Origin: an uncultured Gammaproteobacteria bacterium
Lineage (GTDB): Bacteria; Patescibacteriota; Patescibacteriia; Patescibacteriales; UBA12465
Assembly (NCBI GenBank): GCA_964472595.1
Contig: CAYYLI010000001.1
Span: 1-31,071, forward strand
Direction of reading: 5' to 3'
Length of the DNA stretch: 31,071 bases
A program made the translations under genes and the position numbers. The notes below the pieces were generated by a model. It was not told the origin of the DNA and made no database searches. It saw only the letters and a program-made list of their open reading frames with translations. The first letter of the stretch is position 1. Each line of letters starts with the position of its first letter. Below, in pieces: positions 1 through 31,071 of this stretch.

Positions 1-630
1 AGGTACTATTTCACCTCCCTCACCGGGATGCTTTTCACCTTTCCCTCACGGTACTGGTTCACTATCGATCATAAAAAGTATTTAGCCTTGGATCATAGTC
101 GACCCAGCTTCATACGGGATTTCTCGAGTCCCGCACTACTTAAGAACAATTATATTAGAGTAATATTTTTTTTACCTACCGGGCTATCACCGTCTCTGGC
201 TGAGCTTTCCAACTCATTTGGTTAAAAATATTATTTATGACTCTAACTCGTTTAATCTAAGAAACGAACACAACTGTCTTGCAACCCCCTATAAACATGT
301 GGGCTTAGACCCTTCTACAACATCTCATTCACAAAAGTAAACTCAATTATTGCGCAGTTTATAAAGTTTAGGCTCTTCCCCTTCCGCTCGCCGCTACTAA
401 GGGAATCATTATTATTATCTTTTCCTCCGGCTACTAAGATGTTTCAGTTCACCGGGTGCTCCCCCTCGCTAACGCGAGGGCATCCTGTCTTCAACAGGAT
501 AGGTTTCCCCATTCGGAAATCTACGGATCAAAGGTTGCTTGCCACCTCCCCGAAGCTTATCGCAGGCTGCTACGTCCTTCATCGTCTTTTTATGTCAAGG
601 CATCCACCATATACTCTTAACGAGATTTTC
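1..630 (-). rRNA. rrl: 23S rRNA, 5' ~630 nt (continues beyond window start)
   Basis: Reverse complement carries universal 23S domain I motifs (TAAGAGTATATGGTGGATGCCTTG, GAACTGAAACATCTTAGTAGCCGGAGGAAAAG, AGTAGCGGCGAGCG, GTGAACCAGTACCGTGAGGGAAAGG). 5' end placed by analogy to E. coli, +/- a few nt. Confidence 0.97.
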
Positions 631-671
631 TCACATTTTTGACTTTAAATTCAAAAATTTTTTGATTCTAA

Positions 672-707
672 AATTTTATTGTTGAAATTGCGTAAAACAA
701 TAAAATT
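672..707 (-). other. 12-bp perfect hairpin in pre-23S leader (possible processing stem)
   Basis: AATTTTATTGTT (672-683) / AACAATAAAATT (696-707), 12-nt loop; A/T-rich, so weak. Confidence 0.4.
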
Positions 708-811
708 GTCATTCTATTATTAAGGTTCATTTAAATATTAATTTTCAAACATCATCTAAGGATGCTGTTCGAATTTTTAATATCTAATTTTTAAAATGGC
801 AAAATGTTTTT

Positions 812-842
812 ACAAAAAGAAAAAACCGCACTAAAGCGGTCA
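812..842 (-). terminator. Intrinsic terminator-like hairpin inside the 23S leader
   Basis: Minus strand GACCGC-TTTAGT-GCGGTT followed by TTTTCTTTTTG. Confidence 0.55.
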
Positions 843-873
843 TTAAAAAAGCCCAACAAGACTTTTGACCGCT
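835..873 (-). promoter_or_regulatory. Antiterminator hairpin competing with the leader terminator
   Basis: 8-bp perfect inverted repeat 866-873 / 835-842 (AGCGGTCA/TGACCGCT) plus inner 5-bp AAAGT/GCTTT stem; uses the 5' arm of the terminator. Confidence 0.5.
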
Positions 874-937
874 AAATCTTATTAGATGAAGATTTATAAA
901 TAGTAGACACTATTTTCTTGTAAATATATTTTGTCAT
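872..937 (-). CDS. Putative 21-aa leader peptide MTKYIYKKIVSTIYKSSSNKI
   Basis: ATG about 5 nt after the predicted start site; TAG (874-872) overlaps the antiterminator 5' arm. Below the ORF-track cutoff; translation not demonstrated. Confidence 0.4.
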   Translation of the reverse strand: MTKYIYKKIVSTIYKSSSNKI

Positions 938-949
938 AGACTGGTTAGA

Positions 950-978
950 ATTATAAGGTATTTTTAAAAGTATGTCAA
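950..978 (-). promoter_or_regulatory. Consensus sigma70 promoter driving the 23S transcript
   Basis: TTGACA (978-973), 17-nt spacer, TATAAT (955-950); perfect consensus pointing at the 23S gene. Confidence 0.85.
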
Positions 979-1114
979 CACCCACAAAACCCCCGAAAAA
1001 TAAGGGAAAAATCATCAAATAATTTAGGTATTTTTTATAAACAATTTAAAATAAAATAATTTATAAAATTATATAATATTTTAAGAAAATTAAAACTAAT
1101 TTATTTATAAAAAA

Positions 1115-1984
1115 ATGAAGCGAAAAAATATTAAAAAAAATAAAATAATTTTAATAGCCCTGAGCGCTATTTTTTTATCGACCCTACTTCTCTATTCCTA
1201 TTTTTTGACATCCAGACAAAAAGAACTTCTAGTTTCTTTTATCGACTGTGGTCAAGCTGACTGTATTTTTATTAAATCTCCCAAAGGACAGCAAATAATA
1301 ATTGATTTTGGTGATAATAAAGGATTAAAAGATTTAGACAAAAGAATTGGTTGGTGGAATAAGACTATTGATTTATTAATCATAACTCACCCCCACGATG
1401 ATCATATTGCTGGCATGGTTAATATTATAAAAAAATATAAAGTAAAAAATATAATGTACACTGGAGTATTAGCCAGCTCTCCAATTTATACCGAATTATT
1501 AGAAATAATTAAACAGAAAAAAATACCCCTATTAATACCACAAAAAAACCAAACAATTTCCTTGGAGGAAAATTGCCATTTAAATATTCTATACCCTTTT
1601 GATAACTTACAAAATAAAGAAGTCGCTAATTTAAATAACAGCTCCATTGTCTCCCGACTAGAATGTTGGGGCTCTAGCTTTCTTTTTACCGGAGACGCCG
1701 AGATAGAAGCCGAAGATGAAATATTAAAACAAAATATTAATCTTAAAAGCGATGTTCTAAAAGCTGGCCACCACGGATCTATTACCTCTAATCAAGAAGA
1801 ATTTTTAGAAAAAATAGGGGCCAAAATAGCTATTGTTATGGTTGGAGAAAATAATAAATTTAATCACCCTAGTCTTCGTACTCTCAAGCGGCTGGAAAGA
1901 ATTGGGGCACAAATATTTCGCACTGACTTAAATGGGACTATTGATATTTTAAACAGAGGCCAAGGCCTAGAAATACAAAATTAA
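1115..1984 (+). CDS. ComEC/Rec2 C-terminal-type metallo-beta-lactamase-fold hydrolase (stand-alone, N-terminal membrane anchor)
   Basis: FIDCGQAD, THPHDDHIAG (HxHxDH), NNSSIV, FTGDAE, KAGHHGS, RTDLNGTI motifs; one N-terminal TM helix; no multi-TM competence domain. Confidence 0.9.
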   Translation: MKRKNIKKNKIILIALSAIFLSTLLLYSYFLTSRQKELLVSFIDCGQADCIFIKSPKGQQIIIDFGDNKGLKDLDKRIGWWNKTIDLLIITHPHDDHIAGMVNIIKKYKVKNIMYTGVLASSPIYTELLEIIKQKKIPLLIPQKNQTISLEENCHLNILYPFDNLQNKEVANLNNSSIVSRLECWGSSFLFTGDAEIEAEDEILKQNINLKSDVLKAGHHGSITSNQEEFLEKIGAKIAIVMVGENNKFNHPSLRTLKRLERIGAQIFRTDLNGTIDILNRGQGLEIQN

Positions 1985-1986
1985 AA

Positions 1987-2006
1987 ACAAGGTCACAAAA
2001 CCTTGT
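1987..2006. terminator. Hairpin between convergent comEC-like gene and pilT
   Basis: ACAAGGT-CACAAA-ACCTTGT. Confidence 0.55.
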
Positions 2007-2054
2007 CTTTAAAATATGCAAAATATTTACCAGATAAATCTAAATTTAAAAGTG

Positions 2055-3242
2055 TTAATTAAGCGCTAAATTATTATTTAAGAAATGTTGGGCTGTTTCA
2101 GAACTGATTATTTGTCTTTCATATAAATCTTTAACGCTACGTTCAAAACTAATCATACCCTCACTAGAATGAGTATTAATTACATTTTTAATTTGATTAA
2201 TTTTTTGTTCTCGAATTAAATTGGCAATAGCTGGATTATTAATTAATAATTCTCTAATAGCAGTTCGGCCACCAGAAACTTTTGGCACTAAAACTTGAGA
2301 AATAACAGCTGACAAAACCAAGGATAATTGAGACTTAATTTGATTTTGTTGATAAGGTGGAAAAACATCAATGATACGGTCAATAGTTTGAGCAGCATTA
2401 CAAGTATGCAAAGTCGCCAGCACCAAATGACCAGTTTCAGCCAAGGTAATAGCAGTTGAAATAGTTTCCAAATCACGCATTTCTCCCACCATAATAACGT
2501 TGGGATCTTGGCGTAAAACATGCTTTAAACCACTAGAGAAATTTGGCATGTCGGTTCCCAATTGTCTTTGAGTGATAACACTCTTATTAGATTTGAATAA
2601 AAATTCAATCGGATCTTCCAAAGTAACAACATTACAACTTAAATTATTATTAATATAGTCAATCATAGCAGCTAATGAAGTTGACTTTCCGCAACCAGTT
2701 GGGCCGGTAAGTAAAATTAAACCTTGTCTAGCATTTAATAAATCCTTTACTTTTTCTGGCATATCAATTTCTTCCAAGGTTGGATTTTTTTCAGGAATAA
2801 TTCTGGCCACCATTTTAAAATGACCACGTTCATAAGATAAATTTATTCTGAAACGAGCTCCATCAAATTGATGAGAAATATCATAGTCCTTCTCTTTATA
2901 AAATCTTTTTAATTGGTCCTCGTTTAATATTTCTTTAATCAATTTATGAACACTACCAGAACTAACGATTCTTTCATTTTCTTTTCCTCCTAACAAATCA
3001 TCCACATAAACAAAGGCGCCCTTCTTAGGAGCATTAGAGAATTCTTTAATACTATTTGTATTTTTTGCCTTTTTTTCTACAACAGTTAAATCCTCTCGAG
3101 CTGCCAGAGGGGCTAAATTATGAGATTCATCTAAAGTAAATAAATCTCCATCAATTCTAATCACTGGCGCCAGACCATGAACTAAATGCACGTCCGAAGC
3201 TCTATTAGCAATAGCTATTTGAAATATTTGATTAATATTCAT
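2055..3242 (-). CDS. pilT: Type IV pilus retraction ATPase PilT (with ~50-aa N-domain insertion)
   Basis: ASDVHL, Walker A GPTGCGKST, Asp box TLEDPIE, Walker B IMVGEMRD, His box TLHT, AIANLIRE (AIRNLIRE-like). Confidence 0.93.
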   Translation of the reverse strand: MNINQIFQIAIANRASDVHLVHGLAPVIRIDGDLFTLDESHNLAPLAAREDLTVVEKKAKNTNSIKEFSNAPKKGAFVYVDDLLGGKENERIVSSGSVHKLIKEILNEDQLKRFYKEKDYDISHQFDGARFRINLSYERGHFKMVARIIPEKNPTLEEIDMPEKVKDLLNARQGLILLTGPTGCGKSTSLAAMIDYINNNLSCNVVTLEDPIEFLFKSNKSVITQRQLGTDMPNFSSGLKHVLRQDPNVIMVGEMRDLETISTAITLAETGHLVLATLHTCNAAQTIDRIIDVFPPYQQNQIKSQLSLVLSAVISQVLVPKVSGGRTAIRELLINNPAIANLIREQKINQIKNVINTHSSEGMISFERSVKDLYERQIISSETAQHFLNNNLALN

Positions 3243-3279
3243 AAAATTAAATATTTATAAATTAAAAGCATTTTTAATT

Positions 3280-3975
3280 TTAAGACCACTGTTTAGCTTC
3301 CAATCCTTTTTCGGCTGCGCTAGTTTGAGCCTCTTGTTTGGAAGTGCCATCTCCCACAGCTACTAACTCTTCATCTAAAAACAAACCAACAGTAAATTTT
3401 TTAGCATGATCAGGACCCTCCTCTTTCAAAACTTTGTAAGAAGGGGTAATACCACAAACTTCTTGCGAAACTTCTTGAAATCTAGATTTAGGATCAACAT
3501 AAGCTTTTCTCTGAACAATATCGTCTAAATTTTTTACAATATTTTTGAAAATGAATTTTTTAGCCACTTCAATTCCCTGGTCCAAATAAATAGCCCCAAT
3601 AATAGCTTCCACACTATTGGCTAAAATATATTGACGGGCTTTGGAGTCTTTGTCGCGTGATTCGCCCTTGGATAACATTAAATGTTTTTCAAAGTTTAAT
3701 TCCTTGGCTACCTGAAATAACATTTTGGCATTAACCAAACTGGCTCGCCAATTAGTTAGTTCTCCTTCTGGTTTGTCTGGAAAATTAACATACAAAAATT
3801 CAGTAACAATAATTTCCAAAACTGCATCACCTAAAAATTCCAATCTTTCATTGTGCCCTACCTCGCAATCAGGATGCTCATTTAAATAAGAGCGGTGGGT
3901 TAGGGCTTGTTTAATTAAATCTTTATTTTTAAATTTGACGTCTATTATTTTTTCTAAGTCGTTTAATTTATACAT
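3280..3975 (-). CDS. rnc: Ribonuclease III
   Basis: NERLEFLGDAVL signature, C-terminal dsRBD (DPKSRFQE...GPDHAKKF...SKQEAQ). Confidence 0.97.
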   Translation of the reverse strand: MYKLNDLEKIIDVKFKNKDLIKQALTHRSYLNEHPDCEVGHNERLEFLGDAVLEIIVTEFLYVNFPDKPEGELTNWRASLVNAKMLFQVAKELNFEKHLMLSKGESRDKDSKARQYILANSVEAIIGAIYLDQGIEVAKKFIFKNIVKNLDDIVQRKAYVDPKSRFQEVSQEVCGITPSYKVLKEEGPDHAKKFTVGLFLDEELVAVGDGTSKQEAQTSAAEKGLEAKQWS

Positions 3976-3998
3976 ATAAATTATTTTAGTTCTTGACC

Positions 3999-4508
3999 TT
4001 ACTCTTCCTTTTTTTCAGCTGAAAGGTCTTTGGATTCAGCCTGAGAAGATTCTTCTTTTTTAGGAGTTGAAAGTTCCTCCTTTTTCTTTTTTAAATCTTC
4101 TGGCATGTCACTATATATTGAACCCAAAACTCCATTGATGAATTTGCCAGAAGAATCACCACCAAAATTTTTAGCTACTTCAATAGCTTCATTAATAGCC
4201 ACTTTTGGTGGAATTGATGTTGAAAAAACCAATTCATAAATACCTAAACGTAATACATTTCTATCAATCCCGGTAATCTGGTCTATCGGCCATTCAGGAG
4301 CATATTTTTTGATATAATTATCAATATCATCAATATGTTCTGAAATACCGCTAATTAATTCCTTTACAAAACCACCGTCATCAAAATCCGGTGCGAAATT
4401 ATCAAAATTCTCCTGCATGATCTCATCCAGGTTTTTGCTTTTTTTATTAAAATCCCATACAAACAAGGTTTGCATGGCTAATGTTCTTGATAAGTGTCTA
4501 TTTGCCAT
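3999..4508 (-). CDS. nusB: Transcription antitermination factor NusB
   Basis: [43 protein letters not shown]. Confidence 0.95.
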
Positions 4509-4555
4509 AAATAAATAATAAACAAAATTAAAAGCACCTGATAGTGCCTTTAATT

Positions 4556-4756
4556 TTATTTCTTAGTTTTAGTAGTCTTAGTTTTAACTTGCAAAACTGT
4601 TTTTCCTTTGTAATTTCCGCAGAAACCACAAGCGCTATGAGGAGCTATCGCTTGACCACATTTTGGACAGGTTCCCAAAATCTTCTTTTTTAAAGCTTGA
4701 TGTGAACGATTTTGCCCTACAGACGATCTAGTCTTTCTCTTTTTTGGTACAGACAT
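4556..4756 (-). CDS. rpmF: 50S ribosomal protein L32 (Zn-ribbon type)
   Basis: MSVPKKRKT...CPKCG...[13 protein letters not shown]. Confidence 0.95.
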
Positions 4757-4807
4757 ATTTTTTTAATTAATATTTTATTTTTAATTTTTAAAAACTCAAT
4801 ATAATCC

Positions 4808-4836
4808 AGTATAATTGAAAAATAAAGATTAGTCAA
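4808..4836 (-). promoter_or_regulatory. Promoter of rpmF-nusB-rnc-pilT
   Basis: TTGACT (4836-4831), 17 nt, TATACT (4813-4808). Confidence 0.65.
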
Positions 4837-4845
4837 TTTCAAGAA

Positions 4846-4869
4846 AAAAGAGGCAAAATTGCCTCTTTT
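4846..4869 (-). terminator. Terminator after ftsH
   Basis: AAAAGAGGCAA-AA-TTGCCTCTTTT inverted repeat with T-run on the minus strand. Confidence 0.75.
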
Positions 4870-4872
4870 CTT

Positions 4873-6693
4873 TTAAGCAAATTTTTTAACAATTTTATCA
4901 AATTCATCTTTTTCAATAGTTTCTTTCTTAAGTAATACTTTTACTATTTCCTCTAAACATTCTCGATTTTCTCGCAAAATCTTTTCCGCTCTAATTTCTC
5001 CTTCCTTAATTATCTCAGAAATTTCTTCATCAATCTTTTCTGCTATTTTTTCACTATAATCTCTTTGTTCATGAATTTCCCTGCCTAAGAAAATCATTTC
5101 TTCTTTTTCACCAAAAGTTCTAAGACCCAAACGATTACTCATGCCATAATCAGTAATTAAGTGGCGAGCTAAATTGGTTGCTCGTCTTAAATCAGAAGTG
5201 GCCCCGGTAGTAACTTGGCCCAAAATATTTCTCTCAGTCAAATTCCCAGCTAACAAAACAGCAATCTCATCTAAGAAATAATCTTTGGTATACAGTCTCT
5301 TATCACTGCTGGGCAATTTCAAAGTATAACCACCCGCTTGGCCACGAGCAATAATTGATATTTTGTGCACTGGATCAGCTAAAGGCGAAAAATGAGCCAC
5401 CAAAGCATGGCCAGCTTCGTGATAAGCAATTACTTTTTTTTCTTCCTCACTAATCACTCGACTACGTCTCTCTGGCCCCATCATTACTTTTTCAATAGCC
5501 TCAAAAATATCAAGTAATTCAATAACCTTTTTATCTTGTCGAGCCGCTAAAATAGCACCCTCATTTAAAACATTAGCTAAATCAGCTCCGGAAAATCCTG
5601 GTGTTCTTTCAGCAATTTTTTTCAAATCAATACTTTTATCCAATGGTTTTTTCTTGGCGTGAACTTGTAGAATCTCCTCTCTATCTTTTAGATCGGGAGA
5701 ATCAATCATCACTTGTCTATCAAAACGACCTGGGCGAAGCAAAGCTGGATCTAACACATCCGGCCTATTAGTTGCTGCTACCACAATAATATTTACATTA
5801 GATTCAAAACCATCCATTTCTACCAATATTTGGTTTAAAGTCTGTTCTCTTTCATCATGTGAGCCACCAAGACCTGCTCCACGACGACGACCGACAGCAT
5901 CTATTTCATCAATAAAGACAATGCAAGGAGAATTCTTTTTAGCTTTTTGAAAAAGTGAACGAACACGAGAGGCTCCAACACCCACAAACATTTCTACAAA
6001 TTCAGAACCAGAGATACTATAAAAAGGAACATTGGCCTCACCCGCAACAGCTTTAGCCATTAAAGTTTTTCCAGTTCCAGGACTACCTAAAAGTAATACA
6101 CCTTTAGGAATTCTGGCTCCCAAGTCGTGAAACTTTTTGGGTTGGCGTAAAAACTCTACTATTTCAGATAATTCTTGTTTAGCTTCTTTAGCTCCAGCTA
6201 CATCAGCAAAAGTAATCTTGTTTTTTGAACTATTATCAAATTCTCGTGCCTGTGACTGACCGAACATCATAGCTTTGGAGTTGGCACCAGCTACATTGCG
6301 CATCATAAAATACAAGAAAATAACAACTAAAATAAAAGGTAAAATAAACGGCAACCATGAAATTAATAAAGTTCCAAAGCTATCATCTTCCTTGACCACA
6401 ATTTTAAAACGAGAAATCTTTTCTGGATTAACCGCTAAATTATTTAAAAGAGATGACAGTGACTCACCACTTTCTTTTTTAACAATTTTTTTATCGCCTG
6501 AATTTAAAATAATATTAATATTATTTCCTGTGACTGCCACTTCTGAAATCTGTTCATCATTAATCAAGGCTACAAAATCATTAACACCAATATTTTCTGG
6601 CTTTTTATTTTTACCAGAAAAAAAACTAAGCAGAGTTGCCAGTATTAAAAAAATAAAAACAAAAAGCAAAAAATTCTTAAAAAAATTCTTCAT
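4873..6693 (-). CDS. ftsH: ATP-dependent zinc metalloprotease FtsH
   Basis: Two N-terminal TM helices, [29 protein letters not shown] zinc motif. Confidence 0.98.
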
Positions 6694-6754
6694 AATATTT
6701 ATAAATATTAATTAATTATTACTTCTATAATTATATAATAATTTTCACTTAAAA

Positions 6755-6782
6755 ACAAATGAGGGTCGAAACCCTCATTTGT
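6755..6782 (-). terminator. Terminator after rpsA
   Basis: 12-bp stem ACAAATGAGGGT/ACCCTCATTTGT with a TTCG loop on the minus strand. Confidence 0.75.
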
Positions 6783-6812
6783 ATTTAATCTGTTTAAAAT
6801 ATTTTTTACTCC

Positions 6813-8018
6813 CTATTCTTCACTTTTAACAACCTTCTTTTTGCTAGCTGTTTTTTTGTCTTCTGCTTCTGTTTCTACCTCAGATTCTTCCTTGCCCCCT
6901 TCTTTGGCTTCAGCATCTTTCTTTCCTTTTTTGCCCTCTTTAACAATCTTCAAGCCTAAGCGGTGGTCAGAAGGAGAAACTGATAAAATTTCAAAGTCTA
7001 ATTCATCACCAGCCTTGAATAAATCAGCAATTTTTTCCTTAGCACCCATTCCTAATTGAGTAATATGAGCTAAACCATGAATTTCTTCATCTAATTTAAC
7101 GAATAAACCAAAAGGATTAATTTTCAAGATTTGTCCTTTAACAACTTGTCCAATTTGGTATTTTTCAACTGCTTTTTTCCAAGGATCTTCTACAATCTTT
7201 TTAGCACTCAAGAAAATTTTATTATTGTCTAGGTTTACAATTTCAGCTTTAATAAGATCTCCGACTTTATAAATTTTTTCTGGAGAATCAATTCTTTGCC
7301 AAGCTAATTCAGAAATATGAATTAAACCTTCCATGCCTTCACCAAATGAAATAAAGACACCAAAATTGGTTACAGCTGAGATTTTTCCATCAACCACCAT
7401 ACCAACTTTATATTTATCAATAATGTGTTTTTGTTTTTTGTTCCAAACATCTTTTTCACTGAAAATAATTTTGTCAGATTCTGTTCCTAAATTAATAACA
7501 TTTACTTCAAAATCTTGACCAACAAAAGATTTCAATTTTTCTAATATTTTTTGTTTGTCGCCTCCGCTAACTCTAGGATAATTTTCTGGAGAAAGTTGAG
7601 AAACTGGTAAGAACCCTGGAATTTGATGATACCTAACAAGCAATCCGCCTTTGTTAGCATCAATAATTCTAACTTTAACAATTTCACGATTCTTTAAAGC
7701 TTCTTCTAATTTAAGCCAAGCCTTTTCTTGACCAGCTTGTTTAAATGATAACTCCAAATCACCATTTTCGTTTTCTTCATCAATAACAGTTGCCTCTACT
7801 TCGTCTCCTGCTTTTAAATTGGCAAATTCTTCAGCCTCAAAATATAATTCTGGGCCACGAACAATACCAATAAAAATACCACCAATATCCAAACGAACTT
7901 CGGATTTAGAAGCAGCAATAACTTTACCAATAACAATGTCGCCAATTTTTGGAATATTTATTTTGTCTTGCTCTAACAAAGCTTCCAAAATATGACTATT
8001 TTTCTTTTCTTCACTCAT
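6813..8018 (-). CDS. rpsA: 30S ribosomal protein S1 (about 4 S1 domains plus charged tail)
   Basis: Repeated S1 motifs (FGVFISFG..EGLIHISEL; FGLFVKL...HGLAHITQL). Confidence 0.93.
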   Translation of the reverse strand: MSEEKKNSHILEALLEQDKINIPKIGDIVIGKVIAASKSEVRLDIGGIFIGIVRGPELYFEAEEFANLKAGDEVEATVIDEENENGDLELSFKQAGQEKAWLKLEEALKNREIVKVRIIDANKGGLLVRYHQIPGFLPVSQLSPENYPRVSGGDKQKILEKLKSFVGQDFEVNVINLGTESDKIIFSEKDVWNKKQKHIIDKYKVGMVVDGKISAVTNFGVFISFGEGMEGLIHISELAWQRIDSPEKIYKVGDLIKAEIVNLDNNKIFLSAKKIVEDPWKKAVEKYQIGQVVKGQILKINPFGLFVKLDEEIHGLAHITQLGMGAKEKIADLFKAGDELDFEILSVSPSDHRLGLKIVKEGKKGKKDAEAKEGGKEESEVETEAEDKKTASKKKVVKSEE

Positions 8019-8124
8019 ATTAAATAAAAAAAGATGAGTTAACCTTCTCTTTTAAAAAGTAGAAAGTCCCCAAACACCTTGCGATTTGGGATATTTATAA
8101 AAGGCTTAATTTAATTGTGAACAA

Positions 8125-8153
8125 ATTATATAATATTATTTTAAAAAAAGCAA
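8125..8153 (-). promoter_or_regulatory. rpsA promoter
   Basis: TTGCTT (8153-8148), 17 nt, TATAAT (8130-8125). Confidence 0.6.
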
Positions 8154-8188
8154 GAGCTATTTCTAAACCTTTTTAGACCGCAAATAAT

Positions 8189-8217
8189 TAGACAAAAAAA
8201 CAAATAATGACTATAAT
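8189..8217 (+). promoter_or_regulatory. Promoter of DUF368 gene (divergent from rpsA)
   Basis: TAGACA (8189-8194), 17 nt, TATAAT (8212-8217). Confidence 0.6.
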
Positions 8218-8248
8218 TAATGATATAAATAGAATTAATTAGAAAAAA

Positions 8249-9112
8249 ATGAAAAAAGCTTTCTTTACCTTTTTGAAAGGCGTGGCCATGGGCACGGTTG
8301 ATATTATCCCGGGAGTTTCTGGCGGAACAATGGCTTTAATACTCAAAATCTACGACAAAATTATCGACCAATTACAAAAAATAAACTTAGTTTTATTAAA
8401 AAACTTTCTGAGAGGACGTTTTCAATTAGTTTTTGCTCAAATTGACCTGCGATTTTTATTAGCTTTAATACTAGGTATCGGAACCGCTATTATGAGCTTG
8501 GCCCACATTATTAGTTGGGGCTTAGAAAAATACCCAATTTATTTATTCAGTTTGTTTTTTGGTTTAATAATTGCTTCTTCAATCTTATTAATTCCTAGAA
8601 AAAATATAAAAGGGGCTTCTATAATATTTTTAATCTTAGGTTTTATTATTGCTTGGATAATTACCTCTTTGACATCAGCTAATACTCCAGAAAATTATGC
8701 TTTCATATTTCTAAGCGGATCTATTGCTATTTGCGCTATGATACTCCCAGGAATTAGCGGATCTTTCGTGCTTTTACTTTTAGGAAAATATGAATTCATT
8801 TTAAACACTATCAAAAATCCATTTATTTTAAATAATCTAATTATTATAATTATTTTTATTCTGGGTTGTATTATTGGATTATTAGCATTTTCTCGCCTTT
8901 TAAATTTTCTTCTAAAAAAATATTATACTCCAACCTTAATGCTTTTGATTGGTTTTATGCTTGGATCACTTAATAAAATCTGGCCCTTCAAAATAGCGCA
9001 AAAAAATGTTTGGCCAAATATCAACCAAGAATTTTTTATTGCTCTCGGATTAGCTATCCTAGGAATTATTATTGGCTACTTCTTGAGCAAGGTTAAAAAG
9101 GAAAAAGAATAA
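8249..9112 (+). CDS. DUF368 family membrane protein (undecaprenyl-phosphate translocase family)
   Basis: KGVAMGTVDIIPGVSGGT and ICAMILPGISGSFVLLLLG repeats; highly hydrophobic. Confidence 0.9.
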   Translation: MKKAFFTFLKGVAMGTVDIIPGVSGGTMALILKIYDKIIDQLQKINLVLLKNFLRGRFQLVFAQIDLRFLLALILGIGTAIMSLAHIISWGLEKYPIYLFSLFFGLIIASSILLIPRKNIKGASIIFLILGFIIAWIITSLTSANTPENYAFIFLSGSIAICAMILPGISGSFVLLLLGKYEFILNTIKNPFILNNLIIIIIFILGCIIGLLAFSRLLNFLLKKYYTPTLMLLIGFMLGSLNKIWPFKIAQKNVWPNINQEFFIALGLAILGIIIGYFLSKVKKEKE

Positions 9113-9127
9113 CAAAAAAATATAAAC

Positions 9128-9159
9128 AAAAAGAGGTTAATTTAATTTAGCCTCTTTTT
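9128..9159. terminator. Bidirectional terminator between DUF368 and rnj
   Basis: AAAAAGAGGTTAA / TTAGCCTCTTTTT with A/T runs on both sides. Confidence 0.7.
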
Positions 9160-9178
9160 TATTTTATTAAAATAAATA

Positions 9179-11152
9179 TTAAACCTTAATAACTACCGGA
9201 AGAACCATGGGGCGACGCTTGGTGGAAGTAAATAAGAATTGTCCAATTTCATTTCTAATCTTATTTTTTACATAGTCATCATCAGCTGGGGTTTTGGAAT
9301 TTTTATCCTTAGCGATAACCTTAACCTTAGCTCTCGTTTTTTCAATTAAGTCACGATTTTCCTTCATATAAATAAAACCACGAGAAATTAGATCCGGGCT
9401 ACCAATTAAATCACCAGTCTTAGAATCAATAGTAACAATAACCACAATCATACCATCTTCAGCCATAACTCGACGATCACGCAAGACTATACCGGAGACA
9501 TCGCCTACTCCCAAACCATCAACCATCACATAATCAGTTGGCACTTTTTCCTTGGTAAGCTCACCTAAAATTTCATATTTTTTCTCACCAATATTTTTCA
9601 TACCTTTTTTAAATGACACTACTTGACCATTATCAGCTACAAAAATATTTTCTTTAGGAATACCAATCTGCTCGGCTAATTCCGCGTGAGCTCGAAGCAT
9701 ATAATGGTTTGCTTCAATTGGCATAAAATATTGGGGTTTAACTAAGCGCATCATCAATTTCAAATCCTCAGCTTTAGCGTGTCCACCAGCATGAATGTCC
9801 ATCATTTTGTAATGAATAATTTTAGCTCCTTGACGCACTACAGCATCCATCAAGTTTTGGATACTACGTTCATTGCCAGGAATAACCGAAGAAGAGAAAA
9901 TAACGGTATCACCTTGCTTAATACGAACCACACGATGTTCGCCATTAACCACTCGAGATAAGAAAGCATTACTTTCACCCTGAGCTCCAGTACCAATAAT
10001 TATAATTTTATCATCTTTAACGCGAGACAAATCCTTATCTTCAATCAAAATTCTAGGATCAAATTTTAAATAACCAATTTTGTGAGCCACTTCTACGTTG
10101 TCATTCATACTACGACCCTGAAGTGAAACTCGACGACCATATTTTTTTGCTAAATCAAAAATCTTTTGCACACGACTAAGTTGAGAAGCAAAAGTTCCAA
10201 TAATAATTCGACCCTCAATCTTTTCAAACAATTTTCCCATTTCATCTCCAATAGCTGATTCTGAAATCTGATATCCAGGATGAGTGGCATCAGTTGAGTC
10301 AGACATTAAAAGCAAAATATTTTCTGCGCCTAATTGGGCGATGCGATTTAAGTCGGCTGGTTTATCATTAACTGGAGAAAAATCAATTTTAAAATCACCT
10401 GTATGAATAACTTTTCCTAAAGGCGTTTTGACAATAATTGCAAAACAATCGGGGATAGAATGATTAACTCTTAAAAATTCAACTTGAATATTATCAGAAA
10501 CTTTCACAGTATCTAATTCAGTAATTTCTTTAATTTTCAAAACTGGCGCTTTTTTAAATTCAGCAATTCTCTTTTGCACCAAACCAGCAGTCATTTTTCC
10601 CATAAACATTGGGGGGTTACCGATCTCTCCCATAATATGTGGAATACCACCAATATGGTCAAAATGTCCGTGAGTGATAAAGACGGCTTTCACCCAATCT
10701 TTTTTATCTTCCAAATAAGAGACATTAGGAATAATATAATCAATTCCTGGCATATCTTCTTCTGGAAACTGCAGGCCCATATCAATAATAATAATTTCTT
10801 TTTCATATTCTATTAGGGTCATGTTTCGTCCCACCTCCTCCAATCCGCCGAGAACCATAACGCGTAATTTCCCAATTGAGCTTTGGCTTTTAATTGTCAT
10901 TGGAGTTCTAGGGCTAGCAAAAGTAGAGCGACTTCTTGCGTTACTAGAATTATCAGGATTCACTGATCTGTTTAAAACATTACTTCCTCTAAAAGTAGTG
11001 CTAGTTCTGGAAGTATTATTTCTAAAATTACTTGCTCTATTATAATTTGTTTTACTTGTCGGAGCAGAAGAGCTAGAACTGCTTCTTCGACTCAACAAAG
11101 AATTCTCAGACTTATTTTGGTCCGAGGAATAATTTTTGTACCTAGTTATCAT
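9179..11152 (-). CDS. rnj: Ribonuclease J with ~94-aa low-complexity N-terminal extension
   Basis: LGGLEEVGRNM, THGHFDHIGG, HTGDFKID, IHAGGHA, RRPMVLPV. Confidence 0.96.
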   Translation of the reverse strand: MITRYKNYSSDQNKSENSLLSRRSSSSSSAPTSKTNYNRASNFRNNTSRTSTTFRGSNVLNRSVNPDNSSNARSRSTFASPRTPMTIKSQSSIGKLRVMVLGGLEEVGRNMTLIEYEKEIIIIDMGLQFPEEDMPGIDYIIPNVSYLEDKKDWVKAVFITHGHFDHIGGIPHIMGEIGNPPMFMGKMTAGLVQKRIAEFKKAPVLKIKEITELDTVKVSDNIQVEFLRVNHSIPDCFAIIVKTPLGKVIHTGDFKIDFSPVNDKPADLNRIAQLGAENILLLMSDSTDATHPGYQISESAIGDEMGKLFEKIEGRIIIGTFASQLSRVQKIFDLAKKYGRRVSLQGRSMNDNVEVAHKIGYLKFDPRILIEDKDLSRVKDDKIIIIGTGAQGESNAFLSRVVNGEHRVVRIKQGDTVIFSSSVIPGNERSIQNLMDAVVRQGAKIIHYKMMDIHAGGHAKAEDLKLMMRLVKPQYFMPIEANHYMLRAHAELAEQIGIPKENIFVADNGQVVSFKKGMKNIGEKKYEILGELTKEKVPTDYVMVDGLGVGDVSGIVLRDRRVMAEDGMIVVIVTIDSKTGDLIGSPDLISRGFIYMKENRDLIEKTRAKVKVIAKDKNSKTPADDDYVKNKIRNEIGQFLFTSTKRRPMVLPVVIKV

Positions 11153-11194
11153 ATTTAATTTTTTTTAAAAGTTAAGGAAATTTTTATCTTCCAC

Positions 11195-13294
11195 TTAACG
11201 AAGTTTTAATTTTTTATTAGTTTTTATATACCAATGAGAAATATTATTGAAACGATCGGCTGGATTTAAGATACTATTGAAATCAAAGCCTTTTATTTTT
11301 TTATTCTGCACATAAGTATAACTGGGATAGTATAAAAAGATATTAGGATAATCTTTATATAATAATTCCTGAAATTTTTTGTATTTGGCAACACGATCAT
11401 CTTGGCTCAAAGAAAGTCTTGCTTCTTCCAATAATTTATCAACGTCTTTATTTTTATACTCTGAAATATTTAAACCACTATTTGAAATTTGAGATGAATG
11501 CCAAAATGCATAATTATCCTGATCACCACCTAAAACTTGGCTCAAAAGCAACGCTTGAAAATCTTTTTTGGCTACAATATCAGATTGAATTTGAGCTGGA
11601 GTAATTGTTTTAATAGTAGTTCGAACTCCTATTTTCTCCCAAGACAATTTAATAAAGTCAGCTACCAAGATATTATCTGTTAAATCAACGGTTGTTAATT
11701 CAATTGCTAAATAATCATACTTTTTACTAGCGTCACTTGATTTTTTAAAGCGCCACAAACCAGTCAAATTATCGGCTTCAGAATTATATCTTTCTAAAAT
11801 ATTTTTCTTAACTTCAATATTAGGAATATCTTTTATAACTTGATTCTTTTCTTCTATTTTAGAATTTATTTCATTTAAATCAGTTCCCGCTTCAGATAAT
11901 TCCTTTTTTTGATTTTCCAAATTTTGCCAATCCTTAATAACTGAAATTTCTTCAGCCTTAAACTCAATTAAAGACCAAGCTGCTTCATTTAAATAATTAT
12001 TAGCTTCATCATAATTATATAAAACCTTTTCAATTTCATCGTTATATGAAGGGCTGTTTGGCAAAATAGGGCTATCAGCTACTGAAGCATTACCAGAAAA
12101 AATTTCATCACAAATTTTATTCTTATCGATGGCTTTAGCTAAAGCTTGGCGCAAGGCCTTATTAGCTAAAACTGAATTTTTCTTTTGATTAAAGAAAATA
12201 GAAGAAATTTGTGGTAAATTTAAGCGATTAAAATTCAGAGAGCTTTTAGAAACCACGTCGGAACGTAAACTATAGGGCAAATAGCTAATCCCGTTAATTT
12301 GATTATTATTTAAAGCCGAAATCAATTCATTATAATTGCTATAAAACTTTAAAATAATTTTTTCAATATAAGGCGCTTGCTCATAATAATCTTCGTTGGC
12401 TACTAAAATAAATTCTTTAATATCTCCCGACTTGGTTTTAGTTAAAGATTTAAATTTGTAAGGGCCAGAACCAATTGGCTTGATATTAAGTTCATGTAAA
12501 AAAGCATTGGAAGGAGCTACATCTAGCCACAAATTTTGTGGCAAAATTCCAAAAGTCAAAACATCCAAAAAAGAAGAATAAGATTCTTTTAAAATAATCT
12601 TAAAAGAATATTCATCGTCAATTTGAATTGAGGCTCCCACCAAAGATGATCTTAGTGGTGAACCATATTCAGAGTTTTTTATAGACTCAATAGTAAAAAC
12701 AATATCAGCTGAAGTCAGCTGTTCGCCATTATGCCACTTAACATTATTTTTAATCTTGAAGCTATACTCCAAACCATTATCACTAATAGAATACTCCTCT
12801 ACTAAATCGTTGACAACATTGCCGCTAGCATCTCTCTTGAATAAAGAAGAAAAAATCAAACGACTAATATCAGAGTCTACATCGCGCGCTGAATCATATA
12901 AGGGATTAATATTCTTAGGAGCGCCTAATAGACCCTCAGCATATTCTCCACCTTTTTGCGGATAGATAATAATATTTCTTTTATAAAAACCCACCAACCA
13001 AATAATTCCAGCGACAGCAATAACTAATAATAAAATATTTAAAATTATTTTTTCTTTAACACTAAGAACTTTTTTAGCATGCTTTATCTGACTAATATTT
13101 GGAATTTTTTTAGGTGACAGGGAATATAATAATTTTTTATCCAAACCATCATAATCATAACCAACGCTGCTTTCGGTCTCATCATTTTTTTTCTTTTTTT
13201 TCCAAAACAAAAAAGAAAAAGATAGAGGCTGGCCCTGCTTCTTTTTCTTAAAAACAAAACTTTTTTGTTTTTTAGATGAGTTCATCAGATTCAC
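11195..13294 (-). CDS. Family-5 (peptide/nickel) ABC substrate-binding protein with N-terminal TM anchor; start may be GTG 13294 or ATG 13285
   Basis: GGEYAEG..G.PKNINP, KWHNGEQLTSADIVFT, PIGSGPYKF, LRQALAKAID, LLEEAR...YKKFQELL..DYP.IFLY. Confidence 0.88.
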   Translation of the reverse strand: MNLMNSSKKQKSFVFKKKKQGQPLSFSFLFWKKKKKNDETESSVGYDYDGLDKKLLYSLSPKKIPNISQIKHAKKVLSVKEKIILNILLLVIAVAGIIWLVGFYKRNIIIYPQKGGEYAEGLLGAPKNINPLYDSARDVDSDISRLIFSSLFKRDASGNVVNDLVEEYSISDNGLEYSFKIKNNVKWHNGEQLTSADIVFTIESIKNSEYGSPLRSSLVGASIQIDDEYSFKIILKESYSSFLDVLTFGILPQNLWLDVAPSNAFLHELNIKPIGSGPYKFKSLTKTKSGDIKEFILVANEDYYEQAPYIEKIILKFYSNYNELISALNNNQINGISYLPYSLRSDVVSKSSLNFNRLNLPQISSIFFNQKKNSVLANKALRQALAKAIDKNKICDEIFSGNASVADSPILPNSPSYNDEIEKVLYNYDEANNYLNEAAWSLIEFKAEEISVIKDWQNLENQKKELSEAGTDLNEINSKIEEKNQVIKDIPNIEVKKNILERYNSEADNLTGLWRFKKSSDASKKYDYLAIELTTVDLTDNILVADFIKLSWEKIGVRTTIKTITPAQIQSDIVAKKDFQALLLSQVLGGDQDNYAFWHSSQISNSGLNISEYKNKDVDKLLEEARLSLSQDDRVAKYKKFQELLYKDYPNIFLYYPSYTYVQNKKIKGFDFNSILNPADRFNNISHWYIKTNKKLKLR

Positions 13295-13315
13295 AATTCT
13301 CTTTTAAGTTTATTA

Positions 13316-13528
13316 TTATAGTAAAATTGAACCTAGAGAGATGGCGAAAAATAATACCGCCAAAATAATAGTTGCAATAAAAAGCTTCTTCTCAATACCT
13401 CTCTTGGTCAAGAAAACAGCATTATTACCACCGAAAACACCACCCAAAGCGGCTCCTTTGTTTTGAAGTAAAATAACAACAATTAACAACACTGATATCA
13501 CGATTTGAATTATTTTTAATTCGTTCAT
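13316..13528 (-). CDS. secG: Preprotein translocase subunit SecG
   Basis: VILLQNKGAALGGVFGG...TKRGIEKKL; two TM helices. Confidence 0.93.
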   Translation of the reverse strand: MNELKIIQIVISVLLIVVILLQNKGAALGGVFGGNNAVFLTKRGIEKKLFIATIILAVLFFAISLGSILL

Positions 13529-13539
13529 AATCCTAAAAA

Positions 13540-13890
13540 TTATTTATTACTTACCTTTTCTACGATATTAGCTAAAACTTTTTTATTATTAACAGCTAAG
13601 TCAGCTAAAATTTTACGATCAATTTCAATTTTGTTAGCTTTCAAAGACCCCATGAATTTAGAATAAGAAAGTCCATGCTCTCTAACAAAAGCATTGATTT
13701 TTATTTGCCACAAACCACGATTAACTCTTTTTTTCTTACGACGGTCAACAAAAGCGTGAGCTCCGGCTTTGGTTTGAGCAGTAGTAGCTAGTTTAATAAG
13801 TTTTTTTCGGCCCCATTGAAAACCCTTAACCTTTTTTAAAAGATTGCGACGTCTCTTGACATGTGTGGTACCTCTTTTCACTCTTGGCAT
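13540..13890 (-). CDS. rplT: 50S ribosomal protein L20
   Basis: MPRVKRG...RGLWQIKINA...LSYSKF...IDRKILADLAV. Confidence 0.98.
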   Translation of the reverse strand: MPRVKRGTTHVKRRRNLLKKVKGFQWGRKKLIKLATTAQTKAGAHAFVDRRKKKRVNRGLWQIKINAFVREHGLSYSKFMGSLKANKIEIDRKILADLAVNNKKVLANIVEKVSNK

Positions 13891-13916
13891 ATATTTCTTG
13901 CAAAATTAATAATAAA

Positions 13917-14114
13917 TTAGTTGTAAGGGGTTAAAATTTTTACTGTCTTAACCAAAGTTTTGGTCAATTTTAAATCCCTGCGCTTCTTTCTAGTGGTGTT
14001 GCCAGATTCTCCTGAATTGAAATGGCCTTGTCCACCTTTACGATGCATTACTTTGTCTTTGGCTGTTCTAGTAAATCTCTTACTAGTAGCCTTGTGTGTC
14101 TTAATTTTCGGCAT
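13917..14114 (-). CDS. rpmI: 50S ribosomal protein L35
   Basis: MPKIKTHKATSKRF; position between infC and rplT. Confidence 0.95.
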   Translation of the reverse strand: MPKIKTHKATSKRFTRTAKDKVMHRKGGQGHFNSGESGNTTRKKRRDLKLTKTLVKTVKILTPYN

Positions 14115-14133
14115 ATGAATAAATATAAAAGCT

Positions 14134-14156
14134 AAAAAAACAGGTAATCAAACCTG
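14134..14156 (-). terminator. Weak terminator-like hairpin between infC and rpmI
   Basis: Minus strand CAGGT-TTGATT-ACCTG followed by T7. Confidence 0.45.
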
Positions 14157-14169
14157 ATTTTAACTAATC

Positions 14170-14733
14170 TTACTTTTTATTAGTTAATATCATAGTATAG
14201 CCTCCTGGCATTCTTGTCAAGGGCTGTTCTTCAAATAATTGAATTTCCGGCTTATTTCTTAGGTTTTGGGAAAATTCCTCCATAACTTCACGAGCTTTTT
14301 CAAAATGCTGTCTCTCTCTACCTCGCAAAACCATATCAACCTTAATCTTATTACTTTTTAACAAAAACTTGTAGGCCTGTTCAGCTCTGATATTTAAATC
14401 ATGCGCCCCGATACGAAGAGATAGGCGAATGCTCTTAGTTTCAACCTTTTTTTGTAAAACTTTCTGCTTATGTTGTTTTTTCTCTTGTTCGTATTTAAAC
14501 TGACCTAAATCTAAAATTTTAGCTACTGGAATATCAGCTTTAGGGTTGACCTCCACCAAATCTAATTCAGCTTCTCTAGCCATTTCCAAAGCTTGAGCAG
14601 TATCAATTACCCCAACATTTTCCCCTTCTTCATTAATCAAAAAAACCTTCTCAGCTAGAATCTTTTCATTAACATTAAATTGTTTCTCGCTCTTGGTTTT
14701 ATCAACCTTGGGAAATCTAAACTTTCTTCTCAT
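14170..14733 (-). CDS. infC: Translation initiation factor IF-3
   Basis: VNEKI...LDLVEVNP..D.PVAKILDLGQFKYE...IGAHDL..R..RGRE. Confidence 0.96.
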   Translation of the reverse strand: MRRKFRFPKVDKTKSEKQFNVNEKILAEKVFLINEEGENVGVIDTAQALEMAREAELDLVEVNPKADIPVAKILDLGQFKYEQEKKQHKQKVLQKKVETKSIRLSLRIGAHDLNIRAEQAYKFLLKSNKIKVDMVLRGRERQHFEKAREVMEEFSQNLRNKPEIQLFEEQPLTRMPGGYTMILTNKK

Positions 14734-14770
14734 TTTTTAAAAAATTAATTTTAATTACTTAAGCTAAAAT

Positions 14771-14845
14771 TGGAGCGGGTAACGGGAATTGAACCCGTCT
14801 CTCGACCTTGGCAAGGTCGCATAATAGCCACTATACGATACCCGC
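14771..14845 (-). tRNA. tRNA-Gly (GCC), CCA encoded
   Basis: GCGGGTA...CGACC-TT-GCC-AA-GGTCG...GGTTCAATTCCC...TACCCGC-T-CCA cloverleaf. Confidence 0.97.
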
Positions 14846-14850
14846 AAGTG

Positions 14851-14934
14851 TGCCGCGAGGGAGAATCGAACTCCCACGATATCGCTATCACTGGATTTTA
14901 AGTCCAGCGCGTCTACCAGTTCCGCCATCGCGGC
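14851..14934 (-). tRNA. tRNA-Leu (TAA), long variable arm, CCA not encoded
   Basis: GCCGCGA...CTGGA-CT-TAA-AA-TCCAG...GAGTTCGATTCTC...TCGCGGC-A. Confidence 0.96.
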
Positions 14935-14946
14935 ATAAAATTTAAG

Positions 14947-15328
14947 TGGAGATGACGGGAATTGAACCCGTGTCTAACAAGTTTTTTTAAATACTTTTAC
15001 AAAATTAGCTTGATTAAAGTTTAATCATTATTTTAAAAATCAAGCGAAATAAAATAATGACGATTTACCTAATCTTTTGGTTTATTAGGGGTAACGCCCA
15101 AAAAACCTATCCCTATAAATAACACCGGTTAACGGTTATAAGGAGTCACCGGACCGATGGCCGCCGCTATTTATTAAGCAGCAACAGATGCGAAAGCTGG
15201 GACTTTCCATGAGAAAGCAGCTTTAGCAATAGTGTTTTTTACACTTATGTTTTGAATGTTTTTAGGTAGACATTCTCTACCTTTTGCATATTTAAAAAGA
15301 GTCTCATTATCGAAGCCAAGTCATCCCC
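14947..15328 (-). ncRNA. ssrA: tmRNA; tag reading frame 15242-15174 = (A)VKNTIAKAAFSWKVPAFASVAA**
   Basis: 5' GGGGATGACTTGGCTTCGA, 3' T-arm GACACGGGTTCAATTCCCG-TCATCTCC-A forming an Ala-type acceptor stem with G3:U; ATAAGT before resume codon; Ala-Ala-stop-stop end; directly after smpB. Confidence 0.93.
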
Positions 15329-15336
15329 TATTAAAC

Positions 15337-15816
15337 TTACTTAAAAGCTTCCTTAATTTTCTTCTTCATGATTGTTTTAATGTACTTGTCAGTGTCCTTT
15401 TTTTTCAAATCCTCCCTTTTATCAAAGGCCTTTTTACCCTTAACTAAAGCCACCTCCAGCTTAATAAAACTGTTCTTAGTATATAACTTAATAGGAATAA
15501 CTGTCAAGCCCTTTTCTTGTTTTTTGCCTACTAAATAATCCAGCTCTTTTTTTCTCAACAAAATCTGTCGTGGTCGTTCTGGATTATATTCTTCTTTCTT
15601 GCCAGCCGGTTTATATAAAGGAACATAAGAAGAAATTAGATAAGCTTCATTATTATTATTTTTATTAGTTTTAAAAGAAATATATGAACCTTTTAAATTA
15701 GCCTGTCCGGCACGAATTGTTTTTACCTCGTAGCCAAACAAAACCAGGCCAGCTTCATAAGTTTCTAAAATCTGGTAATCAAAAGTTGCTTTTTTATTTA
15801 AAGCTAATATTTTCAT
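15337..15816 (-). CDS. smpB: SsrA-binding protein SmpB
   Basis: NKKATFDYQILETYEAGLVLFGYEVKTIR...RQILL.KKE...GKKAFDKRE. Confidence 0.97.
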   Translation of the reverse strand: MKILALNKKATFDYQILETYEAGLVLFGYEVKTIRAGQANLKGSYISFKTNKNNNNEAYLISSYVPLYKPAGKKEEYNPERPRQILLRKKELDYLVGKKQEKGLTVIPIKLYTKNSFIKLEVALVKGKKAFDKREDLKKKDTDKYIKTIMKKKIKEAFK

Positions 15817-15846
15817 AAAATTATCCAGATCAAAAAAATTAATAAA

Positions 15847-17139
15847 TTACTTTTCGCTTGAATTCCATTTTTTCAAATTTTCTACAATTTCTTGATTCAA
15901 GAAAAAATTACTAACATAAGAACGATAACCTGGACTACTAATACTTTTTACAGCTTCAGCATCTTGAGCATAACGATTTTTTAAAGCTTCAATTTCTTTA
16001 TCAATTTTAGTTTCATCTGCTTTAATATTTTCCAGTTTAGCAATTTCCTTGAAAATTAAGGCGCTTTTTACTCTTTTTACAGCTGTTGGCATCATTTCTA
16101 ACATTAATTGATCATAATTTTTACCAACACTCTTTAAATAATCTTCAAAACGTCCGCCCTGAGAAACAACATTTTGCTCAATCTCTCGCATCATTATTTC
16201 GGATTCGTTTTTAATTAAATTTTCTGCAATATCACCAAATTTAGAGTTGTCAATAATCTTATCAATAATTTGAACTTCCAATTTTTGATCAGCTTCTTTT
16301 TGTTTTTGATCAGAAATAGTTTTGTTTAAATTTTCCTTTAAATCACTTACATTATTGAATCTAAACATTTTAGCCAAGTCATCATCAATAGCTGGAATTT
16401 CTCTATTATACACTTCTTTAATTTCTATTTTAAATTCAACTTTTTTGCCAGCTAAATTCTTTTGAAAATGCTCTGCTGGATAAACAATACTAAAATCTTT
16501 TGTCTCACCTTTTTTTAAGCCAATTAAATTTTTATCAAAACCATCAACAAAGTAATTTTTTCCAATAATAACTGTCACTTCTGGATTTTGCCCATCTTCT
16601 ACTGGCACCTTATCCAAGAATAAATTGACTGATGTAATTACCTTGTCACCATCTTTTACAGCCTCTTTGGAAATGCTTTCTTTAGCTCGCATTTCTAATA
16701 AATCATTAATAACTTTTTCTACTTCAGCTTCTTCTACTTTTACTTTCTCATTCTTAAAAGCAAAATCTTTGTAAGCACCAAGTTTTATCTCTGGCAAAAC
16801 ATTAACTTTAATTTTGTATTCCATCGGATTACCTGGAGCCAACTTGGCAATATCAACCTCTGGTTGGCCAACAATTTCTTTGTCTGTAATATTTTCATCA
16901 ATAACTGAAAAAATTTGTTTATTAATTAATAAACGAGAAGCTTCTTCTAAAATAGCCATCTCACCAATTTTTTGCTTTAGTACATCAGCTGGAACTTTTC
17001 CTGGACGGAATCCTTCAATCTTGATCTCCTTAGATAATGATTCAGCTCCCTTAGAAATATATGGAGCTAATTCCTCCACTGAAACTTCAACTAATAATTC
17101 GATTTGTGATTTTTCTAAATCTTTTCTTGTTACTTTCAT
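15847..17139 (-). CDS. tig: Trigger factor
   Basis: GFRPGKVP ribosome-binding signature, FKBP-like middle domain, SurA-like C-domain. Confidence 0.96.
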   Translation of the reverse strand: MKVTRKDLEKSQIELLVEVSVEELAPYISKGAESLSKEIKIEGFRPGKVPADVLKQKIGEMAILEEASRLLINKQIFSVIDENITDKEIVGQPEVDIAKLAPGNPMEYKIKVNVLPEIKLGAYKDFAFKNEKVKVEEAEVEKVINDLLEMRAKESISKEAVKDGDKVITSVNLFLDKVPVEDGQNPEVTVIIGKNYFVDGFDKNLIGLKKGETKDFSIVYPAEHFQKNLAGKKVEFKIEIKEVYNREIPAIDDDLAKMFRFNNVSDLKENLNKTISDQKQKEADQKLEVQIIDKIIDNSKFGDIAENLIKNESEIMMREIEQNVVSQGGRFEDYLKSVGKNYDQLMLEMMPTAVKRVKSALIFKEIAKLENIKADETKIDKEIEALKNRYAQDAEAVKSISSPGYRSYVSNFFLNQEIVENLKKWNSSEK

Positions 17140-17198
17140 ATTTTACTGTTAATAATAAATTAAATACAAAATTATCCTTATAATTTAAAGATAATTCT

Positions 17199-17277
17199 AT
17201 TATATCAGACTTTTTAAAAATAAAAAACCTAAATACTTTAGCTTAAAGATATTAATTTAAAGACTAAGATAAGTCAA
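17199..17277 (-). promoter_or_regulatory. Tandem promoters for the tig-smpB-ssrA run
   Basis: TTGACT (17277-17272)-17-TAATAT (17254-17249); extended -10 TGA-TATAAT (17207-17199). Confidence 0.5.
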
Positions 17278-17281
17278 GAAA

Positions 17282-17310
17282 AAAGATAGGGGATATTATC
17301 CCCTATCTTT
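17282..17310 (-). terminator. Terminator after hppA
   Basis: 13-bp stem AAAGATAGGGGAT-ATT-ATCCCCTATCTTT with T-run on the minus strand. Confidence 0.8.
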
Positions 17311-17331
17311 ATAATATCTCACCTATTTTCC

Positions 17332-19317
17332 TTATAGTAATAAACCGATGATAAGCAAAGCTACAATGTTAATGATTTTAATCATAGGATTGATAGCTGG
17401 ACCAGCAGTATCTTTGTAAGGATCACCAACAGTATCACCAGTAACAGCAGCCTTGTGAGCGTCTGAACCCTTTCCTCCAAAGTGACCTGATTCAATATAC
17501 TTTTTAGCATTGTCCCAAGCACCACCACCTGAAGTCATAGAAATAGCGACAAAAATTCCAGTAACGATAGATCCGATCAGAAGACCGCCTAAAGCTTCAA
17601 CTCCTAATAAGAAACCAATAATGATTGGAGCTACTACTGGAATAATAGCTGGAAGTATCATCGCTTTCAAAGCTGACTTGGTAACGATATCTACAGTTCT
17701 GCCATAATCTGGTTTTTGTGAACCATCCATAATCCCTGGTTTTTCTTTGAATTGAGCTCTAACATCTTCTACTACCGAACCAGCTGATTTTCCAACCGCT
17801 TTCATAGCTAAAGCGCCAAAGTAATATGGCAAAAGCCCACCAATGAATAAACCAACTAAAACATTAGGGTTATCAATAGCGAACACAAACTTTTCTCCGG
17901 CCTTGTGAGTAAAGTCAGCAAATAAAACTAAAGTAGCCAAAGCAGCACTACCAATAGCGTAACCCTTGGTAACAGCTTTAGTAGTGTTTCCAACAGCATC
18001 AAGTGGATCAGTTACATTTCTCACATCTTCACTTAATTCTGCCATCTCAGCAATACCTCCAGCATTATCAGTAATTGGTCCATAGGAATCAATGGCTACG
18101 ATAATACCAGCCATAGAAAGCATAGATACAGCAGCGATAGCAACACCGTAAATTCCAGCTAAAGAATATGAACCTAAAATAGCAGCTGCGATAACTACAA
18201 CTGGCCACATAGTTGATTTCATAGAAACAGCTAAACCAGCAATAACGTTTGTTCCATGTCCGGTTTTAGAAGCTTCAGCAATGCTCTTTACTGGAGCATA
18301 TTTAGTTGAAGTATAATATTCAGTAATAACTACCATTAAAGCAGTAACTACTAAACCAATCAAAGCGCTAAGATAAATATTTACAAATGAAAAAACTTGG
18401 TTGTCTTCCATTAACCATTTAGTAATTGGATAAAAAGCAATAGCTGAAATTAATCCGGCAGCAATTAATCCTTTATATAAGGCTCGCATGATGTTTTGTT
18501 TTTTCCCTAAACGAATAAAGAACACACCAATAATTGAAGCAAAAATTGAAACAGCTCCCAAGAATAATGGGAACAATATTGCTACATGAGATCCTGGTAA
18601 AAAGATAGAACCCAAAACCATAGCAGCAATAGAAGTTACAGCATAAGTTTCAAATAAGTCAGCCGCCATACCAGCACAATCACCAACATTATCACCAACG
18701 TTATCAGCAATAACAGCTGGATTTCTAGGATCATCTTCTGGAATATCAGCTTCAACTTTTCCTACTAAATCAGCTCCAACGTCTGCTGCTTTAGTATAGA
18801 TACCTCCACCTAAACGAGCAAAGATTGAAATTAAAGAACCACCAAAACCAAAACCGATCAAGGCTTGTAAATCTTTAGTTAAGAAATAAAAAACAGAAGT
18901 TCCAAGTAAAGCTAAACCTACTACCAAAAAACCAGTAATACTACCACCTTTAACTGCTACATTCAAAGCCTTTTTTAAACCACCTTTAGCAGCTTCAGTA
19001 GTTCTAACATTGGCACGAACACTAATATGCATTCCAATATAACCAGCCACAGCTGAAAGAACCGCACCAGTCAAGAAAGCTAAAGCAGTTTTCATTCCTA
19101 GAGAAGGAATAAAAATGATAGCTACAAAAAGAAGAACAGCCACAATCGCTACAGTTTTGTACTGGCGATTTAAGAAAGCCTTGGCTCCAGCTTGAATAGC
19201 TTGAGCAATTTCTTGCATTTTAGCGTCACCTTTTGGTAAGCGCATGATTGAAGCAATAAGAATTGCTCCAAAGATTATAGCCACAAGTGAAGAGGCTACA
19301 ATGAAGATTTCCATCAT
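17332..19317 (-). CDS. hppA: Membrane-bound proton-translocating pyrophosphatase (K+-independent type)
   Basis: [59 protein letters not shown]. Confidence 0.97.
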
Positions 19318-19341
19318 AACTTTTTAAAATTAATTTTAAAA

Positions 19342-20640
19342 TTATTTTTTATTTTTTTTATCAACTACTTTTTTTTCTTTTTTAACGCTTTTCTTTTTTT
19401 CAACCGGTGCTTCTTCCACAAGCTCTTCTTCAGTTACTTCCTCAACATTTTCTGTTTTAATAATTTCACCATCAATCCCTTGAGCAATAATATCAATTTT
19501 CCAACCAGTTAAACGAGCAGCCAATCTAACATTTTGCCCAGCCTTACCAATAGCCAAAGATAATTTATCTTCCGAAACTTTAACAATAGCTTTTTTGTTA
19601 GCCTTATCAATATCAATGCTAATAATTTTAGCTGGAGCTAAAGCGTTGCTAATATATTTAGCTGGATCATCACTGTATTCAATAATATCAACCTTTTCTC
19701 CTCCCAATTCACTAATAATAGTTTGAATACGAACACCTCTTTGGCCAACACAGGAACCAACTGGATCAATATTTTCTTCTTCAGAGTGAATAGCTACTTT
19801 GGAACGAGAACCAGCTTCACGGGCAATATTTTTTATTTCTACCAAACCATTGGCAATTTCTGGAATTTCCATAGTAAAAATTTGGCGAACAATTTCTTCA
19901 GAGCGACGAGACAAAACAATCTCAGCACCACGAATCCCAGAACGAACCTCTTTTACATAGACTTTAATTCTAGCTCCAATTTCATATCTTTCACCATAAA
20001 TTTGCTCTTCCATTGGTAAAATACCAATCGCTTTTTCTAAATCAACAAAAACTAAGCGACCTTCTGCTCTTTGTACCACTCCATTAACAACAACTCCTTC
20101 CTGATCTTTAAATTCATTAAAGACTGTTTCTTTTTCAATTTCTCTAATTTTTTGAATAATAACTTGTTTAGCGGTTTGAGCAGCCATACGTCCATAACCT
20201 TCCGGTTCTTCTAAATCAAAAATAATTTCCTCCCCCAATTTTGCGCCTTTTTTAATTAAAAGAGCATCTTTTAATTGAATATCCGTTTTAGGATTAAATT
20301 TTCTTTCAAACTCCTCGCCTTCTTCTTTAACCTCCAGTTCTTCTCTTTTATGTCTATTATCCTCTCTTTCTTTTTTATCCAAACCTAATTCTCTTCTTTT
20401 TTCGGCTTCTTCCAATTCTTTTTGCTCTTCCTCGGTCAAATCTTCAACCACGGTTTTAACATCATAAATTTTGGATTTTCCGCTTTCAGGACTGAATTTT
20501 ACTTTAATATTTTGTAATTTATTGCCATAATCTTTACGATAGGCTGCAGCTAAAGAAGCTTCAATAGCTGAAATTACCAAATCATATTCAATCTTCTTTT
20601 CTTCGCACACCTGCTTGATGGCGCTTATTAATTCTGACAT
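19342..20640 (-). CDS. nusA: Transcription elongation factor NusA
   Basis: GRMAAQTAKQVIIQKIRE, S1 domain, AREAGSRSKVA, GSCVG.RG.R KH motifs, IGKAGQNVRLAARLTGW. Confidence 0.97.
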   Translation of the reverse strand: MSELISAIKQVCEEKKIEYDLVISAIEASLAAAYRKDYGNKLQNIKVKFSPESGKSKIYDVKTVVEDLTEEEQKELEEAEKRRELGLDKKEREDNRHKREELEVKEEGEEFERKFNPKTDIQLKDALLIKKGAKLGEEIIFDLEEPEGYGRMAAQTAKQVIIQKIREIEKETVFNEFKDQEGVVVNGVVQRAEGRLVFVDLEKAIGILPMEEQIYGERYEIGARIKVYVKEVRSGIRGAEIVLSRRSEEIVRQIFTMEIPEIANGLVEIKNIAREAGSRSKVAIHSEEENIDPVGSCVGQRGVRIQTIISELGGEKVDIIEYSDDPAKYISNALAPAKIISIDIDKANKKAIVKVSEDKLSLAIGKAGQNVRLAARLTGWKIDIIAQGIDGEIIKTENVEEVTEEELVEEAPVEKKKSVKKEKKVVDKKNKK

Positions 20641-20702
20641 AATTTTGTTCTTATTTTATTAATAATCTTAAAATAATTGAATTATTTTAAAACCCTAAAT
20701 TA

Positions 20703-20730
20703 AAAGCTAATTGTATTATCAATTAGCTTT
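20703..20730 (-). terminator. Terminator-like hairpin upstream of nusA / downstream of pilin
   Basis: 11-bp stem AAAGCTAATTG/CAATTAGCTTT with interrupted U-tract. Confidence 0.6.
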
Positions 20731-20792
20731 AAGTATTTATATAATAATGTATTTTTCAAAAAAAAGCAATATCTTGAGAAATTCGGTCAAAG

Positions 20793-21221
20793 CTATTGGA
20801 CGTAAACTGGATTTAAATAATTTAAATCATTTTTAGCGATTGAATTCATTCTGGCCATTATAAATATGGTGACTGACCAAGAAAGAAGAATAATAACCAA
20901 ACCAATAACAGCGTTCTTCAAAATAGCTTGAGCTGACTTCACTTGATCTTCACTACCTCCAGCAGTCATCCATTTAAAACCAGCAAATACTATCAAAATC
21001 AGACAAAGAATGCCTAAAAATGATAAAATTAAATTTATAATTTTTACCACCTTATATCTAATATCCTCTGTTGCCGGATTATCGCCGTAAGCCGAGCCAA
21101 TTTCTGTCATACCAATTTGTCCTCCCCAAGAAGACCCAGCTACGGCCAGTTTATTAACTACTACAAAATTAAAAGATAAAGCTAACAAAATGAATAAAAA
21201 AATATTTTTCGCTTTTTTCAT
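20793..21221 (-). CDS. CPR-type TrbC/VirB2-like pilin
   Basis: Signal peptide, then IINLILSFLG...FAGFKWMTAGGSEDQVKSAQAILKNAVIGLVIILLSW pattern. Confidence 0.8.
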   Translation of the reverse strand: MKKAKNIFLFILLALSFNFVVVNKLAVAGSSWGGQIGMTEIGSAYGDNPATEDIRYKVVKIINLILSFLGILCLILIVFAGFKWMTAGGSEDQVKSAQAILKNAVIGLVIILLSWSVTIFIMARMNSIAKNDLNYLNPVYVQ

Positions 21222-21312
21222 AAATTTATGATAAGATTTTATTGAAAGAAAATTTTAATTAAGTTCAAAATTTCTTTATCTAAATTATATCTTATTTTTC
21301 TAAAAAAAACAA

Positions 21313-22752
21313 ATGGAATTAAAACAGAAAATTGCTTATAACACCGTAGTCCAAATTATTGGCAAGGCTTTATCCACTCTTTTGGGTGTTATTTCCTTGG
21401 CAATCATGACTCGCTATTTAAAGACGACTGGCTTTGGCGAATACTCTACTATTATTAATTTCGTCTCCTTTTTTGCTATGTCAGCCGATTTGGGTCTAAC
21501 TTTAATTAGCGCTCAAATGATTAGTAACCCCAACGAAAATCAAAACAAAATGTTAAGCAATTTATTTTCTCTACGCCTGGTCTCAGCCCTATTGCTTTTA
21601 GGTTTGGCTCCACTGACAGTAATGTTCTTCCCTTATAGTCCTATAATAAAAATCGGGGTATTAATTGCTACGGTTTCATACCTTTTTCCAGCTCTTAATC
21701 AAATAATAATTGCTCTTTTTCAAAAAACCTTGAAAATGGAAAGAGCAATGCTAGCTGAGGTTGGTGGAAAAGTTTTTTTAGTAATAGCTATGTTTATAGC
21801 TATTAAAATAGATAGTGGCCTAAACGGAATATTATGGGTTTCAGTCTTTAGTGCCGGTGTTGGATTTATTTTGAATTGGTTTTTAAGCAAAAAAGAGGCT
21901 AAAATTAAATTAGAATTTGATTTTACTGTTTGGAAAAAAATACTTAAAAAAACCTGGCCCTTGGCTACTACCATTATTTTGAATTTAATTTACCAAAAGG
22001 GAGATATTATTACCCTATCATTATTTAAAGATGTTACTGATGTTGGAATTTATGGAGCAGCTTATCGCACTATTGAAGTTATTGGGACTATTCCTTATAT
22101 GTTTGCTGGTGTAATGCTTCCTTTATTTACCTTAAATTGGATCAACAAAAATTTTTCTTTCTTTGAAAAATTAATACAAAAATCTTTCAATTTTATGATT
22201 GTCTTAGCCGTACCGTTAATAGTCGGCGCTCAATTTACTGCCACCGAAGTGATAAAATTAATTGCTGGAGATGATTTCGCTAATGGCGGACTACCTTTGC
22301 AAATTTTGATGATTTCCATTGCCTTATTATTTGTTAGCTGTATTTTTTCTCACGTTATTATCGCTATTGATAAACAAAAAAAAGTTATTCTATTATATTT
22401 AATAACTGCCATTAGCTCACTTATTTTATATTTAATATTAATCCCTAAAATGTCCTACCTGGGAGCCTCCCTAGTTACAATTTATAGCAATTTAATTATT
22501 TTAATTGGCTCTCTTTTCTACACCAAAAAATTTACCAAAATAAAATTAAACTATAAAATATTCAAGCCTGTATTTTTAGCGTCATTGGGAATGGCTGCTT
22601 TTATGTTTATTTTACCACGTTTTCTCTATCAAAATGGGATGCTCTTGCTAAGTATCATTATTTTATCTATACTAATATACTTTTTACTATTGTACTTATT
22701 CAAGGGTATTAGTAAGGAAGATTTAAAAATTTTTACTCGCAAAAGCGCTTAA
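21313..22752 (+). CDS. Wzx/MOP-family oligosaccharide flippase
   Basis: About 14 hydrophobic segments; IAYNT...YL..TGFGEY...ADLGL; VGIYGAAYR motif. Confidence 0.88.
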   Translation: MELKQKIAYNTVVQIIGKALSTLLGVISLAIMTRYLKTTGFGEYSTIINFVSFFAMSADLGLTLISAQMISNPNENQNKMLSNLFSLRLVSALLLLGLAPLTVMFFPYSPIIKIGVLIATVSYLFPALNQIIIALFQKTLKMERAMLAEVGGKVFLVIAMFIAIKIDSGLNGILWVSVFSAGVGFILNWFLSKKEAKIKLEFDFTVWKKILKKTWPLATTIILNLIYQKGDIITLSLFKDVTDVGIYGAAYRTIEVIGTIPYMFAGVMLPLFTLNWINKNFSFFEKLIQKSFNFMIVLAVPLIVGAQFTATEVIKLIAGDDFANGGLPLQILMISIALLFVSCIFSHVIIAIDKQKKVILLYLITAISSLILYLILIPKMSYLGASLVTIYSNLIILIGSLFYTKKFTKIKLNYKIFKPVFLASLGMAAFMFILPRFLYQNGMLLLSIIILSILIYFLLLYLFKGISKEDLKIFTRKSA

Positions 22753-22756
22753 TAAA

Positions 22757-23539
22757 ATGGAACAAATTTTTACTACAATTTACGAGAATGAAGATTATCT
22801 TGTAATTAATAAACCAGCCGGTCTAACTGTTCATGGCGGAGCTCACATCAAAGAAAAAACTTTGGTTGATTTTCTATTAGAAAAATATCCTGATTTAAAA
22901 AATGTCGGAGAGGACCCTGATCGTCCAGCTATTGTTCATCGCCTAGATAAAGAAGCTAGCGGCCTAATGATTATTCCAAAAAATAATAAATCTTTTGAAT
23001 ATTTTAAAGAATTATTTAAAAGCAGAAAAATTGAAAAGGAATATATTGCTTTAGTCCACGGAAAATTAAGTAAAGATGAAGATCTAATAGATTTTCCTAT
23101 TAAGCGCTCTAGTCAAGGACATAAAATGGCTGCTGTTCCTCGCTCCAAAGATTATTCAGCTATGGGAGAATCAGACGAGATAGACAAAAGCTTATCCAAT
23201 AGAGGTCGTGGCAATATTAAAGCTTTAGAAAAATCTCGCCAGGCCATTACCGAATTTAATGTTATCAAAAAATTAATTAATTTTACTTTAGTAAAAGTTA
23301 GAATCAAAACTGGGCGCACCCACCAAATCAGAGTTCATTTTTCAGCTTACGGACACCCTCTTTTAGGCGATACTTTATATGGTAATAAAAAAAGTAAAGT
23401 AAAAAATGCTAAAGTTAATTTGGGAAGAATATTTTTAGAAGCTTGTCGTCTATCTTTTGTTGATCCACAAGGAGAAAAACAAGAATTTAAAATAAACTTA
23501 AGTACAGATTTAGAAAATGCTTTACAAAAAGTTAAATAA
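22757..23539 (+). CDS. RluA-family pseudouridine synthase (no S4 domain)
   Basis: INKPAGLTVH, HRLDKEASG catalytic motif, TGRTHQIRVH, GHPLLGD.LYG. Confidence 0.95.
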   Translation: MEQIFTTIYENEDYLVINKPAGLTVHGGAHIKEKTLVDFLLEKYPDLKNVGEDPDRPAIVHRLDKEASGLMIIPKNNKSFEYFKELFKSRKIEKEYIALVHGKLSKDEDLIDFPIKRSSQGHKMAAVPRSKDYSAMGESDEIDKSLSNRGRGNIKALEKSRQAITEFNVIKKLINFTLVKVRIKTGRTHQIRVHFSAYGHPLLGDTLYGNKKSKVKNAKVNLGRIFLEACRLSFVDPQGEKQEFKINLSTDLENALQKVK

Positions 23540-23616
23540 TATTTAAAAAAAATTTACATAAACTACTAGTACAATTTGCTACAATAAAAACCGCTTTATT
23601 TTTAAAACAAAAAAAT

Positions 23617-25017
23617 ATGAAAAAGGCGGTTTTTTTATTTTTTAATTTAATATTTTGTTTTTTCTTACCCCAATTTTGTTCTCTGGCGCAAAACTCTTCC
23701 AATTCTAGCTTAATCATCAATCAAGTAATGCTCGGGCAAGACAAGAAGGCTAAAAATGAATTCATAGAACTATATAACCCCAATTTAATAGATATTGAAT
23801 TAAAAAATTATATTCTAAAAAAGAAAAGTCAATCTGGCTCTGAAAGTCTTTTAATTTCTAATAAAAATTTTAATGGCAACATAAAGGCTCAAGGATATTT
23901 TTTAATTTCTAGTCCTGAATTTTGTGCTAATATCGCTTGTGATGCTGTTTACCAAAACAACTCCTCTTTGTCAGCTAATAATACCATCATCTTATATGAC
24001 TTAAAAAAAAATATTATTGATAAAGTTGGTTATGGGCAAGCTTCCGATTTTTTTCAAGCTCCAGCAAAAGAACTTTTAAGTGATCAAATATTAAAAAGAT
24101 GGCAAGTTAATTTTCAAAATCATAATAATAGTCTAGATTACAAAGTAATTGAGGGGCAAATTACCTTACACAACTCTCAGGGACAAGAAATAAATTTAAT
24201 TTTAAACAGCCAAATAAACGAAGCGGGTTCTGGTAACAAAAAAACTACTAGTAAAAGTAATCATTTTTTAAATCTATGGGAAATTAATAAATCCCAAAAC
24301 AATGATTATATAAGCACTGAGGGAGTGGTCACAGTTTTGCCCGGTATTTTAGGCTCACAATATTTCTATATTCATTTTACAAAAGGCGATTCAGTTTATG
24401 GACTACAAATATACAATTACCAAAAAAAGTTTCCCGAATTAAAAGTAGGAGACTTAATTAAAGTTTCCGGACAACTCAGTCTAACTAAACTTTGTTCTGA
24501 GACAGAAAAAAATTGTGTACCTAATTCCAATTTTTATCGCCTAAAAACCAAAGAAATCTCTGATATTAAAATCATATCAGAAAATAATAAGATAAAGCCA
24601 CCTCCTAGTAAAAAAATAAATGATTTGAGTTGGCAAGAAATAAATTCTCTACAAACTATCAGTGGAGAAATTACCCAAAACAAAACTAATCAAATTTATT
24701 TAGACGATGGAGAAAAAGAAATTTTATTAGAAATAAAAAAAGGCACTCAAATACCTAGTAAAAATTTAGCTGAAGGACAATTCTTTACTATTAGCGGAAT
24801 ACTATCCTATAAGGACTCAGAATTAAAATTGAACCTTATAAATTCAGAGCACATTGAAGGTAAAATAATGAAAGAAGACGAGTCTTTGGGCGTATTACTA
24901 AATGAAGACTTTTGGCAATTGGAAAAACAAAATGATAGAAAAAAGTTGATAAGATATATCATTATTATTATTTTGGCTAGTCTGGCCTACTTATTCTATT
25001 TAAAAAAAAGAAAGTAA
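23617..25017 (+). CDS. Secreted lamin-tail-domain + two OB-fold-like domain protein with C-terminal TM anchor
   Basis: Signal peptide; IINQVM...EFIELYNP (LTD); TEGVVT...ELKVGDLIKVSG and ISGEIT...LDDG...TISGIL (OB-like); C-terminal hydrophobic helix plus KKRK. Confidence 0.7.
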   Translation: MKKAVFLFFNLIFCFFLPQFCSLAQNSSNSSLIINQVMLGQDKKAKNEFIELYNPNLIDIELKNYILKKKSQSGSESLLISNKNFNGNIKAQGYFLISSPEFCANIACDAVYQNNSSLSANNTIILYDLKKNIIDKVGYGQASDFFQAPAKELLSDQILKRWQVNFQNHNNSLDYKVIEGQITLHNSQGQEINLILNSQINEAGSGNKKTTSKSNHFLNLWEINKSQNNDYISTEGVVTVLPGILGSQYFYIHFTKGDSVYGLQIYNYQKKFPELKVGDLIKVSGQLSLTKLCSETEKNCVPNSNFYRLKTKEISDIKIISENNKIKPPPSKKINDLSWQEINSLQTISGEITQNKTNQIYLDDGEKEILLEIKKGTQIPSKNLAEGQFFTISGILSYKDSELKLNLINSEHIEGKIMKEDESLGVLLNEDFWQLEKQNDRKKLIRYIIIIILASLAYLFYLKKRK

Positions 25018-25036
25018 TAAGGCCCTTAAGTGCGCC

Positions 25037-25065
25037 TTGTTAAATTTCTTAAAAATTGATAAAAT
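25037..25065 (+). promoter_or_regulatory. Promoter for thioredoxin-fold/SIMPL genes
   Basis: TTGTTA (25037-25042), 17 nt, extended TGA-TAAAAT (25060-25065). Confidence 0.5.
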
Positions 25066-25118
25066 ATAAATACTAACCATTAAGGTTATTCTTTTTAATA
25101 TTAATTAAATAAAATTCT

Positions 25119-26087
25119 ATGGAAGAAAAAAAAGAAAAAAATATTGATAAAAAAATCAATAAGAAAAAATTGGTTTTTATTATCATTTCAGCTATTGTTT
25201 TAGCGTTATTGGGTTTATTAATTTTTAAATTTGCCCCAAACAAAAATGTTTTATCAATTGAAGAAGCTAAAAGCAGAGCCGAAAGCTTTATCAACGACAA
25301 CCTAATGCTACCCGGAAGCACATCAACCATTGATTCTATTGAAAAAGAATATGGATTATACAAAATAATGGTTAATATTGGACAAGGCGAGCCAATTGAA
25401 TCTTTCATCAGCCAAGATGGAGCCCTATTCTTCCCTCAAGCAATTGATATTTCCGAATATGAAAATCAATTAAACGGCTCCGAAACAGAAGTTAGTTCTG
25501 TTAGTAACAAAAATGATAAACCAGAAATAGAATTATTTATTATGAGTCATTGCCCTTACGGAACTCAAATGGAAAAAGCTATTATTCCAGCCCTTGAGGT
25601 TTTACAAGACAAAGTTAACTTTACTTTAAAGTTCAATAATTACGCCATGCATGATAAAAAAGAATTAGACGAACAATTAAATCAATATTGTATTCAAAAA
25701 GAAGATTCTGGAAAATTACTTTCATATCTAAAATGTTTCAATGCTAGTGAAGATTCTAGCAAATGTTTAAGCGAAAATAAAATTGACAGCAAAAAAATAT
25801 CAGCTTGCGTTAGCGCTACTGATAAAGAATATAAAATTAGTGAAAACTACAAAGACAAAACAACCTGGTTAAGCGAAACTTATCCCATTTTCCCAATTTA
25901 TGATGCCGATAACGAAAAATATGGAGTCGAAGGCTCTCCCACTTTAGTTATCAATGGTCAAAAAGTAAACGGAGACCGCACTCCAAATAGTTTATTACAA
26001 TTAATCTGTACTGCTTTCAATTCAGCCCCAGAAGAATGCGCTAAAGAACTTTCCACCACTGCTCCAGGATATGGTTTTGGAGAATAA
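25119..26087 (+). CDS. Membrane-anchored DsbC/DsbG-like thioredoxin-fold protein with monothiol CPYG motif
   Basis: N-terminal TM, DsbC-like N-domain (YKIMV...FISQDG.LFFP..IDI), ELFIMSHCPYG, GVEGSPTLVING cis-Pro loop. Confidence 0.7.
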   Translation: MEEKKEKNIDKKINKKKLVFIIISAIVLALLGLLIFKFAPNKNVLSIEEAKSRAESFINDNLMLPGSTSTIDSIEKEYGLYKIMVNIGQGEPIESFISQDGALFFPQAIDISEYENQLNGSETEVSSVSNKNDKPEIELFIMSHCPYGTQMEKAIIPALEVLQDKVNFTLKFNNYAMHDKKELDEQLNQYCIQKEDSGKLLSYLKCFNASEDSSKCLSENKIDSKKISACVSATDKEYKISENYKDKTTWLSETYPIFPIYDADNEKYGVEGSPTLVINGQKVNGDRTPNSLLQLICTAFNSAPEECAKELSTTAPGYGFGE

Positions 26088-26111
26088 AAAATAAATAATA
26101 AATAAAATTAT

Positions 26112-26843
26112 ATGAAGAACGAAAAAATTATCATTTTCATTTTAATTATTCTAGCCACAACTGCCGTTTCCATCACTTCTGTCTTTATGGCCCTAAGATC
26201 AAACAACCAGGATCGTTTCTCAGTAACTGGTTCCGGAACAGTTTATGCTAAAGCTGATATTGCTAACATTCAAGTTGGTCTTAGAACTAAAACTTTTAAA
26301 ACCGCAGCCGAAGCTACTAAAGAAAGCACAGAAAAAATGAATAAAATAAATGCCGAATTAAACAAGTTAGAAATCGAAGAAAAAGATATTAAGACTTCTA
26401 ACTATAATTTAAGCCCTGTATATAACTGGACTAATAGCAAAGGGCAAGAATTAATTGGCTATGAAGTTACTCAAACTTTAGATATCAAGGTAAGAGATCT
26501 AAATAAGATTGGAGACGTAATATCCAAAACAACCGAACAAGGAGCTAACCAAATAAGAAACATCAGTTTCACTATTGATGATGAATATGCTTTAAAAAAC
26601 CAGGCTAGAGAATTAGCTATTACTAAAGCTAAAGAAAAAGCAGAAATGATTGCTAAACAATCTGGTATGAAATTAGGAGAAGTAAAAAGCGTATATGAAG
26701 ACATCTCTCCTATCATCAGTCCCCTAGCCTACTCTAATGCTAAAGTTATAGCCGATCAAGCAGCTGGTTTAAGCGCACCTGATATTCAAGCTGGACAAAA
26801 CGAAATTAAAGTTGACGTAACTCTAACCTACGAAGTAAAATAA
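26112..26843 (+). CDS. SIMPL (DUF541) domain periplasmic protein
   Basis: SVTGSGTV.AKAD.A, IKTSNYNLSP.Y, AREL AITKAKEKA..IA...G.KLG.V pattern, AG...IKVDVTLTY. Confidence 0.9.
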   Translation: MKNEKIIIFILIILATTAVSITSVFMALRSNNQDRFSVTGSGTVYAKADIANIQVGLRTKTFKTAAEATKESTEKMNKINAELNKLEIEEKDIKTSNYNLSPVYNWTNSKGQELIGYEVTQTLDIKVRDLNKIGDVISKTTEQGANQIRNISFTIDDEYALKNQARELAITKAKEKAEMIAKQSGMKLGEVKSVYEDISPIISPLAYSNAKVIADQAAGLSAPDIQAGQNEIKVDVTLTYEVK

Positions 26844-26860
26844 AAGATTATTCTCTAAAC

Positions 26861-26889
26861 AAAAAACATCGGACAATCCGATGTTTTTT
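26861..26889. terminator. Bidirectional terminator between SIMPL gene and trxB
   Basis: AAAAAACATCGGA-CAA-TCCGATGTTTTTT. Confidence 0.85.
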
Positions 26890-26915
26890 TGTTATAAATA
26901 AATCTATCAAATATT

Positions 26916-27836
26916 TTATTTATTCTTTTGCAACCCAGTAAAAATATCTTGAGCGGCTACTGCTCCTTCACTACAGGCTGTAATAACCTGACGAACAGAA
27001 TTAGAATTAGTAGTAATATCACCCGCTGCCCACACGCCCAAAACATTAGTTTTTTGAGCTATATCAACCTTAATGTATCCTCTTTCAGTTTCCAGACCTA
27101 ATTGGGCTGACAATGATAATTCAGGTTGAGTACCAATTTCAACAAATAAACCATCTAGGATTAACTCTTCAATTTCAGCATTACTATTCTTTAAATCAAT
27201 ACCCTCTAATTTATTATCCCCTTTTAATTTAATAACTTCGGTTTGGTATTTAACTTCAATCTTTGGATTCTTTTCTATTTGTTCAGCCCAAACCATTTCA
27301 CCATTTAGTTCATCTCCCTTAACTAGCAAATAAACTTTTTGTGCAACTTCTGCCAAATACAGAGCAGCAGTCATAGCACTGTTTCCACCGCCAACTACAG
27401 CTACTATTTTATCTCTAAAAAACATAGCATCACAGGTAGCACAATAAGCTAAACCTTTACCTAAATATTTATCTTCTTCCACTAAGCCTAACTTTCGATG
27501 TTTAGTTCCAGTAGCTAATAAAATATTTTTGGCTAAAAAGTTTTGTCCGGATTCAGTTTTTAAAGAAAATTCTTCGCCTTCTTTTTTAATTTCTACAATT
27601 TTTTCCATTTCTTTAATTTCCATTCCCAATTCCTTAGCGTGACCTTGCATCTTTTGCATTAGATCAAAGCCATTAATTTTATTCTCCCCGGGAAAATTAC
27701 AAACACTATGAGCTTCAGTAATAAGGCCACCAGGAACTTCACCAATAACTAAATGTTTAATTTTAAAACGAGAGGCATAAATTGAAGCCGTAATACCAGC
27801 TGGACCAGCTCCAATAATAATTAAATCATAAATCAT
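26916..27836 (-). CDS. trxB: Thioredoxin reductase-like flavoprotein (start revised to MIYDL at 27836)
   Basis: IIGAGPAG FAD motif, CATCD redox motif, GGGNSA, GVWAAGD; revised start removes overlap with gdhA. Confidence 0.92.
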   Translation of the reverse strand: MIYDLIIIGAGPAGITASIYASRFKIKHLVIGEVPGGLITEAHSVCNFPGENKINGFDLMQKMQGHAKELGMEIKEMEKIVEIKKEGEEFSLKTESGQNFLAKNILLATGTKHRKLGLVEEDKYLGKGLAYCATCDAMFFRDKIVAVVGGGNSAMTAALYLAEVAQKVYLLVKGDELNGEMVWAEQIEKNPKIEVKYQTEVIKLKGDNKLEGIDLKNSNAEIEELILDGLFVEIGTQPELSLSAQLGLETERGYIKVDIAQKTNVLGVWAAGDITTNSNSVRQVITACSEGAVAAQDIFTGLQKNK

Positions 27837-27846
27837 AAAAATATTA

Positions 27847-29073
27847 TTATAAATTACCGCGAAGTTTTTCCGCTTTAACAATTCTATTTAAAGCTAGGAT
27901 ATAAGCAGAGCTACGCAAATCAACTTTTTTATCCAAACTTAAATATTGATTATAAACATTATTAAAAGCTCTAATCATTTTAGTATTAAGCAAATTTGCT
28001 AAATAGTTTTCATCTAAAATATTACCAGTTTTGTTTTGACTCCATTCAAAATAAGAAACTACTACTCCACCAGAATTAACTAAAATATCAGGCCAAACCA
28101 TAACCCCTTTTTCAAATAAAACTTTATCAGCATTGTAATCAACGGGACCGTTGGCAATTTCCACAATATGTTTAGCTTTAATATTGGCTACATTTTCTTC
28201 AGTAATTTGATTTTCTAAAGCGCTTAAAATTAAAATATCAACATCAAGTTCTAATAACTCTTTATTGGAAATAGTTTGGTTTTGAGAATAGGCTGAAACT
28301 ACGCCATATTGCTCTTTGAATTTTACCAATTCATCAATATTAATTCCAGTTGGATTGTGGACACCGCCCTGGCTATCATTGGTGGCAACAATTTTGAAGT
28401 TTTCGGCATAAAGCATCTTGGCAACATTTAAACCAGCATTACCAAAACCTTGGATAGCAATAGTTAAATTCTTTTTTTCTAAATTCAAGTGCTTAACAAT
28501 TTGCTCGATAACCAAGTAAGCCCCTTTAGCGGTTGAGTCACTGCGTAAAGCTATACCACCTAATTCCACTGGCTTACCAGTAATCATAGCCGGTTGATGT
28601 TCACCAATATTTTTTTCATATTGATCTAACATCCAAGACATAACTTGAGGGTTGGTATAAACATCTGGAGCGGGAACATCTTTGTTTTCCCCTAGAACTT
28701 TATAGAAAGAATCAATATAGGCACGACTAATCTTTTCTAAAAACTTTTCATCTTGTCCCTTGGGATTAAATTTAACCCCTCCTTTAGCTCCACCATAGGG
28801 TAGCTCTAATAAAGAGTTTTTCAAACTCATCCAAAACGATAATGACTTAACCTCATCCTCAGAAACTTCGGGATGAAATCTAATACCACCCTTTCCTGGA
28901 CCCAAAGCTCTATTGGAAACAATTCTCCAAGCCGGAAACTTTTTCCCATCAACTTCTAATTCATTATACGAGACCTGATTAGGCTCTAAGATTTTTTTTA
29001 ATTCTTCATCAGACAAATTTACCAATTCTTTTAAATCAGTGAAACGCTTAACAATGTTTTCAAAAACTGACAT
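27847..29073 (-). CDS. gdhA: Glutamate dehydrogenase (Glu/Leu/Phe/Val family)
   Basis: GPGKGGIRFHP, MSLK, GGAKGG, VPAPDV, TGKP, QGFGNAG, EIANGP, SYFEW. Confidence 0.93.
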   Translation of the reverse strand: MSVFENIVKRFTDLKELVNLSDEELKKILEPNQVSYNELEVDGKKFPAWRIVSNRALGPGKGGIRFHPEVSEDEVKSLSFWMSLKNSLLELPYGGAKGGVKFNPKGQDEKFLEKISRAYIDSFYKVLGENKDVPAPDVYTNPQVMSWMLDQYEKNIGEHQPAMITGKPVELGGIALRSDSTAKGAYLVIEQIVKHLNLEKKNLTIAIQGFGNAGLNVAKMLYAENFKIVATNDSQGGVHNPTGINIDELVKFKEQYGVVSAYSQNQTISNKELLELDVDILILSALENQITEENVANIKAKHIVEIANGPVDYNADKVLFEKGVMVWPDILVNSGGVVVSYFEWSQNKTGNILDENYLANLLNTKMIRAFNNVYNQYLSLDKKVDLRSSAYILALNRIVKAEKLRGNL

Positions 29074-29083
29074 AATTTTAAAA

Positions 29084-29416
29084 TTAATTTAAGTGAGCTA
29101 AAATATCATTTTTCAGTGAATCCTTGGAACGCATACCAACAAATTCAGCTATGATTTGTCCAGCCTTAAATAATTTTAAATTAGGAATACTTTGAATTTG
29201 ATATTGCAAAGCTAATTCTTGATTATTAGCATCAGCTGTATCTAATTTGGTAATTTTTACCTTACCAGCCAAATCAACAGCTAATTCATCTAAAATTGGG
29301 GCCATCATTTTACAAGGCATGCACCAAGGAGCCCAAAAATCTACCAAAACTGGTAAATCAGAATTAAGAACCTCAGTCGCAAAATTATCTTTGTTTAAAT
29401 CTAGAGCTTTGCTCAT
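29084..29416 (-). CDS. trxA: Thioredoxin with WCMPC active site
   Basis: VLVDFWAPWCMPCKMMAP...IQSIPNLKLFK.G. Confidence 0.95.
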   Translation of the reverse strand: MSKALDLNKDNFATEVLNSDLPVLVDFWAPWCMPCKMMAPILDELAVDLAGKVKITKLDTADANNQELALQYQIQSIPNLKLFKAGQIIAEFVGMRSKDSLKNDILAHLN

Positions 29417-29475
29417 ACTTTTATTATTCGCTCAAAAAAATATTTTTTTAAAACGAATTTAATTTTAATTATTAA

Positions 29476-29718
29476 TTATTTTTTTAAAACTTCCGAAAAA
29501 ATCTTTTTTATTTTTTCTTTATTACTCGGACATTCTTTCAAAAAACAAGTATTAAATTCTTCTTCCAAAACCTTGTCCATCAAGGATGAAATACTAGATT
29601 TAATAGCTTTTAATTGGACGACGGAATCAAAACAAGTATTGCCTTTTTGTTGCAACATTTTTTTTACTCCATCTAATTGCCCAATAATAATATTAATTCT
29701 TTGCTCAGTGCTACGCAT
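29476..29718 (-). CDS. CsoR/RcnR-family transcriptional repressor
   Basis: RINIIIGQLDGVKKM...TCFDSVVQLKAI...VLEEEFNTC, matching the CsoR helical pattern. Confidence 0.85.
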   Translation of the reverse strand: MRSTEQRINIIIGQLDGVKKMLQQKGNTCFDSVVQLKAIKSSISSLMDKVLEEEFNTCFLKECPSNKEKIKKIFSEVLKK

Positions 29719-29752
29719 ACTATTTTTATTAAATAATTTTCTTTGTTTTATT

Positions 29753-29782
29753 ATTATATCAAATACCCCCGTAGGGTGTCAA
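29753..29782 (-). promoter_or_regulatory. Promoter of csoR-like-trxA-gdhA-trxB containing a CsoR-type operator (29763-29779)
   Basis: TTGACA (29782-29777), 18 nt, extended TGA-TATAAT (29758-29753); overlapping ACACCCTACGGGGGTAT is the C-tract/G-tract pseudo-palindrome typical of CsoR operators. Confidence 0.85.
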
Positions 29783-29790
29783 GAGATATA

Positions 29791-29819
29791 TTGCTATTTA
29801 AAAAGAAATAGGCTAGAAT
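29791..29819 (+). promoter_or_regulatory. ychF promoter (back-to-back with the redox operon promoter)
   Basis: TTGCTA (29791-29796), 17 nt, TAGAAT (29814-29819). Confidence 0.6.
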
Positions 29820-29856
29820 TACAAAATAAAGCTAAATAATTAATTAATTTTAATAT

Positions 29857-30918
29857 ATGTCATTATCAATTGGAATCGTCGGTCTGCCTAATGTTGGGAA
29901 GTCAACCTTATTTAATGTTTTAACTAATAAGAAAGTAGAAGCGGCTAACTACCCTTTTTGTACTATTGATCCTAATGTCGGCGTAGTAAAGGTTCCTGAT
30001 TCTCGTTTAGATAAAATTGCAGAAATATCACAACCAGCCAAAATTATTCCGGCTTTTATTGAATTTACTGATATTGCTGGCTTAGTTAAGGGTGCGCACG
30101 AAGGCGAAGGTTTAGGCAACCAATTTTTATCCCATATTAGAGAATGTGATGCCATTTGTGAAGTTATTAGAGATTTTAAAGATGAAAATGTTATTCACGT
30201 TGAAGGCCAAGTTAATCCTAAAAGCGACCAAGAAACAATTAACATGGAATTAATTTTTGCTGACTTAAAAACAATAGAGAAAAGATTGGAAAAAGTTATA
30301 AAAGAGGCCAAAAGTAATTCCAAAGAAGCCATCAAACAAAAAGAAATTTTAGAAGAAATATTAAAATTATTGGAAAGCGGCAAAGCCGTTCGAGAGCTAA
30401 GTATTAAAGATGAAGACCAAGCTTTTGTTAAGAGCTTAAATCTTTTAACTATAAAACCAATTATTTATGCCCTAAATTCAGACGACACCGGAGCGCCAAT
30501 TGATTTCGATTGGGACGGTGAAGTTGTGCGAATTAATGTTAAAATGGAAGAAGAAATTTCTCAACTACCAGAAGAAGAACAAGCTGAATATATGCGGGAG
30601 CTAGGTATTGATAAAAGTGGCTTAGACAAATTAATTTATTCTTCATACAAATTAATGGGACTGGAAACATTTTTTACTACTGGAAAAGATGAGACTCGAG
30701 CTTGGACTATTAAAAAAGGTAGTAAGGCCCCACAAGCTGCCGGAGAAATTCACACTGATTTTGAAAAAGGTTTTATTAGAGCCGAGGTTATTAACTGGGA
30801 AAAGTTTATAGAAGCTGGCTCAGAAGTTAAAGCTAAAGAGTTGGGATGGCTAAGAACTGAAGGCAAAGAATATGTAGTATCCGATGGTGATATCTGCAAT
30901 TTTTTAATTGGAAAATAA
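29857..30918 (+). CDS. ychF: Redox-regulated ATPase YchF (Obg family)
   Basis: GIVGLPNVGKST, ANYPFCTIDPN, DIAGLVKGA..GEGLGNQFL, FFTTGKDETRAWT, IHTDFEKGFIRAEV. Confidence 0.98.
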   Translation: MSLSIGIVGLPNVGKSTLFNVLTNKKVEAANYPFCTIDPNVGVVKVPDSRLDKIAEISQPAKIIPAFIEFTDIAGLVKGAHEGEGLGNQFLSHIRECDAICEVIRDFKDENVIHVEGQVNPKSDQETINMELIFADLKTIEKRLEKVIKEAKSNSKEAIKQKEILEEILKLLESGKAVRELSIKDEDQAFVKSLNLLTIKPIIYALNSDDTGAPIDFDWDGEVVRINVKMEEEISQLPEEEQAEYMRELGIDKSGLDKLIYSSYKLMGLETFFTTGKDETRAWTIKKGSKAPQAAGEIHTDFEKGFIRAEVINWEKFIEAGSEVKAKELGWLRTEGKEYVVSDGDICNFLIGK

Positions 30919-30920
30919 TT

Positions 30921-30949
30921 TTGACATCAAACTAAAATAAAGTTATAAT
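30921..30949 (+). promoter_or_regulatory. Consensus sigma70 promoter for a gene beyond the window end
   Basis: TTGACA (30921-30926), 17 nt, TATAAT (30944-30949). Confidence 0.85.
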
Positions 30950-30955
30950 ATAAAT

Positions 30956-31071
30956 ATAATTATGTGTGCGCGCCGAATAAAACTTCTGCTATCTAGGAAG
31001 AAAATGGTGCCCACTGGTATTCCAGCCGCCTTGTTATGAACTAATAGAGAGGAGGATTCATTAATCTAGCC
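30956..31071 (+). promoter_or_regulatory. GC-enriched structured 5' leader, possibly rpsB(S2)-type
   Basis: Small hairpins CTTC/GAAG and CTGG-TATT-CCAG, ATGGTGC and GGAGG elements; downstream gene not visible. Confidence 0.35.

Follow-up and report, generated by a model that had tools for sequence, protein, structure and literature searches.

The window (the whole stretch of DNA that was analysed, 31,071 nucleotides) is a complete contig of a 674-kb genome in 86 contigs, an assembly that holds no 16S rRNA. At one end lies the 5' part of a 23S rRNA gene, on the minus strand, and a gap of 484 nt separates it from the gene at 1115-1984, which has a metallo-beta-lactamase fold and is divergent from the rRNA leader. 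Because of this divergence, the 484-nt gap is a shared promoter region, and the hairpins in the leader cannot be the terminator of the neighbouring gene; nothing reads into the leader, and we ruled that candidate out. The features of the leader are, in the direction of transcription:

990-1007, minus strand: small G+C hairpin TCCCTT...CGGGGG touching the -35 box, a terminator-like match in the scan
973-978, minus strand: -35 hexamer TTGACA, invariant in all 15 sequences of the genus
950-955, minus strand: -10 hexamer TATAAT, nearly invariant in the genus alignment
941-943, minus strand: predicted transcription start, placed by spacing and by CAGT(T), the CAGT being conserved 7-9 nt past the -10
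872-937, minus strand: leader reading frame of 21 codons (MTKYIYKKIVSTIYKSSSNKI), ATG at 937-935 and TAG at 874-872, the frame and the ATG being common to the relatives G004 and G003
866-873, minus strand: arm A, the 5' strand of the putative antiterminator, overlapping the stop codon; perfect pairing with arm B, and covariation
845-865, minus strand: apical hairpin of A:B (865-859 with 854-848), from the fold, running into a U-run at 850-845; candidate pause site
835-842, minus strand: arm B, which pairs with A in the putative antiterminator and with C in the predicted terminator; its CCGC core is almost invariant across the order
824-829, minus strand: arm C, GCGGTT, forming the 3' side of the terminator hairpin; within the genus, B:C pairing is 100%
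814-825, minus strand: U-tract of the predicted intrinsic terminator, TTTTTTCTTTTT, conserved in every leader that has the element
773-787, minus strand: motif TTAGATATTAAAAAT, conserved in the genus alignment and overlapping a 9/12 promoter-like match at 802-773
746-769, minus strand: hairpin upstream of boxA, in the position of a boxB, with compensatory changes visible by eye
716-728, minus strand: boxA-like element GAACCTTAATAAT, a consensus match
672-707, minus strand: 12-bp hairpin with the invariant loop word GCAATTTC, from the genus alignment
628-641, minus strand: CAAAAATGTGAGAA, the 5' side of the 23S processing stem; in the relative G020, the 23S 3' flank, TTCTCACATTTTTG, is complementary to it
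1-630, minus strand: 23S rRNA, of which the contig, ending within the gene, has the 5' part (Rfam LSU_rRNA_bacteria at 422 bits, covering model positions 1-551)

The initial annotation of this DNA had proposed that a ribosome-sensing attenuator controls a stand-alone 23S rRNA gene. The gene is not stand-alone, since genomes of the same genus have the order 23S-5S-16S without an internal terminator, and the contig of the window merely ends inside the 23S. Three of these genomes carry the genes in that order on one strand. In G020, which is complete, the 16S starts 147 nt past the 5S, with no terminator between the two and with promoter-like matches of only 10/12 there. Judged by the gene order of these relatives, the leader is the head of an operon with the permuted order 23S-5S-16S, an arrangement first described in SR1 bacteria (PMC4192840).

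Most of the anatomy was found as first described. This includes the perfect TTGACA-17-TATAAT promoter at 978-950 on the minus strand, the 21-codon frame at 937-872 with its TAG overlapping arm A, and the perfect pairing of arm A (873-866) with arm B (842-835). It also includes the alternative pairing of GACCGC (841-836) with GCGGTT (829-824) followed by a T-rich tract, a hairpin that a terminator scan detects. The terminator had been placed about 190 nt before the 23S; its U-run ends about 185 nt before the 23S start. The inner stem of A:B needs correction: described as 5 bp long, it has 7 pairs counting wobbles, between 865-859 and 854-848. A:B and B:C are mutually exclusive, as both use the CCGC of arm B. 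The region 800-945 folds 4.2 standard deviations better than its shuffles.

The hexamers at 978-973 and 955-950, with their 17-nt spacer, are the sole 12/12 promoter match in positions 1-3000 of the window. Every leader of the order that we examined has a promoter match of at least 11/12, and the spacer is 16 or 17 nt across leaders. In other genera of the family the leaders conserve CAGTTT at the predicted start. The alignment of relatives has a hairpin in the same place as that at 990-1007, next to the -35. We also looked for a rival 23S promoter downstream of 812. Amongst 23 leaders at the family level, the upstream promoter is the only 11-12/12 match, and we found no conserved promoter past the terminator, where matches are sporadic, stand at background level and have no conserved position; in 6 of the 23 leaders, nothing there resembles a promoter at 9/12 or better. 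A second conserved rRNA promoter past the terminator was rejected for these reasons. Two individual matches are possible bypass promoters: an 11/12 promoter, TTGCCA-18-TATAAT, directly past the terminator in the relative G007, and the weak 9/12 match of the window at 802-773, whose -35 is not conserved.

Past the terminator, the leader carries GAACCTTAATAAT, which we take to resemble the E. coli rrn boxA. Of 62 leaders, 58 match a boxA consensus, GAACTTTAACAAT, with up to 3 mismatches allowed, in the interval from terminator to 23S. The gene for a NusB family protein occupies 3999-4508; it and the RNase III gene lie 3 kb upstream. Since boxA lies downstream of the terminator, an attenuation decision would precede the assembly of an antitermination complex. 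The processing stem is formed by 641-628 and the 23S 3' flank, so arms A, B and C are not processing elements, and we rejected them as parts of that stem.

The element was not recognised as a known RNA family. Positions 631-1114 have no match to the curated Rfam families at the gathering score, and the best match of the permissive search has E = 0.13, far below the cut-off; neither threshold gives an identity. A homologous leader is found in fourteen other species of the genus. In the genus alignment, the stretch from promoter to reading frame is full of indels, and the stretch from the start of the reading frame to the U-run has none, save in one subclade, where 3 nt are inserted between the stop and arm A. 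Searched with a covariance model of the element, each of 17 genomes of the genus, the window's own (G000) among them, has exactly one copy and no second one; the model also gives weaker full-length matches in four other genera of the family, 9 in all. For 7 of these 9, the start of the 23S was confirmed about 220 nt downstream of the end of the element.

Beyond the family, the layout of promoter, reading frame and A:B/B:C hairpins extends through the order, where 55 of 60 distinct 23S leaders have it (34 of 39 newly fetched leaders, from 24 families, plus the 21 distinct leaders of the window's own family). The form typical of the order consists of TTGACA-16-TATAAT, an ATG frame, arm A (usually GCGGTT within AGC GGT TAA), arm B (AACCGC), arm C (GCGG) and a run of 6-8 U. 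Outside the order but within the class, a frame of 12-14 codons that ends 24-39 nt before a CCGC/GCGG terminator is present in at least 22 of 40 leaders. No copy is recognisable in 5 of the 39 newly fetched leaders of the order and in many leaders at the class level; the element is dispensable in some lineages. Conservation in relatives, which had been suggested as a check, is broad: the reading frame and both hairpins are kept across the order and much of the class, and this conservation shows that the layout is not a product of chance in A+T-rich DNA.

The leader reading frame is conserved in a form that differs from that of the window. An ATG frame of 11-15 codons is present in 52 of the 55 leaders, the remaining 3, with 21 codons, being the window's clade; these leaders are related by descent and not independent, and we claim no formal probability for the conservation of the frame. 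The length is exactly 13 codons in 35 of the 55 leaders and 11 codons in 11, all of this genus. In other genera of the family, the ATG frame has 13 codons and its stop falls within arm A, 5-7 nt in. In this genus the frame has moved by 1 nt and has acquired a new stop: in twelve of its species, an ATG opens an 11-codon frame (for example, MFIKFLLSNKN) that is the frame of the window's ORF and ends at the same TAG. This ATG is missing from the window and its two closest relatives, which have in common an in-frame ATG 12 nt past the -10, which yields 21 codons, a form confined to these three close genomes. G003 keeps the window's frame through a compensated -1/+1 indel. Comparison across these leaders shows that the 21-codon ORF is a derived form and that the usual form has 13 codons, or 11 in this genus, where the length is derived as well. 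The proposal of a leader ORF thus stands for the frame and for a maintained length, but not for the 21 codons. With the usual ATG lost, the window's own clade is the weakest case for a leader ORF: its start is about 5 nt from the predicted 5' end of the transcript, and the frame is open far upstream anyway.

What the 52 leaders keep is the geometry of the frame. The first base of the stop is at +5 of arm A in 36 leaders, at +7 in 5, and at -2 to -5 in 11, with all three stop codons in use (TAA 29, TAG 18, TGA 5). The distance from ATG to hairpin is fixed at 34-35 nt, and the ATG lies anywhere from 12 to 86 nt past the -10. When the upstream sequence is shuffled and the arm and the stop are kept, a comparable ORF arises in 2.7% of trials per leader. 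In the 52 leaders the other frames hold no comparable ORF, and over the same spans these two frames have stops at 102/606 and 85/606 codons (14-17%). The interior of the frame has almost wholly diverged (0.2-0.7 bits per position), while ATG, length, openness and position of the stop are kept. No three-base periodicity of conservation is seen in the ORF, so that the case for translation rests on ATG, stop, length and openness and not on constraint at the level of the peptide, which this lack of codon periodicity does not support. Selection appears to act on translation as such, and not on the peptide.

The C-terminal part is the most conserved one in the peptides, with a lysine at codon 9 in 21 of 31, followed by Ser-Gly before the stop. 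Arm A itself encodes Ser-Gly (AGC GGT), so that the RNA and not the peptide may be what is conserved there. Amino-acid runs that could act as regulatory codons are found in none of the 55 leader peptides. A Shine-Dalgarno motif precedes none of the 22 long genes in the window, and the 16S 3' end of a relative reads CCUCC; with 0/22, the A/T-rich context of the ORF start is normal here, and we dropped the missing motif as an argument against translation.

Both hairpins show the compensatory changes that the initial annotation had suggested looking for. At the genus level, 96.9% of the cells of A:B are paired and 15 cells have changed on both sides, a score that 0/500 shuffles reach, and slid controls are 37-57% paired. 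B:C is paired in every sequence of the genus and is too invariant there to covary. At the order level, A:B is 86.5% paired with 21 cells changed on both sides (slid controls, 27-52% paired), and B:C is 93.4% paired with 4 pairs that have compensatory changes (slid controls, 25-62% paired); for each of the two helices, 0/500 shuffles reach the covariation score. Examples in B:C are TCGC/GCGA and CCGT/ACGG, and its apical pair occurs as U-A, C-G or G-C. Compensatory changes in both A:B and B:C indicate that both of these mutually exclusive structures are under selection. A run of at least 4 T between A and B, starting about 18 nt past A, occurs in 47 of the 55 leaders versus 21.9 expected from shuffles. 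At the A:B apex, the U-run is often preceded by GGC.

By predicted folding energies, the hairpin from A to B has a median stability of -13.8 kcal/mol and the hairpin from B to C one of -8.8 kcal/mol. The terminator stems are short (-6 to -12 kcal/mol), having 4-6 pairs plus U-pairing extensions. In a transcript that ends at B, A:B is part of the lowest-energy fold in 51 of 55 leaders. In the free RNA with C present, B pairs with A in 34/55 and with C in 20/55. That 20 free leaders prefer B:C at equilibrium suggests that the advantage of the antiterminator is kinetic; in these models the switch appears to be finely balanced, with the antiterminator's edge largely kinetic, from forming first. 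When the footprint of a ribosome is masked, from 15 nt before to 12 nt after the first stop base, B pairs with C in 52 of the 55 leaders. Folding with the stop and arm A region hidden, another check that had been suggested, thus gives the terminator and fits the termination logic first proposed.

Transcript data are few. Sequence from this stretch is contained in DNA runs from wastewater, sludge and bioreactors, and part of it in two metatranscriptomes. One error-free RNA-library contig of 247 nt covers 719-965 at a depth of 3.3, spanning the ORF, both hairpins, the U-run and boxA. It reaches 22 nt upstream of the predicted start, with which it therefore does not agree, and it is a low-depth assembled contig whose ends are unmapped. 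This contig is compatible with a read-through precursor, and also with DNA or with other transcripts. The RNA-library contigs include nothing from this organism over 989-1300.

Taking anatomy, conservation and covariation together, we consider it probable that a ribosome-mediated (leader-peptide) transcription attenuator heads this rRNA operon, and no other reading is as economical. Transcription would start at the single consensus promoter, and the nascent leader would carry a short ORF; its stop codon overlaps arm A here and is set 5-7 nt into the arm in most relatives. If no ribosome arrives in time, A would pair with B once B has been made, C would stay single-stranded, and RNA polymerase would continue through boxA into the rRNA genes. 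If a ribosome is on the stop codon in time, its footprint would hide A, B would pair with C, and B:C together with the U-run would act as an intrinsic terminator, ending the transcript about 125-130 nt from its start. At the U-run near the apex of A:B the polymerase may pause, giving the ribosome time to arrive. Plentiful and fast ribosomes would thus lower rRNA synthesis and scarce or stalled ribosomes would raise it, a negative feedback of translational capacity on rRNA transcription. That the position of the ribosome would select the fold is read from the geometry only, the stop being at +5 or +7 of arm A in 41 of 52 relatives and overlapping A in the window. From the layout of the sequence we infer that the ORF is translated and that transcripts end at the hairpin, as well as which way the switch turns, the polymerase pause and the nature of the physiological signal. 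Conventional control of rRNA synthesis may also be present. A RelA/SpoT homologue is encoded in G000 and in four relatives, so the attenuator would add to other controls and not replace them, and we rejected the idea that it stands in for a missing stringent response.

We weighed four other explanations, each of which leaves part of the conservation pattern unexplained. One keeps the coupling to the ORF and gives the switch a specific input, such as an antibiotic, a small molecule sensed through the nascent peptide, a particular charged tRNA, or a release or initiation factor. The conserved C-terminal end of the peptide (lysine at codon 9, Ser-Gly) speaks for such a signal, and known translation-sensing attenuators answer stalled ribosomes, for example those of vmlR (PMC9226507) and of the topAI uORF (PMC12121999). 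However, Ser-Gly is encoded by arm A, which would allow its conservation to be at the RNA level, the peptides have no runs of a single amino acid, all three stop codons are used, and this genus has changed the frame and the end of the peptide and kept the switch. We regard a specific input as unlikely. Lower still we place a protein or RNA factor, for instance a ribosomal protein or one of Nus type, that would bind arm A or the A:B apex and set the switch, with the ORF untranslated. The conserved U-run at the apex, often with GGC before it, and the lack of codon periodicity in the ORF would agree with such a factor, yet it does not account for the fixed distance from ATG to arm A in all 52 leaders, for a frame that is open while the others carry 14-17% stops, for a stop that is always at or inside A, or for the compensated frameshifts, and we find it improbable.

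Leaders of rRNA also act in folding and processing, and the element might be a constitutive one that serves precursor folding, processing or stability, or else a fixed partial terminator, with no regulation. Besides these known roles, an RNA contig that crosses the terminator, from which read-through molecules may exist, and the 20 of 55 leaders that favour B:C at equilibrium would go with this reading. Yet the processing stem lies elsewhere (641-628 with the 23S 3' flank), two exclusive helices are both maintained by compensatory change, and a fixed throttle needs no conserved ORF that ends on the shared switch strand, so we give a constitutive element the same small likelihood as a bound factor. 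The least probable explanation, and a very doubtful one, is a separate tiny gene that has a promoter and a terminator to itself and yields a 13-residue peptide or a small RNA, the rRNA being transcribed from another promoter downstream. The 11/12 promoter of G007 past the terminator and the 9/12 match of the window at 802-773 are what it can call upon. Against this stand the 6 of 23 leaders with no match of at least 9/12 past the terminator, the background level and unconserved position of the matches in the others, and a peptide sequence that is hardly conserved; also, a promoter of the greatest possible strength would drive nothing but 13 codons beside the most transcribed genes of the cell.

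If the ribosome-mediated attenuator works as described above, the ribosome would be both sensor and product in a one-step homeostatic loop. A wider claim, that a class of Patescibacteria controls its single rRNA operon by cis-acting ribosome feedback through a leader frame of about 13 codons, is more tentative, and we lean slightly to the side of doubt on it. An order and much of a class conserve the element; these bacteria are ultra-small and uncultivated and have only one rRNA operon, and the element marks where the rRNA transcription unit of their genomes truly begins. At about 130 nt, it could serve as a synthetic sensor of translational capacity.

Attenuators that use a leader peptide are well known from the amino-acid operons of enteric bacteria (trp, his, leu, thr, pheA and ilv). 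The likeness of the ORF and of the A:B versus B:C geometry to these systems, which the initial annotation had pointed out, is borne out by the short ORF and by the predicted terminator and antiterminator found here. As in trp and his, a short ORF lies close to the promoter and is followed by a predicted intrinsic terminator, one strand of which can pair in an alternative hairpin instead; which hairpin forms would depend on where the ribosome stands, and a ribosome at the stop would favour termination. The differences are that the targets here are rRNAs and not biosynthetic enzymes, that there is no run of regulatory codons, and that the pairing segments are three and not four, so that a leader left untranslated would give read-through and not super-attenuation. 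The presumed signal also differs, being translational capacity and not one charged tRNA. With no amino-acid run in any of the 55 peptides, the element is not an attenuator of the amino-acid-operon type; by its anatomy, it would work like the leader-peptide class and sense something else.

A second group are the ribosome-stalling attenuators of antibiotic-resistance genes, such as the erm and bmrCD types. Those of vmlR (PMC9226507) and msrD (10.1101/2021.11.29.470318) belong here too: on a short leader ORF, a slowed or stalled ribosome leaves the antiterminator free, turning downstream transcription on. Polymerase pausing is reported to be part of the vmlR mechanism (PMC9226507). The element resembles these in both the short ORF and the presumed effect of a slowed ribosome. 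Unlike it, they control resistance factors and answer particular drugs through particular stall sites, whereas the target here is 23S, 5S and 16S rRNA, and no stall motif is evident.

Antitermination by boxA and Nus factors (PMC4807359, PMC10250234) shares with the element its place in an rRNA leader. That system is probably also present here, given the boxA-like word at 728-716 and the nearby NusB. It differs in that boxA acts on the elongating polymerase past the attenuator and involves neither an ORF nor alternative hairpins; boxA is a neighbour of the attenuator, not the attenuator itself.

How rRNA synthesis is matched to translational need is a classic question. Model bacteria do so at initiation, through ppGpp, NTPs and DksA, and the anatomy here points to a different solution. 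The ribosome feedback model of rRNA control is said to go back to Nomura and co-workers in the 1980s, and the element would share its central idea that excess translational capacity lowers rRNA synthesis. In E. coli this feedback was later traced to the control of promoter initiation by NTPs and ppGpp, and not to a leader ORF and terminator acting in cis. The feedback model is discussed in PMC2320978. In a search of the full-text literature, we came across no paper that describes an attenuator with a leader ORF on an rRNA operon. If our reading is right, a long-hypothesised ribosome feedback loop would be realised as a leader-peptide attenuator, that is, a known kind of mechanism with a new target, the rRNA operon itself.

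The alignment of the genus brings out two conserved elements between the terminator of the attenuator and the 23S gene, and a third feature lies at the rRNA promoter:

672-707, minus strand, 12-bp hairpin with the loop word GCAATTTC
773-787, minus strand, genus-conserved word TTAGATnTTAAAAAT, just 3' of the terminator
990-1007, minus strand, small G+C hairpin adjoining the -35 box

In the 672-707 hairpin, the loop word does not change across 15 species, while the stem varies with compensation. The word at 773-787 is not a conserved promoter. One relative (G007, locus L006) has a strong additional promoter, TTGCCA-18-TATAAT (11/12), immediately 3' of the terminator and about 173 nt before the 23S, which may serve that species to bypass the attenuator. 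The 990-1007 hairpin has counterparts of different sequence at the matching position in relatives; its role may be that of an insulator, or of a site for a binding factor. A DnaA-box word, TTATCCACA, appears on the sense strand, exact or with one difference, in 17 of the 40 23S leaders sampled from the class outside the window's order (L128-L167); in most cases it sits downstream of the rRNA promoter and ahead of the leader ORF. Within the window's order only 2 of 62 leaders have it, exact or one-off, and it is absent from the window.

The switch has a variant in f16, a family of the same order (L085 and L086), in which the 13-codon frame is retained and arm A reads GCAG or CCAG instead of GCGG. 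There the antiterminator seems to form by a shifted-register pairing with the 5' arm and loop of the terminator. As for how reading frames are started, no Shine-Dalgarno motif precedes the ATG of any of the 22 long ORFs in the window (1-31071), even though the 16S of a relative ends in the usual CCUCC; translation initiation in this organism seems not to depend on Shine-Dalgarno pairing.

Three consecutive genes on the rRNA strand (2055-4508) lie immediately upstream of the divergent gene at 1115-1984, and a cluster of small RNAs is found elsewhere:

2055-3242, minus strand, PilT-like ATPase
3280-3975, minus strand, RNase III
3999-4508, minus strand, NusB
14771-15328, minus strand, tmRNA followed directly by tRNA-Leu(UAA) and tRNA-Gly(GCC)

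Two genes of the row encode rRNA transcription and processing factors and adjoin the rRNA operon. The tag peptide of the tmRNA has the C-terminal end ...FASVAA.

The rRNA genes of the genus are permuted, in the order 23S-5S-16S on a single strand, as in the complete same-genus relative G020 (L035:772-5645) and at two further loci (L031 and L037). In G020 (L035), the 16S starts 147 nt after the 5S, and this interval has no terminator. The 23S-5S-16S arrangement was first reported in SR1 bacteria (PMC4192840).
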